Source of the DNA: a virus
Virus record (IMG/VR): IMGVR_UViG_3300032307_000516
Coordinates: 8,050 to 72,049 of that record
Direction: 5' to 3' (one strand)
Length of the DNA stretch: 64,000 bases
Shown here: positions 1 through 64,000 of the stretch, one piece after another
How the letters are laid out: each line of letters begins with the position of its first letter
How positions within the stretch are numbered: position 1 is the first letter of the stretch
Made by a program: the position numbers and the translations under genes
The notes under the pieces: model-generated
Database searches by the model: none
Told to the model about the DNA's origin: nothing
The model's input: the letters and a program-made list of their open reading frames with translations, nothing else

Positions 1-1
1 T

Positions 2-211
2 TTTCAAAATGCAGAAGGTGAAGATACAACAATAGAAATTGCTGGCGCTTCTGAGCCAGAATATGTTGGAAGTTCAATGGTAAGCAATATCGAGATGATC
101 GAAGATTCAAGCTCTGACGGAAAAAAATATTCAATCGTTGGATATTACGATGAAGTGCCTGGTCAAGACGGTGAATATGAGCTTAAAAAAGTACTAGTAG
201 AAGAAATATAA
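2..211 (+). CDS. 3' end of hypothetical protein (truncated by window)
   Basis: Open frame from base 2 to TAA at 209-211 (FQNAEGED...VLVEEI). Confidence 0.7.
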   Translation, partial: FQNAEGEDTTIEIAGASEPEYVGSSMVSNIEMIEDSSSDGKKYSIVGYYDEVPGQDGEYELKKVLVEEI

Positions 212-213
212 TC

Positions 214-495
214 ATGTCAATCAGAGTCTATTCAGGATACGATGAATTTAAGTTCGAGGAAGAAGAAATCTGCGAATATTTAGAATCCGATTTCTCAGAT
301 TCAAACGATGATGATGAATCAGATGATGTATTTTTTTATACTGAATCTAAAATAGATTTTAGAGACGATGCTGATTTTTATATAATCTGTGATACAGAGG
401 ACGAGGAGACAGCAGAGGATATAGCTTCTTATTTAGGTAAGGCTAAAAAAATAAATTTAGAAGATTTTAGGAAATCATTTTTTTATATAAGATAA
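214..495 (+). CDS. acidic hypothetical protein
   Basis: 93-aa ORF, D/E-rich, follows previous ORF by 2 nt. Confidence 0.7.
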   Translation: MSIRVYSGYDEFKFEEEEICEYLESDFSDSNDDDESDDVFFYTESKIDFRDDADFYIICDTEDEETAEDIASYLGKAKKINLEDFRKSFFYIR

Positions 496-501
496 AATAT
501 C

Positions 502-539
502 TATATTTGTGAAACAAAACAACAAATAAGATATATAAA
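502..539 (+). promoter_or_regulatory. promoter region of tRNA operon 1 (TATATTTG; GAAAC-N17-ATATA; GATATATA)
   Basis: Bacteroidota -7 box TAnnTTTG at 502-509 plus two motifs that recur upstream of many genes in the window. Confidence 0.55.
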
Positions 540-545
540 GTTTAA

Positions 546-605
546 ATGAAAACAATACTTAACATATTACCTTCAATATTAAGACCGTCGATAAGACGAT
601 CCTAA
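546..605 (+). CDS. leader peptide 1 (MKTILNILPSILRPSIRRS)
   Basis: 19-codon uORF rich in ATA/TTA/CCN/TCN/AGA, matching downstream tRNAs; stop overlaps antiterminator. Confidence 0.85.
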   Translation: MKTILNILPSILRPSIRRS

Positions 606-670
606 AGGTCCTGTGTTAATAAAAAATAATCATTAACTAAACCGGGACCTTTAAAAGTCTCGGTTTTTTT
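603..670 (+). terminator. attenuator 1: antiterminator 603-613 / terminator 639-670
   Basis: AAACCGGGAC/GTCTCGGTTT hairpin plus U-tract; TAAAGGTCCTG can alternatively pair with CGGGACCTTTA (643-653). Confidence 0.85.
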
Positions 671-671
671 A

Positions 672-684
672 TGTTCTTTGACAT
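672..684 (+). promoter_or_regulatory. boxA-like antitermination element
   Basis: TGTTCTTTGACAT resembles rrn boxA (TGCTCTTTAACA); recurs before each tRNA block. Confidence 0.7.
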
Positions 685-700
685 GTTGGATTATCAAATT

Positions 701-787
701 GGAGAGGTGGCAGAGCCTGGTTTATTGCACCGGTCTTGAAAACCGACGTAGTGAAAGCTACCGGGGGTTCGAATCCCTCCCTCTCCG
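701..787 (+). tRNA. tRNA-Ser(TGA)
   Basis: Cloverleaf with long variable arm, anticodon loop CTTGAAA. Confidence 0.95.
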
Positions 788-792
788 CATTT

Positions 793-866
793 GGTCCGCT
801 AGCTCAGCTGGATAGAGCAACTGCCTTCTAAGCAGTAGGTCTCAGGTTCGAATCCTGAGCGGATCA
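793..866 (+). tRNA. tRNA-Arg(TCT)
   Basis: Cloverleaf, loop CTTCTAA. Confidence 0.95.
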
Positions 867-1033
867 CACAAATCCCTCTGCCTAGCGCTGGGTATGGATC
901 GAAGATAGAATATGCCTCTACACCGTAGACAGGTAGGATACCTCGGTATTCTTTAATGATATGCACACTTATTCTCCAAATCGTTGGTTGGCACAGTTTG
1001 TATGTTCTGGTGATACTTAAAGACATACAATTT

Positions 1034-1106
1034 CGGGATGTAGATCAGTTGGTAGATCGCCTGGTTTGGGACCAGGAGGCCCCAGGTTCGAGTCCTGGTA
1101 TCCCGA
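1034..1106 (+). tRNA. tRNA-Pro(TGG)
   Basis: Cloverleaf, loop TTTGGGA. Confidence 0.95.
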
Positions 1107-1109
1107 CTA

Positions 1110-1172
1110 CGGAGGCTGTAAAGTCAAACAGTGAAGAATTTAAAGGATGACATCTTTAAATCCCTCCGACCA
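1110..1172 (+). ncRNA. small three-way-junction RNA ending in ACCA
   Basis: CGGAGG/CCTCCG closing stem followed by ACCA; two internal hairpins. Confidence 0.5.
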
Positions 1173-1173
1173 T

Positions 1174-1247
1174 AGAGGCGTAGCTCAATTGGTTAGAGCA
1201 CATGCCTTATACGCATGCGGTCACGAGTTCGACTCTCGTCGTCTCTA
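1174..1247 (+). tRNA. tRNA-Ile(TAT)
   Basis: Cloverleaf, stem CATGC/GCATG, loop CTTATAC. Confidence 0.9.
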
Positions 1248-1251
1248 CTTA

Positions 1252-1325
1252 GGTCCCTTAGCTCAGTAGGTTAGAGCAACTGACTCATAATCAGTAGGTC
1301 CACGGTTCGAGCCCGTGAGGGACCA
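1252..1325 (+). tRNA. tRNA-Ile2(CAT), lysidine type
   Basis: Loop CTCATAA; body (GGTCCCTTAGCTCAG...) resembles bacterial Ile2; separate fMet and Met genes exist. Confidence 0.85.
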
Positions 1326-1416
1326 CAAAGATACGGATGAGATTTCTAAATCTCCTACTTACTTATGAAAAGAAGGATTCCGTAACTAATACCATATAGT
1401 AGTGATGGTATTGTCT

Positions 1417-1499
1417 GCCCGGATGTTGAAATAGGTAGACAAGACGGACTTAAAATCCGTTGGCCATTGGTCGTGAGGGTTCAAGTCCCTCTCCGGGTA
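1417..1499 (+). tRNA. tRNA-Leu(TAA)
   Basis: Cloverleaf with variable arm, loop CTTAAAA. Confidence 0.95.
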
Positions 1500-1504
1500 C
1501 AAAT

Positions 1505-1611
1505 ATAATAGTGGCAGAGAGGCTTAATGCTGAGCATACATAGAGTCTGGGAATGTGGTATGTATGATACCTATACACGGGGACTCGCAGGTTCGAATCC
1601 TGTCTATTATA
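1505..1611 (+). ncRNA. tRNA-like RNA with replaced anticodon arm
   Basis: Acceptor ATAATAG/CTATTAT, D arm, T arm GCAGG-TTCGAAT-CCTGT, 56-nt non-canonical centre. Confidence 0.6.
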
Positions 1612-1614
1612 TAT

Positions 1615-1719
1615 ATAGGAGTGGCGGAAGCGTGATCTTTGCAAAGGTCCGATAGATAGACGACAGGGTGTCATACCCGAGAATGAAAGTTCATATTGGT
1701 GCAAGTCCAATCTCCTGTA
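1615..1719 (+). ncRNA. tRNA-like RNA with D-loop insertion and aberrant anticodon arm
   Basis: Acceptor ATAGGAG/CTCCTGT, Leu-like TGGCGGAA...TAGACG, T arm ATTGG-TGCAAGT-CCAAT. Confidence 0.55.
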
Positions 1720-1743
1720 CTTTTTTGATATATATAAAGAATC

Positions 1744-2115
1744 ATGAGTGAACATATTAAGATATCAGGAATGGGTATAGAAATATACAAAAATGATATA
1801 CCAGGTGTAAGATGGAATAAAGCTCAGTCTTTTGCTCAGATTCTTGGAGATGGATGGAGATTACCAACTTTAGAAGAACTTGCTTTAATAAGATCAATAA
1901 GAAATATAGGTGATATAGGAAGATTTCCTGTAGAATATTCGGATTTTTCCGATTCATATTACTGGAGTAACGAAGAACGCGAATTTACTACTAAAAAAAT
2001 GATGGGAAGTAGTCTTAAAAGTACCTATGCTTACTTTTTTGATATGGCTGAAGGAACTTCTTCACACAATAAAAAGTCATACGAGCTTAGGGCTAGATTT
2101 GTTAGAGATATATAA
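1744..2115 (+). CDS. DUF1566/Lcl-like domain protein
   Basis: GWRLPTLEEL, YYWS and C-terminal RARFVR motifs. Confidence 0.7.
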   Translation: MSEHIKISGMGIEIYKNDIPGVRWNKAQSFAQILGDGWRLPTLEELALIRSIRNIGDIGRFPVEYSDFSDSYYWSNEEREFTTKKMMGSSLKSTYAYFFDMAEGTSSHNKKSYELRARFVRDI

Positions 2116-2118
2116 ATC

Positions 2119-2895
2119 ATGCCAACAACAAGAGCATTTGCATATAATCCAGCACAAGCAACAATTTCTGGAACTACAAATATAGGTACATTATGTGTAG
2201 GTGTATCTGCTTTAAATTACGGAGGAAATCCTGGTGGATTAACTTGGTGGATGGGTCCGGACGAGGATAATTCTTATGTTATAGCTAAGGATGTGCCAAC
2301 AGCAGACTTCCCTACTCCAGTAGGTAATGTTGGTAATGTACAATTTTGGAGATGTTCTAACAACAGCTCAGAATTCACTAATCTTGTTACATTAATAAGT
2401 GGTACTACACAAGCATCTGCTTCTGCTGCTCAATCGTGGCTATCAACAAATAATTATTGGACTAATTACACTAGCGGAGTAACTTTCTCACAACCTTTTG
2501 TAAATGGTACTGCACCAACAAATGCAGTAGAAACTGCTTGGAATACATTTAGAGCATCTTTAACAGGTTCTTATACACAATTTGTTGTATCTAATTCATT
2601 AGGGTTTAGTTTAACAGTAAGTCATGCTACTTCAGTACAGACTTTGGCAAATGCACTAAGAAATGCAACAAATAATACCTCGGTAACTATAAACAGCGTA
2701 GTTTGGAGAGTAGGAACAGGATGTGGAACTCCTAAAATAGGTGGGGTTGCTGTTGAATTTTCCAACGTAGCAAGCTGTAGTTCATCAAGTACTATAGCAT
2801 TTAGACCTATGATTAATAACTTAAACTGGGGAGGTATGGGTACAGGATCTACTGTAGGACAGGCTTCACAAACAATGACACTAACATTTAGCTAA
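2119..2895 (+). CDS. hypothetical protein, probably virion-associated (T/S/G/N-rich)
   Basis: 258-aa ORF preceded by GATATATA motif. Confidence 0.7.
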   Translation: MPTTRAFAYNPAQATISGTTNIGTLCVGVSALNYGGNPGGLTWWMGPDEDNSYVIAKDVPTADFPTPVGNVGNVQFWRCSNNSSEFTNLVTLISGTTQASASAAQSWLSTNNYWTNYTSGVTFSQPFVNGTAPTNAVETAWNTFRASLTGSYTQFVVSNSLGFSLTVSHATSVQTLANALRNATNNTSVTINSVVWRVGTGCGTPKIGGVAVEFSNVASCSSSSTIAFRPMINNLNWGGMGTGSTVGQASQTMTLTFS

Positions 2896-3047
2896 TGGAA
2901 ACTTATAGAATAATAGACTTAAGAGTAACCCCAAATGAAATAGTACCAGGTAAGGAATCTGTTACTTTAGAAGAGGGACAATTATGGATAGACGAGAACG
3001 GAGGAGATTGTCCATTGTGCGACTATACGCTATTAATCAATGAATAA
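2895..3047 (+). CDS. small hypothetical protein (50 aa, CxxC)
   Basis: TAATG overlap with upstream gene; METYRIIDL...DCPLCDYTLLINE. Confidence 0.55.
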   Translation: METYRIIDLRVTPNEIVPGKESVTLEEGQLWIDENGGDCPLCDYTLLINE

Positions 3048-3153
3048 ATGTAGATTTTTTAAAATAATTTGAAAAAAATACAAAAAACATTTTTTTAAAC
3101 GGGAACTTTTCCGTACTTTTGGAGTATATAATAAAAAAGGAACAAAACTTTCA

Positions 3154-3243
3154 ATGAAACACTTTTTAAATATCGAAATGGATCTTCAGCTTCTAAAAGG
3201 AGACGAACGTCTTGAGGATACAAATAAGTGTCAGAGGAAATAA
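3154..3243 (+). CDS. leader peptide 2 (MKHFLNIEMDLQLLKGDERLEDTNKCQRK)
   Basis: 29-codon uORF rich in GAR, GAY and CTN codons, matching downstream Glu/Asp/Leu(TAG) tRNAs. Confidence 0.8.
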   Translation: MKHFLNIEMDLQLLKGDERLEDTNKCQRK

Positions 3244-3293
3244 ATTTATATAAAGATATAATTTAAACCTCTGATAACCTCAGAGGTTTTTTT
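3229..3293 (+). terminator. attenuator 2: antiterminator 3229-3237 / terminator 3265-3293
   Basis: AAACCTCTGA/TCAGAGGTTT hairpin plus U-tract; TGTCAGAGG pairs alternatively with CCTCTGATA. Confidence 0.85.
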
Positions 3294-3301
3294 GTTTTAT
3301 A

Positions 3302-3314
3302 CGCTCTTTGAAAT
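3302..3314 (+). promoter_or_regulatory. boxA-like element
   Basis: CGCTCTTTGAAAT. Confidence 0.65.
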
Positions 3315-3317
3315 TAT

Positions 3318-3392
3318 GGTCCCTTCGTCTATCGGTTAGGACGTTAGGTTTTCATCCTAGAAAGAGGGGTTCGATTCCCCTAGGGACTACCA
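3318..3392 (+). tRNA. tRNA-Glu(TTC)
   Basis: Cloverleaf, loop TTTTCAT, encoded CCA. Confidence 0.95.
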
Positions 3393-3397
3393 GAAAA

Positions 3398-3471
3398 GGT
3401 CCTACAGTCCAGTTGGAGTGGACGCCGCCCTGTCACGGCGGAGATCGCGGGTTCGAGTCCCGCTAGGACCG
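3398..3471 (+). tRNA. tRNA-Asp(GTC)
   Basis: Cloverleaf, loop CTGTCAC. Confidence 0.95.
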
Positions 3472-3569
3472 CTAAAACTTATGCTACATAGAGCAAAGCA
3501 GAAAGGTACGATCTGGTACACTATGAAGTACAAATAGAAAGTCAGATCATAAGTTTTAAAAAATTATAT

Positions 3570-3642
<73 letters not shown>

Positions 3643-3856
3643 CTAATAAGTTATTTGAAATATTTGCGAAAAGTTCGATGGAATCAATTATAGGTCCAGG
3701 GCACAAATCCGTGTGAGGAATCCAATTGATAGAAGAACCTTCTACTGAGTAATGCACGTACACGTGATATCCATAGAAAAGTCCTAATAAGTTAAAGGCA
3801 AAGGAGTTGATAATACCGGTTAAAAACAACTTTATCTCTTTAGATAGCAAATAAAT

Positions 3857-3936
3857 GCCCTCGTGGTGGAATTGGTAGACACGCTAGACTTAGGATCTAG
3901 TGCGAAAGCGTGAGAGTTCGAGTCTCTCCGAGGGTA
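3857..3936 (+). tRNA. tRNA-Leu(TAG)
   Basis: Cloverleaf with variable arm, loop CTTAGGA. Confidence 0.95.
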
Positions 3937-3938
3937 CT

Positions 3939-4436
3939 ATGAAAGTTATATTTTTAGATTTTGATGGTGTTCTTAATCTTATACCTCAAGGACATGACTA
4001 TTACGGAGGGATTTTTCACCCTGAATTTGTCGGCAACCTAGGTAGGATTATAGAGGAAACTGGAGCAAAACTTGTGATAAGCTCTTCGTGGAGAACTATG
4101 GGATTGGAAAGACTTAGAATGATGTGGGAACATCGTTTATATCCAGGAGACATCATAGGAGTTACCCCAGATCTTAGATGGAGGACAAAAAAAGATGCTA
4201 TGGAATTAAACGAAGTCGAGTACGTTAGAGGAGATGAAATAGAGTCATGGCTAAATCTACATCCGGAGGTAACTAATTATGTTATACTTGACGATGATGA
4301 TGATATGTTACAATCACAAAGAATAAACTTTGTAAGAACATCTGATAATATTAATCATCCTGATTGCATTGATATAGGATACGGATTAACTAATATTTGT
4401 TCTAACGATGCAATTAGAATTTTAAACAGAAAATAA
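3939..4436 (+). CDS. HAD-superfamily phosphatase (HAD_SAK_2-like)
   Basis: MKVIFLDFDGVL, SSSWR, RGDEI, YVILDD motifs; start corrected to the ATG after tRNA-Leu. Confidence 0.85.
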   Translation: MKVIFLDFDGVLNLIPQGHDYYGGIFHPEFVGNLGRIIEETGAKLVISSSWRTMGLERLRMMWEHRLYPGDIIGVTPDLRWRTKKDAMELNEVEYVRGDEIESWLNLHPEVTNYVILDDDDDMLQSQRINFVRTSDNINHPDCIDIGYGLTNICSNDAIRILNRK

Positions 4437-5005
4437 TGAAAGTTATATTTTTAGATCATGATGGAGTAATTTGTCTTTCCCAGCAATTTGGTGGGCGTTA
4501 CAAAAAGCAGACTAAAGCTAGAACTAAGCTTTCTCAAAACGTGATGGATTTTCCAGTCGATGCTAGATTTGATAACTTCGATAAGAAAGCTATTAAAGTT
4601 CTAAACCTAATCTTAGAAGATACTGGAGCTGAAATAGTTGTTTCTTCTGATTGGAAGAACTGGGCAAATGTTGAAGAAATGGGCGAATATTACGAACAAC
4701 AAGGTATAATTAAAAAGCCTATTGATTTTACACCTAGAGAATACACAATGCCAGAGAAACAAGAATGGCATCCAGACTGGGATTTAGAAGCATCAAGAAC
4801 TTTAGAAATCCAAGAATGGCTAAAAGATCATCCAGAGGTTACTCATTGGGTAGCAATAGATGATTTAGATATGAGCTTTAAAGAGGTATCAAATAATAGA
4901 AGCGGTACTGGCTGGGGCTTAAAAAACTTTGTACACACCCCAAGTATCACTGAAGGGATTAAAAAAATGGGTATAAAAGAAAAAGTTTTAAAATTTTTAA
5001 AATAA
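4436..5005 (+). CDS. HAD-superfamily phosphatase (HAD_SAK_2-like), paralog
   Basis: FLDHDGV, SSDWK, WVAIDD motifs. Confidence 0.85.
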   Translation: MKVIFLDHDGVICLSQQFGGRYKKQTKARTKLSQNVMDFPVDARFDNFDKKAIKVLNLILEDTGAEIVVSSDWKNWANVEEMGEYYEQQGIIKKPIDFTPREYTMPEKQEWHPDWDLEASRTLEIQEWLKDHPEVTHWVAIDDLDMSFKEVSNNRSGTGWGLKNFVHTPSITEGIKKMGIKEKVLKFLK

Positions 5006-5088
5006 TTTCAAAAAACATTTTTTTATTTAAAAAATATATTGTACTTTTACGAAACTATTCTGGAAACAGGATATATAATTAAGAAAAA

Positions 5089-5196
5089 ATGAAAAACTGT
5101 AGTAAACATAACATCAATCGCATGAACAGTCAAATTAATGGCTGCTATCAAACGGTGGCGTTTTGGGCTAAGGGGAAAGAACCCGATCGAAGCTAA
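5089..5196 (+). CDS. leader peptide 3 (MKNCSKHNINRMNSQINGCYQTVAFWAKGKEPDRS)
   Basis: 35-codon uORF; first 30 codons use exactly the 16 amino acids whose tRNAs lie downstream. Confidence 0.88.
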   Translation: MKNCSKHNINRMNSQINGCYQTVAFWAKGKEPDRS

Positions 5197-5255
5197 TACA
5201 GAAAATCATAATTAGATATTTTGGAAAAGGCTTCGATTTAATCGAAGCCTTTTTT
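5185..5255 (+). terminator. attenuator 3: antiterminator 5185-5194 / terminator 5225-5255
   Basis: AAAAGGCTTCGAT/ATCGAAGCCTTTT hairpin plus U-tract; GATCGAAGCT pairs alternatively with GGCTTCGATT. Confidence 0.85.
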
Positions 5256-5258
5256 ATT

Positions 5259-5271
5259 TGTTCTTTGACAT
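5259..5271 (+). promoter_or_regulatory. boxA-like element
   Basis: TGTTCTTTGACAT, identical to 672-684. Confidence 0.7.
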
Positions 5272-5283
5272 ACTGGAAAAAAT

Positions 5284-5356
5284 GGTACCGTAGCTCAGTT
5301 GGTAGAGCACTAGACTGAAAATCTAGGTGTCGCCGGTTCGATTCCGGCCGGTACCA
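5284..5356 (+). tRNA. tRNA-Phe(GAA)
   Basis: Cloverleaf, loop CTGAAAA. Confidence 0.95.
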
Positions 5357-5427
5357 CAATACTAAACAAGAAATTGTCTCACTAAACTAATCATGTTTAG
5401 TATTACAAAAACAAGTTTAGTAACAAT

Positions 5428-5501
5428 GATCTCGTAGCTCAGTTGGCTAGAGCACCTCACTTTTAATGAGGGAGTCGAGGGTTCGAGCCCCTCCGGGATC
5501 A
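5428..5501 (+). tRNA. tRNA-Lys(TTT)
   Basis: Cloverleaf, loop CTTTTAA. Confidence 0.95.
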
Positions 5502-5507
5502 CTACAC

Positions 5508-5580
5508 ACGTCAGTAGCTCAATTGGTAGAGCGTTGGTCTCCAAAACCAAAGGTCGTAGGTTCGATTCCTACCTGGCGTG
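5508..5580 (+). tRNA. tRNA-Trp(CCA)
   Basis: Cloverleaf, loop CTCCAAA. Confidence 0.95.
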
Positions 5581-5586
5581 CTAAAA

Positions 5587-5659
5587 GGCTCTGTAGTTCA
5601 AGGGATTAGAATGGATCACTACGGATGATCTGATCCTGGTTCGAATCCAGGTGGAGTCT
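5587..5659 (+). tRNA. tRNA-Arg(ACG)
   Basis: Cloverleaf, loop CTACGGA. Confidence 0.9.
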
Positions 5660-5670
5660 CAAACAAATAA

Positions 5671-5742
5671 GGTCGTGTGGTCGAGTGGTTTAGGCACTAG
5701 TCTGCAAAACTAGTTATACTGGTTCAATTCCAGTCACGGCCT
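5671..5742 (+). tRNA. tRNA-Cys(GCA)
   Basis: Cloverleaf, loop CTGCAAA, U73. Confidence 0.92.
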
Positions 5743-5759
5743 CAAAAAATGTAAGAAGT

Positions 5760-5885
5760 ATGAAAATAGTTATTGAAGGAAAAATGAAATCGTCGAATCA
5801 CAGATTAAATGCGATTCCAGTTAAAATTGAAAGAAAAAATTCTCTAATCAAAAGAATCAAAAGATTGATTAATAAAGGAAAGTAA
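5760..5885 (+). CDS. small basic hypothetical protein (41 aa)
   Basis: MKIVIEGKMKSS...RLINKGK fills the spacer; stop lies inside tRNA-Ser(GCT). Confidence 0.4.
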   Translation: MKIVIEGKMKSSNHRLNAIPVKIERKNSLIKRIKRLINKGK

Positions 5886-5962
5886 TCTCAGATGGTGACG
5901 GGGCTCGCCTGCTAAGCGAAGCGTACCTTAATTGGTATTTGGTTCGATTCCAATTCTTTCCG
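5877..5962 (+). tRNA. tRNA-Ser(GCT)
   Basis: Loop CTGCTAA, long variable arm; slightly imperfect stems. Confidence 0.85.
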
Positions 5963-5968
5963 CAACAT

Positions 5969-6042
5969 TGACATATAGCTCAGTTGGTTAGAGCGTTGAT
6001 CTGATACGTCAAAGGTCGAAGGTTCGAATCCTTCTATGTCAA
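5969..6042 (+). tRNA. tRNA-Ile(GAT)
   Basis: Cloverleaf, loop CTGATAC. Confidence 0.93.
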
Positions 6043-6058
6043 CTTAAAAATTATAAAA

Positions 6059-6085
6059 ATGAAAAAAGAATTTGACAACTTGTAG
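6059..6085 (+). CDS. 8-aa uORF MKKEFDNL whose TAG lies in a hairpin
   Basis: A-rich leader, ATG...TTG TAG; CTTGTAGG/CCTACAAG hairpin abuts the ATG at 6106. Confidence 0.45.
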   Translation: MKKEFDNL

Positions 6086-6105
6086 GTTTAATTAAACCCT
6101 ACAAG

Positions 6106-6297
6106 ATGAGTAAAAACACAAACAGAGCAAAACTGAACAAAGCAATGAATGGTAGAGAACACAGAAACATTTTAAATAATGCTCTTTATCCTCCATACAG
6201 TGAATATGATCACACATGGTGGCATGGAAATTTATCCAATCACAAATGGAGATCATACAAAACCTGGAAACACAACAGAAAAACAAAATGGAAGTAA
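6106..6297 (+). CDS. small basic Trp/Lys-rich hypothetical protein
   Basis: 63-aa ORF ending WRSYKTWKHNRKTKWK. Confidence 0.65.
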   Translation: MSKNTNRAKLNKAMNGREHRNILNNALYPPYSEYDHTWWHGNLSNHKWRSYKTWKHNRKTKWK

Positions 6298-6308
6298 TTC
6301 CATTTTAC

Positions 6309-6381
6309 AGTCTCTTAGCTCAGTTGGTAGAGCGCTTGGTTTACATCCAAGATGTCGGGGGTTCGAGCCCCTCAGGGACTA
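6309..6381 (+). tRNA. tRNA-Val(TAC)
   Basis: Cloverleaf, loop TTTACAT. Confidence 0.95.
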
Positions 6382-6384
6382 CAA

Positions 6385-6537
6385 GATTAGAAGCGGTAGA
6401 TTTGGTTACTTCGCACTTTTAATGCCCGTGTCGGGGGTTCGAATCCCTCATCTAGCTCCATAGCAGATCCTAGGATTTGTGCTAGATTAGCTCAGCGGTA
6501 GAGCAGGTTCCAAACCAAATCTAAATATTCTCTAATC
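6385..6537 (+). ncRNA. scaffold RNA copy 1 enclosing a circularly permuted tRNA-Lys(TTT)
   Basis: 3' tRNA half 6413-6460 precedes 5' half 6481-6507; flanks GATTAGA/TCTAATC and AGATTTGGTT/AACCAAATCT pair. Confidence 0.85.
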
Positions 6538-6545
6538 CTAATATT

Positions 6546-6629
6546 GATTAGAAGCGGTGAAAGGGGTTACTTCTCAAAACCTTGTAAATTTTTGACCAAA
6601 AAACCACCCCGATTAAATATTCTCTAATC
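6546..6629 (+). ncRNA. scaffold RNA copy 2 without tRNA cargo
   Basis: GATTAGAAGCGGT...GGTTACTTC...TAAATATTCTCTAATC repeated, with a different inner stem GGGGT/ACCCC. Confidence 0.75.
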
Positions 6630-6635
6630 AAAACT

Positions 6636-6707
6636 GGGGATGTAGCTCAGCGGTAGAGCTCCCGACTGTTAATCGGTAGGTCGCTGGTTCGAATCCAGCC
6701 TTCCCCG
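6636..6707 (+). tRNA. tRNA-Asn(GTT)
   Basis: Cloverleaf, loop CTGTTAA. Confidence 0.93.
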
Positions 6708-6743
6708 CAATTCAGAGTGTTGAGCAATTGGTTGCTCAGCTGA
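6687..6743 (+). repeat. direct repeat copy 1 (tRNA-Asn 3' end plus truncated tRNA-Tyr 5' part)
   Basis: Near-identical to 7870-7927. Confidence 0.85.
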
Positions 6744-6780
6744 TAAAAGAATATATTATATTTAGATTCAATTTTAAGTT

Positions 6781-7716
6781 ATGACAGGATACCATATATA
6801 CTACCAAACATCAGAAGATGGAGAATATGAGCAAATAAATTATTTAGTTCAATTAGCTTCAATTTTAAATTGGAAAAAGAATTATGGCCCCATCAAATTG
6901 TATTGTAACCAAAGATTTCTAGAGTCTATATCCAAATATGGAATTGATAAAGAATATGATTTTATTGATACTGAGTATTTAGAATCAGTTCCATATAAAG
7001 ATAGTATGTCGACATTTTGGAGCTTTTGCAAAATTTATGTCGCTAAAAAGATTGTCGAAACTGAATCGGAATTTTGTATTTTAGATACTGATTTATGGAT
7101 TCAAGCGCCTGACTTATTAAGTCAAGAACATGATTTAGTTTTACATCACGCTGAAGCTTATGATCTAAATTATGATCGCAACCCATATCCAGATCCTAGA
7201 AATTGGTTAATTGAGTCAGAGATAGAAGAATATGATTGGAATACCTCTCCCGCAAATTGCGCGATATTGTATTTTAAAAATAAAAGTAAAGAGTTAATAG
7301 ATGCTTGGTATGAATTTGCAATTAAAATAGTAGAGCGTCATAAAGATAATAATACAGAACCGAATTTGCGTTGCGGTACTATTTTTATCGAGCAACGTCT
7401 ATTACCTACAATAGCAAAGAAAATGGGTATATCAATGACGGTCGTGTCTCCTTGTACTTATTTAACTTGGATACCAGCTTCATTGGCTGATGGGCGGGAA
7501 TGGAGGCCTTCATTAGATTATTCAGAACGATCTTTATATATTGGTTCTAATATTAAACATGTATGGGGAGCAAAAAAGTTTTATTCTGAAAATTGGATTC
7601 GGGAGTTAATAATTGACAATGCTATGATAGGAATTAATTTAGTTCAGAATCAAGAAAGAAAGTATTTTAAGTTATACAGTGATGTGCATGAAGTGCATCC
7701 AAAAAAATATATTTAA
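6781..7716 (+). CDS. DUF6734-like / GT-A glycosyltransferase-like protein
   Basis: GPIKLY, FWSFCKIY, hydrophobic strand plus DTD (DxD), EQ motif. Confidence 0.6.
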   Translation: MTGYHIYYQTSEDGEYEQINYLVQLASILNWKKNYGPIKLYCNQRFLESISKYGIDKEYDFIDTEYLESVPYKDSMSTFWSFCKIYVAKKIVETESEFCILDTDLWIQAPDLLSQEHDLVLHHAEAYDLNYDRNPYPDPRNWLIESEIEEYDWNTSPANCAILYFKNKSKELIDAWYEFAIKIVERHKDNNTEPNLRCGTIFIEQRLLPTIAKKMGISMTVVSPCTYLTWIPASLADGREWRPSLDYSERSLYIGSNIKHVWGAKKFYSENWIRELIIDNAMIGINLVQNQERKYFKLYSDVHEVHPKKYI

Positions 7717-7785
7717 AATAAATTAAAAAATATTTGGTACTTACAAATGGTAACACCTTATATTTATATATAGTTAAAAAGAAAT

Positions 7786-7799
7786 AGTTCTTTAAAAAT
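7786..7799 (+). promoter_or_regulatory. boxA-like element
   Basis: AGTTCTTTAAAAAT directly upstream of tRNA block. Confidence 0.5.
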
Positions 7800-7802
7800 A
7801 TT

Positions 7803-7891
7803 GGAAGGGTGACAGAGTTGGTCTATCGCGCCGGTCTTGAAAACCGGTGAACTCGAAAGGGTTCAGTGAGTTCGAATCCAACCTTCCCTCG
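7803..7891 (+). pseudogene. chimeric pseudo-tRNA-Ser(TGA) with Asn-derived 3' end
   Basis: Ser-type 5' part and variable arm intact; T stem and acceptor mispair because sequence after GTTCGAATC matches tRNA-Asn. Confidence 0.75.
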
Positions 7892-7927
7892 CACTTCGGA
7901 GTGTTGAGCAATTGGCTGCTCAGCTGA
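7870..7927 (+). repeat. direct repeat copy 2
   Basis: Near-identical to 6687-6743. Confidence 0.85.
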
Positions 7928-7981
7928 CTGTAAATCAGCCGCCTTACGGCATTGGGGGTTCGAATCCCTCCGCTCCGACCA
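7897..7981 (+). tRNA. tRNA-Tyr(GTA), C1:G72
   Basis: Loop CTGTAAA, variable arm, encoded CCA. Confidence 0.93.
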
Positions 7982-7984
7982 AAT

Positions 7985-8059
7985 GCAGGTATCGTATAAC
8001 GGTCATTACTTCTGACTTCCAATCAGAAGATCTCGGTTCGATTCCGGGTACCTGCTCCA
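7985..8059 (+). tRNA. tRNA-Gly(TCC)
   Basis: Loop CTTCCAA, U73, CCA. Confidence 0.95.
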
Positions 8060-8062
8060 AAT

Positions 8063-8102
8063 GCCGGGTGATCCTCTCGTTGAATCACGAGAGCCGGCTC
8101 CA
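8063..8102 (+). ncRNA. 40-nt minihelix-like RNA ending TCCA
   Basis: GCCGG/CCGGC-T-CCA stacked on CTCTCGT/ACGAGAG hairpin. Confidence 0.5.
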
Positions 8103-8103
8103 C

Positions 8104-8177
8104 GGGGGATTAGCTCAGTTGGCTAGAGTACTTGCCTTGCACGCAAGGGGTCATCGGTTCGAATCCGATATCCTCCA
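8104..8177 (+). tRNA. tRNA-Ala(TGC)
   Basis: Loop CTTGCAC, G3:U70. Confidence 0.95.
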
Positions 8178-8186
8178 CTTTTATAT

Positions 8187-8259
8187 GGCGAGTTAGCTCA
8201 GTTGGTAGAGCGTCGGAATCATACCCCGAAGGTCGGCAGTTCGAACCTGCCACTCGCTA
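8187..8259 (+). tRNA. tRNA-Met(CAT), elongator
   Basis: Loop ATCATAC, paired 1:72. Confidence 0.9.
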
Positions 8260-8261
8260 CT

Positions 8262-8338
8262 GTGACGGTAGCTCAGTTGGTTAGAGCGTCTGATTGTGGT
8301 TCAGAAGGTCGGGGGTTCGATTCCCCTCTGTCACCCCA
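8262..8338 (+). tRNA. tRNA-His(GTG)
   Basis: Loop TTGTGGT, C73, CCA. Confidence 0.93.
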
Positions 8339-8339
8339 T

Positions 8340-8412
8340 GCCTTTGTAGCTCAGCTGGTAGAGCGCTTCACTTGTAATGAAGATGTCGCAGGTTCGATCC
8401 CTGTCAAAGGCT
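8340..8412 (+). tRNA. tRNA-Thr(TGT)
   Basis: Loop CTTGTAA. Confidence 0.95.
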
Positions 8413-8418
8413 CTATAA

Positions 8419-8491
8419 TGTCCTGTGGTGTAATTGGCAACACGTCTGATTTTGGTTCAGAAGAGTCCAGGTTCGAGCCCTGGCGGGACAT
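8419..8491 (+). tRNA. tRNA-Gln(TTG)
   Basis: Loop TTTTGGT, U1:A72. Confidence 0.95.
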
Positions 8492-8537
8492 CTAAAAAAT
8501 AAGATAAATACAATAACCAGTATGTAAAAATAGAGCT

Positions 8538-9026
8538 ATGAAAGTGCTAGTATTAAATAATGACTTTACGCCTATAAGCGTTACCGATTTTGCCCGGGGA
8601 TTTAAGCTTGTATATAAAGGTAAAGCAGAAATTTTAGAGCACGATGAACAAAACCCAATTGTTACTGATCAAAGCACCTACAAAAGACCATCAGTAATTC
8701 GACTTCTAAAGTATGTTGTTTTGCCTTTCAAAAAGCTAAAACCTACAAGGGAAAATATCTTTAAAAGAGATGAGATGAAATGTATCTATTGTGATACATC
8801 AAAAAATCTCACAATAGATCACGTTTTTCCCAGATCTAGAGGTGGTGGTAACACATGGGAAAATTTAGCTACATGCTGTTCAAAATGTAACGGTAGAAAA
8901 GGAGATAGAACCCCGGAAGAAGCCGGAATGAAAATGAGACAAAAGCCATTTAAACCCGGATATGGCTATTTCATAAGGAATTTTTCCAAAGGAATAGATG
9001 TGTGGACAGCATATCTTCCAGATTAA
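8538..9026 (+). CDS. HNH endonuclease (McrA-like)
   Basis: CxYC, TIDHVFPRSRGG, WENL, CxxCN motifs. Confidence 0.9.
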   Translation: MKVLVLNNDFTPISVTDFARGFKLVYKGKAEILEHDEQNPIVTDQSTYKRPSVIRLLKYVVLPFKKLKPTRENIFKRDEMKCIYCDTSKNLTIDHVFPRSRGGGNTWENLATCCSKCNGRKGDRTPEEAGMKMRQKPFKPGYGYFIRNFSKGIDVWTAYLPD

Positions 9027-9097
9027 TAATTTATAGGAATCGTTTTTTTTATTCTAGAAGTTTCTATATTTTTATCATAACCAAAAATGTAAAATAT

Positions 9098-9649
9098 ATG
9101 AAATACTATTTAATCATCCTATTATCAGCATTTATAGGTTTTAATTCTTTCTCACAAAGTGCTATAGAAAAAGAGTTATTAAATCAGCTTAATGTTTATC
9201 GTAAAAGCAAAGGTTTAGGACCTATGTCTATCGATGCAAAATTATACGATGTAGCATTATATCATTCTAGATACTTAGAACAATGCGCAATAGTAGGACA
9301 TAATACACATTATGATAAATTGCCTCACGATGAGCAGTTCGATATCAAAAACCACAAAGAAATGAATACAGATCTTCGTGCTGCGATGTATCCAGATGGA
9401 AATATGTACGGGGAAATATCAATGCAATCTTTTTTAATCGATTCGACTGCTAATGTTACTAAAATATGTAAATCAATAATCGATCAATTCGCAGGGTCTC
9501 CAAATCACAAAGAAATCATGGTTACAGATTTTGGTACGGATAAAAGATTAAAACCAATTGTGGGTATTTCAGTAATACAGGTAAAATGCGATATTCCAGG
9601 AAACTATAAGTATGTCGTAAATATAGATTTCGGGGTTATTACTTTTTAA
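9098..9649 (+). CDS. secreted CAP/SCP-domain protein
   Basis: Signal peptide MKYYLIILL..., LNVYRKSKGL, A..HS, SPNH motifs. Confidence 0.7.
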   Translation: MKYYLIILLSAFIGFNSFSQSAIEKELLNQLNVYRKSKGLGPMSIDAKLYDVALYHSRYLEQCAIVGHNTHYDKLPHDEQFDIKNHKEMNTDLRAAMYPDGNMYGEISMQSFLIDSTANVTKICKSIIDQFAGSPNHKEIMVTDFGTDKRLKPIVGISVIQVKCDIPGNYKYVVNIDFGVITF

Positions 9650-10934
9650 CATCTCCTCCACAGGTTGCAGCTAAACTAAAAGCTGTACCTGCACAAGGTG
9701 AAAATACCACCATATCTAATGAGTCTTTTACAAATGTTTTATTTACTTTTATAGTTATATCATCAATATCGACAACATTAGGCATTGGTAATTTTTTGGA
9801 CTTTATTAAACTTGATGTGGTCATACCCGCTTTATTATCCGAATATGTAGTATATTTGCTTATATCGTAAGTTGAGTATACCTCTATTTTTCCTTGAGCA
9901 TCAAAGAAATTAGGATTTAATGATTTAATATCGCCTTTAAGTCCTAATTTTTTAATTCTTGCATTAATTCCATTAACTAGAGCGTTTCCTTTGTTGTATA
10001 CTTCATTTAATGCTTTTTTGTAATCCTTGACCATATATGTTTTATTGTCTATGATTCTTTTTTCTGGCATTAATCCGTTTCCTTTTTCTGCTTCTGCTTT
10101 TGCTTTAGTGAAAACCGCCTCATCATAAGGCTCTACTACCACTCCTCCTAAAGATCCGCAGAAAGGAGAAAGCCTATGTTCGTCGTTATATTTATAGAGG
10201 AATGAATCTGGTACAGTTTGTGGGTTGAAATTAATATTCATTACGTCTCCTGCTTTTGCTATGATATAAACATTCTTATCGTATCCAGCAAAGAAGTTCT
10301 CTGACGTACCTTTACCACCTCTTCCTGTAGTTGTTTTGTTACAAGAGACCTTTCTATCCTCTTCTATTTTTTCTCCCTCTGCATCGATACCTGATGATAT
10401 CTTTTGATATTTTTTAAATTCCTCAGAATCCTTATCTGAGCCAGATTTATACTCTGGACCTTGATTAGGTTTTGGTGTTTTTGTTATCTTAACCTTATTT
10501 TTAACATTAGCAAGGAAAGTCTCCTTCTCTTCTGTTTTAAGAGCTAGATATTTAAAAAGTAAATCATTTATTATTCCCTCTAATGTTTCCAATCTTGCTT
10601 TAGCAAGTCCGGTATTTGATAGATCTGTATATCCGGATTCTTTTAAAGCAGCTTTCGCATTAGGTCCTAAAGGTACTTTACTTGTGGATGCTATTAGGTT
10701 AATATTAAGTCTTTGTCCTATATAGTCTTGTGATTTCATAATGGGCAATATACCTTTTCTGAAATCATTTTCTATTTTTTTTAAAGATTCCTCGCTAATA
10801 TCTTTTTTTAAGAATTTACCGGAATCGAAATTAAAATCCCAGTCAACTTCTTGATTTCCTGGTTTTTCTTCCTCATATACTTTATTGTATGATTCGTTAA
10901 TAAATTCTGTAAATGATAATACTGATCTTTTCAT
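9639..10934 (-). CDS. hypothetical protein, candidate internal head protein
   Basis: 431-aa ORF; N-terminal FTEFINES motif; GATATATA upstream. Confidence 0.7.
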   Translation of the reverse strand: MKRSVLSFTEFINESYNKVYEEEKPGNQEVDWDFNFDSGKFLKKDISEESLKKIENDFRKGILPIMKSQDYIGQRLNINLIASTSKVPLGPNAKAALKESGYTDLSNTGLAKARLETLEGIINDLLFKYLALKTEEKETFLANVKNKVKITKTPKPNQGPEYKSGSDKDSEEFKKYQKISSGIDAEGEKIEEDRKVSCNKTTTGRGGKGTSENFFAGYDKNVYIIAKAGDVMNINFNPQTVPDSFLYKYNDEHRLSPFCGSLGGVVVEPYDEAVFTKAKAEAEKGNGLMPEKRIIDNKTYMVKDYKKALNEVYNKGNALVNGINARIKKLGLKGDIKSLNPNFFDAQGKIEVYSTYDISKYTTYSDNKAGMTTSSLIKSKKLPMPNVVDIDDITIKVNKTFVKDSLDMVVFSPCAGTAFSLAATCGGDVKK

Positions 10935-11012
10935 CTTAATATATTTTTATATATATCCCTCATATTTTGGAATTTTTGGGATAATATTTAGTATAACAAT
11001 AAAAAGAAATAT

Positions 11013-12077
11013 ATGCTATTTGACTTTGACGATATTCTTATCGAACCAGAAATGCACACATCGATACTTTCTAGAAAAAAAGTAGACGTATTCGACGAGA
11101 AACAAATGCTCCCTCTTTTTACAGCTCCAATGGATACAGTAATTAGTATGGAAAATTGTGATTTTTTCAATTACGAAAGAATATACGGGATTATTCCAAG
11201 AAAGTTAAATTACGAATTAACAGACATCTCGACCGACTATAAAATGTGGTTTTCTTATGGTTTAGATGATTTTAAGAGACTTTTTATTGATAATAAGGCT
11301 AACATAGGTCTAGGAGAGAAAGCGTACGCCTTAATTGATATAGCGAACGGACATATGAAGATTGTAAAAGATCTAGTTGAACAATCTAAAGAGATCTATG
11401 GAAGAAGCTTAGTTATTATGGTTGGTAATTGTGCTAATCCTTTAACTTATCTTTCTTTAGCACAGGCAGGAGCTGATTATGTTAGAATGGGTATTGGAAA
11501 CGGAGCAGGATGTTTAACAACAGTACAAACTGGTGTTGGTTATCCTATGGCATCACTTATTCACGAAACAGCAAAGATTCAGCAAGAGAGAAATCTACAA
11601 ACTAAAATAGTTGCTGACGGGGGATTCAAAAAATATTCTGACGTTATAAAAGCTTTAGCTCTTGGAGCAGATTATGTAATGTTAGGTAGTATCCTTAATA
11701 AAGCTCTAGAAAGTTGTGGAGAGACGTATGAAGAGAATAGAAAATATGATTCTTGGACAGAGCCAGGAGAAAAAGTTGATCAGTACTCCAAAGATGTTTT
11801 TAACCAATTCGTTTCAGGTAAGAAATACTTTAAGAAGTTTAGAGGTATGTCTACGAAGGAGGTTCAGAAAAGCTTAGGTAAAACCGATCTAAAGACTTCC
11901 GAAGGAATCAGTAAGATGCAGCCTGTTGAATATACACTTAACGGATGGACAGAAAATTTCAAGGACTATCTTAAATCTGCAATGAGTTATACTGATTGTC
12001 TGACTCTAGGAGAATTTATTGGCAAAGTGAGGTTCAATAAAATCACTAAAAATTCTATGGAAAGATACCTAAAATAG
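11013..12077 (+). CDS. guaC: GMP reductase / IMPDH family oxidoreductase
   Basis: APMDTV, DIANGH, GIGNGAGCLT, IVADGG, GADYVMLG, FRGMS. Confidence 0.8.
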   Translation: MLFDFDDILIEPEMHTSILSRKKVDVFDEKQMLPLFTAPMDTVISMENCDFFNYERIYGIIPRKLNYELTDISTDYKMWFSYGLDDFKRLFIDNKANIGLGEKAYALIDIANGHMKIVKDLVEQSKEIYGRSLVIMVGNCANPLTYLSLAQAGADYVRMGIGNGAGCLTTVQTGVGYPMASLIHETAKIQQERNLQTKIVADGGFKKYSDVIKALALGADYVMLGSILNKALESCGETYEENRKYDSWTEPGEKVDQYSKDVFNQFVSGKKYFKKFRGMSTKEVQKSLGKTDLKTSEGISKMQPVEYTLNGWTENFKDYLKSAMSYTDCLTLGEFIGKVRFNKITKNSMERYLK

Positions 12078-12118
12078 GAAACTAGCTCAGGTTTTTTAGT
12101 ATAATAAGAAAAGATTTA

Positions 12119-12913
12119 ATGAAAAAGTTTGGAAGATTTAATGACGTGATCCGTTGGACCGCTCAGCAGATGTATGATTACTCATATATTGTTCATACTG
12201 AAAAATGGCAAGGAAAGGAAATCAAACACGATCCTAGATATGCTATGATCGAAACATTAAATCTTTCATTCTCTTGTCAGATGTCACCAGATATAAAAGT
12301 TATAGGTGAACAAATTAAACCTAATTTTGCATGGGCAGACGAACACTTCGAGGAAAGAGTTAGCGGTTCTCCTCTTAATCCACCTCCTTCTCATGTTCGT
12401 TGGCCTTATGCACAAAAAAATAATTCAGAATTTGGAGGAGAAGAAAAATTCTCACACACCTATCCTGAAAGAATCTGGCCTAAATATGGCGAATTAGATA
12501 GCAATAGTAAAGAGGAAAAGATCAAGGGTATCAGATATGATTATGGAGATTTTAGTGATGTTGTTGATTTAATGGTTAGAGAACCTTTCACCAGACAAGC
12601 ATTTCTTCCTATCTGGTTTCCTGAAGATACCGGATCCGTTCACGGAGAAAGAGTACCTTGTACTATCGGATATCATTTCATAAGAAGAGGAGATTGGGTT
12701 CATGTTGTTTATTACATCAGATCTTGCGATTTCTTTAGACATTTCAGAGACGATATTTATCTTTGTGCTAAAAAAGTATTTTGGTTAATTGAAGAATGTA
12801 AGAAAAAAGATCCAGAAAATTGGAAAGATGTAAAACCGGGAATGCTCACTATGCACATTACCTCTTTACATGCTTGGGCATCTGAAAAGCCTATGCTTAA
12901 GAATTTATTATAA
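12119..12913 (+). CDS. thymidylate synthase-like protein (possible dCMP (hydroxy)methylase)
   Basis: TRQA, VPC catalytic motif, RSCD, SLH. Confidence 0.8.
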   Translation: MKKFGRFNDVIRWTAQQMYDYSYIVHTEKWQGKEIKHDPRYAMIETLNLSFSCQMSPDIKVIGEQIKPNFAWADEHFEERVSGSPLNPPPSHVRWPYAQKNNSEFGGEEKFSHTYPERIWPKYGELDSNSKEEKIKGIRYDYGDFSDVVDLMVREPFTRQAFLPIWFPEDTGSVHGERVPCTIGYHFIRRGDWVHVVYYIRSCDFFRHFRDDIYLCAKKVFWLIEECKKKDPENWKDVKPGMLTMHITSLHAWASEKPMLKNLL

Positions 12914-12926
12914 GGATATATAATAG

Positions 12927-13736
12927 ATGCTAAAACATCTAAGAGACTTTAAAAACTTCCTAAACGAATCTATAAGAATAGAGAAAGTAGATCCTGCGTC
13001 ATATCAAGACGAGACTGTTACTGCTTTACCGTATTCAAAACTCATAGATGAAAATCGACAAGCGTTTCTTAAAAAAGTTGTAAGAATATCAGAGGATTTA
13101 GGAATAGATCCTTTATGGCTTATGCACACTATTTTTCATGAAAGCGAATTCGATCCAAAGAAAAAAGATAGGATGTCTGGAGCAGTTGGGCTTTTATCTT
13201 TTATGCCTTTAGTTATACAAAAATTTATAGATACAGAAAGCGGTAAAACTTTAACTCCCAATGATGTTCTACAGATGTCCAATATCGATCAACTAGATAT
13301 TATTAGATCTTTTTATAAGGCCTGGTTCGAAAGAATGAGACTAAAAAAACCTATAGTAGCTGGAGATTTTGCAGCAATTACTTTTTATCCTGCAGTAATA
13401 AAAAAAGATTGGGAGTGGGAATTTCCGGATTATATTGTAGAAAAGAATAACCAAATGTTTAAATCGTTCCCGTCAGGGGGTAGAACAAAGAAAGATTACT
13501 ATGAATATATCGATCAGGTTTTTAAAAACGATAAAGAATATAGTGATTTTAGCGATAGACTACTAGGTAATTTTACAGGAGCTATAGCTGAGCCTGGAGA
13601 ATATGAAAATAAAAAACCTTTAGAATATTATAGAGAACTTCTTACAAGTATAGAAGACCCGGTTCTTAGTCAACAATCTCAAGCACAACTACAGGACCAA
13701 CAAGAGACTGAAAAATTTAAACAATCAGACAAATAA
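12927..13736 (+). CDS. lytic transglycosylase (SLT-like) domain protein
   Basis: LGIDPLWLM..IFHES, GAVGLLSF, QLD motifs. Confidence 0.65.
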   Translation: MLKHLRDFKNFLNESIRIEKVDPASYQDETVTALPYSKLIDENRQAFLKKVVRISEDLGIDPLWLMHTIFHESEFDPKKKDRMSGAVGLLSFMPLVIQKFIDTESGKTLTPNDVLQMSNIDQLDIIRSFYKAWFERMRLKKPIVAGDFAAITFYPAVIKKDWEWEFPDYIVEKNNQMFKSFPSGGRTKKDYYEYIDQVFKNDKEYSDFSDRLLGNFTGAIAEPGEYENKKPLEYYRELLTSIEDPVLSQQSQAQLQDQQETEKFKQSDK

Positions 13737-13747
13737 AAAACGAAGCT

Positions 13748-14014
13748 ATGAAATTTATTACTAATTTTTTTAAAAAACTGTTTGGTAAAACAGAAAAAAA
13801 TATCGAAGATAAAGATATCGATATCAGAATAGAAATATGGGAGCCACCAAAGAATGTTGAGATCTATCAAGAAATAAGAGAAGATCACGAAAAATCCCAA
13901 GTAGAATTAAAACCAAAAAAGAAAAAACCTTCTAAGCCAAGAGCTAAAAAAGAGGATAATTCTAAACCAGTTGAAGCTCCTAAAAAAACCACAAGAAAGA
14001 AAAAATCGGAGTAA
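13748..14014 (+). CDS. Lys-rich hypothetical protein
   Basis: 88-aa ORF. Confidence 0.6.
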   Translation: MKFITNFFKKLFGKTEKNIEDKDIDIRIEIWEPPKNVEIYQEIREDHEKSQVELKPKKKKPSKPRAKKEDNSKPVEAPKKTTRKKKSE

Positions 14015-14141
14015 TTCTTGGAACTTTTTAAGTCTTAGTTATATAATAATAGAACTAGAGGTTTCTAGTCACTTCCCGGTCAACAAACCGTAGAGCTTTC
14101 AGAAATGGACGCAAAGGAAGGGGCCAAATAAAATAATCTTT

Positions 14142-14990
14142 ATGTATTATTCAACGCCAAGTGGGATGTCGCAGTGTACTGCTAGCATCACAAGAAACAG
14201 AAACAGAGCCAAAATTTATGGCGATTCCATCTATCTGAAAGATGGAGAGAACTTCGAGATTGAATTATTCAATCCAACCACAGCAAGGGTACTTGCGAAA
14301 ATCACTATCAACGGTAAGTCAATTTCAAATTCAGGAATTGTATTAAAGCCAGGGGAAAGAGTTTACCTTGAAAGATTTATTGATTCCAACAATAAATTTG
14401 TTTTTGAAACCTACGAGGTTGAAAAATCTAACGAGGCTTTAAATGCTATTGTAGACAATGGATTAATCAAGATTGAGTTTTTTAACGAGATCACATTAAA
14501 TTCTGGTTTTACCCTACAAGGATCAACAGGGTTTGGATCAACGATAACAACCCTTGGTACTAATTATCAGTATACCTCACAAGGTCCTATTGGTACTGTT
14601 GGTCCTAGTGGTACAATAGGATTAAATAGTATAACTAACGATTCTTATTTCAATAATTCAACACTTACTGCATCTTTTGGAGGAACAACATCGAATAATA
14701 TTTTCGTTACTACTTCAATGATAAATGAATCTATTAAGGGATCCAACGAAAGTAATTCTAAAGGAATTGAAACAGGAAGAATTGAGAAAGGTGAATCTAG
14801 CGAACAATCTTTCTCAACTACTAATGGTAATTTTAGCTATTTTCCTACAACAACTATTTCTTATCGATTGTTACCAACTTCAGCAAAACCAGTAGAGACT
14901 TCTGAAATTAGAAACTATTGTACTGGATGTGGATCTAGAATAAAGAAATCCAGCTGGAAATTCTGCCCTTCGTGCGGTGAAAAATTCTAA
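14142..14990 (+). CDS. hypothetical protein with C-terminal zinc ribbon
   Basis: YCTGCG...KFCPSCG. Confidence 0.75.
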   Translation: MYYSTPSGMSQCTASITRNRNRAKIYGDSIYLKDGENFEIELFNPTTARVLAKITINGKSISNSGIVLKPGERVYLERFIDSNNKFVFETYEVEKSNEALNAIVDNGLIKIEFFNEITLNSGFTLQGSTGFGSTITTLGTNYQYTSQGPIGTVGPSGTIGLNSITNDSYFNNSTLTASFGGTTSNNIFVTTSMINESIKGSNESNSKGIETGRIEKGESSEQSFSTTNGNFSYFPTTTISYRLLPTSAKPVETSEIRNYCTGCGSRIKKSSWKFCPSCGEKF

Positions 14991-15003
14991 ACCTTACTAC
15001 ACA

Positions 15004-15030
15004 AAAAACCCAGGAGAGATCCTGGGTTTG
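15004..15030. terminator. bidirectional intrinsic terminator
   Basis: AAACCCAGGA/TCCTGGGTTT hairpin between convergent genes. Confidence 0.75.
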
Positions 15031-15036
15031 TAGTTT

Positions 15037-15825
15037 TTATAGGTATTGTGACCAGTCGTTAGCCATTTCAGCTTGAGAAATCTCCATATCAGTATAAGGT
15101 CTAATATTTTGTAATGGAGTTCCTTGGTAAGACATATAAGCATCTTTAGGAACTGGGATTTGATATTGAGGTTCTCCTCCATATCCTCCGTACATACTAG
15201 CAGAAGCAGTAGATGGCATAGATCCAGTTTTAGGACCAAACATCCATTCAGTAAATTTAACACCAGTTTTTAAATTTCTTGCCTCTTTTTTAAGTGCTCT
15301 AATTTTTGAAGTATCTTTAGCTAGATTAGTAAGATGAGCACCTCCGTTAGTAACGAATTTTTTTAGAGATCCTAACATTTTACCAGTATAAGGCGCTATA
15401 CCAGCGAACTTTGAAGTAAATTTAGCACTTTTAAAAAAAGCTGCTATTTTCGGGAAGAATTTTGCTACTAGATTTACCAATGGTTTTAGGATTGATCCTC
15501 CGATTGCTGCACCTTTTCCTAAAGCTTTAACAAGTAATGTACCACCAGCTCCGATGTATTGTCCGAAAATTGGAATTAATCCTATAGCACAAAGTCCTGC
15601 TAGAAGATATTCTCCCTGTTTAGCGTAAGAAACTAAGTTAATTCCCTCTGCTACCGAACCAACACCTGGAATCAAAGCTGCGAAGTCTAATACTGTATTA
15701 TACCAATGCTCTAGTAATTGTGGATCCTCCGAATTGAGATAATCTAATGATTCTTTTATCTGTTGAGGAGAAAAATGTATTTTGTTCTCTGATATAAATT
15801 GGTCTATAGACAATAAATTCTCCAT
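15037..15825 (-). CDS. protein with pre-toxin TG-like hydrophobic hairpin
   Basis: LDFAALIPGVGSVAEGIN...GEYLLAGL..IGLIPIFG. Confidence 0.6.
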   Translation of the reverse strand: MENLLSIDQFISENKIHFSPQQIKESLDYLNSEDPQLLEHWYNTVLDFAALIPGVGSVAEGINLVSYAKQGEYLLAGLCAIGLIPIFGQYIGAGGTLLVKALGKGAAIGGSILKPLVNLVAKFFPKIAAFFKSAKFTSKFAGIAPYTGKMLGSLKKFVTNGGAHLTNLAKDTSKIRALKKEARNLKTGVKFTEWMFGPKTGSMPSTASASMYGGYGGEPQYQIPVPKDAYMSYQGTPLQNIRPYTDMEISQAEMANDWSQYL

Positions 15826-15887
15826 GAATTTTTTATTTTATATATCCCTGATTCGAATCTTTTACATTTAGATACACTATAAATATC

Positions 15888-16244
15888 ATGTTATACAGAT
15901 CAAATAAGATTTACGTCGACGATTCCTCAATACACGGGAGAGGAGTTTTTTGTTCCGATACAATAAAGCAAGGAGAAATTCTAGAGGAGTGCCACTTTTT
16001 CTTGGTTCCTCCTGGATTAGAATATCCAGCTATTTTACATGATCATTTTTTTAGCTGGCCAAAAAGGGGAGAGGGATTATGTATATGCCTTGGTTTTGGA
16101 AGCATATTTAATCATTCAGATTCGGGATTTAATGCAGACTGGGAAACAGACACACAGAAAAATAAAATAATATTTTTTGCTACACGAGAAATAAATCCAG
16201 GGGAAGAAATATTTACAAATTATCAAAAGCCTGGAAATATCTAA
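15888..16244 (+). CDS. SET-domain methyltransferase
   Basis: HGRGVF, IFNHS, ATREINPGEEIFTNY. Confidence 0.9.
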   Translation: MLYRSNKIYVDDSSIHGRGVFCSDTIKQGEILEECHFFLVPPGLEYPAILHDHFFSWPKRGEGLCICLGFGSIFNHSDSGFNADWETDTQKNKIIFFATREINPGEEIFTNYQKPGNI

Positions 16245-16302
16245 GGAAACATTTTTTTATAAACAAAATAATAGTTACATTTACACTAATAAAATAATCG
16301 AT

Positions 16303-16572
16303 ATGGACATGGATAACATAAAAAAACTCCAAGATTTAGAAGATCAAATCGATGAACTCTATGATGAACAATCGAGAAAACTCTATAATTATATAGAGAC
16401 GATGGGTGAAAAAGCTTTCGAAGAAGGAAGCCCTTTATATAAATTTAGAGACTCAGATCTTTTTGAGAGATTGATTAATCATTTTGAACAATTGGAGGAA
16501 TACGAGAAGTGTGCATTTTTAGTAAAGGCATCTTGGAATATTAAAAGATCTATAATAGAGAGCCTTCTCTAA
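16303..16572 (+). CDS. hypothetical protein (UVR-like EEYEKCA motif)
   Basis: 89-aa ORF. Confidence 0.65.
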   Translation: MDMDNIKKLQDLEDQIDELYDEQSRKLYNYIETMGEKAFEEGSPLYKFRDSDLFERLINHFEQLEEYEKCAFLVKASWNIKRSIIESLL

Positions 16573-16614
16573 AAACTTGGAAACTTATTTGCTACTTTCT
16601 ACTATAAATATAGT

Positions 16615-16893
16615 ATGGAAAGGGGCAAAAAATATATCAAAAGATCTGCTGATGGTAGATATTTTGTTTACATAGAAAAACCTGAATACATTATTGATAA
16701 GGAGAAGAAAACAAAGCTATGGCTTTCTTCTCCTTTTTTGTTTTCTGAGGCATTCGACGATAATCCAATCGAAGCAGAAAAAACCCTAAATGCTCTTATT
16801 GAATGGAACGAGGAATCTCAGGACTTTGAGTCTTGTTCTAAACTTCTTAATCTTAAGAGAAGTTTTCAAAATAATTCAAAACCGTTGAATTAA
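16615..16893 (+). CDS. hypothetical protein
   Basis: 92-aa ORF with similar C-terminal DFESCSKL motif. Confidence 0.65.
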   Translation: MERGKKYIKRSADGRYFVYIEKPEYIIDKEKKTKLWLSSPFLFSEAFDDNPIEAEKTLNALIEWNEESQDFESCSKLLNLKRSFQNNSKPLN

Positions 16894-16928
16894 AACGGTT
16901 TAATGAGGGTATAATAAAGAAAATACTT

Positions 16929-17234
16929 ATGGAAGAAATTTTTGAAAGTGAAAATTTGCTCTGTGGAAGAATGATTTCTTATTCAAAATCTTCTTACCGA
17001 AACCAGTTCCCCGAAAATGAGGTTTACTTCAATGCAAACATCTTTGTTTTAGGAGAGGGTAAAGTTTGGTATGGTGATATTGATGTTACTAAGGATAAGG
17101 AAAAATTGGAAAATATAGCAAGTGAAATTGGGAAAGACTTATACATCCTTAGAGAAATGGATGGAAGATTTGGAAATGAAGAATTAAAAGACTCTGAAAT
17201 TATTACTAGAGCAATGTGTAAAATAACTAAATAA
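16929..17234 (+). CDS. hypothetical protein
   Basis: 101-aa ORF with upstream promoter motif. Confidence 0.7.
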   Translation: MEEIFESENLLCGRMISYSKSSYRNQFPENEVYFNANIFVLGEGKVWYGDIDVTKDKEKLENIASEIGKDLYILREMDGRFGNEELKDSEIITRAMCKITK

Positions 17235-17244
17235 GAAAAATAAG

Positions 17245-18417
17245 ATGGCAAAAAAAGAATTTTCGTTTACAGAATTAGACAAAGCCCTTTCGAAGATCGA
17301 TGGATTTGAAATGGGGTCAATTTTAGAAAATAATGATTTCTCCGAAGTCGGAGATTGGATTCCTACAGGTAACTATTTATTAAATGCTCAATTATCTGGT
17401 ACTTTGTTCGGGGGTATTGCAAATAATAGATCAATGGGTATTGCAGGAGATCCACAGACTGGTAAATCATTCTTATGTATGAATATCGTAAGAGAAGCAC
17501 AGAAAAAAGGATACAACGTAATTTATTGTGATACCGAAGGTGCTATTGATAAGTCAGGAGCAAAAAAATTCGGTATCGATACTAATACAGTACGTTACCA
17601 ACCTATCAAGACTATCTCAGATTTTAAAGTATTTGTTGCTAACTTGGTAGACAAGGTTAAAGCATACAGAAAAGACGGAGCAGATCCTAAAATTGCTATC
17701 ATTCTAGATTCACTTGGTATGTTATCAACAGATAAAGAAACTGGTGATGCTTTAAAAGGAAAAAGCGTAATGGATATGGGTATTAGATCTAAGGAATTAA
17801 GATCATTATTCAGAGTTATTACATTAGATCTTACAGCTGTTAAGATTCCATTGATTTGTACAAACCACACGACTACAGGTAACATTGGAGGATTTATGCC
17901 AACGAAAGAAGCTGCTGGTGGTGACGGACCTATCTTCTCAATGAGTAATGTTATTATGCTTTCTAAAGCTCAGTTAAAAGAAGGAAGCGATAACACAAGA
18001 ACTGGTATCGTTGTTACATCTACTCCAAAGAAAGCAAGATTTACTAGACCTTATCCTGTTAAATTCCACATTTCATTTATGAATGGTATGAATGCTTACG
18101 TTGGATTACAAGATTTTGTTTCTTGGGACATTTGCGGTATTGAGAGAGGAAAACTTGAAGTTGATAAGAAGACCGGAGAAATGGAATTTACACCTAATGC
18201 TTCATCAACACGTTGGGCAATTAAACACTTAGGAAAAACAGTTACCTCCTCACAATTATTCTCCTCTGAAATATTTACTGATGAGGTTTTACATATGATT
18301 GACGAGAAAGCTATTAAGCCACATTTCTTATTACCAGATCTTTTCGATGATAACGAATTAGCAATATTAGCTAATCCAGAGAGTGAAGAAGAAATAGAAG
18401 AGAATGGAGAAGAGTAA
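17245..18417 (+). CDS. uvsX: RecA/UvsX recombinase
   Basis: IPTG, Walker A GDPQTGKS, DTE, IILDS, T4-like context. Confidence 0.9.
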   Translation: MAKKEFSFTELDKALSKIDGFEMGSILENNDFSEVGDWIPTGNYLLNAQLSGTLFGGIANNRSMGIAGDPQTGKSFLCMNIVREAQKKGYNVIYCDTEGAIDKSGAKKFGIDTNTVRYQPIKTISDFKVFVANLVDKVKAYRKDGADPKIAIILDSLGMLSTDKETGDALKGKSVMDMGIRSKELRSLFRVITLDLTAVKIPLICTNHTTTGNIGGFMPTKEAAGGDGPIFSMSNVIMLSKAQLKEGSDNTRTGIVVTSTPKKARFTRPYPVKFHISFMNGMNAYVGLQDFVSWDICGIERGKLEVDKKTGEMEFTPNASSTRWAIKHLGKTVTSSQLFSSEIFTDEVLHMIDEKAIKPHFLLPDLFDDNELAILANPESEEEIEENGEE

Positions 18418-18697
18418 ACTTAAAATGAAATATCTTCTGGGTATATGGAAGGATCTTCCAGAATACCCAACAAAGGAAGATGTTATCTATGAGCTTAATT
18501 CATATCTAATTAAAGATGGAAGACCTGATGGGGAATTTTCAGATCAGACTTTCAATTCGTTTTTACCTGAGAATTGGGAAAATGAAAAATTTGGGGATAT
18601 GGTAAAAGAATTAATAGAGACAGAGATTTTTGAGAAGACTGAAAAAACATTAGGAAATAAAAATTGGTACAAAATAAAGGATAACCCACACTATTAA
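18404..18697 (+). CDS. hypothetical protein
   Basis: 97-aa ORF coupled to uvsX. Confidence 0.7.
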   Translation: MEKSKLKMKYLLGIWKDLPEYPTKEDVIYELNSYLIKDGRPDGEFSDQTFNSFLPENWENEKFGDMVKELIETEIFEKTEKTLGNKNWYKIKDNPHY

Positions 18698-18700
18698 AAA

Positions 18701-20002
18701 ATGCAGAATCAACACTTAGAAAATATTTGGTTTAAAGCGGTAATTGATAATCCAGCTTATATTGAAGCAACTGAATCTAGCTACTTTAAGAATCCAGATT
18801 ATCAAGAGGCTTTTAAAGTTGTAAAATCATTCTGGAAAAAATATCAGCAAATTCCTAGCAAAAATCAAGTTAGGGAATCTGCTAAGCTTTTAAAGATTGA
18901 AGACAAACTTACTGATTCCCTATTGGAGTCTATGTGGTCTATATCATTAAGTGATTATGATCTAGATTGGTTACAACAAAACACTGAATCTTGGATAGAG
19001 TGGAAGACTCTCGAGAAAAGTGCGGTTGACTCTATTAATTACATTAAAAGTACCGATGTAACTCCTGACAACATTAAAGATGTAATTAACACTTACAAAT
19101 CCATCGTTGTTGACAGAAACAAGGTGGATTTCTCATTTGATATGGGATTAAACTTTAATGATCCGGAAGCTCATAAACAATATGCTAACAGTACATTCTC
19201 CAGTGGATATGAATATATCGATTTCTGTCTGGGAGGAGGATTTTCTGCTAAATCCCTGTATGTTCTATTAGGACAGCCAAAAGTTGGTAAAACATTATGG
19301 TTAGGTAATATTGCAACACAAGCAGTAAGGGCTTCTAATAATGTTGCTATCATTACTCTAGAGCTTGGTGACAGAAAATACATGAAAAGATTAGGGTCTA
19401 ATCTTTTAGGTATTAAAATGTCAGAATATAAGAACACAGCTGACAATGACGAGTTACTAAAGAAGAAAATTAGAAATATCGGATTTGACAATTTAGCAAC
19501 TCCTGGTCAGTTGGTAGTAAAAGAATTCCCAACATCACAGGCATCTGCAATTGACGTGGAAAACTGGCTTAGTAAAACTGAGCAGATAATGGGAATAAAA
19601 TTTAAGATCGTTATTATAGACTACATTAATATTATGAAGAACTGGAGAAATCCCAATTCAGAGAATACTTACATGAAGATCAAACAGATTGCAGAAGATC
19701 TTAGAGCTGCTGCACAAAGAAATGATTGGGCTATAGTAACTGCAACACAAACAAAACAAAGCGAATTTGATGCTACAGATTTAAGTATGAATTCAGCATC
19801 AGAATCATCTGGGCTAGTAGCTACTGTTGATGGTATGTTTGGTATTATCCAAGATCCGTTAATGTATACCGCAGGTGAATATAAATTAAAGCTACTAGCA
19901 AACAGGGACGAAGGTTATAAAAACTCATACAAGAAATTCTTGGTTGATTACAATTTTATGAGAATCTCAGAAGATCCCAATTCTCAAATAATGAATGATT
20001 GA
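18701..20002 (+). CDS. DnaB-like replicative helicase (T4 gp41-like)
   Basis: GQPKVGKT, ITLE, KEFPT, IIDY, TATQ. Confidence 0.92.
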   Translation: MQNQHLENIWFKAVIDNPAYIEATESSYFKNPDYQEAFKVVKSFWKKYQQIPSKNQVRESAKLLKIEDKLTDSLLESMWSISLSDYDLDWLQQNTESWIEWKTLEKSAVDSINYIKSTDVTPDNIKDVINTYKSIVVDRNKVDFSFDMGLNFNDPEAHKQYANSTFSSGYEYIDFCLGGGFSAKSLYVLLGQPKVGKTLWLGNIATQAVRASNNVAIITLELGDRKYMKRLGSNLLGIKMSEYKNTADNDELLKKKIRNIGFDNLATPGQLVVKEFPTSQASAIDVENWLSKTEQIMGIKFKIVIIDYINIMKNWRNPNSENTYMKIKQIAEDLRAAAQRNDWAIVTATQTKQSEFDATDLSMNSASESSGLVATVDGMFGIIQDPLMYTAGEYKLKLLANRDEGYKNSYKKFLVDYNFMRISEDPNSQIMND

Positions 20003-20475
20003 TGAAAAAACAAAAAAAACTGATTGAAGATGATGCGAACGATCTTGACTTAAATCCAGAGATTGAGGATATAGAATCCAAAAACGTAGAATTAGAAGAA
20101 TTCGAGGTTAACCCTAATCTAGACTATAGAAGTTTACAATCTACAGTCACTTACGAAGATGAGGAATATTTACATTCAGTTAAGCTGAATGATAAGATAG
20201 ATGAGATCTTTTTAAAATCAAGATGGACAGTTATTAGTCCGAGTAAAAAGATTCCTAAAGATCTTATTCCTTTAATATTCCAGGACATCCTTAAGGAATT
20301 AGAAGAAACTGAATTCACAATGGTAGAGAAATTTGTTGCAATATGTGACTATACAGCTATTAATTACCAGAAAGCTTATGAATCTATCCATATGAAATAT
20401 AAAGAGCTTATAGTTCAAGAAATGGACCAAAAATATGGGATTCTAGGCAAGAAAGGTATTAAAAAAATATTTTAA
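20002..20475 (+). CDS. hypothetical protein (C-terminus weakly like T4 gp33)
   Basis: ORF in replication operon; VEKFVAICDY...YKELI helix pattern. Confidence 0.55.
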   Translation: MKKQKKLIEDDANDLDLNPEIEDIESKNVELEEFEVNPNLDYRSLQSTVTYEDEEYLHSVKLNDKIDEIFLKSRWTVISPSKKIPKDLIPLIFQDILKELEETEFTMVEKFVAICDYTAINYQKAYESIHMKYKELIVQEMDQKYGILGKKGIKKIF

Positions 20476-21584
20476 TGTTAGATTTTCCAAAAATAAAGAG
20501 AGTAATTTTTATTACTGATACTCACTTAGGTGTAAGAAACAACTCTAACGACTGGATAGAGATACATGAGGATTATTTTAAAAATTGGTTCATTCCATTA
20601 TGTAAGAAGATTTATAGACCGGGAGACTGTTTAGTTCATCTCGGGGATGTTTATGATAGTAGGCAATCATTAAATCTTAGGGTACTTAATCTTGGAATAG
20701 ATATTTTCGAAGAATTATCTGGTATCTTTAAAGACGGTATTTTTATAATATGCGGAAACCATGACATTTATGGTAAAAATACCAACGAGGTTAACTCATT
20801 AAAATCTCTAAAATGGATCCCAAGAATTAAAATATTCGAAGAACCTGAAACGATCCAGATGGGTCCAAAGAAAGTTTTCTTGATGCCATGGAGAAAAGAT
20901 CACGAAGCAGAAAGAGAAACACTATCACAAGCAGAAAAACATGATTATATGTTCTGTCACACTGACGTAAAGGGACTTATGTTTAATAAGTTTGTTAGAA
21001 TTGAAGCAGGACTTGAATATTCTGATATGGATAAATTTGAAAGAGTTTATTCTGGACATATACATTACTCACAAACATTTGGAAAAATGAGAATGCTCGG
21101 ATCCCCGTATCAATTAACAAGATCTGATACAGATAATGCTAAAGGTATTACAGTTTTAGATCTAGAAACAGGATTTGAAGAATACTACGAAAATAAATAT
21201 TCTCCAAGATTTGTGAGAATGGCATTTGAACAAGTATTGAATTCTACGCCATTAGAGTTAAATCCTATTTTTAAAAACAATTTTATAGACATATTAGTAG
21301 ATCCTGAGGTTGCAGTTAAAGCACCACTGGGATTATTAACCGAATATGTTAATCCTCCACTCAAGATATCCTTTACTCCTATTACTAATAACGAACAGGA
21401 AGTAGTAGATGAAGGATTTCACGATTTGGAAGGTAAGAGCTTTTCCATATTAGACTTGACACAATTGTATCTAGATAAATGCAATTATGAGGATGATAAG
21501 AAAACTAAGATTTATAAAGCGATAGAAAAACTTTTACATAAGGTTTCAGTCAAAGTAGAAGAAGATGAAGATACAGAAGATTGA
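20475..21584 (+). CDS. Mre11/SbcD-like nuclease (T4 gp47-like)
   Basis: DTHLG, GDVYD, GNHD, SGHIH. Confidence 0.92.
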   Translation: MLDFPKIKRVIFITDTHLGVRNNSNDWIEIHEDYFKNWFIPLCKKIYRPGDCLVHLGDVYDSRQSLNLRVLNLGIDIFEELSGIFKDGIFIICGNHDIYGKNTNEVNSLKSLKWIPRIKIFEEPETIQMGPKKVFLMPWRKDHEAERETLSQAEKHDYMFCHTDVKGLMFNKFVRIEAGLEYSDMDKFERVYSGHIHYSQTFGKMRMLGSPYQLTRSDTDNAKGITVLDLETGFEEYYENKYSPRFVRMAFEQVLNSTPLELNPIFKNNFIDILVDPEVAVKAPLGLLTEYVNPPLKISFTPITNNEQEVVDEGFHDLEGKSFSILDLTQLYLDKCNYEDDKKTKIYKAIEKLLHKVSVKVEEDEDTED

Positions 21585-23232
21585 GTGGAGAAACGTTGCC
21601 TCTTACGGTAATAAGATACAAATTTTAGAGTTACCTGAAAAATCTGGCCTTATACAGGTTGTAGGTGAAAACGGAGTTGGTAAATCAACTATTTCGGATG
21701 TTATTACATTCGGCCTATACGGTAAATTGGAAGGAAAGAAACTAAAGGATATTCCTAATAGATCTAACAAATCTGCGTGGATGAAGATCACGTTCGAACA
21801 GGACGGGAGAATCTACGAGGTCGAGAGAGGATTAGATCCATCACTTTTTCAGTTATCTATAGATGGAAATATCTACGACCAGGCAGGTAAGGATAACGTA
21901 CAGGAATTTCTAACTAATGACATATTAAAGATTCCTTACTACGTTTTTAATAATACGATATCGTTATCGATTAATGATTTCAAAAGCTTCCTCAAAATGA
22001 GCACAGCTGATAAGAAATTAATCATTGATAAGATATTTGGATTTTATATCCTAAATGAAATGAGAGATATTCTTAAGGAAGAAACAAAGAATATTAAATC
22101 ATCAATAGACAGATTGTCAGGGGAGATATTTGCAACAGGAAGATCCATAGCAGCTTCTCAAAAGGAACTAGATGAATTACAACAGAAAATAGTAGAAAAT
22201 GCTGGATCTGAAATAGAAAGTGCAGAGGAAAATCTAGAAAATTATAAAGAGTTACTTAAGCTACATTCGGATAAGCTTAAGGATTTTAGATCTAAAGAAA
22301 ACGAAGCACAGAGAAACGTAACAAAATCATATGAGATTTTAAGTGATCTTTCTTCCAAAATAAAAGAGCTAGATTCTAAAATGAATCTATACAACAACGA
22401 AAAATGTCCAACTTGTGAATCTGATCTGTCTACGGATTTTCACAAAAATGTATTTGACGATCTATCAAAAGCAAGGGAAAAATATACGGACGATCTTAAA
22501 GAACTAAAAAATAATTACGAGGATGCTAAAAAAGTTCAATCAGATTTAGCAACTATTAAGAATGATCTGTTCACAAAAGGTGGTAAGATTGAGAGTGCAA
22601 TAAGAACTTTACATGATAAACTAAAAACTCTTAAGACTGCTAAGAACAATGACCAATTAAATTCCATACGTAAATTGTTAAATTCTGCTAATGATGATCT
22701 ATCGGATTTCAACCAGGAAAAAACAGTATGGGAAGAAAGACAAATATGGGTTAAGACACTGGACGAAGTATTAAGCGAGAAGGGCGTTAAACAGCTCGCT
22801 ATTAAGTCTATTCTTCCTTCCCTTAATAATGAGATACTCAATACACTTTTGTCTCTACATTTGCCTTATAAAGTAGTATTTAATGAAGAATTTAATGCAC
22901 AGATATTTCATATGGGCGAGGAGATATCTTCACAGACTTTATCTACTGGAGAAATGAAAAAAGTTGACTTTGCAGTACTTGTAGCAATAATTAAGTTGAT
23001 GAAGATTCGATTCTCTTCGGTTAACATCCTATTTCTAGATGAGATCTTTAGTTCTGTAGATCCCGACGGGGTTCACAGTATATTGAATACATTAAGAAAA
23101 TTGTCGGACGATTTAAGTATGAACATCTTTGTAATTAATCATGCCCCGATGCCGACAGAGATATTCGATTATAAAATAGAAATCTCAAAGAGAAATAATT
23201 TCTCTGATATTGCTTTTGAAAAGCTATCTTAA
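21565..23232 (+). CDS. Rad50/SbcC-like ATPase (T4 gp46-like)
   Basis: GENGVGKS, CPTC hook, LSTGE, LFLDE. Confidence 0.93.
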   Translation: MKIQKIEWRNVASYGNKIQILELPEKSGLIQVVGENGVGKSTISDVITFGLYGKLEGKKLKDIPNRSNKSAWMKITFEQDGRIYEVERGLDPSLFQLSIDGNIYDQAGKDNVQEFLTNDILKIPYYVFNNTISLSINDFKSFLKMSTADKKLIIDKIFGFYILNEMRDILKEETKNIKSSIDRLSGEIFATGRSIAASQKELDELQQKIVENAGSEIESAEENLENYKELLKLHSDKLKDFRSKENEAQRNVTKSYEILSDLSSKIKELDSKMNLYNNEKCPTCESDLSTDFHKNVFDDLSKAREKYTDDLKELKNNYEDAKKVQSDLATIKNDLFTKGGKIESAIRTLHDKLKTLKTAKNNDQLNSIRKLLNSANDDLSDFNQEKTVWEERQIWVKTLDEVLSEKGVKQLAIKSILPSLNNEILNTLLSLHLPYKVVFNEEFNAQIFHMGEEISSQTLSTGEMKKVDFAVLVAIIKLMKIRFSSVNILFLDEIFSSVDPDGVHSILNTLRKLSDDLSMNIFVINHAPMPTEIFDYKIEISKRNNFSDIAFEKLS

Positions 23233-23254
23233 ATCCCCTTCGGATATATAAAAC

Positions 23255-23674
23255 ATGGCAGAAGTATATCCAGCAGGTACCACAACAATTAGAAATCTTA
23301 CACCAAGATATTATTACTTCTTGGTAGTAAAACCTGATTCTTTAGTAGACGATATTCCACAGAAAGAATATTTTGTTTACCGATACAAGGTTTCAGTTTC
23401 TTCAAGTGATGGTATAGCATCGCTAAAAAATTATTTCACAGGAGAGGATCTAATAGAATGCAGATCTTTATCCGATGTTGAATATGCAACTGGTATTTTT
23501 CAGCATCCTGATTATACAAACAGCAATATGTCTCCTTTAACATTTAAGCTTAGGGATATTCCTATCTATTTACAATCAACCATAGGTACAATAGATCTTA
23601 ATAAGGATCCTTACCAATACGGAAGTAAACCTATTATTACCGATAGTACTTCCGTAATATTAGACAATAATTAA
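23255..23674 (+). CDS. hypothetical late protein
   Basis: 139-aa ORF after GATATATA. Confidence 0.7.
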   Translation: MAEVYPAGTTTIRNLTPRYYYFLVVKPDSLVDDIPQKEYFVYRYKVSVSSSDGIASLKNYFTGEDLIECRSLSDVEYATGIFQHPDYTNSNMSPLTFKLRDIPIYLQSTIGTIDLNKDPYQYGSKPIITDSTSVILDNN

Positions 23675-23675
23675 T

Positions 23676-24512
23676 ATGAATTTTTTAGAAAAATTTAATA
23701 CCGACGACGTATTCTTTAGAGGTGTTATACTAGGATTACTTAGTAAGCTGAACGAGACAATAACTTACACACAGGTTAATTCAGATCAATCCAAGAGCAC
23801 TATATACATTCCATTTTTCTACTCTATGGTAGGAGATGAGCCTTTCTTACAGGATTTCTATCTTTCATACGAAGATTGTGACGGTAATCCTGCTTTTGCT
23901 GAAGGTAACTATGACGTTGTTCCTAGAGGAATATTGGAAATGGGAGCAATAAGAATAGACACAGGAGGAGCAACTACTAAATATGTAAGAGCTTCTTATG
24001 TAAAAGAGGTAGAAAAAGAAACCGGAAGTGAAATGGTTACCTACTCATCTTACTTAAATCCTATACCTTTAGGGATACAAGTAACAGCAAAGATAAAAGC
24101 AGATACCACACTAGATGCTTTTAAAATTCAACAGAGTGTATTAGAAATACTTTATAAGAGGTTCCAATATTTCTTTTATTATAAAGGATTTAGAGTTCCC
24201 GTTCAAGTTAGTTTACAAGATTCACCCCCAGATAAGCAGCCTAACAATTTCCAGATGTCTTATGGGTCACAAAGAGGTGAAGCAATAACACTTAGTTTTT
24301 CTATGGATTTAGAGACATATTTGCCTCAATTGGATCTTTCAACTGAAAGATTTAGAGGAAATCTAATGCAAGGAGGAATAAAATTAAATGTAGAATTAGG
24401 TACTGCACCTACAGATAACAGTACGATCATAAGTGGATTAGGAATCTATGATATCAATAAGGATATTACAGGAGTGACTGGGGCAACCGGTCAAGCTCCT
24501 TATAATCCTTAA
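23676..24512 (+). CDS. tail completion / sheath stabilizer (gp15-like)
   Basis: VPR motif, size and structural-gene context. Confidence 0.55.
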   Translation: MNFLEKFNTDDVFFRGVILGLLSKLNETITYTQVNSDQSKSTIYIPFFYSMVGDEPFLQDFYLSYEDCDGNPAFAEGNYDVVPRGILEMGAIRIDTGGATTKYVRASYVKEVEKETGSEMVTYSSYLNPIPLGIQVTAKIKADTTLDAFKIQQSVLEILYKRFQYFFYYKGFRVPVQVSLQDSPPDKQPNNFQMSYGSQRGEAITLSFSMDLETYLPQLDLSTERFRGNLMQGGIKLNVELGTAPTDNSTIISGLGIYDINKDITGVTGATGQAPYNP

Positions 24513-24817
24513 GAATTTAACATCTGATCCTTATTAGAATCTTCTTTTTTTTCTGGCTCCATTTCTCCAATACCAGAATCCTTAGATTTTCTGTATCCTA
24601 AAAGTGCTGCCCCTATAGAGATAAAGATAATAGATTGAGTTAAAATATCTACACTCTTATCTAAGAACATTTTATCTATACATCCAAGAAAGAAACAAAT
24701 ACCCCCAATAAATACAATATAAAGTCCAGCTGTACCACTTCCTGAAGTTTTACCGTCGGAGTTTGAAGTAAGTTGACCGAAGCTAAACTTCTCCATTGCT
24801 GCTCTTAATTTTTTCAT
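24509..24817 (-). CDS. small two-TM membrane protein (holin-like)
   Basis: Two hydrophobic segments, charged C-terminus. Confidence 0.55.
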   Translation of the reverse strand: MKKLRAAMEKFSFGQLTSNSDGKTSGSGTAGLYIVFIGGICFFLGCIDKMFLDKSVDILTQSIIFISIGAALLGYRKSKDSGIGEMEPEKKEDSNKDQMLNS

Positions 24818-24856
24818 AACATTTTTACTGATATATATTACAAACAGAAAGCCAAA

Positions 24857-27049
24857 ATGGCAGAACTAATAGAATTTACATCAATAGGCAATTATAGGAT
24901 AATCTCCTACAACGATTCATTTAAGAACGTACAAAGTTTTAATGGATGGATTATAGATGCGACAGGTGAAAATCCACCTAGCATTTTTCTTTATCTTGAA
25001 TTTAGATGGAGTATTAATGGAGATAACTGGTCTTTGTGGAGTGAATTAACAGAGCCAGCAGTTCAAACTCTTCCTATATCACCGTCGAATCCTTTATGGG
25101 TGGAAATAAGATTAACAGCTGCTTCGGACGAGAATTCTAGTCCTTATTTCCCTCCAGGAACTCCCCTAAGTCCGCCTATAATATTAAACGACTTTGAGCT
25201 GGATTTAACTTATGTTACGGTAGATCCTAGGGATCTAATGACCGCACCTCCTGCACCTATTTGTAGTAAAGAATTAACTAACTACCCCATAGTTTTTACA
25301 GACTGTGATTTTACATTTAAACCTTATGATATAAACAGGGCAATAAATCTTTACCAGGATTTAAGTAAGGTTGTAAATAACGTTTTTGGACACGAAGTAG
25401 TATATTATTCAGTACAACCACAAGGTAGAGGAAAAGATGTAGTATTAAAAGAGTATACATTGTTTGATGTTGTTGACGAGAAATGCGTTAAGGTAATGGT
25501 ACCAAATAACCAATTTCCAGATGCAGCTTTAACATTCGATTCGTGGGGATTAAATTTTAATCAACCTTTTGAAATTCATATAGATAGAAAATATTTTGAA
25601 GGGATATTTGGTAAAGGATCCCAACCTAGAAAAAGAGATATTATCTATTTTCCAAGAACAAATAGGATCTATAGAATAGATTCAATGTATGTATTTAGGG
25701 ACATAAATAACTATCCAGTATATTTTAAGATACAGCTAGTAAAATACGATGTACAAAAAAATACAACATTTACTGATGCTGCAGTTGGTACAGCATTGCA
25801 CGATTACACAGTAAATACGCAGGATTTATTCGGAGCTGAGGTACAGAATCAGGAGACTGATGTAACTAAGCCTCAACAATATGCAGTTACTTCACAGAGA
25901 AGACTAGAAGATCCTATAAGATCTTACATAAATAAAGATCTTCCCATTATAGAATACGATTTAAACAATAACTGGACTATCGTATTTAACAATTATTATG
26001 ATCTAGATAAAATCTTTATAGATGATCCGAACACAATAGATCCAGTATCTCCCGATTCTGGATGGACAGACGAAGAAAGGGATGCTGTTAGATGGAAAGC
26101 AGATCCAGTTCTTACCGCAACAGAGGAAAGATCTTTTATGTGTTGGTTTAGAACTAGAAATTATCTTGATAGAAGCAAATTAGTACCTAAGCCTGCACCT
26201 AAATTACCTATTACAATAGATAACATAGGAACCGGTGAAATAACTTACACAACCTATCCTATACCACATAATTTCCATATTAGACCTAATCCTAACGGAT
26301 ATGTTTCAATTCTAGGCGATTCAACAAGATCTGGAGGATTTGAAATACTAAATATTGTGGATTCTTTCAGATTTACTGTTAAGGATGGAGGTGCATCAGC
26401 ACCTGTTAATACTGCTGGATGGAAAGCTCAGAAAGCTCAGTCTAGAATATTGTTCGATGGGTATTATAACGGACAAGGATTATATCTAGATTTCATCTGG
26501 AGCGGATCAAATCCAGTAGAAAGCCCAACAACTAATAACTATCTACAAACAGGTAGTTTTAGGATAAGGATAAATAACCTAGAGATCTCTTCTCCTTTTG
26601 GAGCGGGAATCGCAAGCACATTAGGTCCTTTTATACCTAGCGTTGACGATTGGTTTGGATTCGTTTTTAATTTCTCTAACGTTTTTAGACAATATTCAAT
26701 TAAGGTGTGGAAGTTAACTTATGATCCAGAGAATCCAACAACTCAAACCTCGGATTTGAGTTTAGTACATTCTTTGGATGGAGTGACAACTCAGGCATAT
26801 ACATTTAATGTACCGCCTGTTATAGAAGAAAATTATGATAGTCCTTTTTATGGAACTAATAATTATGCTTTTAAAACTAGATCTTGTCCTTTATGGGCAA
26901 CGAACTATAGATTTTTTAAATACATGGTAGAAGAGGAAAAACAATCAACGATTTTAAACCAAAATATAATAGATGATGCTCAGTTGGGTATTATTATAGA
27001 TAACGCTAAACCGATACTGAAACTTCCAAAAGTTGCCAGAAACAGATAG
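24857..27049 (+). CDS. neck protein gp14-like with extra domains
   Basis: FGHEVVYY, PRKRDIIYFP motifs. Confidence 0.6.
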   Translation: MAELIEFTSIGNYRIISYNDSFKNVQSFNGWIIDATGENPPSIFLYLEFRWSINGDNWSLWSELTEPAVQTLPISPSNPLWVEIRLTAASDENSSPYFPPGTPLSPPIILNDFELDLTYVTVDPRDLMTAPPAPICSKELTNYPIVFTDCDFTFKPYDINRAINLYQDLSKVVNNVFGHEVVYYSVQPQGRGKDVVLKEYTLFDVVDEKCVKVMVPNNQFPDAALTFDSWGLNFNQPFEIHIDRKYFEGIFGKGSQPRKRDIIYFPRTNRIYRIDSMYVFRDINNYPVYFKIQLVKYDVQKNTTFTDAAVGTALHDYTVNTQDLFGAEVQNQETDVTKPQQYAVTSQRRLEDPIRSYINKDLPIIEYDLNNNWTIVFNNYYDLDKIFIDDPNTIDPVSPDSGWTDEERDAVRWKADPVLTATEERSFMCWFRTRNYLDRSKLVPKPAPKLPITIDNIGTGEITYTTYPIPHNFHIRPNPNGYVSILGDSTRSGGFEILNIVDSFRFTVKDGGASAPVNTAGWKAQKAQSRILFDGYYNGQGLYLDFIWSGSNPVESPTTNNYLQTGSFRIRINNLEISSPFGAGIASTLGPFIPSVDDWFGFVFNFSNVFRQYSIKVWKLTYDPENPTTQTSDLSLVHSLDGVTTQAYTFNVPPVIEENYDSPFYGTNNYAFKTRSCPLWATNYRFFKYMVEEEKQSTILNQNIIDDAQLGIIIDNAKPILKLPKVARNR

Positions 27050-27063
27050 AATAAGATTGGTAT

Positions 27064-27627
27064 ATGAGAAACCATATAAAGAAGTTTACACATTTTATTA
27101 GTGAGAGCATTGATCAATCCTCTTATCAATCAAATTACGAGGATTGGGAAAAAGGATTAATAATGGCCTGGGGTCATCTTCTTTACCTTGGATATCATGA
27201 TCTGCCTTATAATATTAATAATATAGTATCCGAGGATGAAACGAGGGGATACTTTGAGGAGTATTACTGGAATGCAGAGGATGATGAGGATCTTCGAGAC
27301 TGGATGAGTAATAATCCGCCTACAGTAGGTAAAGGAGAAGCAATATTCGACAAAAATAGACTGAATATGATGATGAACGATATTGCAATGAAGACAAGAA
27401 CTTTAGATCCTATCACGATATATCGATACGAAGATCAGGACTACGAGGAGGGGTGGAACTCATACACTACTGATCCAGAATTAGATTATTCTAACGGAGG
27501 AAAGATAACTAAAAAGTCTTATATAATTCCTGCTGGATATCCAGTGATTTTTGCAGGTGGCATAGGAGATCGTGACGAAGTTATTATAAATCTTTCCAGT
27601 AGAGAAAAGAAAAAATTAATCAGATAA
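27064..27627 (+). CDS. hypothetical protein, possible ADP-ribosyltransferase fold
   Basis: TIYR, WNSYT, DEVII (R-S-E pattern); N-terminal FTHFISES. Confidence 0.5.
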   Translation: MRNHIKKFTHFISESIDQSSYQSNYEDWEKGLIMAWGHLLYLGYHDLPYNINNIVSEDETRGYFEEYYWNAEDDEDLRDWMSNNPPTVGKGEAIFDKNRLNMMMNDIAMKTRTLDPITIYRYEDQDYEEGWNSYTTDPELDYSNGGKITKKSYIIPAGYPVIFAGGIGDRDEVIINLSSREKKKLIR

Positions 27628-27675
27628 AGATATTTTATAAAAATCATCTATTTCAGTCCTTAATATATAGAACAT

Positions 27676-28437
27676 ATGCCAAGAAGAAAACCGAAAAAAC
27701 AAAATCTTTCGAAAGAGCAGGAACTTAATCTCAAGGATAAACTTGATGGGATTATTTTGGCGGACGAAATGCTTTCAGGATTAAGTGCTCCTGATATTCC
27801 CCCAATGAAACCACAAAGATTCATAAATGTAGATTCAGTTAAAACAGAGGTAGAAGTGGAAGCTAGAGCAATATTAGATTCACTATCAAGGTTTTATAAT
27901 GATATGGAAAATCTTCCTGCTGATAGTTATATCAAACACAAGCAAAAGATAGACGCATTAAGCATCTCTACAATGGCTTTTCAAATAAGAACTGCTCAGC
28001 ACGCTATCTCAAAATTAGTTGAGGAGATAGATTCAGGAAGAATGGAGCCAAGATTATTCGAGGTTCTAGCTCAACTACAGAATCAGATCATGCAAATGCC
28101 TAAGAACTTTTCCAATTATATGTCACAAATGGAAAAGAACTACAAGCAGTTAAGAAGTGAATCTGAGGAAATAAACAAAGAAAACATAGAATTCGATTCA
28201 GATGGAAATCTAATGCAATCCAAGGATAATATGGACGCTCTTAAAGTTAGAGGAAACAAATCTCTAATGGAAAACCTACAGAATATGATGAAAAATGGCA
28301 GTATGGTTAAGGAAGCAGAAATAGTAATGCCTGATGACAATCTGATAAACCCTAAGACTAAGGACGGAGGAACCTCCGATCTTTTGGGCGGCGACGATGA
28401 CGAGTACTTTGAAATAGAGGACGAAATCTTCGAATAA
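27676..28437 (+). CDS. terminase small subunit (gp16-like)
   Basis: PRLFEVLAQL motif, directly upstream of large terminase. Confidence 0.6.
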   Translation: MPRRKPKKQNLSKEQELNLKDKLDGIILADEMLSGLSAPDIPPMKPQRFINVDSVKTEVEVEARAILDSLSRFYNDMENLPADSYIKHKQKIDALSISTMAFQIRTAQHAISKLVEEIDSGRMEPRLFEVLAQLQNQIMQMPKNFSNYMSQMEKNYKQLRSESEEINKENIEFDSDGNLMQSKDNMDALKVRGNKSLMENLQNMMKNGSMVKEAEIVMPDDNLINPKTKDGGTSDLLGGDDDEYFEIEDEIFE

Positions 28438-28447
28438 ATAGAAAAAT

Positions 28448-30250
28448 ATGGCTGAAGATAAATCTGGTAATAATTATTGGTCGACTGCAAAAGTTGAAGC
28501 TCTAATTTACAATGCGGAGGAGCACGGGGTAGACTATAAAGATATGGATAACCCATTTCATGAAAACGACCCAGAGCTTAGAAAAGGTAACGTTCTTTTT
28601 GAATACACCGAATGGGAATTAGAGGAAATGCAAAAATGTGCCGCTGATGTGGTTTACTTTGCTAATAAGTATTGTCACGTTATGACCGACGAGGGAATTA
28701 GACAAATACAGCTAAGGGATTATCAGATACAAATTCTAAATCAGTACCAGTTCCATAGGAAAAATGTTTTCGTTTCTCCTAGACAATCTGGTAAAACCAT
28801 TACTTCATCTATATTTCTTCTTTGGTATCTACTATTTAACTACGAAAAAAATGCCATGATTATGGCGAACATTGGTGATACCGCTGCGGAATTAATGGAT
28901 AAGATCAAGGTTATTATGAAGGGTCTTCCTTTCTTCTTAAAGCCCGGTCTAATCGTTTATAACGTGATGACCATGAAATACGATAACGGATGTAGAATAA
29001 TGGCTAAGACGACAACTAAAACATCGTCTATCGGTTATACAATCCACATGTTATACATGGATGAGTTCGCTCACATTAACCCGAACTTTATCAATCAGTT
29101 CTTCAAATCTGTTTATCCTACCATATCATCATCACAAATTGCAAGGGTTATTATTACATCGACCCCAAATGGAATGAATAAATTCTGGGAGTTGTATAAA
29201 GGTGCAATCGACGGGGAAAATGAATTTAACCCAATTAGGGTAGAATGGTGGCAAATTCCAGGAAGAGATGAAGAATGGAGAAAGAAAGAAATAGCAGCAT
29301 TAGGATCCGAGGAAGATTTTAATCAGGAATACGGATGCCAGTTCTTATCATCTTCAAGGTTACTTTTAGATTCTCCTACACTTAAAAGATTAAAAACCAA
29401 CGAGGAGAACTTTGTTTTTCACGAACTATCTCCTTTTGAGATGAGTCCTATAGATTACACTCCTCTTTTATGGCACCCAAAATTTGATCCGACGTCAATA
29501 TTTGAAAAAGATGCACAGAAATTCTATATTTCTATTGATACTGCAGGTGGAGGTGGAGGTGACTTTTCGGTAGTAAATATTTTTAAAGTTACACCTATGC
29601 CTACGAATAGTATAAAGAATAAAAAATTCTTTGAGGATGAAAGTGATTTCTTCTGTTTACTGCAAGTTGGTATCTACAGATCAAACACTGTACAGATTGA
29701 AGAGCTCAAAGCATTTGTAGAAATTTTAGTACTTCACGTTTTGGGAGAAGAAAATACAAGAATTGTATTGGAGATGGATTACAAAGGTGAGTTACTGATG
29801 GATAAATTACTTGACGGTGATGATTTTTATGATGAGATGTTCGTTTACACTAGACATTCAGAGGCTACGTCTAAATTAAGGCCCGGTGTAAAGCTAACAG
29901 TAAGAAACAAAGAAAAATTCTGTTATGATCTTAAAATAAATACTAGATCATATAAAATAATCCCCTCTGAGAAGAATACGATCCACGAATTAACAAATTT
30001 TGGTATAAATTCTAATGGAAGTTTCTCTAGTCAAATAGGAAAGGATGATATAGCAATGACATTAGTTAATCTTAACTGTGTATTTGATAATGGAGATTTC
30101 CAAGAGACTGTATCAGAATTATATGATATTATTCCCGAAAAATTTAGAAATCTAATAGAAGAAAGACTAAACGATTCAGTAGAAGCGACGCAAAATAGAA
30201 ATAATGAGATGTCAAACTATACTTTCTTGAATGGCCTCCTTGATTCCTAA
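28448..30250 (+). CDS. terL: terminase large subunit (gp17)
   Basis: LRDYQ, RQSGKT, YMDEFA, STPNG, FNQEY, KDD. Confidence 0.95.
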   Translation: MAEDKSGNNYWSTAKVEALIYNAEEHGVDYKDMDNPFHENDPELRKGNVLFEYTEWELEEMQKCAADVVYFANKYCHVMTDEGIRQIQLRDYQIQILNQYQFHRKNVFVSPRQSGKTITSSIFLLWYLLFNYEKNAMIMANIGDTAAELMDKIKVIMKGLPFFLKPGLIVYNVMTMKYDNGCRIMAKTTTKTSSIGYTIHMLYMDEFAHINPNFINQFFKSVYPTISSSQIARVIITSTPNGMNKFWELYKGAIDGENEFNPIRVEWWQIPGRDEEWRKKEIAALGSEEDFNQEYGCQFLSSSRLLLDSPTLKRLKTNEENFVFHELSPFEMSPIDYTPLLWHPKFDPTSIFEKDAQKFYISIDTAGGGGGDFSVVNIFKVTPMPTNSIKNKKFFEDESDFFCLLQVGIYRSNTVQIEELKAFVEILVLHVLGEENTRIVLEMDYKGELLMDKLLDGDDFYDEMFVYTRHSEATSKLRPGVKLTVRNKEKFCYDLKINTRSYKIIPSEKNTIHELTNFGINSNGSFSSQIGKDDIAMTLVNLNCVFDNGDFQETVSELYDIIPEKFRNLIEERLNDSVEATQNRNNEMSNYTFLNGLLDS

Positions 30251-30329
30251 GGAAAGAATGATATATACATAGAAAAAGAAGTCTAAAGAAGCGAACTTCT
30301 TCGATATATAAAAAAAATAAAAATTAGAG

Positions 30330-33300
30330 ATGGCCAAACAAGTTAAACTTGACTTATCACAATTCAAAGCATCTGGTGTTTACACTTTGGAGTTTGATGC
30401 TTCGGAAAATATTATAATCAACCCACAGACGATTCGTTTGGTAGTTGGTTATTCTAATATTGGACCTTTTAATACTCCAGTATACTGCCCGGACATCACA
30501 ACTTTTCAAGCAGTTTTTGGAGGAATTGATAAAACTCTAGAGAAAAAAGGATCTTTTTTCCATAGATCTGTACTAACATGTTTAGGCAGCGGACCGGTAT
30601 TTGCATTAAATCTTAGAATACTTAACAATACAGTAGATGTAAACGGAGATCCTGATTTTGCTGCTGGTGCTGATGTTGCTAGATATCGTGCTTTCTCTGT
30701 CGATACAGAAGAGCAAAATGGTAACAATGCAACAGGAGGATATTCAGACCCGTTAACAAAACAAGACAAATTAGTATCTTCTTACTATAATAAAGAGAAA
30801 TTCTGGTTCCCAGATACTGATTATTTCTTAGCAACCGAGGATACATCAGGTTCAAAACCAGATTCTAGAAAACTATTCAGCTTAGTTAACATAGGACAAA
30901 ATCCGGTAAGTATAATTGTTAGAAAATCTCTTGACTCGCCATTCCCTTTAAAAGGATTCGATATTACAGCTAGAGAATATTTTGGAGCTGATAACGTTCC
31001 TTCGTTCATGAATCAATATGATTACCTTTCAGATTGGTTTATTGATGTAATTGCAATTAGCGGTAACTGGACAGATTATCAAGCTTTAGCAAATGATCCA
31101 GTTTACAGTACATATTTTACATCTAAAGGATTCATCAAGGCACAAATTGACAATTTCTTAGCTCAAGACGGAATTAACATCGTTACAACTGTAACTGGTA
31201 CACTTATTCCTAACTTTGTAGACCAAAACGGTACACTTAGATACATCCAGACTTTGATTAATAACCAAGCCCAAACAACTGGTATCTTCTGTGCAGTTAA
31301 CGAAGAAGCTTTAGATGATATAGAAAATAACTCTTCAGTAATTGACTTAGTGGGTCACCACTTAGTTGATGAACTTGGCGTAGATTCGGACATTTCAAAT
31401 CCTAAAAATCTTAACTTCTTATCATACAGCCAAAATCTATTCGCAGATTTCACTTATTATAAAAACGTTGCAGGGTCTACTGGAGGTACAGAAATTACAG
31501 ATACCGGTATTTCACCTTCAACTGGATTTGATATCTTACCAGAAACCGGTACTTTAGTGGAGGATACATTATTTAACGTAAGTGGAGACGCGGGTATACC
31601 TACAACTTTATGGGCTACTTTCGATGCTGCTGATAGAGATGGTGGAGCTAACAATAATGCGTACATCTATCTGGAGACATTATTTACTAACCCGGTAGAT
31701 CACGACGATCAAATTACAACATTAGAAGGATTTGTTACAACTAATAATAATTCACCAGCTTCTAGATGGGTACTTGGTAAAGTTAAAAACCTACCAATAC
31801 CAGGATATTTAGGATTTTATAATGGGGATCTTGTTAAATTAAAAATTGTAGAAGCTAAAACAATAACTAATTCAACCTTACCTGTAGGTCAAAGAACACA
31901 AATAAGACTATTATTATCGCACCCACTTGTTGGTTCAGGTGCTTCTACAACATATGTTGAGCCTTGGTACGAAACAAACAAGAGTACAGCTGATGCTTAC
32001 CAAATCGGTAACCCAGATTACTTCGATAATGATGACGTTTTCTTCTCACCAGATATTCCAGTAGGAACTGATAGTTACTTAGCTTACGAGAACTCTGCAA
32101 TGTATAGAGATTGGGTAAAAGGTAACATTAGTGATGGCGATATAGACTGGAAAGATAATACAGGATCATTGCTTCAATATCTTAAATTTGAGAATAACGT
32201 TGATAGAGATGGATTCAATATCTTAGTATGTAGAGCATATGCGGATGATACATTCACAACACCTGAAGTTATTGCAACTTGGGACACAACTTATGTTAGC
32301 TCACTTCCTGTAGGTACAAACGAAACAACAGGCGAAAGTTTCAATATCGTTTCAACTAACGGTAACCTTAGCGATTATGTTGACATTATTACTCAGCTAG
32401 CACCTAACATTATTGAAATGTCTGTTGCTGAGGCTAATTCATCAGGTATTAAAGTAGGTGATCTATTAGTTTCTACAGACACTCAAACTTATGATAATCC
32501 TTTAACTGAAAATTTACAGTCAAGATTAACAAGAGTACTTGAAGTTAAAACAGTAGCTTCTGCTTCTTCACCTGGAGTTTATACAATCCAAGTTAAGACT
32601 GAAAGACCTATCCAACTTTACCCTGGTACAACTACTAGAGTATGGAAGTTTAAATCTATCCAAGAGTTTGTTACTTCATTCAACTTCACATATCTACCAG
32701 GAGCAGCTATTAAAGCAGCTTCAGTTCCAAACGGAACAGATACAAGAATGAATGCTATCTTGGATGTACTTTACAATACTAACTTAGCTAGAACTCTTGC
32801 AGATACTGACGTTATTACATTCAGATACGTAGTAGATACATTTGATGGAGGTATTCAGCCAAACTGTAAATACCAACTTACAAGACTTGCTAAGAACAGA
32901 CAAAAATGTATGGCAATCTGTAACGTACCTTCAATGCAGAAATTCTCAGAATCAGTAGATCCTAGATTTACTTCTGCACCTACTGCAACAGATCCAGCTC
33001 CAATTTTACAAGCTAGATACATTGCAGATGGAGGTAATTTAAGTTTAAATCCTTCATTTACATTCTCTCTTCCTGACGAGGATCAAGGAGCTAAATTCTC
33101 TGGATTCTTTGCTCCATTCTTAACAATTAGAGATAATGGTAAGAACTTAAACGTTCCACCAGCACCATACGTATCTAATAACTTCATCCGTAAGTTTATC
33201 ACAGGTGAACCTTATTCAATCGTAGCAGGTGTTAAAAGAGGTATTATTTCAGCTGGTAACTTAGTTGGTCTAGAGTATGACTTCGATCTTCAAGATAGAG

Positions 33301-33740
33301 AATATCTAGAGCCTTTCGGTATCAACCCAATCATTCGTAAAAGAGGAGTTGGTGTAGTTATCTACGGTAACCAAACAAGCTACCAAAGAACTAACTCAGC
33401 ATTTAATAACTTACACGTTAGAGATCTATTAATCACAGTAGAATCTGCAATTGAAGAAATCTTAGCAAACTACGTTTTCGATTTCAACGAGGATTCAGTA
33501 AGACTTGAGATTAAAACTTTAGTAGATAACTACTTAACTGGAGTAAGATCAGTAGGAGGTATTTATAACTACTTAACTATTATGGACTCTTCTAACAATA
33601 CTCCTGCAATCATCGATCAAAACATCGGTATCATAGACGTTATTATCGAACCTGCAAGAGGAATTCACAAGTTTATTAATAGAATGACAGTTACTAGAAC
33701 AGGTGGTATTGCTTCTGGAGGATTTATCCAATTTAGCTAA
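30330..33740 (+). CDS. tail sheath protein (gp18)
   Basis: SGVYTLEFD, GPFNTPV, GINPI, LHVRDLL. Confidence 0.92.
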   Translation: MAKQVKLDLSQFKASGVYTLEFDASENIIINPQTIRLVVGYSNIGPFNTPVYCPDITTFQAVFGGIDKTLEKKGSFFHRSVLTCLGSGPVFALNLRILNNTVDVNGDPDFAAGADVARYRAFSVDTEEQNGNNATGGYSDPLTKQDKLVSSYYNKEKFWFPDTDYFLATEDTSGSKPDSRKLFSLVNIGQNPVSIIVRKSLDSPFPLKGFDITAREYFGADNVPSFMNQYDYLSDWFIDVIAISGNWTDYQALANDPVYSTYFTSKGFIKAQIDNFLAQDGINIVTTVTGTLIPNFVDQNGTLRYIQTLINNQAQTTGIFCAVNEEALDDIENNSSVIDLVGHHLVDELGVDSDISNPKNLNFLSYSQNLFADFTYYKNVAGSTGGTEITDTGISPSTGFDILPETGTLVEDTLFNVSGDAGIPTTLWATFDAADRDGGANNNAYIYLETLFTNPVDHDDQITTLEGFVTTNNNSPASRWVLGKVKNLPIPGYLGFYNGDLVKLKIVEAKTITNSTLPVGQRTQIRLLLSHPLVGSGASTTYVEPWYETNKSTADAYQIGNPDYFDNDDVFFSPDIPVGTDSYLAYENSAMYRDWVKGNISDGDIDWKDNTGSLLQYLKFENNVDRDGFNILVCRAYADDTFTTPEVIATWDTTYVSSLPVGTNETTGESFNIVSTNGNLSDYVDIITQLAPNIIEMSVAEANSSGIKVGDLLVSTDTQTYDNPLTENLQSRLTRVLEVKTVASASSPGVYTIQVKTERPIQLYPGTTTRVWKFKSIQEFVTSFNFTYLPGAAIKAASVPNGTDTRMNAILDVLYNTNLARTLADTDVITFRYVVDTFDGGIQPNCKYQLTRLAKNRQKCMAICNVPSMQKFSESVDPRFTSAPTATDPAPILQARYIADGGNLSLNPSFTFSLPDEDQGAKFSGFFAPFLTIRDNGKNLNVPPAPYVSNNFIRKFITGEPYSIVAGVKRGIISAGNLVGLEYDFDLQDREYLEPFGINPIIRKRGVGVVIYGNQTSYQRTNSAFNNLHVRDLLITVESAIEEILANYVFDFNEDSVRLEIKTLVDNYLTGVRSVGGIYNYLTIMDSSNNTPAIIDQNIGIIDVIIEPARGIHKFINRMTVTRTGGIASGGFIQFS

Positions 33741-33785
33741 TAAATTTGATGATCAAAAAGAATGTTAAATATATAAAATAAAAAC

Positions 33786-34358
33786 ATGGCAGGATTACCA
33801 CATTATTCAAGTTCGAAGGCTTCTATTAACAAGTTCGAACCAGTTTTCCTCAACCAGTTTGAGGTTACTATAAGTCCACCTGCGGGTGTGGCTATTCCGC
33901 AAGGAAATCCTGGAAGTAATAATATACTTCTAGAGCAAGTAACTAGAGTTTCTGGATTACAGGTAGATCAAAACCCAGGGGAGATCACACAGCAATATAA
34001 ATTTGCTAAAAGATATTACGCTGGAGCAGCTCCACAAAGAACTGGTTTAGATTGTGATATAGAGTTTGAAGTCAACTTAAATGATGACAATTCAATGTAT
34101 GTTTTTAAAGTACTTCGTCAGTGGTCAGATTTAATTTACAATCCCCTAACAGGTGCAATGGGATTAAAAGCAGATTATGCTGGTAACATTTTAATAAATG
34201 TCTTTAATAAACAAGGAGATGTTTATAGAAAAATTAACCTTAGAGATTGCTTCCCTAGTACACCTATTACTGAAATGGCTTTAAATTACACTCAAACGTC
34301 TATTTACAAATTAAATGTTACTTGGGCAGTTGATTACTTTGATGACGTATTTATATAA
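33786..34358 (+). CDS. tail tube protein (gp19-like) 1
   Basis: NQFEV, CFP motifs; follows sheath. Confidence 0.8.
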   Translation: MAGLPHYSSSKASINKFEPVFLNQFEVTISPPAGVAIPQGNPGSNNILLEQVTRVSGLQVDQNPGEITQQYKFAKRYYAGAAPQRTGLDCDIEFEVNLNDDNSMYVFKVLRQWSDLIYNPLTGAMGLKADYAGNILINVFNKQGDVYRKINLRDCFPSTPITEMALNYTQTSIYKLNVTWAVDYFDDVFI

Positions 34359-34368
34359 TTAAAAAGAA

Positions 34369-34947
34369 ATGGCAGGATTACCACATTTTAGCTCCTCAAA
34401 GGCAGCGGTTCAATTATACGAACCAGTTTATCTTAACCAGTTCGAGGTTATTATTCAACCTCCAGTTGGTGTAGGAAATCCTCAAGGAAACGGGGGAAGA
34501 ACACTATTAGTAGAAAACGTTCTATCAGTAGCTGGTCTTGCAGTTGATAAAAACCCAGGATTAGCAGAACAAAGATACAAATTCTCTAGAAGAAGATATG
34601 CAGCAGCAGCTGTTGACGATACTGGTGTAAAAGTTAGAATCGATTTTGAGACCAACTTAGACGACAATAACAGTAACTATGTTTTCAAAACATTACGTGA
34701 ATGGTCAGATTTAATCTATAACCCATTAACTGGTGCTACTGGTATCAAATCAACATATGCAGGAGGAACTTATATTCTTATCTCCATCTTCAATAAACAA
34801 GGAGATGTATTCAGAAGAGTTAAGTTAGTTAACTGCTTCCCTGTAGATCAGATCAAGGCAATGGACTTAGATTATACAAACGGAACAACTCCTTATAAAA
34901 TATCTTTATCTTTTAGAGCAGACTATTTTGAAGATGTATTCAACTAA
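34369..34947 (+). CDS. tail tube protein (gp19-like) 2
   Basis: Clear paralog of preceding gene (MAGLPH, WSDLIYNPLTGA). Confidence 0.8.
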   Translation: MAGLPHFSSSKAAVQLYEPVYLNQFEVIIQPPVGVGNPQGNGGRTLLVENVLSVAGLAVDKNPGLAEQRYKFSRRRYAAAAVDDTGVKVRIDFETNLDDNNSNYVFKTLREWSDLIYNPLTGATGIKSTYAGGTYILISIFNKQGDVFRRVKLVNCFPVDQIKAMDLDYTNGTTPYKISLSFRADYFEDVFN

Positions 34948-35074
34948 TTTGTAGATATTTCTTACAATAAATATATAAATGGAGACCTTAGAGTCTCCAT
35001 TTTTATTTTAAAATGTTTTTGTTAATCTGGAAACTTAAACATAAAAATAGGTAAAAGAAATATAAGCAAATGAC

Positions 35075-36142
35075 ATGGTTGACCATTTAGACGACGAACT
35101 ATTAAACGAACTGAGCAAGAAAGAGCAAGGTTCAAGATTTGAGTACGATCAATTACAACAACAGGAATCTACTCCAGATCCAGATGTAGATGATGTAAAT
35201 ATTCCATCTTGGATCCCACAAGATTATCAAAAGCCTTCTGCTGAGGAGTTAATACAAAGATCTGAACAAAATAACTCTCCTAATCTTGGAAAATCTACTA
35301 GAGTTCCTATGGGAATGGAGAGTGAGTGGAAGAATCTTCCACCTGAAACTTTACCATCCAAAGGATTTGGATATCCCGAAGGATTTGAAATTGCTATTAA
35401 ACCAGCATCTGTTAAGGAAATTCGTCACTTTTCCACAGTAGATGATGACGACAGAATAGATTTGGATGACAAATTAAACACAATCCTATCTAAATGTATG
35501 AAGATAAGATGGGACGGTGGATTTTTAGAAAATTATGATCTTTGGTACGAGGATAGATTCTTTATCATAATGTCAATCAGGGATTTAACATTCATCAAAG
35601 GTGAAAATAGGATTCTTCTTCCAGTCACTAAAAACTGTACAAAACCTGATTGTAATATAGCAGATCAGATAGAATTAAAAGCTAATCTTCTAGATAGTTT
35701 TGTAATCGATCCAGAGTTACTAAAAAGATACAGTAAAGACACATATTCTTTTAGATTTGTTCCCAAAGACGGAAGTCCAGATATGGATCTTTACATCCCT
35801 ACAGTAGGTGTTACTACTTTATGTAGAAAAATACTTTCTGAAAAAAGGAGGAAAGGAAAGAAATTCGACGAGAGCTTCTCTAAAGTTGCAAGTTTTATTA
35901 TTCCGGATTGGAGAAATCTAGACGAAAGACTTTATGACCAATACGAAAGGGCATCCAACGAATGGACTCCCTTACAATTTTCAATTGCAGATCAGATTAG
36001 TGAAAAAATAAATTTTGCAACTAAATCGAGAATCTATAGTAAATGTTCTAGCTGTGATGGGGAGGTCACAGCAGAAATATCATTTCCCGGAGGGTACAGA
36101 TCCCTTTTCGTTATTTCAGATATCCTTAGCCAATTACTTTGA
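35075..36142 (+). CDS. baseplate hub / tail assembly protein (gp26-like)
   Basis: LPSKG, DRFFI..IR, two Cys pairs. Confidence 0.6.
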   Translation: MVDHLDDELLNELSKKEQGSRFEYDQLQQQESTPDPDVDDVNIPSWIPQDYQKPSAEELIQRSEQNNSPNLGKSTRVPMGMESEWKNLPPETLPSKGFGYPEGFEIAIKPASVKEIRHFSTVDDDDRIDLDDKLNTILSKCMKIRWDGGFLENYDLWYEDRFFIIMSIRDLTFIKGENRILLPVTKNCTKPDCNIADQIELKANLLDSFVIDPELLKRYSKDTYSFRFVPKDGSPDMDLYIPTVGVTTLCRKILSEKRRKGKKFDESFSKVASFIIPDWRNLDERLYDQYERASNEWTPLQFSIADQISEKINFATKSRIYSKCSSCDGEVTAEISFPGGYRSLFVISDILSQLL

Positions 36143-36320
36143 TATTAAATTTAGGTTGTGGGAAGAATTTAAAGTATCTCTAGATTCTTTAGAAGCACTT
36201 CCTTTCTATGAATATCAGATCTATATAGATAAGCTAAACGAAAAGATAGAGAAAGAGAACAAAAAATCCGAACAAGGAGATTTAGTTGAAGCATTTTCAT
36301 TTTCAAAGCCAAAAAGTTAA
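36057..36320 (+). CDS. gp51-like small protein, start uncertain (possibly reached by frameshift)
   Basis: LANYF...SLDSLEALPFYEYQIYIDKL pattern, overlaps gp26-like gene in +1 frame. Confidence 0.5.
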   Translation: MGRSQQKYHFPEGTDPFSLFQISLANYFDIKFRLWEEFKVSLDSLEALPFYEYQIYIDKLNEKIEKENKKSEQGDLVEAFSFSKPKS

Positions 36321-36335
36321 ACTTTTTGGCTTTTT
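36305..36335. terminator. intrinsic terminator
   Basis: AAAGCCAAAAAGTT/AACTTTTTGGCTTT inverted repeat plus T-run. Confidence 0.7.
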
Positions 36336-36358
36336 AGGTATATAAATAAAAAAACATT

Positions 36359-38023
36359 TTGGCAGGAGAAACAGGATCAGAATTCCCAGTTTTTAAAACT
36401 GAAGGCGGTGCTTTTGACAGAGCTAAGTTCAACGAGTCACTTTCCACTAGCGGAGGAGCTATAGGGGTAGACAGTAGCGTTCTTGATGCTTTAAAAGAAG
36501 CAAATAGTGTAGGGGATGCAGCAAAGAAATTTTTCAAGGGTGCTTTTGAACAGAATTTAAAAGCATTAGATCCTGCTTATGATCCTCGAAGTGTATTTTA
36601 TAGAGAAGCACGTTCACCTTCAGGATTATATCAGAAATCCATACAGAATAAAATAGATAACGGGGAAGCAATAGACGGAAAAGAAATTTTCGAAATGTCT
36701 AAGAAAGCTGCAGAGAAAAAGATTGCTAATGTGGCAATACTTAAAACAGGTAAAGTTACTGAGATTTTAGAAAATGTCGGATTTGACGACTTTAAGAGTT
36801 TTGATGCTTACGAAGATGTAAAAAGCGATTTTGATAGTAAGATCAAAGAGGATAAGTTTAAGTTCGATTCAGTATTGGATGGATTTTGGCTTCTTCTGGA
36901 TGATTTGAATAGCAAAGAGCCAATTCCAACACAAACATTACAATATTTAAACAACCCCGAGAATAGCGCAATTCTGTCCGCTGTAGCTAAAGTGCTAGAA
37001 TCAGAAGGATTCAATAGCGAAAGTGTTTTAGCTATGTCTAAAAGATACGAAGAAAGTTTAGCTAAACTTGTAGAAATATCTGAAAAGGGATCTGTTGAAG
37101 GAGCTAAAACCCCTGCAGAAGAAAAAAAGATTGAAACATCCTCTACTGCAACAACAGAGGAACAAAAAGTAGGAGAAAAAAAAGAGGAAACTAAAGGTGG
37201 TGAAACAGGATCAACCCCTGTAGAATCTGCTAAAACCGAAACAACTGCGACAACTACAGGAACAACAGGTACAGAAGCAAAAGGTACTACCCAAGAAAAT
37301 ACACTTGCTAACAAAACCGGAGAAGAGCCTAAGAAATTAGATGGAGTATCAGGTACTGGAGGTACAGAAAATAAAAGCCAGCCAGCATCAGCCGAAGTAT
37401 CATCTAAGATAGACAATTTAATATCGAATCTTTTCGGCGTTAAAGGTGGTGCAGGGGGAACAGGAGCAGGAGCAGGTGGAACAGGAGCAGGTGGAACAGG
37501 AGCAGGAACAACTGGAGGAGCACAATCTCTAGAAAATAAATTGACAACAGCTGCTAGTAATACATCACAGGAAGTAAGATCTGCTATAGATAAAAATTTA
37601 GAATCATTGGGATTTAAAGCTAAATCGTCACCAAGTGGAAATTCTACTAGTACTGTAGAAAATTTATCACCTAAGAATGAAACTTCTTCCACCCCTAAGG
37701 GTATAAAAGAAACAGAGACACAAAAGTTAAGTAGTGTGGCTCCTCCTGCGGAAAATAAGCCAACAGAGGAAACTACCACATCTACTACAACGCCAGTGAA
37801 TTCTGAGACAGTAACTAATAAGGTATCGGCAGAAACGGCAAGTGTCAATTCCACCACAGGAAACGAGCAAACAAAGGGCGAAACTCCGAAAGAAACCGTT
37901 AGTTCTACAGGCAATGAAGACTTAAGTAAAAAAATGGAAACTATGGTTACACTACTGACTCAATTGAATAATACACTCCAAGGACCTCTATTAGTAACCT
38001 CAACTTCAAAAAAAATTGACTAA
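36359..38023 (+). CDS. hypothetical tail/baseplate protein with T/S/G/E low-complexity region
   Basis: 554-aa ORF, TTG start after TATAAATA. Confidence 0.7.
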   Translation: MAGETGSEFPVFKTEGGAFDRAKFNESLSTSGGAIGVDSSVLDALKEANSVGDAAKKFFKGAFEQNLKALDPAYDPRSVFYREARSPSGLYQKSIQNKIDNGEAIDGKEIFEMSKKAAEKKIANVAILKTGKVTEILENVGFDDFKSFDAYEDVKSDFDSKIKEDKFKFDSVLDGFWLLLDDLNSKEPIPTQTLQYLNNPENSAILSAVAKVLESEGFNSESVLAMSKRYEESLAKLVEISEKGSVEGAKTPAEEKKIETSSTATTEEQKVGEKKEETKGGETGSTPVESAKTETTATTTGTTGTEAKGTTQENTLANKTGEEPKKLDGVSGTGGTENKSQPASAEVSSKIDNLISNLFGVKGGAGGTGAGAGGTGAGGTGAGTTGGAQSLENKLTTAASNTSQEVRSAIDKNLESLGFKAKSSPSGNSTSTVENLSPKNETSSTPKGIKETETQKLSSVAPPAENKPTEETTTSTTTPVNSETVTNKVSAETASVNSTTGNEQTKGETPKETVSSTGNEDLSKKMETMVTLLTQLNNTLQGPLLVTSTSKKID

Positions 38024-38080
38024 GGGGGTTTACTTTTTGAAAACAATCTACTATATTTGTAAAAATAAAATCTAAATAAA

Positions 38081-38353
38081 ATGAGTAAAAATTACGAGAT
38101 CACTAAGGAGCTAAGGCAGGCTTCATTAGAATTCCTAAAGGAGTTTGGGAATTACCAAAAATGCCTAGAAATTTTAAGCGATGAAGAAAAATTAGAATTT
38201 ACCGAAGAAGAAGTTAATGAAATATTGAATCTATTGGGCTCATTCAGATTAAGGGATGTCTTCAACATCGTAGAAAGATATAAAGTTGAAGTTACACCTT
38301 TAAAATCTCAAACTGATGAGCAATCAGAGCCTATCACAGGACAAGCAGAATAA
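38081..38353 (+). CDS. hypothetical protein
   Basis: 90-aa ORF after TATATTTG promoter (38052-38059). Confidence 0.7.
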   Translation: MSKNYEITKELRQASLEFLKEFGNYQKCLEILSDEEKLEFTEEEVNEILNLLGSFRLRDVFNIVERYKVEVTPLKSQTDEQSEPITGQAE

Positions 38354-38753
38354 AGTCGATCGTTTATACTTAAAAATGGCTAAGGTATGGGCCGAGAATT
38401 CTCACTGTAAGAGAAGTCAGGTCGGGTGTCTTATTGTCAATAATCGACAAATTATATCTGATGGATACAACGGAACACCTTCCGGATTTCCTAACAATTG
38501 TGAAGATTGCGACAACAACACATTACACACAGTATTACACGCTGAAGCCAATGCTATTACTAAAATAGCTAAAAGTACGAACAGCGCAGAAGGTTCAACA
38601 CTTTATGTGACTCTCTCACCATGTTTCGATTGTGCTAAACTTATAATTCAGGCAGGAATTAAAAGAATAGTATACTCTGAAGTTTATAGAAAGACAGATT
38701 CTTTTAAACTTTTCGAAGAAGCAGGTATAGAAATAAAACAAATGGATATTTAA
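38316..38753 (+). CDS. dCMP deaminase
   Basis: GYNG, HAEANAI, PCFDC. Confidence 0.93.
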   Translation: MSNQSLSQDKQNKVDRLYLKMAKVWAENSHCKRSQVGCLIVNNRQIISDGYNGTPSGFPNNCEDCDNNTLHTVLHAEANAITKIAKSTNSAEGSTLYVTLSPCFDCAKLIIQAGIKRIVYSEVYRKTDSFKLFEEAGIEIKQMDI

Positions 38754-38767
38754 AAAAATTAGAAAAA

Positions 38768-39385
38768 ATGGCAGTAAAAAACATTCAGGAATTAGCAGAA
38801 AGCTTTATGCGAACGTCGTCAGATAAAGACTTCGTAGAATTATATAAAAGAATCAAACCAGGATTATTGAATCATTGTAAATCTATATTAATAGATACAG
38901 ATGCAGCAGAGGATGCGGTATCGAATACAATGGCAAAGATCTGGACAAAAATATCACAATACGATCCGCAGAGAGGTAATTTTTCTACATGGGTATACAA
39001 TATAGCAAGAAACGAATCCTTAGTAATAAAAAAGAGTGAAGACCGTTATATGCCAATAATACAGGAGATAGTTAAAAATAATGATGACGGAGAAGATACA
39101 GTTCAAAGAGTAAGTCATTATCAGGATAATATCTACAACTGTGATTATATTAGTAGTGAGGCAAATGAAATGGAGGATCTATACGAAAATGTATTAGAGA
39201 GAATGAAAGATCTTCCAGATATCTACAAAGATATTCTTTTCGACCGAGAGATCTTAAGAATGAAATATCAAGAGATAGCTGATAAGCACGGAATGAAAAA
39301 AAGAGCTATTGCTACTAGAATACGTAGAGCTAGATTAAAAGTTAGAGAGATGTTTCCTGGAGTTAATTTGACTTTCAACGATTGA
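38768..39385 (+). CDS. ECF-type sigma-70 factor
   Basis: AEDAV, FSTWVYNIARN (region 2), YQEIA..RIRRAR (region 4). Confidence 0.9.
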   Translation: MAVKNIQELAESFMRTSSDKDFVELYKRIKPGLLNHCKSILIDTDAAEDAVSNTMAKIWTKISQYDPQRGNFSTWVYNIARNESLVIKKSEDRYMPIIQEIVKNNDDGEDTVQRVSHYQDNIYNCDYISSEANEMEDLYENVLERMKDLPDIYKDILFDREILRMKYQEIADKHGMKKRAIATRIRRARLKVREMFPGVNLTFND

Positions 39386-39443
39386 TCCCAATAAATCAGA
39401 TTGTAACTTTTTCTTTCGTTTAATCTAAAAATAGAAAAGATTT

Positions 39444-39905
39444 ATGAATTATCCTTTCAAAAGAGTTGTAATAGATATCAAAAATTATCTTTATATCCGT
39501 AGGATCATAAAGAAAAATCGAGATACTATTGAATGGCAAAAGTTTAAATTAAGAGTGGATTGGATCGGAAGAATCTATACGGTAATAAATCTTCCACCTG
39601 AGGTTTTATATTCACCGGATACACCCGAGGAAATTAGACCGGCTTATGTACTTGAAGAATCCAAGCCTTTAAATGAATATTTAACAAGCTTAAATCTACA
39701 GGAAATAATACTTCCAAGTATTAATCCCATACCATCTTCTACTTCTTACCTATTAACATATACCCCATATTTTCAAAGATTGTCGTTAAGATGGATCCTA
39801 TACCGAACTATATTACTTCTAGTTCTTATTTGGACTCAAGTAAAATTTGGATTTTTGGGATGGGTAGGATCACAACTAATTAATCTATATGAGTTTATCT
39901 TCTGA
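39444..39905 (+). CDS. hypothetical membrane protein
   Basis: C-terminal hydrophobic helix. Confidence 0.7.
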   Translation: MNYPFKRVVIDIKNYLYIRRIIKKNRDTIEWQKFKLRVDWIGRIYTVINLPPEVLYSPDTPEEIRPAYVLEESKPLNEYLTSLNLQEIILPSINPIPSSTSYLLTYTPYFQRLSLRWILYRTILLLVLIWTQVKFGFLGWVGSQLINLYEFIF

Positions 39906-40647
39906 TATAAACATAACAAGACAAGCATATCCTTGGGGTAGAGCTTACATAATAGAAGGAGCCGATGAGGCTCCTTTAATTTTACCATCTGTTACTACTA
40001 TATTAAAACTAGTAGAAAATAAAAAATACGAAAAGCTCAGGAAAGAATTCGGTGAGAAAAGGTGGGAGAAGATACTTCACGATGCTGCGGAAAGGGGAAC
40101 TGTCATGCACACCATGCTGGAGCTTTTTCTTTTGGAATGGGCAAAAGAAAAGAATGTTGACAGATCTTTAAAAAAAGCACAGATATTTGCAATCGAAGAA
40201 TCTAGAAGAGATAACGGTAAATACCTAAAATATGTTGAGAAAGGTAGGAATCTATTCTGGAATTTCTATCATGCTAAGTTCTGGGAAAATATCTCGGAAG
40301 TTGTAGACAATGAAGCATTTCTTTACACCACATTCAAAGGAGGATGGGCAGGAGCTTGCGATTTTGTTTATAGAGATTTAGAAATGAATCTAATAGTAGA
40401 TGATTTTAAATCTTCAACCTCTCCTAAAGACGAGGAAGACATATTAAATTACAAATTACAGATAGCTGCTTATATGTTTATGTGTGCTGAAAAATATGGT
40501 GAGGTTCCAAAGGTTGGAAAGATAAGGATAGCAAATGAACAGACCCCGGATTTGCAAATATTTGAAGTCCACGATTATGAGCTAAAAGAATATCTTTCAC
40601 AGTTTATTGAATTGGCTCAAAAATTTAGAAAAATACACTCCATATAA
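39889..40647 (+). CDS. PD-(D/E)xK exonuclease
   Basis: PSVTTIL, RGTVMH, GACD, DFKSS, QIAAY. Confidence 0.85.
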   Translation: MSLSSDINITRQAYPWGRAYIIEGADEAPLILPSVTTILKLVENKKYEKLRKEFGEKRWEKILHDAAERGTVMHTMLELFLLEWAKEKNVDRSLKKAQIFAIEESRRDNGKYLKYVEKGRNLFWNFYHAKFWENISEVVDNEAFLYTTFKGGWAGACDFVYRDLEMNLIVDDFKSSTSPKDEEDILNYKLQIAAYMFMCAEKYGEVPKVGKIRIANEQTPDLQIFEVHDYELKEYLSQFIELAQKFRKIHSI

Positions 40648-40695
40648 GAAACTTCTTATTATTTCCAAGTATAACAAACATAAAAAATATTTAAA

Positions 40696-41205
40696 ATGGC
40701 AAAGACTAAAATTAAAGAAGCAGCACCAGCTATTACTGAAGAACAAAACGAAGCAATCCTTGATAAGTTCATCACTAATGTAGATCAAGAAAAAGTTGCT
40801 TCAATCAGAAAAGATTTAGAGGACTTTAAAAAAAGTCTTACTGATAAGGAGTATGCAGTTTCAATGGATGCTAACTTATTAAAAAGATTTGACACATTCA
40901 TGAACGAGGAAGTGGAATGGAGATCTAAAGAAGCATTAGGTGTTACTGAAATTATTAAAAGAATCGAAGCCATTAAAAAAGAAGGAATTAAAGATGGTGT
41001 AGCATACTTAACAAATCTTGAAGTTGAGGCTTCTCACTATTTTCTTATGAAATGGTCAGGAAAGGGATCTTCAGAAGTTAAGGATTTCATTTCTTTATGG
41101 AAAACTTTCGAAGAAACACTAGCTCTTATCCAACAAGATAACGCTGTAGTTAAAGACTTAGAACAACAATTAGCTGCTGCAGAACAAGGAGTAGAGATTG
41201 AATAA
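40696..41205 (+). CDS. hypothetical protein
   Basis: 169-aa ORF with promoter and terminator. Confidence 0.75.
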   Translation: MAKTKIKEAAPAITEEQNEAILDKFITNVDQEKVASIRKDLEDFKKSLTDKEYAVSMDANLLKRFDTFMNEEVEWRSKEALGVTEIIKRIEAIKKEGIKDGVAYLTNLEVEASHYFLMKWSGKGSSEVKDFISLWKTFEETLALIQQDNAVVKDLEQQLAAAEQGVEIE

Positions 41206-41228
41206 TTAATAACCTGCTACTATAATAC

Positions 41229-41259
41229 TAAAGACTGGATTTAACTCCAGTCTTTTTTT
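41229..41259 (+). terminator. intrinsic terminator
   Basis: AAAGACTGGA/TCCAGTCTTT plus T-run. Confidence 0.75.
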
Positions 41260-41277
41260 TGTGGATATATAGAGAGT

Positions 41278-42432
41278 ATGAAAAAGAAATTGTTTCCTTG
41301 GATAATAGCACTCTCGGCTTTAGCTGTCTCCGGATCTGCTGCATTCTATTCAGTATCAGGATTAGGTAAAATGTTTGCTGGAGCTTCTTTGCAAGTTATG
41401 GTTCTTGCAGGCAGTCTAGAATTTGCAAAACTTGTAACGGCTTCACTTTTGTACCAATATTGGACTTCTCTTAATAGATTGCTCAAAGTTTACCTATCTA
41501 TAGCCACTCTTATTTTGATTTTAATAACGTCTGCTGGGATTTACGGGTTCTTGTCAGCTGCTTATCAAGAAACAGCTTTTAAAGTCCAGAATCAGGACAA
41601 AAACATCGAAATATTGGATAAGAATATTTCCATAATCAAAACTGAAATAGCCAATTACGAATCACAGGTTAAGCAGAAAAATGATAGGGTATCACAATTA
41701 ACTACGATTAGAACAAATCTTCAATCCACACAGGATGTATTAATAGAAAAGGGGAAATCTACCAACGCTGTTAGACAGCAAATTAAAGATGTTGATTCAG
41801 AGATCAAAAGAGTAGATTCCGAGGTATCAGCACTTAATGATTCAATATCTTCTAAAAATAGTAAAATATCTTTAATCGAAACCAATAAACTAGACGTATC
41901 CTCCGACTCAGATCTTGCTAAAGAAGTTGGACCACTTAAATATATTGCCGAATTAACTGGAAAGGGATTGGGTGAGATTGTGAATTGGTATATTATAGTA
42001 CTGATGCTAGTTTTTGATCCACTAGCAATAGCTTTAGTTATTGCTGCAAACTTTGCATTTCAGAAATCCAAAGATGACGAGGGAGTAGATACAAAAAATA
42101 AAATAACAGAAGAAAACAAAAAAGATGATATGAAAGATGTAGCTAAAAAATTATGGGGGACTTTAACCAAATTTACAAGAAGAAAAAACAAATCCTCTAA
42201 TGAAGATACCAAGGATCCAATTATAGAAGAAGCACTTACTCCGAAAAAGGAATCACCTTTCATATCTGTTTCTGATATAGTCAAAGAAGATTTGGTAGAT
42301 AATAAGAATGAGGAGGAGATTCAAGAGAGTGAAGAGGATAAATACAATAGGGAAATGGAAGAATATAAGAGAAGAAGGGATAGATTCAGAAACAATCCTG
42401 GAAACCAAGGCCCATTAAGAAGAACGAGATGA
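41278..42432 (+). CDS. membrane-anchored coiled-coil protein
   Basis: 3 N-terminal TMs, coiled coil, VFDPLA TM. Confidence 0.75.
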   Translation: MKKKLFPWIIALSALAVSGSAAFYSVSGLGKMFAGASLQVMVLAGSLEFAKLVTASLLYQYWTSLNRLLKVYLSIATLILILITSAGIYGFLSAAYQETAFKVQNQDKNIEILDKNISIIKTEIANYESQVKQKNDRVSQLTTIRTNLQSTQDVLIEKGKSTNAVRQQIKDVDSEIKRVDSEVSALNDSISSKNSKISLIETNKLDVSSDSDLAKEVGPLKYIAELTGKGLGEIVNWYIIVLMLVFDPLAIALVIAANFAFQKSKDDEGVDTKNKITEENKKDDMKDVAKKLWGTLTKFTRRKNKSSNEDTKDPIIEEALTPKKESPFISVSDIVKEDLVDNKNEEEIQESEEDKYNREMEEYKRRRDRFRNNPGNQGPLRRTR

Positions 42433-43013
42433 TAAAACCAATTTATACAACAAATCCGGAGTACATAAAGTTCTTAGATTGTAATCCTGCGGTCTATAGA
42501 AGAGTAGCATTCCAATCTTGTAATTTAGATATAAAAGAAGGATCAAAGGTTTTGTCTACTATATCATTATGTGACTTTAAATTGGAATCATTAGGAAGCG
42601 GGGATCTTGGAGGATGTGGAGGATCTTTAAAAAGAAATATAACTTTAAAAGCTTCTTCTAATTATGTACTAACAGCGCCGGAAGTAGGTCAAGAGCAAGG
42701 GGAGGTTCAGCTGATTGTAATAAAGGTTAAGTACGATAGTAAAATAGATCCAGCGGATAGGTATTTGACTTGGGAATATAAGGGAAATGCTTATCCTATA
42801 AATTCTCTTATGGTTTTAACCGGTAGAACAGAACCAGGGATACCTTGGCAAGGATGGGATTTAAGTTATTACTCTAACAATCCTCCTTCTCCAGACTTTT
42901 CACCCCATATATTTCCACCGATTACTTCTCCGGATTTAACTTTCGGAGGTATTATGTTTACCAACCCTAATCAGTCTTATGATGCTGAACTAGAAATATT
43001 TGTTTTTAACTAA
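42429..43013 (+). CDS. hypothetical structural protein
   Basis: Paralog of next gene (FQxCNL, ISLCD, GWDL). Confidence 0.75.
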   Translation: MIKPIYTTNPEYIKFLDCNPAVYRRVAFQSCNLDIKEGSKVLSTISLCDFKLESLGSGDLGGCGGSLKRNITLKASSNYVLTAPEVGQEQGEVQLIVIKVKYDSKIDPADRYLTWEYKGNAYPINSLMVLTGRTEPGIPWQGWDLSYYSNNPPSPDFSPHIFPPITSPDLTFGGIMFTNPNQSYDAELEIFVFN

Positions 43014-43567
43014 TGGCTACACCACCTCTAGTATGTAATACTATTCCTTTCGAAGGAGCTATCTTCCAAAGATGTAACCTACAGGTTATTAACGGAACAA
43101 CTGTAATTAGAGAAATCTCTTTATGTGACACAGACATAACGATAAACAATTTTTCGAGCTTTTCTGGATGCGTCTATGGTAACTCGACACTTCTATTAAA
43201 CTCTGAAGGACTTGGAGAGCTTTCTTTTATAATGATAAAAGCAACATATCCTACTACTTTACCAGTAGCTAGTAGATTTATAAATATAATCTATGATGGA
43301 GCTTATTTGCCGATGTCAAATTTAACTATATTAACAGGCAATCCTAGTGATTATTCACCAAATTTTCCAGGTAGAGGATGGGATTTAGATCCTAATGGAA
43401 GCGATATCGAATCTCCTTTCTTCAGCCAAGGAGGTATGTTACTCTATAATCCTCATAGTGTTAGGGTAAACGTTGAGGTGATATTAGCTGGAGGATTTTC
43501 AACTTCCAACGGATCATCAAACGATTTTATCGTTTCGGAAGATGGAGATTTTATAATGTCCGAATAA
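43013..43567 (+). CDS. hypothetical structural protein
   Basis: Paralog of previous gene. Confidence 0.75.
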   Translation: MATPPLVCNTIPFEGAIFQRCNLQVINGTTVIREISLCDTDITINNFSSFSGCVYGNSTLLLNSEGLGELSFIMIKATYPTTLPVASRFINIIYDGAYLPMSNLTILTGNPSDYSPNFPGRGWDLDPNGSDIESPFFSQGGMLLYNPHSVRVNVEVILAGGFSTSNGSSNDFIVSEDGDFIMSE

Positions 43568-43580
43568 AAAAAATTATAAA

Positions 43581-44816
43581 ATGTCGAATAGAAAAAGACC
43601 TATATCTAATTATCCAACCGCTGAACAATTTACAGATGGTGATTTTTTATTGGGGCTGCACGAGGGAAAAACATCCAAATTTCCTCAAACAATAATAACT
43701 TCAGCAGGTCCTACAGGTGATAGCGGAACCAGTGGAACATCAGGATTATCTGCTTTAGGCTTACCATCAAAAGTTATTTTTACTGATAATACAGGATGGA
43801 CATATGATGGAACTGCGGGAACTAATACTAAAACTTTCACATTCTCAACTCCATTTCAAAATACCAACTATTCTGCGGATTTAATTTGGCAACTTGCGGA
43901 CTTTGATGCTACCGCTCATAGTAATAGTTTTAGTGATAATTTTGGGTCAGTAATATTCCTAAATAAAACAGCATCTTCAATAGATGTTGAATTTGATTAT
44001 GTTTCATCCGATATATCGGGATTACCAGGTTTTAATGCCCGTTTAGTTTTGATTGCAGAAGGGGAAAGTAATGGGTCAGGTATAAATGGTACATCGGGCA
44101 CTAGCGGAACATCAGGATCAAGTGGAGCCAGTGGTTCTTCAGGTACTTCAGGAACATCAGGAATAAATGGAACTAGCGGATCTTCTGGAACATCAGGATC
44201 TTCTGGAACATCAGGAACTAGTGGATCTTCTGGAACATCAGGAACTAGTGGATCTTCTGGAACATCAGGTTCATCGGGTACTTCTGGAACATCAGGAACT
44301 AGTGGATCTTCGGGAACATCAGGATCTTCGGGAACATCAGGATCTTCGGGAACATCAGGAACTAGTGGATCTTCTGGAACATCAGGTTCATCGGGTACTT
44401 CTGGAACATCAGGATCTAGTGGCACAGCAGGAACTTCAGGATCTAGCGGAACTTCTTTTTCGTCACCCTATACTGGAAACATACAAATAAACGGACAGGC
44501 GTGGATTACTGCTGACGCAAACGGAAACACCACATCAACAACAGCTGTTGATTGGAATAATGGAAATATACAGACCTTCACACTAAACGCTAACCCAACA
44601 ACTTTTACTTTTAGCAACGGACAAGCAGGAGCTACTTACATTTTAATAATAAGACAAAATTCCTCAGGTTCATATACAGTGAGCTGGCCTGGAACAGTAG
44701 CTTGGTCTGGAGCTTCAACTCCAACTATGACTCCAACCGCTAATAGATATGATGTTTATACATTTATTTATGATGGTACTAAATACTTTGGATCGTATGT
44801 ACAAAACTTTACGTAA
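43581..44816 (+). CDS. fibre-like protein with Gly-Thr-Ser/Gly-Ser-Ser repeats
   Basis: (GTS/GSS)n tract ~44085-44455. Confidence 0.8.
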   Translation: MSNRKRPISNYPTAEQFTDGDFLLGLHEGKTSKFPQTIITSAGPTGDSGTSGTSGLSALGLPSKVIFTDNTGWTYDGTAGTNTKTFTFSTPFQNTNYSADLIWQLADFDATAHSNSFSDNFGSVIFLNKTASSIDVEFDYVSSDISGLPGFNARLVLIAEGESNGSGINGTSGTSGTSGSSGASGSSGTSGTSGINGTSGSSGTSGSSGTSGTSGSSGTSGTSGSSGTSGSSGTSGTSGTSGSSGTSGSSGTSGSSGTSGTSGSSGTSGSSGTSGTSGSSGTAGTSGSSGTSFSSPYTGNIQINGQAWITADANGNTTSTTAVDWNNGNIQTFTLNANPTTFTFSNGQAGATYILIIRQNSSGSYTVSWPGTVAWSGASTPTMTPTANRYDVYTFIYDGTKYFGSYVQNFT

Positions 44817-46216
44817 TGATAGTATTTCCGTTTTCTTTTCTATCTGTTCAGAATAGTTTAATACTGGACTGGGACATACAAAATCAATCATCATATTCAG
44901 GAAGCGGATCAACTATAACGGATCTAAGAGGAAATTCTAACGGGACATTAGTTGGAACAATAGACTACACCTCAGGATACCCTAGTTATTTAACTATTCA
45001 GGGTAGCAGCAGTGAGTATATTGTTTCGTCTGTTAATCTAAACTCCAAATTATCCCCTACCAATACAGGAACTTCAATATCATATTTTCTTTGGGTTTAC
45101 CCTACAGGAAACGGTGTTATATTAAACGAACAAGGAACAACGACACCCGCTAGTAGCTGGCACGATACACAAATTGAAATTGTATCTGGATCATTGAAAT
45201 TTAGGCTCTGGCAATTAGCTTCTCCTTTTTTAACCTCCAGTACTAGTATAACTTTAAATACATGGAATCACATAGGATTAACCTATGATGGTACTAATTT
45301 AATCGCATACCTAAACGGGTCGCAAGTAGCTTCCACAACTTCTTTTTCGAGGCTTACGCCTTACAACGATGGCAGTGGAGTAGGCTTATATTATTCCCTA
45401 GGAGCAACTGACAACGCTACAAATATGGGTGACGGCAACGGTGCTACATTTAGATTCGGCTCATTTCGTGTATATAACACAGGATTAACAGGAACTCAAG
45501 TTTTGAATCTTTACAACGACACTAAATCTAGCTACAGCATAGTTACTGATAGTCTTTTCATGAAATTAGATGCGTCTAATTACACTAGGGGAACTTGGAT
45601 TGATGAAACAGGTAACGGAAATAATGCAACAATCAACGGAGCTACTTGGCTGTCATCAGACGGAGGAATATTTGATTTAGATGGTTCTAGTAATACTATT
45701 AGTATACCTAATAACTCGTCATTATCCTTATCTGCATCAGTACAAAAAACAATACAGGTTTGGGTTAAATTTGACACTTTACCTGCATTGAATGTACAGA
45801 TTCCAGTCTTTGGTAAGCTTTCTTCTAATTATGGATTTGATGGATATTGGGGCGGTTTATATTCTAATAGCGGTTTAGTAAGATGTGTTACCAATGGAAC
45901 AGGTGCACAGAAAATATCTAATTCATCTCTAACAGTTAACTCTAATACATGGTACCTATTTACTTTTGTTTCACAAATATCATCAACTAGCAATACAACT
46001 AAGGTTTATATTAATACTACTGAATACATTACTACTGCTCACGGATCTGATTCATATTCGGAATCTAACCCGCTTTATTTGGGATGGATCGGATCTGGTG
46101 TTGGATCTGCATACCTTAACGGAAAGATAGGAGCCTGTTATTTCTACACAAAAGGATTAAGCGTATCGGAGATTACTACAAACTACAATGCTACAAAATC
46201 TAAATACGGTTTATAA
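44816..46216 (+). CDS. tandem LamG/ConA-like lectin domain protein
   Basis: WNHIGLTYDG, YLNG, NGKIG motifs. Confidence 0.8.
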   Translation: MIVFPFSFLSVQNSLILDWDIQNQSSYSGSGSTITDLRGNSNGTLVGTIDYTSGYPSYLTIQGSSSEYIVSSVNLNSKLSPTNTGTSISYFLWVYPTGNGVILNEQGTTTPASSWHDTQIEIVSGSLKFRLWQLASPFLTSSTSITLNTWNHIGLTYDGTNLIAYLNGSQVASTTSFSRLTPYNDGSGVGLYYSLGATDNATNMGDGNGATFRFGSFRVYNTGLTGTQVLNLYNDTKSSYSIVTDSLFMKLDASNYTRGTWIDETGNGNNATINGATWLSSDGGIFDLDGSSNTISIPNNSSLSLSASVQKTIQVWVKFDTLPALNVQIPVFGKLSSNYGFDGYWGGLYSNSGLVRCVTNGTGAQKISNSSLTVNSNTWYLFTFVSQISSTSNTTKVYINTTEYITTAHGSDSYSESNPLYLGWIGSGVGSAYLNGKIGACYFYTKGLSVSEITTNYNATKSKYGL

Positions 46217-46218
46217 AA

Positions 46219-47568
46219 ATGATAGTATTTCCGTTTTCTTTTACTAAATCTACCTCAACTTTAGCCGAGGGTTTAATAATTAAGCTAGATGCTAATGATA
46301 CATCTAGTTATCCAGGTACAGGAACTAGCGTATTTAATTTACAAAGCGGATCTTATAACCACACTTTATCTGGAGCTACATACACTATTCTTGATGGTAT
46401 TAAATGCTTTGATTGTACAACAGGAACTAATAGAGTTGTGGTAGATAGCACAGGTCCCACTTTACCAACCACTGGATACACATACATTACTTGGGCGAGA
46501 GTGATATCGAGCAATTCTTCTTTTAGAACCTTACTCTACACGAACTCTCCAAAATATACACCAATCACCGTACCTAGTGGTACAGATACACTCGGATATT
46601 GGGATACGCAGTTCAGAACTTCTGGATATAATCTGACTTCCTCCGAAGAAACCTGGGTTCAATTCTCTGTAGTAGGTGATAACTCATCGCAAACATTTTA
46701 TATCAACGGTGGTCAGGTAGGAAGTACAATTGCTTACGGTTCAGGAGGAACTACTCACTGGGGATGGGGTAATAATGATAATACAGTACAGCCTTGGGGT
46801 CATGTTGCTAATTTATATTATTACAATAGAAAACTAAGCCTATCTGAAATAGTAGATCAGTATAATACATTATCCCCAACTTTCTATAACTATGTAAGAT
46901 CAAATTTAGTTTTATATTTTGATCCGAATAATCCATCTAGCTACGTTTCAGGATCTACTGTAAATGATCTTTCCGGTAATTCATTAAACGGAACTTTAAG
47001 TAGTGTTACATATACAACGCCATCATTCAATTTCGATGGAGCATCATCTCAAATATCAATCGCAGATAATTCTTTATTAGAGCCAGGAAGTGGTAGCTTC
47101 ACAGTGGAGGTTTGGGTCAATCAATCTGTATCCGGTAATGATGTTGTACTTGGTAAATTTAATAACGGAGGCCTTGCACAAAATGTAAGTTACAGTATAA
47201 GAACAACAGGTACAACATTTTATGCACAAATAGGATCAGGAAGTGGCAGTGGTTCGACATTATATATTAATAGCACAAACTTCACTGGAACACTAAACAC
47301 GTGGTACCAAATTGTTTATGTATTTAAAAACGGAGGAACTAAAACATTAGAAACTTTCGTAAATGGTTCAAGCATCGGTACTGTAAGCCATAATTTATCA
47401 AGCATACTAAATTCAACTAATCCTCTTTATATTGGAAGTTACAATGGAGGTGAATATTCTCAATGGTTTGCTGGTAAAATAGGAATTACAAGAATCTATA
47501 ATAAAGCTCTAGATAGTTCAGAAATAGTACAGAATTTTGAAAATGATGCCTCTAGATATGGACTTTAG
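46219..47568 (+). CDS. tandem LamG/ConA-like lectin domain protein
   Basis: Shares MIVFPFSF N-terminus; FTVEVWV, YNKAL. Confidence 0.8.
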   Translation: MIVFPFSFTKSTSTLAEGLIIKLDANDTSSYPGTGTSVFNLQSGSYNHTLSGATYTILDGIKCFDCTTGTNRVVVDSTGPTLPTTGYTYITWARVISSNSSFRTLLYTNSPKYTPITVPSGTDTLGYWDTQFRTSGYNLTSSEETWVQFSVVGDNSSQTFYINGGQVGSTIAYGSGGTTHWGWGNNDNTVQPWGHVANLYYYNRKLSLSEIVDQYNTLSPTFYNYVRSNLVLYFDPNNPSSYVSGSTVNDLSGNSLNGTLSSVTYTTPSFNFDGASSQISIADNSLLEPGSGSFTVEVWVNQSVSGNDVVLGKFNNGGLAQNVSYSIRTTGTTFYAQIGSGSGSGSTLYINSTNFTGTLNTWYQIVYVFKNGGTKTLETFVNGSSIGTVSHNLSSILNSTNPLYIGSYNGGEYSQWFAGKIGITRIYNKALDSSEIVQNFENDASRYGL

Positions 47569-47720
47569 GCTATAAATTAAATAAATCTTAGTAAATTATA
47601 TGATACATACAATAGTATCAACAATAAATAATCTAATAATACCTTAGATGCAATTTCCGATAAAGCTAATCTAGGAAAATCTTTCTAGATGATGATATAT
47701 ACTAAAAAAGCAAATTAAAA

Positions 47721-50051
47721 ATGGAAAAAAATATTAATCCAGAGATCAACAGATTAAACATGGAAACATCTAAGCAAGCAGCGGATTCTCTTAGAGAGTG
47801 GGCAGGTCTAGGTGCTTCTAAAGCTCCTGTTGCTTCTTCTTTCCTTAATGGATCGACTTCTCAAATGCTTAAAGAATCAAATAACAATGATTTTTCACCA
47901 AAATCAAAAGGAAATACATCTTTTAGTTTCGGACTTACTAACACAGTTTCAGCACTTAAAAATTCGAGTATTTATGAATTACCAGCAGGTAAAATTCTTC
48001 TTGAAAAATACGAATTCCTTCTTTTTAATAAGGGTATCTCTGAAGCTTTCTTAATCGAAGGATTAATTGAAGACCTTAGATCTTTTTCTTGGGAAAATTC
48101 AGTTGCACCGGTTTTAGAAAACTTATCTGACACTTATGAAAAAAATAGAAGAGAGGTTGAGGTTTTAAAAACATATGAAACTATCAAAGGAACTTCTGGG
48201 AAAGAATTATTCTCTGATGCAACTTCTCAAATGAAAAATTGGTTAGTATCTGAAAGAAGAACATCAGATACTTTAATCCATGGTCTTAAAAGATTTGGGT
48301 TTAATCCAATGGTTAGAAATTTAGTTAGTTTCCTTTCCATTTATGAAAATAATGAAACTGGTAAATTTAACGTAGGATATGATAATGATGTTTGTGAAGT
48401 TACTAACATTTATTCACCAGTTCACGTAAACGAGAACGAATCTATATTCTATGCTTCTGGTAAATTCTTCAAATTAGATGGAGATACTAATAGCATCTTC
48501 GAATGCGAAATGGACGATGTTCCTGCTGAACTTTCTGACAAAGCTCAAGTATTAGCTGATAGAGATATTAAAATTGGTAACAATAAGATCTCTTTAAATC
48601 TTGGAAATAATAGAATAGAGATCGTATTTGAAAACGAGTCTAAAAACATTTACTTTGACGGTAAACAAATAAATGAGGAAGATCTTCCAGCAGTAGTTAG
48701 TGTTTCAACCAATAATCTATTAGAAGGATCAAATCACAAGATTGCAAAAGCGGTATTTGTTTCTAATGTAGCTGAAGAATTAGTTGATCTTGACTTCGGT
48801 AAGAAGATCAAATCTAAAATCTACGAAGGAGTAGAAGCTAACATCTTCAAAATCGAAGGTAAAATATACGTACAAACTGTTAATCCTTCAATGAGACTTA
48901 ACAAAATGTATGAAGCAAATGCAACTCAAGCTATTAACATCGTACAAGATTTCCTTAAATATGATATCTCTGAATCTCTTACAGAATTCTTAGACGGAGA
49001 AAAAGCTTTCTTAAGCATCATGAAAAATGATAAGAAAGAGATCGTTAATAATATTGAAATCTTAGAAAGTGAATTAAGAAAAATAGACCAAGCTAAGGAA
49101 CAAAATCCTTTACTCGCAAATTCTCAAGAATTAAATTCTTTACAAGAGGGAATCGAAAACGAAATTGAATCTCTTAAAGATAGATGGAATCAAATTAATG
49201 TCGAGATTTCTAGATTCGAGAATAAAGCTAAAGTGGTTGATTCAGTTAATGAAGATATGGGATATCCAATTGACACTGAAGTTAGAGTAAAAAGAAATGG
49301 TGTTAAAGGTAAAGTAATAGGTGTTGACGGAAGCTCAAAAACTTATACAGTGCTTTTTAAGGAGGGTAAGACCGGAGAATATTTTTTCTCTGACGTAGAG
49401 GATCTTACCGACGAAGTAGAAAACTATGATATTAAAGCACCTGAATTAGATCTTGAATTTAGCGCGGATCTTACAAACGAGTCAGAGGAAAACTTTGCAG
49501 CTGCTCCAGATAAAGCATCTGCTAGCCACTACGATAAAGTTTTTATGAGTATGTACAAAAAACATTTATCTGCTGCTCCTGATAAAAAAACTGGAGCATC
49601 TCCTAAATTTGTTGAAGATTCAAAGAATGCTAATTTAGCTTCTGTTTCGAATTCAGGAAAAAAATCACCTTTAACTGGAAGAGGAGTTAAAAACGTTTCT
49701 GGAATGGCTACTTCACCTAAAGGAAGTGCAGGAAAGGGTAAAAACTTTATAGATAATCCTTCAAATGCAGATTTAGCTGATGCACCTGGATCTAAAATTA
49801 AAACTCCAGGTAAATTCATTCAGGATCTTAAAAATATGAATTTGTCTTTAAAAGAAAGCCAAAAAAATTCACACATCGAAAAGGCTCCTAAAGCAAAAGT
49901 TGAGAAGCCAAAAAAATTCATAGAAAACGAAGATGATGCTAATTTAGCTGATGCTCACGGTAACAGCAAAAAAAATGGTAAAAAATTCGTAGAAGATATG
50001 AATAGAGCAGGACTTTCTAAAGCACCTGCTTCGAAATCAAAAAAAAAGTAA
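47721..50051 (+). CDS. large hypothetical late protein (possible head/core component)
   Basis: 776-aa ORF, repeated KFxE..NA.LA units, GATATATA upstream. Confidence 0.75.
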   Translation: MEKNINPEINRLNMETSKQAADSLREWAGLGASKAPVASSFLNGSTSQMLKESNNNDFSPKSKGNTSFSFGLTNTVSALKNSSIYELPAGKILLEKYEFLLFNKGISEAFLIEGLIEDLRSFSWENSVAPVLENLSDTYEKNRREVEVLKTYETIKGTSGKELFSDATSQMKNWLVSERRTSDTLIHGLKRFGFNPMVRNLVSFLSIYENNETGKFNVGYDNDVCEVTNIYSPVHVNENESIFYASGKFFKLDGDTNSIFECEMDDVPAELSDKAQVLADRDIKIGNNKISLNLGNNRIEIVFENESKNIYFDGKQINEEDLPAVVSVSTNNLLEGSNHKIAKAVFVSNVAEELVDLDFGKKIKSKIYEGVEANIFKIEGKIYVQTVNPSMRLNKMYEANATQAINIVQDFLKYDISESLTEFLDGEKAFLSIMKNDKKEIVNNIEILESELRKIDQAKEQNPLLANSQELNSLQEGIENEIESLKDRWNQINVEISRFENKAKVVDSVNEDMGYPIDTEVRVKRNGVKGKVIGVDGSSKTYTVLFKEGKTGEYFFSDVEDLTDEVENYDIKAPELDLEFSADLTNESEENFAAAPDKASASHYDKVFMSMYKKHLSAAPDKKTGASPKFVEDSKNANLASVSNSGKKSPLTGRGVKNVSGMATSPKGSAGKGKNFIDNPSNADLADAPGSKIKTPGKFIQDLKNMNLSLKESQKNSHIEKAPKAKVEKPKKFIENEDDANLADAHGNSKKNGKKFVEDMNRAGLSKAPASKSKKK

Positions 50052-50299
50052 ATACACAAAAAATAATTGAGTCTGTTACCGGCAATCCTGAAGAGGGGCT
50101 TGGTAACAGACTCAATTTTATTTTAGACGATTTGAAAGATTGTCTAATAAAAATAGAAGAATTGGAAACTTCTAGTAAGGAACACGGTAAGATAGGAATA
50201 GAAACAATTAGAAATTCTAGGAAAGATTTGGAACAATTAAGGGTAAATTTAGAAAAACAACTGCAAAAGCTCCAAAATAATCTCCCAGAAGAACAATGA
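50048..50299 (+). CDS. -1 frame extension of 47721..50051 (83 codons, no ATG)
   Basis: A AAA AAG slippery site at 50042-50048, 16-bp hairpin, open frame to TGA overlapping next ATG. Confidence 0.6.
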   Translation, partial: VNTQKIIESVTGNPEEGLGNRLNFILDDLKDCLIKIEELETSSKEHGKIGIETIRNSRKDLEQLRVNLEKQLQKLQNNLPEEQ

Positions 50300-50652
50300 T
50301 CTACGTAAAAAACAAAGAACTAAAAAGAGCACTTTTAGAAAGCAAAGAAAAAGGCCAGCTCACAGGAGAAACCGTTGAAATGTTTACACTTATAGTAAAC
50401 GGTATGTCCAAAACCCATTCCTATAGAGATAACGAAGACAGAGAAGACTGTATATCCTCAGGATTAGAGGATTTAGTTAAATACTGGAATCGTTACGATC
50501 CAGCAAAATCGGATAATCCATTTGCATTCATATCTCAAATAGCACACAACGGGATGAAAAAAGGATGGAAAAAAATTCACCCACCAAAATCAATTAAAAC
50601 TATTCCTTTCTCGAGAATAGTAAGAGAAGAGAACTCCGTCTATAACGTTTAA
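50296..50652 (+). CDS. late sigma factor (T4 gp55-like)
   Basis: YVKNKEL, YDPAKSDNPFAFISQI. Confidence 0.8.
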   Translation: MIYVKNKELKRALLESKEKGQLTGETVEMFTLIVNGMSKTHSYRDNEDREDCISSGLEDLVKYWNRYDPAKSDNPFAFISQIAHNGMKKGWKKIHPPKSIKTIPFSRIVREENSVYNV

Positions 50653-50654
50653 TT

Positions 50655-51143
50655 GTGGATATTAAAAAGTTAAAACCGAATGGAAAGTGGAAGTCTGGTA
50701 AATATTTTCCAAACAACCCAGAAAAGTACATCGGTGATATCCATAATATAATATACAGAAGCTCTTGGGAAAGAAAATTTTGTCAATATTGTGACATAAA
50801 TCCTAACATATTAAAATGGAGTTCTGAACCTCTTTCAATACCTTATTGGAGTCCTATCGATAAGAAAGAGCATAAATATTTTGTTGATTACTATATACAA
50901 GTAAAAAAAGCAGATCAAACAATAGAAAATTGGTTTATAGAGATCAAACCTGAAAATCAATACGACATAACAAAGCGTCCACAAGAACCTACCGGTAATT
51001 TAACTGAAAAGAAAATCAGAAATTATAATGAGAAGCTTAAGACGTGGATAATAAATAGAGCAAAGTTTGAAGCTGCAACAAGATTTGCCGAAGCAAGAGG
51101 TTATAAATTTGGAGCTATCAACGAAAGCTTTATAATGAGATGA
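50655..51143 (+). CDS. head completion nuclease (gp4-like)
   Basis: PEKYIGD, YRSSWE, WSSE, IEIKP. Confidence 0.88.
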   Translation: MDIKKLKPNGKWKSGKYFPNNPEKYIGDIHNIIYRSSWERKFCQYCDINPNILKWSSEPLSIPYWSPIDKKEHKYFVDYYIQVKKADQTIENWFIEIKPENQYDITKRPQEPTGNLTEKKIRNYNEKLKTWIINRAKFEAATRFAEARGYKFGAINESFIMR

Positions 51144-51733
51144 AACCTTTTAAAGATCAATTTGAAGATTATCAATTAAGCATTTCTGGATTATCCTCGT
51201 TAGCAGAGGAATCTTTTATGTTTTGGTTTAAAAATTTTGTAAACCAGAAGAGCCAATTTAATCCCCTTGACTTTTTACCTGGTAAATTTTATTCTTTTGA
51301 ATACAACGATGTATTGGAAAAGAATAAAAAATTCATAAATAAAAGACCAGTTATATTCTTTACTGGATTTATGAACTACGAGAATAAGCAAGCTTTTAGT
51401 GGTATAGATATAATATTGATGCCACCTATTTTTAGGTTAGCATTTTTTTCAAGAATACAATCTGTTTACCAGGATATAATAGAATCTAACATAAGAAAGG
51501 TAGAGAATGGAGAGAATCTCGGGCAAATGCCTCTTAAGACTGATTACGAAACTCTAGATATCATTATGAAAGGCATACCATATAAAAATACATATAGGGC
51601 ATGGGATTTAAAAAAAGTTCGTGATGTAATGGAAATTCCCTACGAAGATTGGACTAGAATAGTATATCTACATACTAGGTCAATTCAAGGGACCCCGATA
51701 GAAGAGATATATACTAAAAACTCAAAGATCTAA
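51140..51733 (+). CDS. DNA end protector (gp2-like)
   Basis: PGKFYSFEY, context next to gp4. Confidence 0.55.
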   Translation: MKPFKDQFEDYQLSISGLSSLAEESFMFWFKNFVNQKSQFNPLDFLPGKFYSFEYNDVLEKNKKFINKRPVIFFTGFMNYENKQAFSGIDIILMPPIFRLAFFSRIQSVYQDIIESNIRKVENGENLGQMPLKTDYETLDIIMKGIPYKNTYRAWDLKKVRDVMEIPYEDWTRIVYLHTRSIQGTPIEEIYTKNSKI

Positions 51734-53355
51734 TGGCTGGATTTACAGACGGAAATAAAACTTTTTTTAGCTCTATCGTTGATAGTATTAAAAAGGTTAG
51801 TAGCTTCGGGATGGCTTATGAGGATCTTGTTATAAAGAATTCGCAAGCTGTAGGTGTTACTGAAGCACAATTCTTACAAAAAGGAGGTATCAAAGATGAG
51901 GCTTTCCTTTTTGGATTAAGAAGAGCTGATACCTCAACAAAACAGTATATAGCTTATTTCGATAAGGATTATAAAAACAAAAGACATTACCTACAAGGAT
52001 TTGCACAGAATCCCGAGATTGAATTTATCTTGGATACCATATGTGACGAATCTATTGTATATGACGAAAAGAACTTCTGGGCTTATTTCTCTTTCATGCA
52101 GCACGAAGATGTTGATGAAGAGACATACAAGAAAGTACAAAAGAGATACAGAGAGATTTACAATCTATTTGGATTCAATCAAGATATTTTAGCTTGGCAC
52201 CTTTACAGAAAATTCTTAGTAGAAGGTATCTTATCATTCGAAATTGTTTTCGATAAAAAAGGTAAGAACATCGTAGGATTTAAAGAATTGGATCCAGCAT
52301 CTCTGGTACCAACTGTAGAGCAACAACCAGATGGAAGCTATATTGATATTTGGATTCAATATCCAGACAATCCGTCTTTGACAAGAAAACTTTACGATTC
52401 TCAGATAATTTATATAAGTTACGCAAAAGGAGGTGGTACATCATCTAGAGTAAGTTATGTTGAAAGAATGATTAGATCTTTTAACCTCCTGAGAATCATG
52501 GAACACACAAGAATCATATGGAACGTGATGAATTCATCATATCGTATGGCAATGACAGTTCCTATCGGTACTAAATCACCACAAAAAGCTAAGCAAACTC
52601 TCGGAGAACTTATGTCTATCTATAAAGAAGATATAAGATTAAATACAGACAGTGGAGAATTAACAGTAGACGGAAGACCTAAAATACAATTCTTTAAAAA
52701 CTATTTAATGCCTTCATCACCTAACGGAACTCCTGATATACAACCTTTAGCAGGAGCTGGTGATGCAACAGCATTTAGTGATACAACAGCATTAAAATAT
52801 TTTGCTAATAAACTTCGAATGGATTCAAAAATTCCGGTAACACGATTTGGAAGGGAAGAATCAGGATCCGAAGGTACAATTACATTCGCAGCAGAGGGGG
52901 TTGATCAAGAAGAAATCAGATTTGGTAAATTCATTAACAGATTAAGATCTATTTACCAGGACATACTTATGAAGCCTTTATGGGTTCAGTTCTGTTTAGA
53001 TTTTCCTGAATTAAAGAAAGATTATATCCTTAAATCGGAATTTGGTCTAGATTATGTTAAGGAGAACATGTTTAGAGAATCTAAAGATATGGAAGTAATG
53101 ACCGCAAGAAAGGATCAGGTGATTAAAATATCTGCTCTTAAAAATTCAGAAGGCAAAAATTACTTCAGTATGGATTTCCTTATAGATCGATTCCTAGGAA
53201 TGACCAATCAGGATTTATTAGATAATAAAAAAGCTAAAGAAAAAGCTGCCGAAGCAAAAAAAGAGGCTGAAGGAGCAACAGGAGCTGAAGGAGCTACTGG
53301 TGCTGAAGGAGCTACCGGAGGCGAAGAAGGCGGAGGCGAAGAATTCAAATTATAA
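51733..53355 (+). CDS. portal protein (gp20-like) 1
   Basis: PEIE, ELDP, SYVER, EEIRFGKFINRLR. Confidence 0.88.
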   Translation: MAGFTDGNKTFFSSIVDSIKKVSSFGMAYEDLVIKNSQAVGVTEAQFLQKGGIKDEAFLFGLRRADTSTKQYIAYFDKDYKNKRHYLQGFAQNPEIEFILDTICDESIVYDEKNFWAYFSFMQHEDVDEETYKKVQKRYREIYNLFGFNQDILAWHLYRKFLVEGILSFEIVFDKKGKNIVGFKELDPASLVPTVEQQPDGSYIDIWIQYPDNPSLTRKLYDSQIIYISYAKGGGTSSRVSYVERMIRSFNLLRIMEHTRIIWNVMNSSYRMAMTVPIGTKSPQKAKQTLGELMSIYKEDIRLNTDSGELTVDGRPKIQFFKNYLMPSSPNGTPDIQPLAGAGDATAFSDTTALKYFANKLRMDSKIPVTRFGREESGSEGTITFAAEGVDQEEIRFGKFINRLRSIYQDILMKPLWVQFCLDFPELKKDYILKSEFGLDYVKENMFRESKDMEVMTARKDQVIKISALKNSEGKNYFSMDFLIDRFLGMTNQDLLDNKKAKEKAAEAKKEAEGATGAEGATGAEGATGGEEGGGEEFKL

Positions 53356-53358
53356 GAG

Positions 53359-55008
53359 ATGGCTGGATTTTTAGATAACATAGGTAAATTTAACCCAAAC
53401 GTATCAAGGATACTAAAAACTATTAGTGGACTTGGATCTTTTGGTATGGATTACAAGGACATGGTAATTCAAGACTCTATGGCTATCGGTATATCCGAAG
53501 CAGATCTTAGAGAAAGATTTGGATTTAGCGGGGATGATGAGGACTTCATCTACAGTATTGCTGCACAAGATACTACGAACAGAAAGTATATTGCATATTT
53601 CGATAAGGATTATCCTTTTAAAAGAGACTTCTTAAGAACATTTGCTCTGAATGCTGAAATAGAATACATCTTAGACACTATTTGTGATGAGGGTATAGTA
53701 TATGATGAAAAGAACTTCTTTTGTCACAATGCGATGCTTAGTATGGATTTACAGGACGAAGTAATAAAAGCTCTTAGAAAGAATTTCAGAAAGCTATACG
53801 TACTTCATAATTTTGCAAACGGATTAACTGCATGGCAATACTTCAGACAGTTATTAGTAGAAGGATTCTTAGCATTTGAAATAATATATTCTAGTGATGG
53901 TAAAGAAATCGTAGGATTTAAAGAATTGGATGCTATAAGTCTTACACCTGCAGTAGAGAAAAAAGCTGACGGGACTAGAGAAACCATATGGTGGCAGTAC
54001 TACGGAGAAACGACTAGACAAAGAAGATTGTTAGATGCGCAAGTTATTTATATCTCTTATGCTAAAGCAAATACTGTTTCTAGAACTTCTTATGTTGAAC
54101 GTCTTATCAGATCTTATAACTTATTAAAGATTATGGAGCATTCCAGAATTATATGGAATGTGATGAACGCTCAGTATAGAATTAAAATGACGGTTCCTAT
54201 TGGAAGTAAGTCACCACAAAAGGCAAAAGAGACTTTAGGTGAACTTATGTCAGTTTACAAAGAGGATATTAAATTAGATACAACTTCGGGGGAACTTGCT
54301 ATTAATGGCAGGCCTGATCTTCAATTTTACAAAAATTACTTATTTCCTCAGCAAGGAGGAGATTCAGTTAAAGTTGAAACAATAAATGCACAAGGACCAA
54401 ACCTAAACGTAATGGATTCTGTTCTTTATTTCTATAACAAACTAAGACAGGATTCAAAAATTCCTTACAACAGGTTCTCATCACGATTTGGGGTAGGAGC
54501 TAACAACGTATTTCATACCGCTGCAGATGGTGCAGAAAGGGATGAGGTTAGATTCTCTAAGTTTATCACTAGATTAAGATCGATATTTCAGGAAATAGTT
54601 GTTAAGCCATTATGGATTCAAATGTGTCTTGAATTCCCACATTTAAAAAACGATACAGAATTTAGAAGCCAAATAGGTATTAAATTTGAAAGTGATAACA
54701 CATTCGGGGAATCTAGAGAGATAGAACAATTACTCAAAAAGATAGATTTTGTAACAGCCCTTGGGGAGATAAAAGAAACTGTTAACGATGAGGAAATACA
54801 ATACTTTAATCAAGACTTCCTTATTGAAAGATGGCTAGGTCTTCCTAATGACGATATACAAATGAATAAAACATATCTGGAAAAAGATAAGGAAGAAGGA
54901 CAAGGAGCAGCTACTGGAGCAGCACCAGCAGAAGGTGGAGAAGCAGCTACCGGAGCAGCACCAGCAGAGGGTGAAGCACCAGCAGAAACACCAGCAGAAG
55001 GAGCATAA
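53359..55008 (+). CDS. portal protein (gp20-like) 2
   Basis: Paralog; RDEVRFSKFITRLR. Confidence 0.88.
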   Translation: MAGFLDNIGKFNPNVSRILKTISGLGSFGMDYKDMVIQDSMAIGISEADLRERFGFSGDDEDFIYSIAAQDTTNRKYIAYFDKDYPFKRDFLRTFALNAEIEYILDTICDEGIVYDEKNFFCHNAMLSMDLQDEVIKALRKNFRKLYVLHNFANGLTAWQYFRQLLVEGFLAFEIIYSSDGKEIVGFKELDAISLTPAVEKKADGTRETIWWQYYGETTRQRRLLDAQVIYISYAKANTVSRTSYVERLIRSYNLLKIMEHSRIIWNVMNAQYRIKMTVPIGSKSPQKAKETLGELMSVYKEDIKLDTTSGELAINGRPDLQFYKNYLFPQQGGDSVKVETINAQGPNLNVMDSVLYFYNKLRQDSKIPYNRFSSRFGVGANNVFHTAADGAERDEVRFSKFITRLRSIFQEIVVKPLWIQMCLEFPHLKNDTEFRSQIGIKFESDNTFGESREIEQLLKKIDFVTALGEIKETVNDEEIQYFNQDFLIERWLGLPNDDIQMNKTYLEKDKEEGQGAATGAAPAEGGEAATGAAPAEGEAPAETPAEGA

Positions 55009-55098
55009 TATCGGAACTTAGTATTTTAAGCAGAGTATAATAATAGAATACTTTTTATTATTAAGTAGGAATTTCTACATTTGCTTAAAATTTGTCCA

Positions 55099-56427
55099 AT
55101 GAAAAAAGAACTCAGAATATTACTAGAGATTGAATCGTCGACCGGAAATGGATCTCAAAAAATTAAACAGGATCTTATAAAGAATAACTATTCACCAATC
55201 CTTGAATATTTTCTAAAAGTTGCATTAGATCCATTCCTTACTACGAAGTTACATAAACTAGAAGTAATAGAGGAATCACCATATTTAGTTGGAGATGATT
55301 ATAATCCATTCGATAAATTCAAAGATCTAACATCTAGGCTTTTTATAGCCCCAGCTCCCAACGATAAGTTTAGGGAAGAAGCATTCGAATTAGTAAATTG
55401 TGTAGATCTTTCGTTTGATGAAAGAAAGATCCTAGGAAAAATCCTAACTAAAAGATTAAATATTGGTATAGGTGCTAAGCTAATCAATAAGGCTTTTGGT
55501 AAAGAAGTTATACCAGATCCTAGTCTAATGCTAGCACAGGATGACGAAGACGAAATAAAAAAATGGAGTTCAATCGTGTGTGAAGAAAAATATGATGGAG
55601 TTAGAGTTATCGCATTTGTTTCTGGTAAAGAAGTTAAGTTCTACACAAGAGCATTTAACGAGATTCCTAATCACTATTTAGAAAAAATAGCAGGTGAATG
55701 TTTAGGAATGATCAAAAATTCTCAATTACAAGGAGATTGGTTTTTTGATGGAGAACTTACTGATCTAGATAGAAAGAGTGTATCTGGAAAAGTTAATCAG
55801 ATGCTAAAAGGGAAACCTATGAATTCCATAGGTGACGAACTTATATTTAATGTATTTGATCTGGAAGATGCAGATACTCTTAAAACAGGCAAGGGTATAA
55901 TTCCGTTTGATATTAGAAGACAATCCCTAGAGGGTGTTTTTAGCACGTATACGACATCTTCGGTCACATTGGCAGATTCTTTCTTAACAAAAGAAAAAGA
56001 AGACATATACGCTTATTATAATAAAATAGTAGCAAATGGAGGAGAGGGAGTTATTCTTAAAAATCCCGATCACATTTACGAATGTAAAAGATCTAAGAAT
56101 TGGATTAAATTAAAAGAAGTAAACGAGTGTGATCTTATAATTACTGGTTGGTATCCAGGTGAGGGAAAGAGAGAAGGATTTATAGGTGGATTTATTTGTG
56201 AAGATAGATCGGGAACCCTTAAAGTTAAAATTGGATCTGGGTTTACCGACCAAGATTTAAAAGAATTAAGTGAAACCCCAGATTCACACGTGAATAAAAT
56301 ATGTTCAGTACAGTATAATGTAATAATCAGTGACAAGAACGGAAACTGGTCACTATTTTTACCTAGATTTGTAGAGATAAGAAACGATAAAGATTTTGCA
56401 GACGATTTAAAAGAAAAATGTAAATGA
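55099..56427 (+). CDS. ATP-dependent DNA ligase
   Basis: KYDGVR, DGEL, EGVILK, WIKLK, LFLPRF. Confidence 0.93.
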   Translation: MKKELRILLEIESSTGNGSQKIKQDLIKNNYSPILEYFLKVALDPFLTTKLHKLEVIEESPYLVGDDYNPFDKFKDLTSRLFIAPAPNDKFREEAFELVNCVDLSFDERKILGKILTKRLNIGIGAKLINKAFGKEVIPDPSLMLAQDDEDEIKKWSSIVCEEKYDGVRVIAFVSGKEVKFYTRAFNEIPNHYLEKIAGECLGMIKNSQLQGDWFFDGELTDLDRKSVSGKVNQMLKGKPMNSIGDELIFNVFDLEDADTLKTGKGIIPFDIRRQSLEGVFSTYTTSSVTLADSFLTKEKEDIYAYYNKIVANGGEGVILKNPDHIYECKRSKNWIKLKEVNECDLIITGWYPGEGKREGFIGGFICEDRSGTLKVKIGSGFTDQDLKELSETPDSHVNKICSVQYNVIISDKNGNWSLFLPRFVEIRNDKDFADDLKEKCK

Positions 56428-57371
56428 TACAAGAATTATTAACAGAAAAATTAAGACCGAAAGAATTAAAGCATATGATCCTTCCAAAAAGGATCAAGGG
56501 ATCTTTCGAAAATGGATTACAACAAAATGTTTTACTTGCGGGATCACCAGGTTCTGGTAAAACTAGTATGGCTAAAATTCTAATAAAGAATCACCCGTAC
56601 ATTTTTATAAACGTGTCTGATGAAAGTTCAGTAGAAACAATCAGGACTAAAGTTCACGACTTCTGTTCTACAGTTTCCATTCTAGACGGAGAAAATCAAA
56701 TTAAGATTGTAGTACTAGATGAGTTCGATGGAGCATCTGAGCAGTTCTACAAAGCTTTAAGAGGAACAATTGAGAAGTATGCTAAAACAACAAGATTTGT
56801 TGCAACTTGTAATTATTTAAGTAAGATACCAGATGCAATTAAATCAAGATTTGAGGTTTACGATTTCGACCCAGCAAATAAAGAAGAGGAAAACGAAATA
56901 AAAGTTGAATGGCAAGAAAGAGTTTCTAAAATACTCTCTCTAATGGAAATAAATCACGACGAAAAGAGTTTAGAGCTTTTTACAAAGAAATATTTCCCAG
57001 ATATGAGATCTGCGCTGAATACAATTCAAAGATGGCAGATTGACGGAGTAACAGATTTAACAGAAAGTAAAATCAACGAAATAACATTCGACCACGAAGC
57101 TATTTTCCATATGATTCTTTCTCAACCTGACAGCATCGGGAATTACCAATACATTGTTGGCCAATATTCAGGTAGAGTAGATGAAGTTATGGCTTCTTTA
57201 AGCTCCGACTTTATTAAATGGCTAGAGGAGAAGAATCCGTCTAAATTAAATCTTATCCCTGTAACTATAATTACTGTTGCTAAGTATCAATCTCAAAGAA
57301 GTCAGGTAATCGATCCTATAGTCAGTCTTCTGGCTTTGATTTTTGAATTACAGCAGATGTTCAATAAATGA
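56424..57371 (+). CDS. clamp loader large subunit (gp44-like)
   Basis: EKLRP, GSPGSGKT, LDEFD, PDMR. Confidence 0.9.
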   Translation: MIQELLTEKLRPKELKHMILPKRIKGSFENGLQQNVLLAGSPGSGKTSMAKILIKNHPYIFINVSDESSVETIRTKVHDFCSTVSILDGENQIKIVVLDEFDGASEQFYKALRGTIEKYAKTTRFVATCNYLSKIPDAIKSRFEVYDFDPANKEEENEIKVEWQERVSKILSLMEINHDEKSLELFTKKYFPDMRSALNTIQRWQIDGVTDLTESKINEITFDHEAIFHMILSQPDSIGNYQYIVGQYSGRVDEVMASLSSDFIKWLEEKNPSKLNLIPVTIITVAKYQSQRSQVIDPIVSLLALIFELQQMFNK

Positions 57372-57437
57372 TCAGTATACTAGGCATTATGTCAGAATTA
57401 CATCCGTAATGCTTAGTATAATATACAAAAATAAATT

Positions 57438-57908
57438 ATGAGTGGTAAAATTATAATAGTTGGTCCCGGGGGATCAGGAAAAGATTTCTTGAGAAAGAAA
57501 ATGGTAAATCGTGGATTTGAATACGGGGTTTCTTTTACAAGTAGGCCCCCTAGAGAAGGCGAAGAAGAAGGAGTTGACTATTATTATCGGGACGAGAATT
57601 TTTTTATATCTAATACTGATATATTTTTAGAATTGCAAGAATTTAACGGATGGAAGTATGGAATATCCAAAGAAGAATTTTTAGCAAAAAATCTTTTTAT
57701 TCTTAGTCCTGCTGGTCTTAGAAGTTTACCTGAAGATTTTAGAAAAGATTCTTTTGTTATTTATTTAAACCCGTCAGAGGATATTAGGCTCAAAAGATTA
57801 CAAGAAAGAAATGATGCTGACAGCGTAGAGAGAAGATTAATTGCCGACAGGAAGGATTTTTTTGATTTTTCTGACTATGATATAATGATAACAAATGAAA
57901 ATTTTTAA
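57438..57908 (+). CDS. gmk: guanylate kinase
   Basis: GPGGSGK, TSRPPREGEEEGVDYYY. Confidence 0.85.
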   Translation: MSGKIIIVGPGGSGKDFLRKKMVNRGFEYGVSFTSRPPREGEEEGVDYYYRDENFFISNTDIFLELQEFNGWKYGISKEEFLAKNLFILSPAGLRSLPEDFRKDSFVIYLNPSEDIRLKRLQERNDADSVERRLIADRKDFFDFSDYDIMITNENF

Positions 57909-59039
57909 ATGATAACAGTTTGTATAGACGGTAATTATGTATTTCACAAAACCTTTGGTATATTTTCAGGGTTTGGAAGTAAAAATCCGGGTGATGTATT
58001 ATCATCAGAGGCTGAGAGAAATATGTTTATAAGAAAGGTGATAACCGATTTATGTTATTCACTAAACCAAATACCGGAAATTAATAGAATAATCTTCTGT
58101 AAAGATTCTAGATCTTGGAGAAAAGATTATAAAATAACACGTAGTGTCTATAAAGAGAGCAGAGTTAAAAGCGAAGGAGTTGACTGGGGATCTTTTTTTA
58201 AGCTCATGGATGAGTTTGGAGATTTCTTAGAAGAAAACGGTTTTATCTATAGCTCATATCAGGGGGCAGAAGGCGATGACTTAATATGGGCTTGGTGTGA
58301 TTATTTAAAAGATTCTGATGATTGTGTTATAGTTCTTAGTGGTGATAAGGATATGCACCAGCTAGTTGAATATAACGGTAAGACATGGACGGGAATATGG
58401 AATAGCAATTCAAAAAACAATAAACTCGTAGTACATAACGATTGGAGTATAGAGGATAAAAAAGAACCTACTATATTTGATGTTACCCCTGTATCAGGAT
58501 CTAATGATTCAAAAATAGAAAAACTGGTATCCTCATGTATTGTTGAAAAAATAGATACGAAAGAATTTATTTTTAAGAAAATACTAATGGGAGATAAAAA
58601 AGACGATGTTCCTGGTGTTTTTCCTTACCAAACTAAAAATGGAAAGAATTCTAATATTGCAGAAGGTAAATCTCAGAAAATATGGGATTTATATCAACAG
58701 TCTCCATGGGCAGAATATAAATTAGAAGATATCTGGCAGAATGAAGATTTTCTAGGATGGCTAGCAGGTCTTTCTCTTAGACTTATATCTCAAACAGATA
58801 ATAAAGAAAACAGAGATAAATTCAAGCAATTCTACGAAGAGAATGCAAGATTAGTTTGGCTTAATTCTGAATCTATACCACATAATATGGTAGAAGGATT
58901 AAGAAATCATGTTATAGAACTTGATGCTAAAGAAAAATCTCCTGTTTTGATTGATAAAAAAATAATGATCGAAAAATCACCATGGTACAAGGAGTCTACT
59001 CCGCCTAGAGGATTCGATCCCTTTGATCTTTTTAAATAA
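57909..59039 (+). CDS. 5'-3' exonuclease / T4 RNase H-like
   Basis: IDGN, WRK, YK, EGDD, SGDKDMHQL, GDKKDDVPG. Confidence 0.88.
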   Translation: MITVCIDGNYVFHKTFGIFSGFGSKNPGDVLSSEAERNMFIRKVITDLCYSLNQIPEINRIIFCKDSRSWRKDYKITRSVYKESRVKSEGVDWGSFFKLMDEFGDFLEENGFIYSSYQGAEGDDLIWAWCDYLKDSDDCVIVLSGDKDMHQLVEYNGKTWTGIWNSNSKNNKLVVHNDWSIEDKKEPTIFDVTPVSGSNDSKIEKLVSSCIVEKIDTKEFIFKKILMGDKKDDVPGVFPYQTKNGKNSNIAEGKSQKIWDLYQQSPWAEYKLEDIWQNEDFLGWLAGLSLRLISQTDNKENRDKFKQFYEENARLVWLNSESIPHNMVEGLRNHVIELDAKEKSPVLIDKKIMIEKSPWYKESTPPRGFDPFDLFK

Positions 59040-59440
59040 TGGATAATCCTTTCGAAATAATTAAATCATTCCATACAAAAAGCTGGGAGAAGGTAAGTGA
59101 TAGAGATAAAGCTAGAAATCTTTTCATGATCAATAGAACATGCTCTATTGCATATCCACTTCAAGCTAATTCTTTCAATAATATTAAAATTCAGCCTGAA
59201 AAGGTAGTGGATTTCTGGAAAGTATTTGTGACCCATAAACACAAAACTACTCCTTCGTGGATTTGGACTAAAACTGTAAAAAAGACGAAGGAAAAATCAC
59301 AAGATAACTACAAGGAAGAAATTATAAATTTCATCAAAGAAAAGTACCAAATATCTAATAGGGAAATCCAAGAAATGAAAGAATTTTTCCCCTCTAAATT
59401 TAAGCAATTCTATAAAGATATAGAAACTCTGCTCAGTTAG
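59039..59440 (+). CDS. hypothetical protein, possibly clamp loader small subunit (gp62-like)
   Basis: FMINR motif, YQIS..E. Confidence 0.55.
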   Translation: MDNPFEIIKSFHTKSWEKVSDRDKARNLFMINRTCSIAYPLQANSFNNIKIQPEKVVDFWKVFVTHKHKTTPSWIWTKTVKKTKEKSQDNYKEEIINFIKEKYQISNREIQEMKEFFPSKFKQFYKDIETLLS

Positions 59441-59488
59441 GATTCATATTCCTAAGTCCGGATATATAAATAAACAAAATAGTCCGGA

Positions 59489-62005
<2,517 letters not shown>

Positions 62006-62067
62006 TTTCCGATTAGTTGATAATATTTTTTGAGATAAATACTAATGACAAAATAATATAAAATTAA

Positions 62068-64000
62068 ATGGCCCAGATACCAAAACTACCTATAACGATG
62101 ATCGCCTCGGTAAGGCCCGGATCAGTTATAGTTAGTAGCTTATATGAAAATTCTTCAAGCGTATGGGATAATTATCCTTCATCTTTTGATTGTATTTTAG
62201 ATATAATTGCTACACCAACTTCACAGGAGCCAAATTTTAATATAAACGGAAACGATCTTAAAGTTGGTATGTGGCTTTTACAGCCAAACGGGAATGCTTA
62301 TCTAATTACTGAGATCTCATCATCTAGCGATTTTGAAGCAACTGTATCATTAAAAGATATAGATCTTTATAATCTAGTAAGCGATTATACAGCAACAGGA
62401 AATAATTACCCAATAGAAGGAATAAATGGTATAACTTTTGAAGTTTCAGAGGACGGAGCTCCAGTTACAGCTTTAATTGCAACCGCCTTATCTCCCAATT
62501 TAGACGAGTCTGGATATTGGATAGACGATGCTTTAGCAAGATTTCAATATAGAAATATAGTTAAAGCTAGTTATACCACATTTTATTCCCCTAATCCATC
62601 ATATAATATTAATTCGGTAGGAGAAGTAGTTTATTTAGATTCTTATGGAGTTTTTACGTTAGTTGATACAACAAACTCTGTACAAGTAGAGAAAGCATTC
62701 GGTGTTATTACTTCATTAAATGAACCGGAACAGGGTAATATAACTGTCAGACCATTTGGTAGAATAGTAACAACAGATTTTCAGCTACCAGGAGCAATAG
62801 GAGATGTCCTATATTTTGATTCTACCGCGTCTCCGTCATTTGTAACGAACGTTAAACCTGCAATTGGAGTTATACCTGTCTATATTAAAATAAGTGATTA
62901 TACGGCTTCCTATTTGTATCCTGCACAGGGAACAGGAGGAGGAACAACTAGTGGATCATCTGGAACTAGTGGAATAGATGGATCTTCTGGGACATCCGGT
63001 GTAGACGGAACTAGTGGTACTTCGGGTATAGATGGAACTAGCGGTACATCAGGTATAGACGGAACTAGTGGAACCGACGGTACTTCAGGAACTAGCGGTA
63101 TTGATGGTACATCAGGTACAGATGGAACTTCTGGAACTTCAGGTATTGACGGAACTAGTGGAACATCGGGAATAGACGGAACTAGTGGTACATCTGGAAT
63201 AGATGGGACTAGCGGAAGCTCAGGAACATCAGGATTAAGTGGAGTAGACGGGTCTTCAGGAACTAGTGGTATCTCAGGAAGTAGTGGTAGCTCCGGAAGT
63301 AGTGGGACTTCAGGAACAAGTGGAATTAACGGATCATCAGGAACAAGCGGAAGCTCCGGTACCTCAGGAACAAGTGGAAGCTCCGGTATATCTGGTTCAA
63401 GCGGTACTTCAGGATCTAGTGGATCTAGTGGTTCATCGGGTTCATCAGGTTCATCAGGTTCAAGTGGTAGTTCTGGAACAAGCGGAACTTCTGGAACAAG
63501 CGGAATATCGGGTGTTGACGGTGATGACGGAACTTCTGGAACAAGTGGATCTTCTGGAACAAGTGGATCTTCTGGAACAAGTGGATCTTCTGGAACAAGT
63601 GGTATAGATGGGACTTCTGGATCTTCGGGGACAAGTGGTATAGATGGGACTTCAGGAACAGACGGAACTTCTGGATCTTCTGGAACAAGTGGCATTGATG
63701 GTACAAGTGGATCTTCAGGAACAAGTGGTAGTTCAGGAACAAGTGGTAGTTCAGGAACAAGCGGTATCGATGGTACAAGTGGAACATCAGGATCAAGTGG
63801 ATCTTCAGGAACAGCAGGAACCTCAGGTTCTTCAGGAACATCAGGAACATCAGGATCAAGTGGATCTTCAGGAACAGCAGGATCAAGTGGATCTTCAGGA
63901 TCAAGTGGATCTTCAGGATCAAGTGGTAGTTCAGGAACAAGCGGTAGTTCAGGAACAAGTGGTAGTTCAGGAACAAGCGGTATCGATGGTACAAGTGGAA
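62068..64000 (+). CDS. large GTS/GSS/GID-repeat fibre protein (runs off window)
   Basis: ATG at 62068 (MAQIPKLP...); repeat tract from ~62930 to the end. Confidence 0.8.

Follow-up and report, generated by a model that had tools for sequence, protein, structure and literature searches.

Codon-matched leaders upstream of phage tRNA genes: probable leader-peptide attenuators responding to tRNA supply

How does a phage decide when to transcribe its own tRNA genes? We address this question in an uncultured phage of Bacteroidota, using a stretch of 64,000 nucleotides (the window) in which the tRNA genes are organized in four transcription units, three of them behind an attenuator-like leader. In blocks 1 to 3, the order is promoter, short leader open reading frame (uORF), intrinsic terminator, boxA-like motif, and tRNAs (Table 1). 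An initial annotation had described this architecture, including a segment at the uORF 3′ end complementary to the terminator, and all of its parts, the three uORFs among them, are borne out. It had assigned attenuators to "all three" tRNA operons, which is right for blocks 1 to 3, and it had overlooked a fourth unit that has none. We consider it likely that the three elements are multivalent ribosome-mediated (leader-peptide) transcription attenuators, with feedback that adjusts the supply of the tRNAs in the block behind them. The phage would then probably make each tRNA block when ribosomes decode the codons of its leader slowly.

Table 1. Features of the four tRNA transcription units, in window coordinates.
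Feature	Position	Strand	Description
Promoter 1	476..509	+	CATTTTTTTA-N16-TATATTTG; Bacteroidota-type -7 box (TAnnTTTG)
Leader uORF 1	546..605	+	MKTILNILPSILRPSIRRS; 19 aa; block-1 tRNAs read 13/18 post-start codons
Antiterminator strand 1	602..613	+	overlaps stop codon; partner 643-653; 8 contiguous pairs (606-613), ~14 in nascent fold; duplex -15.6 kcal/mol; shuffle P=0.001
Intrinsic terminator 1	639..673	+	hairpin 639-666, 10-bp stem, 8-nt loop, T-run
boxA-like motif 1	673..683	+	GTTCTTTGACA; exact YTCTTTGAMA at 674
tRNA block 1	701..1500	+	Ser-TGA, Arg-TCT, Pro-TGG, Ile-TAT, Met/Ile2-CAT, Leu-TAA
Promoter 2	3088..3121	+	CATTTTTTTA-N16-TACTTTTG
Leader uORF 2	3154..3243	+	MKHFLNIEMDLQLLKGDERLEDTNKCQRK; 29 aa; Glu, Asp, Met, Leu(CTN) abundant at codons 8-22
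Antiterminator strand 2	3229..3237	+	TGTCAGAGG; partner 3268-3276; 9 contiguous pairs; shuffle P(dG)=0.0005
Intrinsic terminator 2	3265..3296	+	hairpin 3265-3289, 10 pairs, T-run
boxA-like motif 2	3304..3313	+	CTCTTTGAAA
tRNA block 2	3318..3937	+	Glu-TTC, Asp-GTC, Met-CAT, Leu-TAG
Promoter 3	5016..5049	+	CATTTTTTTA-N16-TACTTTTA; -7 box final base A, not G
Leader uORF 3	5089..5196	+	MKNCSKHNINRMNSQINGCYQTVAFWAKGKEPDRS; 35 aa
Antiterminator strand 3	5185..5194	+	GATCGAAGCT; reaches into stop codon; partner = terminator 5′ arm; 10 contiguous pairs; shuffle P(dG)=0.006
Intrinsic terminator 3	5222..5260	+	hairpin 5222-5256, 16-pair stem, 3-nt loop, T-run
boxA-like motif 3	5261..5270	+	TTCTTTGACA
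tRNA block 3	5284..6708	+	Phe, Lys, Trp, Arg-ACG, Cys, Ser-GCT, Ile-GAT, Val, Asn
Unit 4	7733..8492	+	own promoter 7733-7766 (different class); boxA 7788-7797 (one mismatch); tRNAs 7802-8492

A hairpin scan of positions 1-9000 reports 8 sites against 5.4 expected; the three strongest are the leader terminators, and these are the only long terminator-like hairpins in that region, each followed by a T-run. The interval between terminator and tRNAs is too short for a promoter, so the tRNAs of blocks 1 to 3 can come solely from read-through. In the 64 kb there are 4 copies of the composite promoter motif (0.01 expected). Its −7 consensus is taken from PMC9723704, passages of which describe for a Flavobacterium a TAnnTTTG −7 box, no Shine-Dalgarno sequences, and likely leader-peptide attenuation upstream of amino-acid operons. 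The exact motif YTCTTTGAMA is found 3 times in 64 kb (674, 3304, 5261), always 3′ of a terminator and 5′ of the first tRNA; allowing one mismatch, it is not enriched in the 64 kb (44 occurrences vs. 40.8 expected). Extended to a 17-mer, the boxA also appears in Bacteroidota genomes, within the 16S-23S spacer: 67 of 122 sites in bacterial genomes lie 139-877 nt past the 16S 3′ end, and in Pedobacter hartonius the site follows the spacer tRNAs and precedes the 23S gene. The phage boxA probably loads a Nus antitermination complex.

The 3′ end of each uORF is complementary to the 5′ arm of its terminator over 8, 9, and 10 contiguous nucleotides (9 to 11 had been proposed). The duplex energy is matched by 0.1%, 0.05%, and 0.6% of 2000 shuffles for leaders 1, 2, and 3, and the five other terminators in the window have no such complement (P between 0.07 and 0.96). 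In predicted folds, nascent RNA lacking the terminator 3′ arm forms the antiterminator helix in all three window leaders, and the terminator returns once the footprint of a ribosome parked on the stop codon is masked. Both conformers, which the initial annotation had suggested folding, thus come out as it described them. The minimum-energy fold of the full-length leader 2 retains the antiterminator, so that read-through may be the default state of this leader. Across families, the nascent antiterminator pairing is present in 15 of the 16 leaders examined. In the cultured Cellulophaga phage phi4:1, leader C has its antiterminator strand 32-42 nt 5′ of the stop, too far for a ribosome parked at the stop to mask it, and the terminator of phi4:1 leader B is imperfect and was left unresolved by the folding script. 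Most of the RNA contigs are tRNA matches from other organisms; two contigs span terminators 2 and 3, and may be DNA carry-over.

Are the leaders written in the codons of their own tRNAs? We scored the match allowing relaxed wobble at U34, with the codon usage of the phage itself as the expectation. Block 1 tRNAs read the codons of leader 1 far more often than the 4.1 expected (P=1e-5; Table 1); leader 2 matches block 2 at 11 of 28 codons (5.2 expected, P=0.008), a result that is modest under strict wobble (8/28, P=0.07); and leader 3 matches block 3 at 21 of 34 (11.2 expected, P=6e-4), or 31 of 34 when blocks 3 and 4 are combined. Off-diagonal matches never exceed expectation, either in the six pairings among blocks 1 to 3 or in the three with block 4. 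The match is therefore above chance and specific to the leader's own block, a comparison that the initial annotation had called for. Synonymous choice follows the same rule: for Ile, Ser, Arg, and Leu, 22 of 25 codons are those that the isoacceptor of the same block reads (12.7 expected, P=1.7e-5). The proposed contrasts all hold, with Ile as ATA in leader 1 (Ile-TAT/Ile2) and ATC/ATT in leader 3 (Ile-GAT), Ser as TCN vs. AGY and Arg as mainly AGA vs. CGN between leaders, and Leu mainly TTA in leader 1, mainly CTN in leader 2, and absent in leader 3.

Codons outside the set are concentrated at the two ends of the leader: the opening 2-6 codons and the tail, which forms the antiterminator or lies directly next to it. 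The sensing codons of leader 2 belong to the block-2 set in 10 of 20 cases (3.7 expected), and all 27 codons of leader 3 that are 5′ of the antiterminator footprint are decoded by block 3 and 4 tRNAs. One of these, the block 3 tRNA-Ser(GCT) at 5877-5963, is found by ARAGORN -ps95 and by Rfam and missed by default ARAGORN; the intergenic stretches of block 3 contain small ORFs and tRNA-like elements. Leaders preceding large blocks are not significant when taken singly (P=0.16-0.35 for L106, P=0.07-0.15 for L060). Each codon occurs only 1-4 times per leader, and the sensitivity to one scarce tRNA may therefore be low.

The reading frames are maintained in relatives, as attenuation would lead one to expect. 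uORF 1 is kept as a 19-codon ORF in L004, L010, and L029; uORF 2 in L003, L010, L018, L031, and L032; and uORF 3 in L003, L005, L010, L018, and L025, and with a length of 33 aa in L031 and L032. The length changes preserve the reading frame (uORF 2 from 29 to 25 or 30 aa, within a 25-30 aa range; uORF 3 from 35 to 33 aa). In L031 and L032, the antiterminator 2 segment and the terminator stem are altered jointly, and in L005 an indel in uORF 1 shifts the stop beyond the antiterminator segment. More broadly, of 27 unique upstream regions with a terminator, 26 have a uORF of 19-37 aa that ends 18-33 nt 5′ of the stem, and of 47 boxA-linked hairpin regions, 42 have a short uORF. Every leader family opens with a start codon (ATG, or GTG in one; ATG-AAA in most), keeps the frame open, and stops at the antiterminator or close to it. 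Between families, the antiterminator sequences are wholly different and complementarity is nonetheless maintained; the peptides are unrelated in sequence, and their composition follows the tRNA set.

Leader families with no relation to those of the window, on other viral contigs and in phi4:1, again show the uORFs, the antiterminator pairing, and the codon rule. The three phi4:1 leaders match their own blocks at 11/21, 21/26, and 16/31 codons (5.2, 12.2, and 7.7 expected), all off-diagonal pairs fall under expectation, and Arg is CGT ahead of Arg-ACG and AGA ahead of Arg-TCT. For 11 leader-block pairs from 6 phages, none of 200,000 permutations reaches the observed sum of own-block matches. 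The proposed covariation of leader codons with downstream anticodons is seen in the diverged leader of L053, in which 8 residues depart from the family consensus, and all 8 new ones are in the set of its reduced six-tRNA block (by chance about 0.34^8 = 2e-4, for a block codon-set frequency of 0.34). Recent tRNA gains and losses are not all tracked: identical leaders precede blocks that differ in tRNA content (Asn, Lys, Thr, Ala, or Val, for instance, is present in some and absent from others), so tuning lags behind gene content.

Unit 4 (Ser-TGA, Tyr, Gly, Ala, Met, His, Thr, Gln) has neither a uORF nor a terminator. In relatives, these tRNAs directly adjoin block 3, behind leader 3. The relative L002 has a promoter and boxA at both blocks and no attenuator; together with unit 4, this indicates that attenuation control is optional.

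The mechanism that we propose is as follows. A host-type promoter would start the transcript, and the short uORF would be translated while emerging. With prompt decoding, the ribosome at the 3′ end or stop would cover the antiterminator, the terminator would form, and the polymerase would stop before the tRNAs. If a charged tRNA were scarce, the ribosome would stall earlier, and the free antiterminator would capture the terminator 5′ arm and allow read-through; the polymerase would then cross the host-type rrn boxA, which probably loads the Nus complex, and transcribe the block. Since each uORF is written in the codons of its own isoacceptors, the result would be a multivalent OR-gate with a negative feedback loop, in which any limiting tRNA of a block turns the block on and plentiful tRNAs turn it off. 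The attenuation reading of the initial annotation is thus supported by folds, codon match, conservation, and replication, and all the computational checks suggested there gave the expected outcome, while we infer uORF translation, conditional termination with this polarity, and the physiological trigger. The link to host anticodon nucleases that the initial annotation drew is conjecture, to which the RNA-repair-type neighbours (HAD_SAK_2, TROVE) add context and no more.

Could the leaders instead be translation-coupled sensors of general translation capacity (ribosomes, elongation factors, global stress), and not of specific downstream tRNAs? The 1-4 occurrences of each codon fit such a sensor, as does the presence of most amino acids in leaders ahead of large blocks, and parts of PMC8421152 and PMC10272220 describe an Anabaena tRNA array induced by general translational stress. 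But a general sensor needs no block-specific codon choice, and we observe one, with depleted off-diagonals, in two unrelated phages; it needs neither the isoacceptor-level choice nor the retuned L053 leader, and we regard it as unlikely. It is also improbable that termination is constitutive or leaky and that the uORFs are incidental or transcript-stabilising, with tRNA levels set by promoters and processive antitermination through boxA or a phage factor. A boxA does follow every terminator, and block 4 and L002 do without attenuators; however, a boxA that is 3′ of the terminators cannot suppress them, and the in-frame uORF indels, the antiterminator complementarity (0/5 controls), and the codon match would be left unexplained. 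Finally, the leader RNA might sense a tRNA or protein directly (T-box-like or protein-mediated, with no ribosome), as leader codons could in principle pair with anticodons, or the uORFs might encode functional micropeptides, as peptide conservation within families would allow. We give these options very little credence: at E<=1, Rfam reports neither a T-box nor any other known leader except a sub-threshold Thr_leader match (22.9 bits vs. a gathering score of 55), every family has the start, open frame, and stop described above, and the peptides of different families have unrelated sequences whose composition follows the tRNA set.

Our literature search found no description of codon-matched attenuators on phage tRNA genes, but several known systems are comparable to the tRNA-sensing attenuators that we favor. 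In the trn operon of Anabaena sp. PCC 7120, a long silent tRNA array is induced under translational stress, when translation is impaired, with rtcB RNA-repair genes co-regulated, according to parts of PMC8421152 and PMC10272220. Control there is at the promoter, via direct repeats and the repressor TrcR (PMC8421152, in whose main text "attenuat", "leader", and "terminator" are absent), and as these portions describe it, is neither codon-specific nor of phage origin. As in rrn-operon boxA antitermination, the phage motif following the terminator is a 17-mer of Bacteroidota 16S-23S spacers, but it heads tRNA blocks, behind a putatively conditional terminator, with a presumed Nus role. The pheST leader is an attenuator ahead of an aminoacyl-tRNA synthetase gene. 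Sections of PMC2965389 describe a His leader ahead of hisS paralogues in bacilli, and T-boxes before synthetase genes. These too control a component of the translation apparatus via tRNA charging or decoding; unlike the phage elements, they act on synthetases and sense one amino acid, and the T-box binds uncharged tRNA ribosome-free.

Enterobacteria have multivalent leaders at thr (Thr, Ile) and at ilvGMEDA and ilvBN (Ile, Leu, Val), as well as leaders at trp, his, leu, and phe. Leader-peptide attenuation of amino-acid operons is described generally in parts of PMC1183508 and PMC3082878. The phage leaders share with them a short ORF (presumably translated) rich in regulatory codons, and mutually exclusive antiterminator and terminator, where a ribosome at the leader end would give termination and a stall would give read-through. 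They belong to none of the enterobacterial leader families by sequence or Rfam membership. In place of runs for one to three amino acids, they list 4 to 16, mostly 1-2 times each, with codons picked by isoacceptor; his and leu leaders repeat each codon far more. They are phage-encoded, with Bacteroidota-type signals lacking Shine-Dalgarno sequences and a boxA afterwards. And their targets are tRNAs, not biosynthetic enzymes, so that the sensed species would be the gene product itself.

ARAGORN finds 26 tRNA genes in the window, all on the + strand and all inside 701-8492, and a 27th, Ser-GCT, is called at a slightly relaxed threshold, where Rfam has a sub-threshold tRNA-Sec-like match. The IMG/VR record that holds them is 72 kb, with a completeness estimate of about 25%. 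Three of the four tRNA units share one order of parts: a composite promoter, a short uORF, an intrinsic terminator, a YTCTTTGAMA motif, and, 14-27 nt further downstream, the first tRNA. The composite promoter, CATTTTTTTA-N16-TAnnTTT(G/A), has 4 copies in 64 kb vs. 0.01 expected; as a leader-specific signal it is ruled out, because one copy drives ordinary ORFs that have no attenuator. The uORFs all start ATG-AAA, 36-39 nt downstream of the -7 boxes, and have 19, 29, and 35 codons. Unit 4 has neither a uORF nor a terminator, and it carries a one-mismatch copy of the boxA-like motif. Thus, the proposal in the initial annotation that attenuators control all three tRNA operons has to be amended by a fourth tRNA unit without one.

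Features of the tRNA region, with positions in the window
Feature	Position	Strand	Sequence	Basis or remark
tRNA unit 1	701-1500	+		ARAGORN
tRNA unit 2	3318-3937	+		ARAGORN
tRNA unit 3	5284-6708	+		ARAGORN
tRNA unit 4	7802-8492	+		ARAGORN
Composite promoter, leader 1	476			motif scan
Composite promoter, leader 2	3088			motif scan
Composite promoter, leader 3	5016			motif scan
Composite promoter, ordinary gene cluster	16250			motif scan
-7 box, leader 1	502-509		TATATTTG	matches Bacteroidota sigma-A TAnnTTTG
-7 box, leader 2	3114-3121		TACTTTTG	matches Bacteroidota sigma-A TAnnTTTG
-7 box, leader 3	5042-5049		TACTTTTA	single letter differs from TAnnTTTG
uORF, leader 1	546-605
uORF, leader 2	3154-3243
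uORF, leader 3	5089-5196
uORF-end segment, leader 1	606-613			pairs with terminator 5′ arm
uORF-end segment, leader 2	3229-3237			pairs with terminator 5′ arm
uORF-end segment, leader 3	5185-5194			pairs with terminator 5′ arm
Second promoter class	7733-7766		TTTGGTACTT...TATATTTA	heads block 4
tRNA-Ser(GCT)	5877-5963			relaxed ARAGORN threshold
Two HAD_SAK_2 proteins	3939-5005			tandem
DUF6734-like ORF	6781-7716			own promoter
tRNA-like or Y-RNA-like elements	1501-1722, 6385-6629			uncalled by default ARAGORN
YrlA	6425-6509			Rfam, 28 bits, below threshold
Odd tRNA-Lys(TTT)	6381-6460			ARAGORN at -ps90

A hidden promoter between terminator and tRNA is rejected, as there is too little space and no -7 box. 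Since no promoter-like sequence fits there, blocks 1-3 could be transcribed only via terminator read-through. Several other elements share this region. The DUF6734-like ORF splits block 4 from block 3, and HNH-endonuclease-like ORFs interrupt the tRNA blocks of relatives (L037, L038, L050, L077, and others). The second promoter class recurs several times in the relative L002. From the sequence alone, the tRNA-like or Y-RNA-like elements can be read as permuted tRNA or Y-RNA scaffolds. In another relative, L031, the tRNA region includes at ~4767 a tRNA whose TTA anticodon would decode the stop codon TAA.

No intrinsic terminators of the region are stronger than the three before blocks 1-3, each a G+C-rich hairpin (-12.9, -12.5, and -19.2 kcal/mol for leaders 1-3) plus a U-run, directly before the tRNAs. 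The complementarity that had been claimed between the uORF 3′ end and the terminator 5′ arm is confirmed, with 8, 9, and 10 contiguous pairs that lengthen further if wobble pairs are allowed, and with a duplex energy that only 0.1%, 0.05%, and 0.6% of 2000 shuffles match (P 0.0005-0.006). An upstream complement is absent from 5 other terminator hairpins elsewhere in the window (P 0.07-0.96). Folding yields both conformers for 3/3 leaders. When the nascent RNA is folded up to the terminator loop, the predicted fold contains the antiterminator helix, as it does in 15/16 leaders examined across families; when pairing is barred within a footprint of ribosome size, with the stop codon at its centre, the predicted fold restores the terminator. 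Whole-leader folds are more stable than shuffles (z = -4.2, -3.0, -5.0). As to a pause or anti-antiterminator (1:2) hairpin, by which attenuators of this kind synchronise ribosome and polymerase, in full-length folds the antiterminator strand is sequestered upstream in leaders 1 and 3, but not in leader 2. The minimum-energy fold of leader 2 retains the antiterminator, and this counts against a uniform default state.

The codons of each leader were compared with the set read by the tRNA block directly downstream, with the codon usage of 51 long ORFs of the phage as the null and under standard wobble rules, with U34 relaxed unless stated. Scored over the whole uORF, leader 1 has 13/18 codons in the set of block 1 (4.1 expected, P=1e-5); leader 2 has 11/28 in that of block 2 (5.2 expected, P=0.008), or 8/28 under strict wobble (P=0.07); and leader 3 has 21/34 in that of block 3 (11.2 expected, P=6e-4), or 31/34 when blocks 3 and 4 are combined. 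A stricter comparison conditions on the amino acid, and is restricted to Ile, Ser, Arg, and Leu, the ones with isoacceptors divided among blocks. The own-block synonym is chosen in 22/25 of these codons vs. 12.7 expected (P=1.7e-5). As an example, leader 3 uses CGN for 2/2 Arg and AGY for 3/3 Ser codons, which phage-wide are only 10% of Arg and 24% of Ser codons. The initial observation that each leader uses the codons of its own operon is therefore upheld.

Out-of-set codons lie among the first few codons and in the tail, which makes up or borders the antiterminator. In leader 3, every one of the 27 codons that are sufficiently far upstream to spare the antiterminator belongs to the set of blocks 3 and 4. 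The out-of-set tail codons of leader 3 (5179-5193; Glu, Pro, Asp) and of leader 2 (3220-3240; Thr, Asn, Lys, Cys, Gln, Arg, Lys) are read by tRNAs of other blocks. Since a ribosome stalled in the tail would cover the antiterminator, the blocks could conceivably influence one another.

IMG/VR, scanned by pattern and from protein anchors, yielded >200 loci of relatives. Sufficient upstream sequence is available for 106 tRNA blocks; of these, 46 are preceded within 90 nt by a terminator, and a boxA-like motif is present at 59. We observe a uORF of 19-37 codons ending 18-33 nt before the stem in 26/27 unique terminator-bearing regions, the lone exception being the end of a real gene, and a second pass finds a short uORF in 42/47 unique boxA-linked hairpin regions. 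The three uORFs of the window are kept as reading frames in relatives, with length changes in frame, and the check on uORF conservation thus comes out in favor of the initial annotation. In the leader 2 of relatives L031 and L032, the terminator stem and the uORF-end segment are both altered and their complementarity is kept. Unrelated leader families in other phages (L040 type, L106, L127, two in L174, L183, and L209) each have their own antiterminator sequence, of 7-14 nt, and a leader composition that resembles the downstream tRNA set. For 11 leader-block pairs pooled from 6 phages, the own-block match was reached by 0 of 200,000 pairing permutations.

Leader content co-varies with tRNA content, imperfectly. 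The diverged leader of the relative L053 is 8 residues off its family consensus, and 8/8 of the new ones are in its reduced block (Trp, Ile, Phe, Gly, Asp, Gln), while Asn and Lys codons are gone together with the Asn and Lys tRNAs. On the other hand, one identical leader is found before blocks differing by several tRNAs. The anticipated co-variation of leader codons with anticodon sets is seen in the retuned leader, but the identical one counts against it.

Searched with DNA and with protein, the phage collection returned tRNA matches only, plus one Aeromonas phage protein at 25% identity, and by this comparison the window's phage appears to have no close cultured relative. The cultured Cellulophaga baltica phage phi4:1 (KC821632.1) was found through tRNA similarity alone. 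It has three tRNA blocks, each after a TTG...TAtgTTTG promoter, a uORF, and a terminator. Leader A (peptide MKIQRLHLQELEQPIISGGTGV) precedes tRNAs Pro, Glu, Gln, His, Leu, Leu, and Arg-ACG; leader B (GTG start; peptide QLTKTGITVIDKTKGARAYLGDTVIG) precedes Ala, Lys, Ile, Gly, Met, Asp, Thr, Val, Arg-TCT, and Met; and leader C (peptide MKTNYCTYNNSNWSFSYDTGSVCTLGSDGLIG) precedes Tyr, Ser, Ser, Asn, Trp, Phe, and one Cys-like tRNA. In the 3x3 matrix of leaders and blocks, the diagonal has 11/21 (A), 21/26 (B), and 16/31 (C) in-set codons vs. 5.2, 12.2, and 7.7 expected, and all off-diagonal pairings fall below expectation. Leaders B and C are a poor fit to the simplest model: B has an imperfect terminator that our folding script did not pick out, and the antiterminator strand of C lies 32-42 nt before the stop. 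The three leaders are at 2124-2192 (A), 3084-3167 (B), and 4830-4928 (C) of the retrieved locus, L256. Because the device is present in a cultured phage, it is bench-testable. As to the phi4:1 annotation (positions of the retrieved locus, L256), gp075 (3048-3167) is leader peptide B with an annotated start inside the promoter, and gp076 (5176-5277) is probably not a gene, because it overlaps tRNA-Ser(TGA) at 5171-5254.

In four phages from other host phyla, Moby (Stenotrophomonas), Thanatos-1 (Shewanella), EcS1 (Escherichia), and BMBsp2 (Bacillus), 5/6 tRNA block starts have no T-run >=5 within 200 nt upstream, and the remaining one has T5 after an A+T-rich hairpin. This sample is too small to confine the device to Bacteroidota phages.

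The exact YTCTTTGAMA motif has three copies in the window, all in units 1-3, and this exact form alone is informative, the one-mismatch form being not enriched in the window (44 vs. 40.8 expected). A 17-mer common to several phage leaders, GTTCTTTGACATAYTGG, matches mostly genomes of Bacteroidota, among them Pedobacter, Mucilaginibacter, and Chitinophaga, and frequently on rRNA contigs of ~5 kb. We find 67/122 of its sites at 139-877 nt past the 16S 3′ end; of the other 55, 26 had too little upstream sequence to judge the 16S position. In Pedobacter hartonius (L261) it is flanked by the spacer tRNAs and the 23S gene. By its occurrence in Bacteroidota rRNA spacers, the phage motif is a copy of the rrn boxA, the antitermination signal of the host lineage. 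Its place after the attenuator suggests that only polymerases past this checkpoint would be made processive over the untranslated tRNA array, as NusB-NusE binding to boxA would make them termination-resistant. Together with the promoter boxes and the lack of Shine-Dalgarno sequences, boxA points to a Bacteroidota host. A Flavobacterium transcriptome study gives a TAnnTTTG -7 consensus and describes leader-peptide attenuation as likely before amino-acid operons (PMC9723704), which would make the host machinery competent for such a device.

We regard ribosome-mediated attenuation as the probable explanation. A ribosome stalling on an in-set codon would leave the antiterminator strand free and the tRNA block would be transcribed, so that the attenuator would exert negative feedback on the block's own tRNAs; this polarity is argued from the leader geometry. 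The few copies per codon, the imperfect co-variation, and the units without the device weaken the case. In-set enrichment is spread over many amino acids, not one. The leaders could instead be sensing general translation capacity; in the window, all pairings of a leader with a block other than its own are at or below expectation, and we find this alternative unlikely.

The terminators could also be constitutive or leaky, and the uORFs incidental. Three freshwater metatranscriptome or metagenome runs contain 5-8% of the sampled words, in contigs that cover mostly tRNAs, many from other organisms. In two RNA runs, contigs 90-95% alike bridge terminators 2 and 3 and extend into boxA and the tRNAs (window 3196-3314 and 5182-5502), and neighbouring protein genes have no cover there; these contigs show no ends, and could be a relative's read-through RNA or DNA carry-over, and we weigh them neither for nor against attenuation. 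The codon and isoacceptor match is difficult to account for if ribosomes do not translate the frames, and incidental uORFs seem to us quite improbable. Least of all do we expect RNA-only sensing or a micropeptide function: a T-box covariance model has no match at E<=1 in 1-9000 of the window, for which a T-box is set aside, and a micropeptide was considered and rejected, as the peptides of different families are unrelated in sequence and their composition follows the tRNA set.

Attenuation by the ribosome might also serve a wider purpose, which we put forward as a doubtful extension. The leaders would form a phage surveillance network for the decoding pool, multivalent OR-gates that re-supply a tRNA set as soon as any one of its tRNAs becomes scarce; anticodon nucleases of the host, or a loss of host tRNAs that the phage induces, would be examples of a cause. 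The two HAD_SAK_2 (RNA-repair-type HAD) proteins between blocks 2 and 3, and a TROVE (Ro60-like) protein ~1.2 kb upstream of leader 1 (G000:C1:5721-7367, L382), would act alongside the leaders, and the tail codons would set order or cross-talk among blocks. These neighbours are consistent with an RNA-damage theme, and they are no test of the anticodon-nuclease idea.

These results bear on the reasons for tRNA genes in phages and on the control of these genes. If attenuation is at work, these phages would gauge their decoding capacity one codon at a time and produce tRNAs as needed, and classical attenuation would extend from amino-acid biosynthesis to tRNAs, as a direct product-feedback loop, to viruses, and to multivalent sensing of as many as 16 amino acids. 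The leader codons would then be a sequence-only predictor of the codons that limit a phage in its host.

The proposed mechanism belongs to the leader-peptide attenuator class. Among the Rfam leader families (Thr_leader, His_leader, Trp_leader, and others), the sole match is Thr_leader at 573-673, with 22.9 bits vs. a gathering score of 55 (E=0.9), which places the phage leaders, as judged by these models, outside every one of them. In the full-text literature, with subscription journals and supplements outside its coverage, we found no description of leader-peptide attenuation of tRNA genes. The nearest published regulated accessory tRNA array is the Anabaena trn operon, which is induced by translational stress and, unlike the phage blocks, is controlled via promoter repeats and the repressor TrcR, not via a leader (PMC8421152, PMC10272220). 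The known leaders nearest in logic to those of the phage are the multivalent ones of thr and ilv.

Follow-up and report, generated by a model that had tools for sequence, protein, structure and literature searches.

A probable leader-peptide attenuator preceding an operon of six tRNA genes in a large uncultured lake phage

The stretch of viral DNA analysed here (the window, 64,000 nucleotides, positions 8,050 to 72,049 of IMG/VR record IMGVR_UViG_3300032307_000516) contains, close to its beginning, a short open reading frame (leader 1), an intrinsic terminator and an array of six tRNA genes (Table 1). The leader ORF begins with ATG (546-548) and ends with TAA (603-605). The stretch 5' of it is A-rich and has no SD, which is also the case for the genes of the phage, where an SD-like 4-mer was found before 3 of 71 genes. 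A bipartite promoter-like motif upstream of leader 1 recurs at 3088 and 5016, in front of two further leaders (leaders 2 and 3). The motif was derived from these three sites, and a fourth, independent match precedes a protein gene at 16250, which gives four matches against 0.01 expected; TCTATATTTGTGAAACAAAA of this motif is kept in relatives. Between the terminator and the first tRNA lies TGTTCTTTGACA, which we take to resemble the rrn boxA. The pattern TTCTTTRAMA matches the window four times, no more often than chance would give (2.9 expected), and three of the matches (674, 5261 and 7788) are placed directly before tRNA arrays.

Table 1. Features of the leader 1 region and of the tRNA array behind it (positions in the window)
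Feature	Position	Strand	Details and basis
Promoter-like bipartite motif CATTTTTTTA-N16-TATATTTG	476-509	+	equal motif and spacing before leaders 2 and 3
Leader ORF	546-605	+	19 codons and TAA; peptide MKTILNILPSILRPSIRRS
Region 1 (anti-antiterminator 5' strand)	559-573	+	inside codons 5-10; MFE of 515-672
Cognate-codon run	564-596	+	codons 7-17 (11 codons), readable by tRNAs at 701-1500
Upper 1:2 hairpin	580-604	+	CGTC (586-589)/GACG (595-598), loop GATAA; MFE of 515-672
Region 2	603-619	+	from the stop codon; partner region 1 or region 3; folds of 515-672 and 600-672
Spacer with weak inner stem	615-637	+	GTTAAT (615-620)/ATTAAC (632-637)
Intrinsic terminator	639-670	+	stem 639-648/657-666, loop 649-656, T-run 664-670
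Region 3 (antiterminator 3' strand)	640-653	+	overlaps terminator 5' arm 642-648
boxA-like TGTTCTTTGACA	672-683	+	between terminator and first tRNA
tRNA array, putatively regulated (six genes)	701-1500	+	ARAGORN
tRNA-Ser(UGA)	701-788	+	ARAGORN
tRNA-Arg(UCU)	793-867	+	ARAGORN
tRNA-Pro(UGG)	1034-1107	+	ARAGORN
tRNA-Ile(UAU)	1174-1248	+	ARAGORN
CAU tRNA, Ile2-like	1252-1326	+	ARAGORN and likeness to E. coli tRNA-Ile (CAT)
tRNA-Leu(UAA)	1417-1500	+	ARAGORN

The megablast search with positions 1-9000 against GenBank phages returned tRNA-length matches only. The proteins were most similar, at 32-39% identity, to those of huge phages that are uncultured and of Lak Prevotella phages. Together with the SD-less gene starts, these matches hint, but no more than hint, at a host similar to Bacteroidota. 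The Bacteroidota -7 box TANNTTTG was set aside as host evidence, being not enriched in the window (64 occurrences against 75.6 expected).

Contigs of four RNA runs were also compared with the region. A 224-nt contig of RNA library X15 matches 536-758 with 0 mismatches and spans the terminator into tRNA-Ser, and a contig of library X17 covers 1125-1284, also with 0 mismatches. The X15 contig is possibly DNA carried in the RNA library, and the contigs show no transcript ends. Positions 200-535 and 1741-2200 were uncovered in all four runs, which in itself proves nothing. Most other contigs of these runs were tRNA look-alikes of other organisms (88-95% identity), and only the contigs with 0 mismatches were used, as a weak hint; the small word shares in runs X13-X20 were discarded as evidence of habitat.

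The minimum free energy (MFE) structure of 515-672 (-32.1 kcal/mol, z -5.0, equalled by none of 200 shuffles) combines the terminator with a helix formed by regions 1 and 2, in which 559-566 pairs with 612-619 and 569-573 with 605-609. The terminator stem has 10 pairs, five of them G-C, and the hairpin alone is worth -12.9 kcal/mol. When folding starts at position 600, the MFE structure (600-672) is the antiterminator, composed of regions 2 and 3 (-16.2 kcal/mol, z -3.1, again equalled by none of 200 shuffles). The original prediction had placed an 11-bp antiterminator at the stop codon, and this helix is indeed formed by TAAAGGTCCTG (603-613) and CGGGACCTTTA (643-653) with 10 Watson-Crick pairs and one G-U. 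Region 1, however, had been missed, and it makes the switch one of four segments instead of three. Since codons 5-10 (559-573) pair with 605-619, the arrangement corresponds to a four-segment attenuator of the trp type, and with region 1 removed the antiterminator (-16.2) outcompetes the terminator (-12.9). As for the inner GTTAAT/ATTAAC stem, the complementarity is present, but the stem appears in the centroid only and is absent from the MFE structure. Folded alone, the spacer gave no stable structure (0.0), both for the type found in the window and for that of the relative L225. Of the 14 distinct spacer types of the relatives, 12 are small hairpins of -1.1 to -5.2 kcal/mol, with unrelated sequences.

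Folding with a ribosome mask was used to model the consequences of ribosome position. The probability of the terminator was 0.96-1.0 with no ribosome, at most 0.07 with the A-site at codons 3-12, and again 0.96-1.0 with the ribosome at the stop codon. When pairing across the ribosome was forbidden, termination was low at codons 3-15/16, and codons 17/18-20 terminated. In these simulations of the window, region 2 is free while the ribosome is stalled and is covered by a ribosome at the stop codon; the lack of translation leads to termination because region 1 sequesters region 2. The modelled sensing window would extend over about codons 3-16, with codon 17 at or past its edge. Codons 3-6 (ACA, ATA, CTT and AAC) lie within it, and ATA is the only one of the four that is cognate to the array.

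Codons 7-17 read ATA TTA CCT TCA ATA TTA AGA CCG TCG ATA AGA, letter by letter as predicted, and all of them can be assigned to tRNAs of the array, 10 of the 11 by standard wobble; CCT requires that U34 reads U. The assignment of the CAT tRNA at 1252 to Ile2 fits as well: this tRNA shares 81.3% identity over 75 nt (its full length) with an E. coli gene annotated as tRNA-Ile with a CAT anticodon, and it aligns with that gene better than the two remaining CAT tRNAs in the window do. The tRNA at 1252-1326 thus looks like a candidate tRNA-Ile2 of the lysidine-dependent type. The 11-codon run is the longest of its type in the six frames of the 72-kb contig, followed by runs of 9 and 8. Leader 1 has 12 of 18 codons cognate to its own array, the codon set of which makes up 21.7% of gene codons (binomial 5e-5); the corresponding counts are 1/18 against array 2 and 6/18 against arrays 3 and 4 combined, at a background of 0.666. 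The abundance of ATA and AGA in the phage genes was confirmed with 71 crude gene calls, in which ATA accounts for 41% of Ile and AGA for 78% of Arg codons. As the original prediction also proposed, the operon may correct a mismatch in codon usage between phage and host.

The conservation of leader 1 was studied in 27 aligned homologues from viral and metagenome contigs, which contain 21 distinct leaders and are close relatives (82% mean column identity). The alignment (A1) was made without L216, L223 and L228, the upstream part of which is incomplete, and L200-L202 were dropped as GC-rich chance matches. The first DNA pattern, with 16 specified bases, matched at least 119 stretches, mostly by chance, and was replaced by stricter ones; the strict pattern fixed much of regions 2-4 in advance. 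A pattern of terminator and tRNA found six loci in viral contigs, all of them known already, and the attenuator pattern had 0 matches in 185,579 prokaryote genomes. The pattern match ends in the T-run, and the distance from there to the start of tRNA-Ser(UGA) is 20-34 nt in 25 of 30 distinct homologous attenuators.

The terminator is present in 27/27 aligned homologues, though the metagenome rows were selected by a pattern requiring it. The pairing of region 1 is retained in 86.5% of alignment cells, with two pairs changed on both sides, and that of the upper 1:2 hairpin in 90.5%, with a GC to AU change on both sides in two rows. For the helix of regions 2 and 3 the share is 93.7%, most of its columns being fixed by the search pattern. 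Helix 1:2 as a whole has four pairs changed on both sides compared with 1.6 in shuffles (17 of 500 shuffles reach this number), and helix 2:3 has one (reached by 133 of 500). Structural covariation is thus limited by the close relationship within the family. Under equilibrium mask folding, approximately 9 of 25 homologues did not switch, namely those with stronger terminators (-14.4 to -15.9).

The frame of leader 1 is open in 21/21 distinct homologues, whereas the +1 frame is open in 0/21 and the +2 frame in 9/21. The ATG is kept in 20/21; it is lost in L116, where the tRNA array is reduced. In every case an in-frame stop is reached at region 2 or inside it, also where a 1-nt indel has occurred; this stop is located either at the start of region 2 or five codons further on. 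In the 21 distinct leaders, 223 of 231 core codons (7-17) belong to the cognate set, as against 16 of 105 at codons 2-6. Counted as codon types, 29/35 in the core and 7/28 in the N-terminal part are within the set (Fisher 7e-6). Isoleucine is encoded by ATA in 54 of 56 cases in the core and in 6 of 22 at codons 2-6 (5e-10, the rows being related), core serine is TCN in 48/48 cases and never AGY, and AGA is used in 42/42, with no synonymous drift. I, L, S and P replace one another at positions 8, 10, 11, 12, 14 and 16, and radical replacements (I/S, L/S, L/P, P/S and P/Q) occur at 6 of the 11 core positions. Codons 10, 11 and 16 are the least structured and the most variable, yet they stay inside the cognate set. 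Codons 13-19 are near-invariant at the nucleotide level owing to the upper 1:2 hairpin; since these codons are bound in the hairpin, their constancy is not creditable to tRNA matching alone.

One relative, L220, has a different array (Ser-TGA, Arg-TCT, CAT, Leu-TAG and Leu-GAG). A BLAST search of its 13.2-kb locus gave no match to the Pro-TGG, Ile-TAT and Leu-TAA genes of the window, and no Pro tRNA was called within 863 nt 3' of the attenuator, which is all the sequence there. Its leader is the only one without a Pro codon, and it carries CTG and CTC. We read L220 as a single natural instance in which leader codons vary together with the content of the array, which fits the sensing of codons. 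There are also counter-examples: two TTA codons are kept in L003 and L208, where the Leu-TAA gene is absent from the DNA examined, and one ATA is kept in L215, where the Ile-TAT gene is absent.

Leaders 2 and 3, like the leaders of related phages, share with leader 1 the promoter motif, the MK start and the boxA-like site followed by tRNAs, as well as an ORF stop that adjoins a copy of the terminator 3' arm. The codon set differs in each leader and fits its own array: 11 of 28 codons of leader 2 are cognate at a background of 0.183, and 30 of 34 codons of leader 3 at 0.666, while leader 3 has 1/34 codons cognate to array 1. In a distant clade, the leader contains 17/17 amino acids of its arrays. 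Leader 3 differs from leader 1 in that its terminator is too strong for equilibrium switching and always wins in equilibrium folding. In view of this leader and of the homologues that did not switch, the switch would need to be kinetic.

Taken together, positions 476-700 probably represent a four-segment leader-peptide attenuator of the trp/his type, by which this large, uncultured lake phage controls an operon of six tRNA genes. From the sequence we infer that the leader ORF is translated, that translation is coupled to the polymerase and that ribosomes stall, with the direction and size of response to be understood in the same way. Transcription would start from a putative phage promoter near 476-509, and the 19-codon ORF would be translated while RNA polymerase advances. 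If there were no translation, region 1 (559-573, on to 589) would pair with region 2 (595/603-619), the terminator would form and transcription would stop. A ribosome that reached the stop codon would cover region 2, and the terminator would form again. Only a ribosome delayed at approximately codons 3-16, a stretch rich in ATA, TTA, CCT/CCG, TCA/TCG and AGA, would hide region 1 and free region 2. The latter could then pair with region 3, capturing the 5' arm of the terminator, and the polymerase would continue past the boxA-like site into the genes of tRNAs decoding those very codons. What is measured in this way would be how much charged tRNA is available for the five codon families, with the tRNAs of host and phage counted together. 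A shortage of any single tRNA would open the entire operon (an OR gate), and the build-up of phage tRNAs would shut it again by negative feedback. With a cognate test ORF and a switchable stop in front, the six tRNAs are probably made only during slow reading of their codons.

It is likely, then, that leader 1 is a ribosome-mediated attenuator gauging the decoding of ATA, TTA, AGA, TCN and CCN and feeding back on tRNA synthesis. The prediction that it senses these codons agrees with the anatomy, the codon conservation across 21 leaders and the case of L220, but not in its full extent, as codon 17 is at or past the edge of the sensing window.

A rather unlikely alternative is that the attenuator is real and ribosome-mediated, but serves as a gauge of general translation stress or of amino-acid supply, the codon match merely tuning its sensitivity. 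The signal would be the charging of Ile, Leu, Pro, Ser and Arg tRNAs, or the availability of ribosomes after host shut-off. Classical attenuators read charged tRNA, and amino-acid shortage and tRNA shortage are therefore indistinguishable to them. One type of promoter and one layout precede all three arrays, which fits a common stimulus, and the nearest case in print, the Anabaena trn operon, responds to general translational stress according to the available text of the reports (PMC8421152, PMC10272220). However, a general gauge has no need of a partition of codons, and the leaders barely share sensing codons across arrays. Synonymous choice is fixed to the codon of the array, ATA and not ATY, TCN and not AGY, which means that isoacceptors with the same amino acid are told apart. 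The leader of L220, moreover, changes with its array, away from TTA and CCN and towards CTG and CTC.

It is improbable that there is no switch at all, that is, that 639-670 is a plain, maybe leaky, terminator or a processing or stability hairpin, and that the ORF is untranslated and its composition reflects RNA structure and the local AT-rich sequence. Codons 5-10 and 13-19 are base-paired and could be conserved by structure alone, and AT-rich DNA gives runs of ATA, TTA, AGA and TCA in other frames, such as the two next longest. The terminator is favoured at equilibrium in many homologues, and no Rfam family reached its gathering score. Against this, the codons least bound by structure vary most and remain in the set, the frame is open in every distinct homologue, and its stop lies in every case at region 2 or inside it. 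The three paralogous units and the distant clade differ in the array that each of them matches, and L220 shows co-variation; besides, an element conserved for structure only needs no region 2 able to pair with both region 1 and region 3.

A switch set by a non-ribosomal factor, such as an RNA-binding protein of phage or host, Nus factors acting at the boxA-like site, or uncharged tRNA that binds directly as in a T-box, is very unlikely. Many attenuators in SD-poor or uncoupled bacteria rely on proteins or tRNA, and a boxA-like motif is present 3' of the terminator. However, this site cannot decide termination at 639-670, as it is positioned after the terminator. The T-box covariance model had no match in 1-9500 at E<=1. 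The Rfam search gave a chance-level match to Thr_leader (RF00506) at 573-673, with 22.9 bits against a gathering score of 55 and E of 0.95, and no other leader family at E<=1. A protein or tRNA sensor also needs no open frame with cognate codons. Finally, a micropeptide with a function of its own, hydrophobic in its N-terminal half and ending in the basic tail RPSIRRS, whose gene has a separate terminator and lies before the tRNAs only incidentally, would agree with I-L-P (7-9) and L-R-P-S-I-R-R-S (12-19) being largely kept in most homologues, but is highly improbable given the radical replacements in the core, the absence of synonymous drift where a peptide constraint permits it, the three unrelated peptides in an identical arrangement, and the interval from the T-run (670) to the tRNA (701), which is too short to hold a promoter, so that leader ORF and tRNAs lie on one transcript.

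The leader-peptide transcription attenuators of amino-acid operons comprise trpL, hisL, pheL, leuL and the multivalent thrL and ilvL. Leader 1 resembles the trpL/hisL family in its short ORF with regulatory codons, the alternative 1:2, 2:3 and 3:4 pairings, the intrinsic terminator with a T-run, and the covering of region 2 by a ribosome terminating at the stop codon. Like thrL and ilvL, it would sense several different amino acids with one leader. Unlike the leaders of amino-acid operons, it is phage-borne, it precedes tRNA genes and not those of biosynthetic enzymes, so that the product of these genes would act on the sensor without an intermediate, and it matches them down to single codons and isoacceptors (ATA not ATY, TCN not AGY, AGA not CGN). 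In the pheST attenuator of E. coli, the pheM leader regulates phenylalanyl-tRNA synthetase; here too, leader-peptide attenuation would control a component of the translation machinery and not amino-acid synthesis, but pheST concerns a synthetase and one amino acid, whereas leader 1 concerns tRNA genes and five codon families. T-box riboswitches likewise choose between terminator and antiterminator according to the state of one particular tRNA, which they read by means of a codon-like element; unlike leader 1, they bind tRNA directly, do not need translation and control synthetase or amino-acid genes.

To our knowledge, leader-peptide attenuation is known for amino-acid synthesis genes (and pheST), not for tRNA genes. 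No paper describing leader-peptide control of tRNA genes was found in the literature searched, subscription journals and supplements being outside its scope. According to the available text of the two reports, the trn operon of Anabaena sp. PCC 7120, comprising 26 tRNA genes, is silent and is induced by translational stress, and its control is at the promoter level, through direct repeats and the RHH repressor TrcR (PMC8421152, PMC10272220); in the available text of PMC8421152, attenuat-, leader and terminator have 0 occurrences. On that description, both systems would turn on an accessory tRNA array when translation is impaired, but a cis-acting translated leader with codon resolution is proposed here. 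The his leader has been used in published work to measure how fast codons are read, as far as the available text of PMC4046918 goes. What is new in leader 1 is likely to be the application of leader-peptide attenuation to tRNA genes, the mechanism otherwise being that of textbooks. As the regulated product is the molecule read by the sensor, such a device would be a one-step homeostat for individual tRNA species.

It is possible, though doubtful, that leaders 1-3 are codon-resolved gauges which close a feedback loop on the whole tRNA set of the phage, working as checklists of isoacceptors and responding to tRNA supply, not to amino-acid supply. If this were true, the infecting phage would detect which host tRNAs are being lost, be it to host shut-off or to host anticodon nucleases that cleave them, and replace exactly those species. 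Two HAD_SAK_2 genes of RNA-repair type lie within the tRNA region, and both would then be part of the same response. It would be the first known case of tRNA genes under leader-peptide attenuation, and would amount to a 'rare-codon tRNA plasmid' that occurs in nature and regulates itself.

A neighbouring gene has 356 relatives and leader-1 sequences number about 30 distinct ones, and other leader families exist; the leader-attenuator design is widespread in uncultured large freshwater phages. If the proposed attenuation is real, it would answer a standing question about phage tRNAs, whose synthesis would be switched on when needed, one array at a time, instead of being constitutive. The design would provide a compact natural part reporting the decoding speed of chosen codons in SD-less hosts, and a handle on why phages carry tRNAs, be it codon-usage mismatch, host tRNA loss or anti-defence.

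The contig of the virus record, of which the window covers positions 8050-72049, is AT-rich (72,049 bases, 35% G+C). ARAGORN called 26 tRNA genes in the window, all on the + strand and arranged in four groups. The first group follows leader 1, a short ORF whose core, codons 7-17, reads ATA TTA CCT TCA ATA TTA AGA CCG TCG ATA AGA, exactly as listed in the original prediction, which assigned all of these codons to the tRNAs encoded downstream. Ten of the 11 are decoded by these tRNAs with standard wobble, and CCT requires U34 reading U. The label Ile2 for the CAU tRNA of this group is a fair reading, since the gene shares 81% identity, end to end, with an E. coli gene that is annotated as tRNA-Ile and carries a CAT anticodon, and it aligns more poorly with the two other CAU tRNAs of the window. 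Structured tRNA-like stretches not called by ARAGORN lie 3' of tRNA-Leu(UAA) at 1501-1740, chiefly at 1529-1604, where the contig depth was very high in two RNA runs (~300 and ~1000).

Features of the leader-tRNA units (window positions unless a locus is named)
Feature	Position	Strand	Remark
Promoter-like motif CATTTTTTTA-N16-TAYWTTTR	476-509	+	Same distance upstream of leaders 2 and 3
Leader 1 ORF	ATG 546 to TAA 603-605	+	Product MKTILNILPSILRPSIRRS
Intrinsic terminator before group 1	639-666, then T7	+	Terminator scan
TGTTCTTTGACA	672-683	+	Directly after terminator; similar motifs ahead of other tRNA arrays
tRNA-Ser(UGA)	701	+	ARAGORN, group 1
tRNA-Arg(UCU)	793	+	ARAGORN, group 1
tRNA-Pro(UGG)	1034	+	ARAGORN, group 1
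tRNA-Ile(UAU)	1174	+	ARAGORN, group 1
CAU tRNA	1252	+	ARAGORN, group 1
tRNA-Leu(UAA)	1417	+	ARAGORN, group 1
Leader 2	3154-3243	+	Same build as leader 1; product MKHFLNIEMDLQLLKGDERLEDTNKCQRK
Leader 2 terminator	3265-3289	+	
Leader 3	5089-5196	+	35 codons; same build as leader 1
Leader 3 terminator	5225-5253	+	13 bp
L220 attenuator	L220:861-1014	-	Leader MININNILLLSSRSSIRRSDKVLC; 863 nt of DNA downstream

The 11 codons of the extended cognate set, readable by the tRNAs of the array, make up 20.0% of the codons across 71 crude gene calls (21.7% with ATG) and 12 of the 18 post-start codons of leader 1 (binomial 5e-5). The 11-codon core is the longest such run across the six frames of the contig, the runners-up (9 and 8) being both on the minus strand; the range of codons 7-17 was chosen post hoc. 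For the whole ORF, five amino acids are common to leader and array, three (K, N, T) occur in the leader only and none in the array only (Fisher 0.004). The abundance of ATA and AGA in the phage genes, assumed earlier, was confirmed in the same gene calls: ATA makes up 41% of Ile and AGA 78% of Arg codons, and these codons and TTA (43% of Leu) are each the top codon of the phage for their residue.

The best three matches of the terminator scan (1-9500, + strand) are precisely the hairpins ahead of tRNA groups 1, 2 and 3. The proposed antiterminator is real, pairing 603-613 with 643-653, and is lengthened by pairing of 615-617 with 640-642; it is the MFE structure of 600-672 (-16.2 kcal/mol, z -3.1). 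The inner GTTAAT/ATTAAC stem is present but weak, and appears in the centroid only. When 515-672 is folded (-32.1 kcal/mol, z -5.0, equalled in 0/200 shuffles), a fourth segment appears, unseen in the original prediction: 559-566 is paired to 612-619 and 569-573 to 605-609, with the terminator alongside, and a small CGTC/GACG hairpin at 586-598 caps this 1:2 structure. Thus, region 2 (603-619) has alternative partners in the folds, region 1 (559-573, inside codons 5-10) and region 3 (640-653), and the predicted layout is that of the trp/his type, with four segments.

With no more than 31 nt between the T-run and tRNA-Ser, the leader and the tRNAs must be on one transcript. The promoter-like motif has four matches versus 0.01 expected, three of which were used to define it. 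The fourth copy, CATTTTTTTA-N16-TACATTTA at 16250-16283, lies 20 nt upstream of an ordinary protein gene (ATG 16304), so the motif represents a general phage promoter type rather than a leader-specific one. The motif after the terminator and those before the other arrays presumably resemble rrn boxA. Shine-Dalgarno motifs precede just 3 of the 71 phage genes, with 51% A upstream, and the start context of leader 1 is similarly SD-less and A-rich. A 224-nt contig from one metatranscriptome run matched 536-758 without mismatch, spanning the terminator into tRNA-Ser. The flanking protein genes at 200-535 and 1741-2200 were covered by none of the contigs from the four RNA runs. This is a weak hint of expression, since the contigs show no ends and DNA may be present in RNA libraries.

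The effect of ribosome position was modelled by folding with a 28-nt stretch kept single-stranded at every A-site position, an equilibrium model with an assumed footprint. The probability of the terminator was 0.96-1.0 without a ribosome, at most 0.07 with the A-site at codons 3-12, about 0.3 at codons 13-14, and again 0.96-1.0 from codon 15 to the stop. When pairing across the ribosome was disallowed (footprint edges +10 to +14), which was judged sterically more sensible, low termination spanned codons 3 to 15/16, and termination occurred at codons 17/18-20. Under these models the operon would open only when a ribosome is halted within the run of cognate codons; both the absence of translation and smooth translation would close it. 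In about 9 of 25 homologues, stronger terminators (-14.4 to -15.9) prevail at equilibrium under every mask, and switching there would need a kinetic choice. In classical attenuators, the choice between terminator and antiterminator is usually assumed to be kinetic.

Relatives of the HAD-like gene at 4436-5002 number 356, on viral contigs as long as 316 kb, and the closest retain the same three tRNA arrays and the same three leaders. This gene and the one at 3939-4433, which begins 2 nt past tRNA-Leu(UAG), form a tandem within the tRNA region (E 9.3e-23 and 6.5e-27, respectively); both match HAD_SAK_2, the HAD domain found in RNA repair proteins of the 'Swiss Army Knife' type. Pattern scans yielded 30 distinct leader-1 homologues, of which 27 full-length sequences were aligned; in 25 of the 30, tRNA-Ser(UGA) begins 20-34 nt past the match, which ends at the T-run of the terminator. 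Helix cells are paired in 91.7% of cases for 1:2 plus terminator and 93.7% for 2:3, falling to 40% and 64% with the partner shifted by one column. Covariation is thin: four pairs changed on both sides versus 1.6 in shuffles (17/500) for 1:2 plus terminator, and a single pair for helix 2:3 (133/500). The search pattern used on the metagenomes predetermined much of regions 2-4.

All 21 distinct leaders of 18 codons keep an open frame, compared with 0 and 9 for the other two frames, and 20 of them retain ATG. The stop codon coincides with the start of region 2 or, where a 1-nt indel has occurred, comes five codons further on, still within region 2. Cognate-set codons fill 223 of 231 positions in codons 7-17 and 16 of 105 in codons 2-6. 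Positions 8, 10, 11, 12, 14 and 16 exchange among Ile, Leu, Ser and Pro, radically at the peptide level, and are nearly confined to ATA, TTA/TTG, TCN and CCN. Ile is encoded by ATA in 54 of 56 core cases versus 6 of 22 N-terminal ones, core Ser by TCN in 48/48 (AGY makes up 24% of Ser codons in genes), and Arg at core positions 13 and 17 by AGA in 42/42. Since the rows are related, p-values of 7e-6 and 5e-10 exaggerate independence. Codons 13-19 are additionally constrained by the hairpin; the argument for predicted tRNA matching is carried by the variable, unpaired positions.

L220 is the single homologue with a differing array: Ser-UGA, Arg-UCU, CAU, Leu-UAG and Leu-GAG. No other leader lacks Pro codons altogether, and no other contains CTG and CTC. 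BLAST of the 13.2-kb L220 locus, in which only 863 nt were available downstream of the attenuator, gave no match to the Pro-UGG, Ile-UAU and Leu-UAA genes of the window. In locus L116 (3509-3658, - strand), ATA has replaced the start ATG and the array has shrunk to Arg-UCU, Ile-UAU and Glu-UUC; the unit seems to be decaying. Contrary to the leader-array rule, L003 and L208 keep two TTA codons, yet the Leu-UAA gene is absent from the DNA fetched.

Leader 2, whose array comprises Glu-UUC, Asp-GUC, an initiator-like CAU tRNA and Leu-UAG, has 11/28 codons cognate to it versus a background of 0.183; TCAGAGG (3231-3237) copies the 3' arm of its terminator, and it switches in the mask simulation. In leader 3, 30/34 codons are cognate to its own array versus a background of 0.666, and codons 2-29, a range picked post hoc, encode the 16 amino acids carried by the group 3 and 4 tRNAs and no others. 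At equilibrium its terminator wins at all ribosome positions, and switching, if it occurs, would have to be kinetic. Cross-array matches are near nil (leader 1 on array 2, 1/18; leader 3 on array 1, 1/34). A distant clade (L042, L050, L054, L067, L068, L072) carries a 37-codon leader, MKQNS(K/T)HN...RVLNKM, ~60-170 nt upstream of tRNA-Asn or tRNA-Trp, with a different array order; all 17 amino acids of its own arrays are present, Glu and Tyr are missing, and the tRNAs for these two residues lie in a separate cluster in L050.

The third tRNA operon is interrupted by a 311-aa gene at 6781-7716 (weak DUF6734 match, under cut-off); the relatives L001-L009 have 15-18 continuous tRNAs without it. 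Group 4 (7802-8492) lacks its own leader, terminator and promoter motif. A tRNA-Sec-like Rfam match at 5876-5962 (38.3 bits, gathering score 47), uncalled by ARAGORN, is at the place occupied by tRNA-Ser(GCU) in the relatives L007 and L008; leader 3 contains AGT and AGC. Between the Val and Asn tRNAs, 6385-6630 holds tRNA fragments and weak YrlA-like (Y RNA-like) Rfam matches (28.3 bits versus 69).

In the Rfam search, no family reached threshold (Thr_leader 22.9 versus 55) and no T-box was found. By analogy, the leader 1 element may work like the multivalent leader-peptide attenuators thrL and ilvL, but its targets would be tRNA genes, and isoacceptors would be told apart. Full-text literature searches aimed at leader-peptide control of tRNA genes found no description of it. 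The nearest printed case is the Anabaena trn operon, which is induced by translational stress (PMC8421152, PMC10272220), but the control described there acts at the promoter, through repeats and the repressor TrcR, and involves neither leader nor terminator (PMC8421152). The proposed sensing of ATA, TTA, AGA, TCN and CCN codons gains support, in part, from the anatomy, the codon-level conservation and one natural co-variation, that of L220. On this basis it is rather likely that leader 1 is a working ribosome-mediated attenuator, which would gauge the decoding of these codons and feed back on the six tRNAs.

Follow-up and report, generated by a model that had tools for sequence, protein, structure and literature searches.

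Leader-peptide attenuators are known from the amino-acid operons trp, his, leu, thr, ilv, and pheA and, in Proteobacteria, from pheST. T-box leaders, which likewise precede genes under tRNA control, bind uncharged tRNA directly and have no translated uORF. The tRNA genes of phages are common, and arrays of them have been viewed either as compensation for codon usage or as replacements for degraded or cleaved host tRNAs; their regulation has been little explored. For pheL, the classical mechanism is set out in PMC3082878. In the literature that could be searched, which left subscription journals mostly outside and thus makes a prior description possible, no translated leader or attenuator preceding tRNA genes, be it of a phage or of a cell, was found. 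The E. coli tRNA-Phe gene was considered as a precedent and rejected, as the promoter of pheV (MG1655) is located directly before the tRNA and there is no leader.

The DNA analyzed here (the window) is a 64-kb stretch corresponding to bases 8050 to 72049 of a 72-kb IMG/VR record with a CheckV completeness of 25%. Since tail sheath, large terminase, and portal proteins are encoded in it, we assigned the window to a large tailed phage (large myovirus). A close relative was absent among GenBank phages: 290 records matched, but with tRNA-sized pieces only and without any of them covering 80% of the query. Within the first 8.5 kb of the window, ARAGORN identified 26 tRNA genes, all on the plus strand and together forming a near-complete set. 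These genes fall into three groups, and a short open reading frame (ORF) and a strong intrinsic terminator are found ahead of each; the three terminators (639 to 666, 3265 to 3289, and 5222 to 5256) were the top three of a terminator scan of the window. The first group, behind leader 1, encodes tRNAs Ser-UGA, Arg-UCU, Pro-UGG, Ile-UAU, Met, and Leu-UAA. Neither a tRNA nor a TCTTTGAMAT-type motif was present in L092, the part of the record (8 kb) that precedes the window.

In the second leader, a promoter-like element, a uORF, a strong terminator, and tRNAs are all packed into 230 nucleotides, with the terminator hairpin (3265 to 3289) ending 28 nucleotides ahead of tRNA-Glu (Table 1). We consider it likely, if not beyond doubt, that leader 2 controls the operon of tRNA-Glu, tRNA-Asp, initiator tRNA-Met, and tRNA-Leu(UAG) by ribosome-mediated (leader-peptide) attenuation of transcription. 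The data show how leader 2 is built and that it is conserved, that its uORF has evolved in frame, that a structural switch is predicted, and that uORFs and tRNAs match across the class; translation of the uORF, ribosome stalling, and read-through are what we infer. Like the attenuators of amino-acid operons, leader 2 combines a short uORF that contains candidate regulatory codons with an intrinsic terminator and with an antiterminator 5' strand that overlaps the uORF end, and in our modeling the structure that folds depends on where the ribosome stalls. Unlike those attenuators, it would target tRNAs rather than enzymes or synthetases, and instead of a run of codons for a single amino acid it contains a mixed set that includes all tRNAs of the operon. 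It is, moreover, phage-borne, its read-through fold sequesters both arms of the terminator, and a boxA-like motif follows that terminator.

Table 1. Coordinates of leader 2, the tRNA genes behind it, and the two sister leaders (positions in the 64-kb window)
Feature	Position	Strand	Description
Promoter-like element	3088-3121	+	CATTTTTTTA, 16 nt, TACTTTTG (-7 box, TAnnTTTG type)
Gene-start motif	3124-3132	+	GTATATAAT (RTATATAAW); 19 in window vs 10.3 expected
Region 1	3149-3174	+	Start region and codons 1-7; possible region 2 partner (anti-antiterminator)
uORF (leader peptide)	3154-3243	+	ATG at 3154, TAA at 3241-3243; 29 codons and stop; peptide MKHFLNIEMDLQLLKGDERLEDTNKCQRK
Glu/Asp/Leu-rich stretch	3175-3219	+	Codons 8-22; codons 8-19 differ between homologs
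Outer antiterminator strand	3210-3217	+	UCUUGAGG; codons 19-22 (UCU-GAGG); partner 3278-3284 in loop and 3' arm of terminator; 7/7 pairs invariant
Inner antiterminator strand	3229-3237	+	UGUCAGAGG; codons 26-28; pairs with 3268-3276
A/U hairpin inside antiterminator helix	3243-3264	+	97.7% of cells paired (9-homolog alignment)
Intrinsic terminator	3265-3298	+	10-bp stem and 5-nt loop (3265-3289), T-run; -12.5 kcal/mol; invariant in 9 homologs
boxA-like motif	3303-3314	+	GCTCTTTGAAAT (RNA GUUCUUUGACAU); between terminator and first tRNA
tRNA-Glu (UUC)	3318-3392	+	tRNA search
tRNA-Asp (GUC)	3398-3472	+	tRNA search
Initiator-type tRNA-Met (CAU)	3570-3643	+	U1xU72 unpaired, A11:U24, anticodon-stem GGG:CCC
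tRNA-Leu (UAG)	3857-3937	+	tRNA search
Sister leader 1	546-684	+	uORF 546-605, terminator 639-666, motif 675-684
Sister leader 3	5089-5271	+	uORF 5089-5196, terminator 5222-5256, motif 5262-5271; heads 16-tRNA array

The promoter-like element is hardly expected by chance: the window has two copies of the pattern CATTTTTTTA-N14-24-TANNTTTK, ahead of leaders 1 and 2, compared to an expected 0.03, and its position is kept in homologs. TAnnTTTG boxes are presumably the promoter element of the Bacteroides/Flavobacterium type, and it is on the basis of such boxes upstream of the leaders that the host was tentatively assigned to the Bacteroidota. Many occurrences of the gene-start motif were found 2 to 25 nucleotides before ORF starts, including those of all three uORFs. 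Sites of the sigma-70 type numbered 26 in the window versus 28.5 expected, and none was located between the terminator and tRNA-Glu.

From viral contigs, protein-anchored and pattern searches recovered nine distinct versions of leader 2, which were aligned. In all nine the uORF was open; it is 29, 25, or 24 codons long, differs by in-frame insertions or deletions only, and has its stop codon directly behind TGTCAGAGGAAW in each version. The middle of the peptide varies freely in both sequence and length, whereas the nucleotides of the first seven codons, of codons 20 to 22, and of the last five hardly change. Since codons 20 to 22 are also paired with the terminator loop and 3' arm (3278 to 3284), RNA structure alone could explain their conservation. 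Per homolog, we counted four to seven cognate codons by strict decoding rules and seven to nine by broad ones. An internal ATG is present in the uORF of the window only. The opposite strand was inspected as well, but a 42-amino-acid ORF with a TTG start (minus strand, 3095 to 3223) was dismissed, as its frame is not kept among the homologs (stop-free stretches of 22 to 56 codons). In more distant relatives (L076 to L080), the tRNA cluster lies behind an ORF of 64 to 67 amino acids, without a leader; the design is thus not universal among relatives.

These data bear on the question whether leader 2 might instead work as a structured RNA switch through direct binding of a ligand, a protein, or, in the manner of a T-box, a tRNA, the ORF being accidental. 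The long nucleotide-invariant stretches of the leader would suit such a switch, as would its predicted folding z-score of -3.06, and leader 2 does resemble a T-box in that a choice between terminator and antiterminator would tie translation-related genes to the state of specific tRNAs. Unlike in a T-box, however, the ORF of leader 2 behaves as coding sequence, with all of its indels in frame, and its central segment varies in sequence and length. Moreover, a search with the T-box model over positions 1 to 9000 of the window gave no match at an E value of ≤1, and a search of this stretch against Rfam returned only the tRNAs and, on leader 1, a subthreshold hit to Thr_leader (22.9 bits against a gathering score of 55, E = 0.9), with nothing on leader 2. 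We therefore regard an RNA switch as highly improbable.

The attenuator reading requires two mutually exclusive structures, and both are predicted. The end of the uORF, TGTCAGAGG (3229 to 3237), is complementary to the 5' arm of the terminator, CCTCTGATA (3268 to 3276; also given as CCUCUGAUA), over 9 bp, one of which is a G.U pair. The preliminary description had proposed that a strand near the uORF end competes with the terminator, and this pairing and the predicted alternative folds agree with it. The A/U hairpin at 3243 to 3264 would probably serve to shorten the antiterminator loop. When the nine homologs were folded jointly with RNAalifold, the read-through fold (antiterminator) was returned and not the terminator. 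The stems being invariant, close homologs of leader 2 provide no covariation; in a diverged homolog (L176), both the terminator (CCUCGGU/ACCGAGG) and the uORF end (CCGCCGAGC) are altered, and among homologs of leader 3 the terminator shows a compensatory change from C-G to U-A.

To model a ribosome on the leader, we restricted folding to the RNA that lies 3' of it. With the A-site at codons 1 to 14 or 18 to 22, the antiterminator was predicted with a probability of at least 0.8; with the A-site anywhere from codon 23 to the stop codon, UGUCAGAGG is covered and the predicted probability of the terminator exceeded 0.9. All ten GAR, GAY, or CTN codons of leader 2 are located within codons 8 to 22, the modeled read-through zone.

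On this basis, the attenuator would operate as follows. Transcription would start from the Bacteroidota-type promoter some 35 nucleotides upstream of the uORF. A ribosome finishing the 29-codon uORF would cover UGUCAGAGG, allowing the terminator at 3265 to 3289 to form and halting the polymerase before the tRNAs. If charged Glu, Asp, or Leu tRNA were scarce, the ribosome would stall in codons 8 to 22 and leave the 3' third of the uORF free; this part would then pair with both arms of the terminator, and the polymerase would continue into the tRNA genes. The tRNAs encoded by the operon would thereby feed back negatively on their own supply. Counting against the attenuator reading, extra tRNA would be of no help if the amino acid or its charging were limiting.

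RNA sequencing data contained 0.05 to 0.08 of the words of the window, in the form of contigs only, from which transcript starts, ends, and levels are unreadable. A 151-nucleotide contig (X19) covers positions 3196 to 3314 of leader 2 but extends fewer than 31 letters beyond the T-run and was, for that reason, not counted as bridging the terminator. Another contig, of 401 nucleotides and 94% alike (X18), spans the terminator of leader 3 into tRNA-Phe and tRNA-Lys (5182 to 5502), with DNA carry-over as a possible source.

Which signals the uORF might respond to was assessed from its codons. The preliminary description had counted 10 GAR, GAY, or CTN codons among codons 8 to 22, and a recount confirmed this: codons 8, 10, 11, 13, 14, 17, 18, 20, 21, and 22 read GAA, GAT, CTT, CTT, CTA, GAC, GAA, CTT, GAG, and GAT, respectively. 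None of the 14,714 windows of 15 codons in the 41 ORFs of the window contains 10 or more such codons, the size of 15 codons being a post hoc choice of that description, and none of 14,181 windows of 28 codons from the phage's own ORFs includes a stretch of this kind. Taken as a whole, the uORF is only modestly enriched. By strict wobble rules, 8 of 28 codons match the four tRNAs of the operon, a value equaled by 1617 of 14,181 windows from real genes (P = 0.11); if UAG is allowed to read all CTN codons (four-box wobble of U34), the match rises to 11 of 28 (371 of 14,181 windows; P = 0.026). The sister leaders do better, with 11 of 18 cognate codons in leader 1 (equaled by 3 of 14,591 windows) and with 15 of 16 tRNAs covered by the uORF of leader 3 (4 of 13,935 windows), in line with the earlier remark that the match is less clean in leader 2 than in leaders 1 and 3.

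The preliminary description had further specified the sensed set as Glu, Asp, and those Leu codons that start with CT. The attenuator anatomy and the class-wide match between uORFs and tRNAs speak for sensing of these amino acids, but a specificity for CTN did not emerge from the data: CTT, read by the UAG anticodon through extended wobble only, accounts for three of the four central Leu codons, and across the class synonymous choice among Leu codons is not tuned, with 19 codons read and 15 not, versus 17.9 expected to be read. Leader 2 is likely to sense Glu, Asp, and Leu at the level of the amino acid.

The same data invite the view that leader 2 is a general sensor of translation status, responding to coupling, global slowdown, or host shut-off, with its codons only loosely tuned. 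In our folding model, a stall at any position in codons 1 to 22 gives the antiterminator, and both the modest enrichment over the whole uORF (P of 0.11 or 0.026) and the untuned synonymous choice are what such a sensor would lead one to expect. The stretch of 10 cognate-type codons in 15, without equal in 14,714 windows, is not.

When viral contigs were scanned for a T-run with GTTCTTTGACAT behind it, at least 120 stretches were obtained. Of 81 candidates examined among the matches listed, 26 had a tRNA cluster within 60 nucleotides, and each of these comes with a promoter-like element as well as a uORF and a terminator. With a looser motif pattern, applied to the viral loci and the window, 159 matches were obtained, which were reduced to 74 leaders, 52 of them distinct and belonging to 20 peptide families; for this purpose, leader gaps of 35 to 95 nucleotides were accepted, and clusters were split at gaps of >300 nucleotides and at the ends of loci. 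The uORFs of this class are 19 to 43 codons long, start with ATG AAA in 35 of 52 cases, and have their stop codon 42 to 81 nucleotides upstream of the T-run.

The uORFs match the tRNAs that follow them. In one representative for each of the 20 families, the tRNAs of a leader's own cluster can read 203 of 608 codons, while permuted pairings gave a mean of 133 (standard deviation, 12.3; maximum, 184) and never reached 203 in 20,000 trials. Likewise, for 116 of the 122 tRNAs in these families at least one cognate codon occurs in the uORF that heads their cluster, compared to 81.4 ± 6 after shuffling (maximum, 100; 0 of 5000 trials reaching 116). The families share ancestry and are phylogenetically nonindependent, so the P values of these permutations are too small. 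For 19 amino acids, the residue is present in the uORF of every leader with a matching tRNA downstream. Glu makes up 0.085 of the residues in uORFs with a tRNA-Glu behind them and 0.013 in others; for Leu, these shares are 0.181 and 0.062, respectively. As an example, the uORF MKTLLDILNLFAAEHLWADDEKLCTVG heads tRNAs Asp, Glu, Leu-GAG, Leu-UAG, Ala, and Leu-CAA, and that of L191, MKNLFHTTTSSSTSTSSCDEDTRALLRDR, with its run TTTSSSTSTSSC, heads tRNAs Ser, Ser, Thr, and Cys.

Individually, 10 of the 20 representatives were enriched at P < 0.05 by strict rules and 11 by broad rules; L125, L093, L197, and L207 were not enriched, yet all of their tRNAs are covered. That 10 of 20 families lack significant enrichment again fits a general sensor of translation status. 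Such a sensor is, however, difficult to reconcile with a coverage of 116 of 122 tRNAs that shuffled pairings never matched, nor would it call for runs of the TTTSSSTSTSSC type ahead of Ser, Ser, Thr, and Cys tRNAs, and we consider it improbable.

The pairing on which attenuation would depend is also a property of the class. For each of 24 leaders, the 5' arm of the terminator has its best partner in the uORF end (the last 30 nucleotides and the 6 nucleotides that follow), ahead of any upstream window, and in 18 of these 24 no more than 10 of 200 shuffled sequences paired equally well. The sequences of the terminator stems differ from family to family, while the pairing with the uORF end persists in all 24.

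Besides the three amino acids, the preliminary description had included an fMet tRNA in the operon and had suggested that failed initiation would leave the antiterminator free. The tRNA itself is well supported: the CAU tRNA at 3570 to 3643 has a U1xU72 mismatch, an A11:U24 pair, and the GGG:CCC signature, traits shared by all six close homolog loci, and by general rules of tRNA identity we take it to be an initiator. For the suggestion about initiation, the predictions differ between stages of transcription. In naked RNA with region 3 only just transcribed, the antiterminator was favored in all nine homologs (P, 0.73 to 0.94). At full-length equilibrium, in contrast, the terminator was the commoner form in six of the nine, with a probability of at least 0.8 in four and of 0.89 to 0.90 in the window, helped by the start region, which pairs with region 2.

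Region 1 (the start region and codons 1 to 7) can pair with codons 21 to 29 at -18.8 kcal/mol, and the resulting helix would cause termination when there is no translation. Termination without translation is what the 1:2 protector helix achieves in the trp leader. Naked RNA is bistable in these predictions: among the nine homologs, its minimum free energy structure was of the terminator type in five, with the region 1:2 helix, and of the antiterminator type in four; the helix shows one compensatory pair, and four of its pairs are broken in one subtype. All of this weighs on the idea, compatible with attenuation, that initiation itself acts as an fMet sensor, in which scarcity of initiator tRNA would leave the uORF untranslated, let the antiterminator form by default, and switch the initiator operon on. 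The identity of the CAU tRNA and the early fold speak for this idea; so does the fact that four of the six class tRNAs that lack an internal cognate codon in their uORF are CAU tRNAs. Given the full-length equilibrium and the possible region 1:2 helix, we consider initiation sensing unlikely, though worth keeping in mind.

The exact sequence TCTTTGAMAT occurs three times in the window, each time directly after a leader terminator, and leaders from unrelated viral contigs have kept the motif. Nine of its 12 positions are identical to the boxA of E. coli rrnB, as printed in PMC2176067 in a primer labeled boxA enhancer. Like the boxA/Nus sites of rRNA operons, the candidate motif precedes a long operon of untranslated RNA. 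Ahead of a multikilobase untranslated array, a site for Nus-type antitermination would be reasonable. Unlike a rRNA-operon boxA, the 12-mer was not enriched in 41 genomes of the Bacteroidota family of genome G001 (27 matches, against 36 for the reversed control) and was absent from the 16S flanks of five Bacteroidota genomes, these flanks spanning only 137 to 484 nucleotides. No rRNA was found at six Bacteroidota loci containing the motif, and none of 20 motif loci in Bacteroidota genomes adjoins a tRNA or rRNA on the same strand. The Bacteroidota genomes sampled thus lent no support to a boxA role of the motif.

Alternatively, the motif could mark a second start of transcription, in which case the locus would consist of two independent units: a small gene (the uORF) with its own terminator and, behind it, tRNAs transcribed from a separate promoter with the TCTTTGACAT motif, the codon match being incidental. 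The motif does contain TTGACAT, which resembles the -33 region of promoters upstream of other leaders, such as CTTGACAT in L124. However, only 10 to 20 nucleotides separate it from the 5' end of the tRNA, without a TAnnTTTG or TATAAT box, and two independent units would leave both the coverage and the pairing statistics unexplained. This arrangement is, in our opinion, very improbable.

Returning to attenuation, a broader picture, plausible but tentative, is that of a codon-resolved tRNA homeostat in large phages with Bacteroidota-type promoters. The uORF would act as a "barcode" with at least one codon per tRNA, such that any limiting tRNA could switch the operon on, be it because an AT-rich phage outruns the host pool or because host defense cleaves or depletes tRNAs; the initiator would be sensed via initiation of the uORF, and the boxA-like site would keep the polymerase that has read through processive over the untranslated array. 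If true, leader-peptide attenuation would gain a new class of targets, the tRNAs themselves, and the phage would gauge decoding capacity tRNA set by tRNA set. It would then become testable whether phage tRNAs serve to match codon usage or substitute for those lost through host shut-off or defense, and read-through of the leaders could report which tRNA is limiting during infection.

For metagenomes, the rule of one codon per tRNA in the uORF would offer a simple signature of such operons. In contigs of bacterial and archaeal genomes, 1 of the 120 motif matches listed (L325) precedes a tRNA array. Among the viral leaders, one (L142), whose uORF had been called automatically in a wrong frame, was left out by the gap filter, which brought the number of distinct leaders from 53 to 52; its uORF, identified by eye, is MKNLLDILMAAVLMVDVLLWAAEEDKLCAVG, and the tRNAs behind it are Asp, Asp, Glu, Glu, and Glu.

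In operon 2, the spacers that flank tRNA-fMet are insertions, since in two close relatives (viral loci L060 and L067) the Asp, fMet, and Leu tRNAs lie only 4 to 11 nt apart. In one relative, L062, the third array (7896-8607 of that locus) has only 6 tRNAs, yet its uORF is unchanged, with codons for the absent tRNAs still present; the tRNA arrays seem to evolve more quickly than the leaders, each a uORF with an intrinsic terminator, that precede them. As for the content of the operons, the window is not the sole case of an initiator-type CAU tRNA in a Glu/Asp-type operon; such tRNAs, with the 1:72 mismatch, occur in operons of this type at L122, L128, L135, L086, and L176 and accompany several unrelated leader families.

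Between leader and array, a boxA-like motif (GTTCTTTGACAT or GCTCTTTGAAAT) was found that, at the sites listed in the table, is invariably located 3' of the leader terminator and 5' of the first tRNA and is often followed by TTGG. The leader motif is identical to Escherichia coli rrnB boxA at 9 of 12 positions; among the sampled Bacteroidota genomes, for which short 16S flanks (137 to 484 nt) of 5 genomes were covered, no rRNA operon was seen to carry it. At two loci with leader-2 homologs (L084 and L091), an insert of approximately 100 nt separates the motif from tRNA-Glu.

Coordinates of the features discussed, in window positions
Feature	Position	Remarks
RTATATAAW, example sites	1730, 2108, 12916, 23244, 30304, 33769, 59462	
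boxA-like motif	675-684, 3305-3314, 5262-5271	also at viral loci L093-L208
tRNA-like gene	5876-5962	missed by ARAGORN; Rfam tRNA-Sec, 38.3 bits, under gathering score
Two T-arm-ended stretches	within 1503-1725	
Spacer tRNA-Asp/tRNA-fMet	3473-3569	97 nt
Spacer tRNA-fMet/tRNA-Leu	3644-3856	213 nt
Tandem paralogs, phrog_1818 (no assigned function)	3939-4436, 4436-5005	3' of tRNA operon 2 and 5' of leader 3
Adjoining ORFs, portal protein family phrog_213	51733-53355, 53359-55008	E = 7e-55, 4e-58

A second motif, RTATATAAW, lies 2 to 25 nt 5' of many ORF starts on both strands, including those of all three uORFs, and could be either a promoter used by the phage or a signal for the start of translation. 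Across the whole window it has 19 matches (10.3 expected), predominantly in the form ATATATAAA. The uORFs themselves, in many members of several leader families, begin with a common N-terminal pattern, M-K-x-[LFI]-[LN]-[ND]-I-[LI] (e.g., MKHFLNI, MKTILNIL, MKNLNNIL, MKTLLDIL, and MKNLNIIL), which could stem from common descent, from an RNA element (region 1, the start region plus codons 1 to 7), or from a constraint on the nascent peptide.

The tRNA-like gene in the third array has, by eye, a GCT anticodon loop, and the homologous array of L176 contains a called tRNA-Ser(GCU) at the equivalent position, between Cys and Ile. If the gene is real, the AGT/AGC codons in the leader-3 uORF are also cognate. 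Elsewhere, 3' of tRNA-Leu(UAA), two stretches of approximately 105 to 110 nt, neither called as a tRNA, each end in a T-arm-like sequence (GGTTCGAATCC); they may be insertion-bearing tRNAs or decayed copies, and positions 1638-1725 are covered by one RNA-run contig.

Among the protein-coding genes, two adjoining ORFs match the same portal protein family, and the tandem phrog_1818 paralogs have relatives that are widespread among viral contigs (57 loci).
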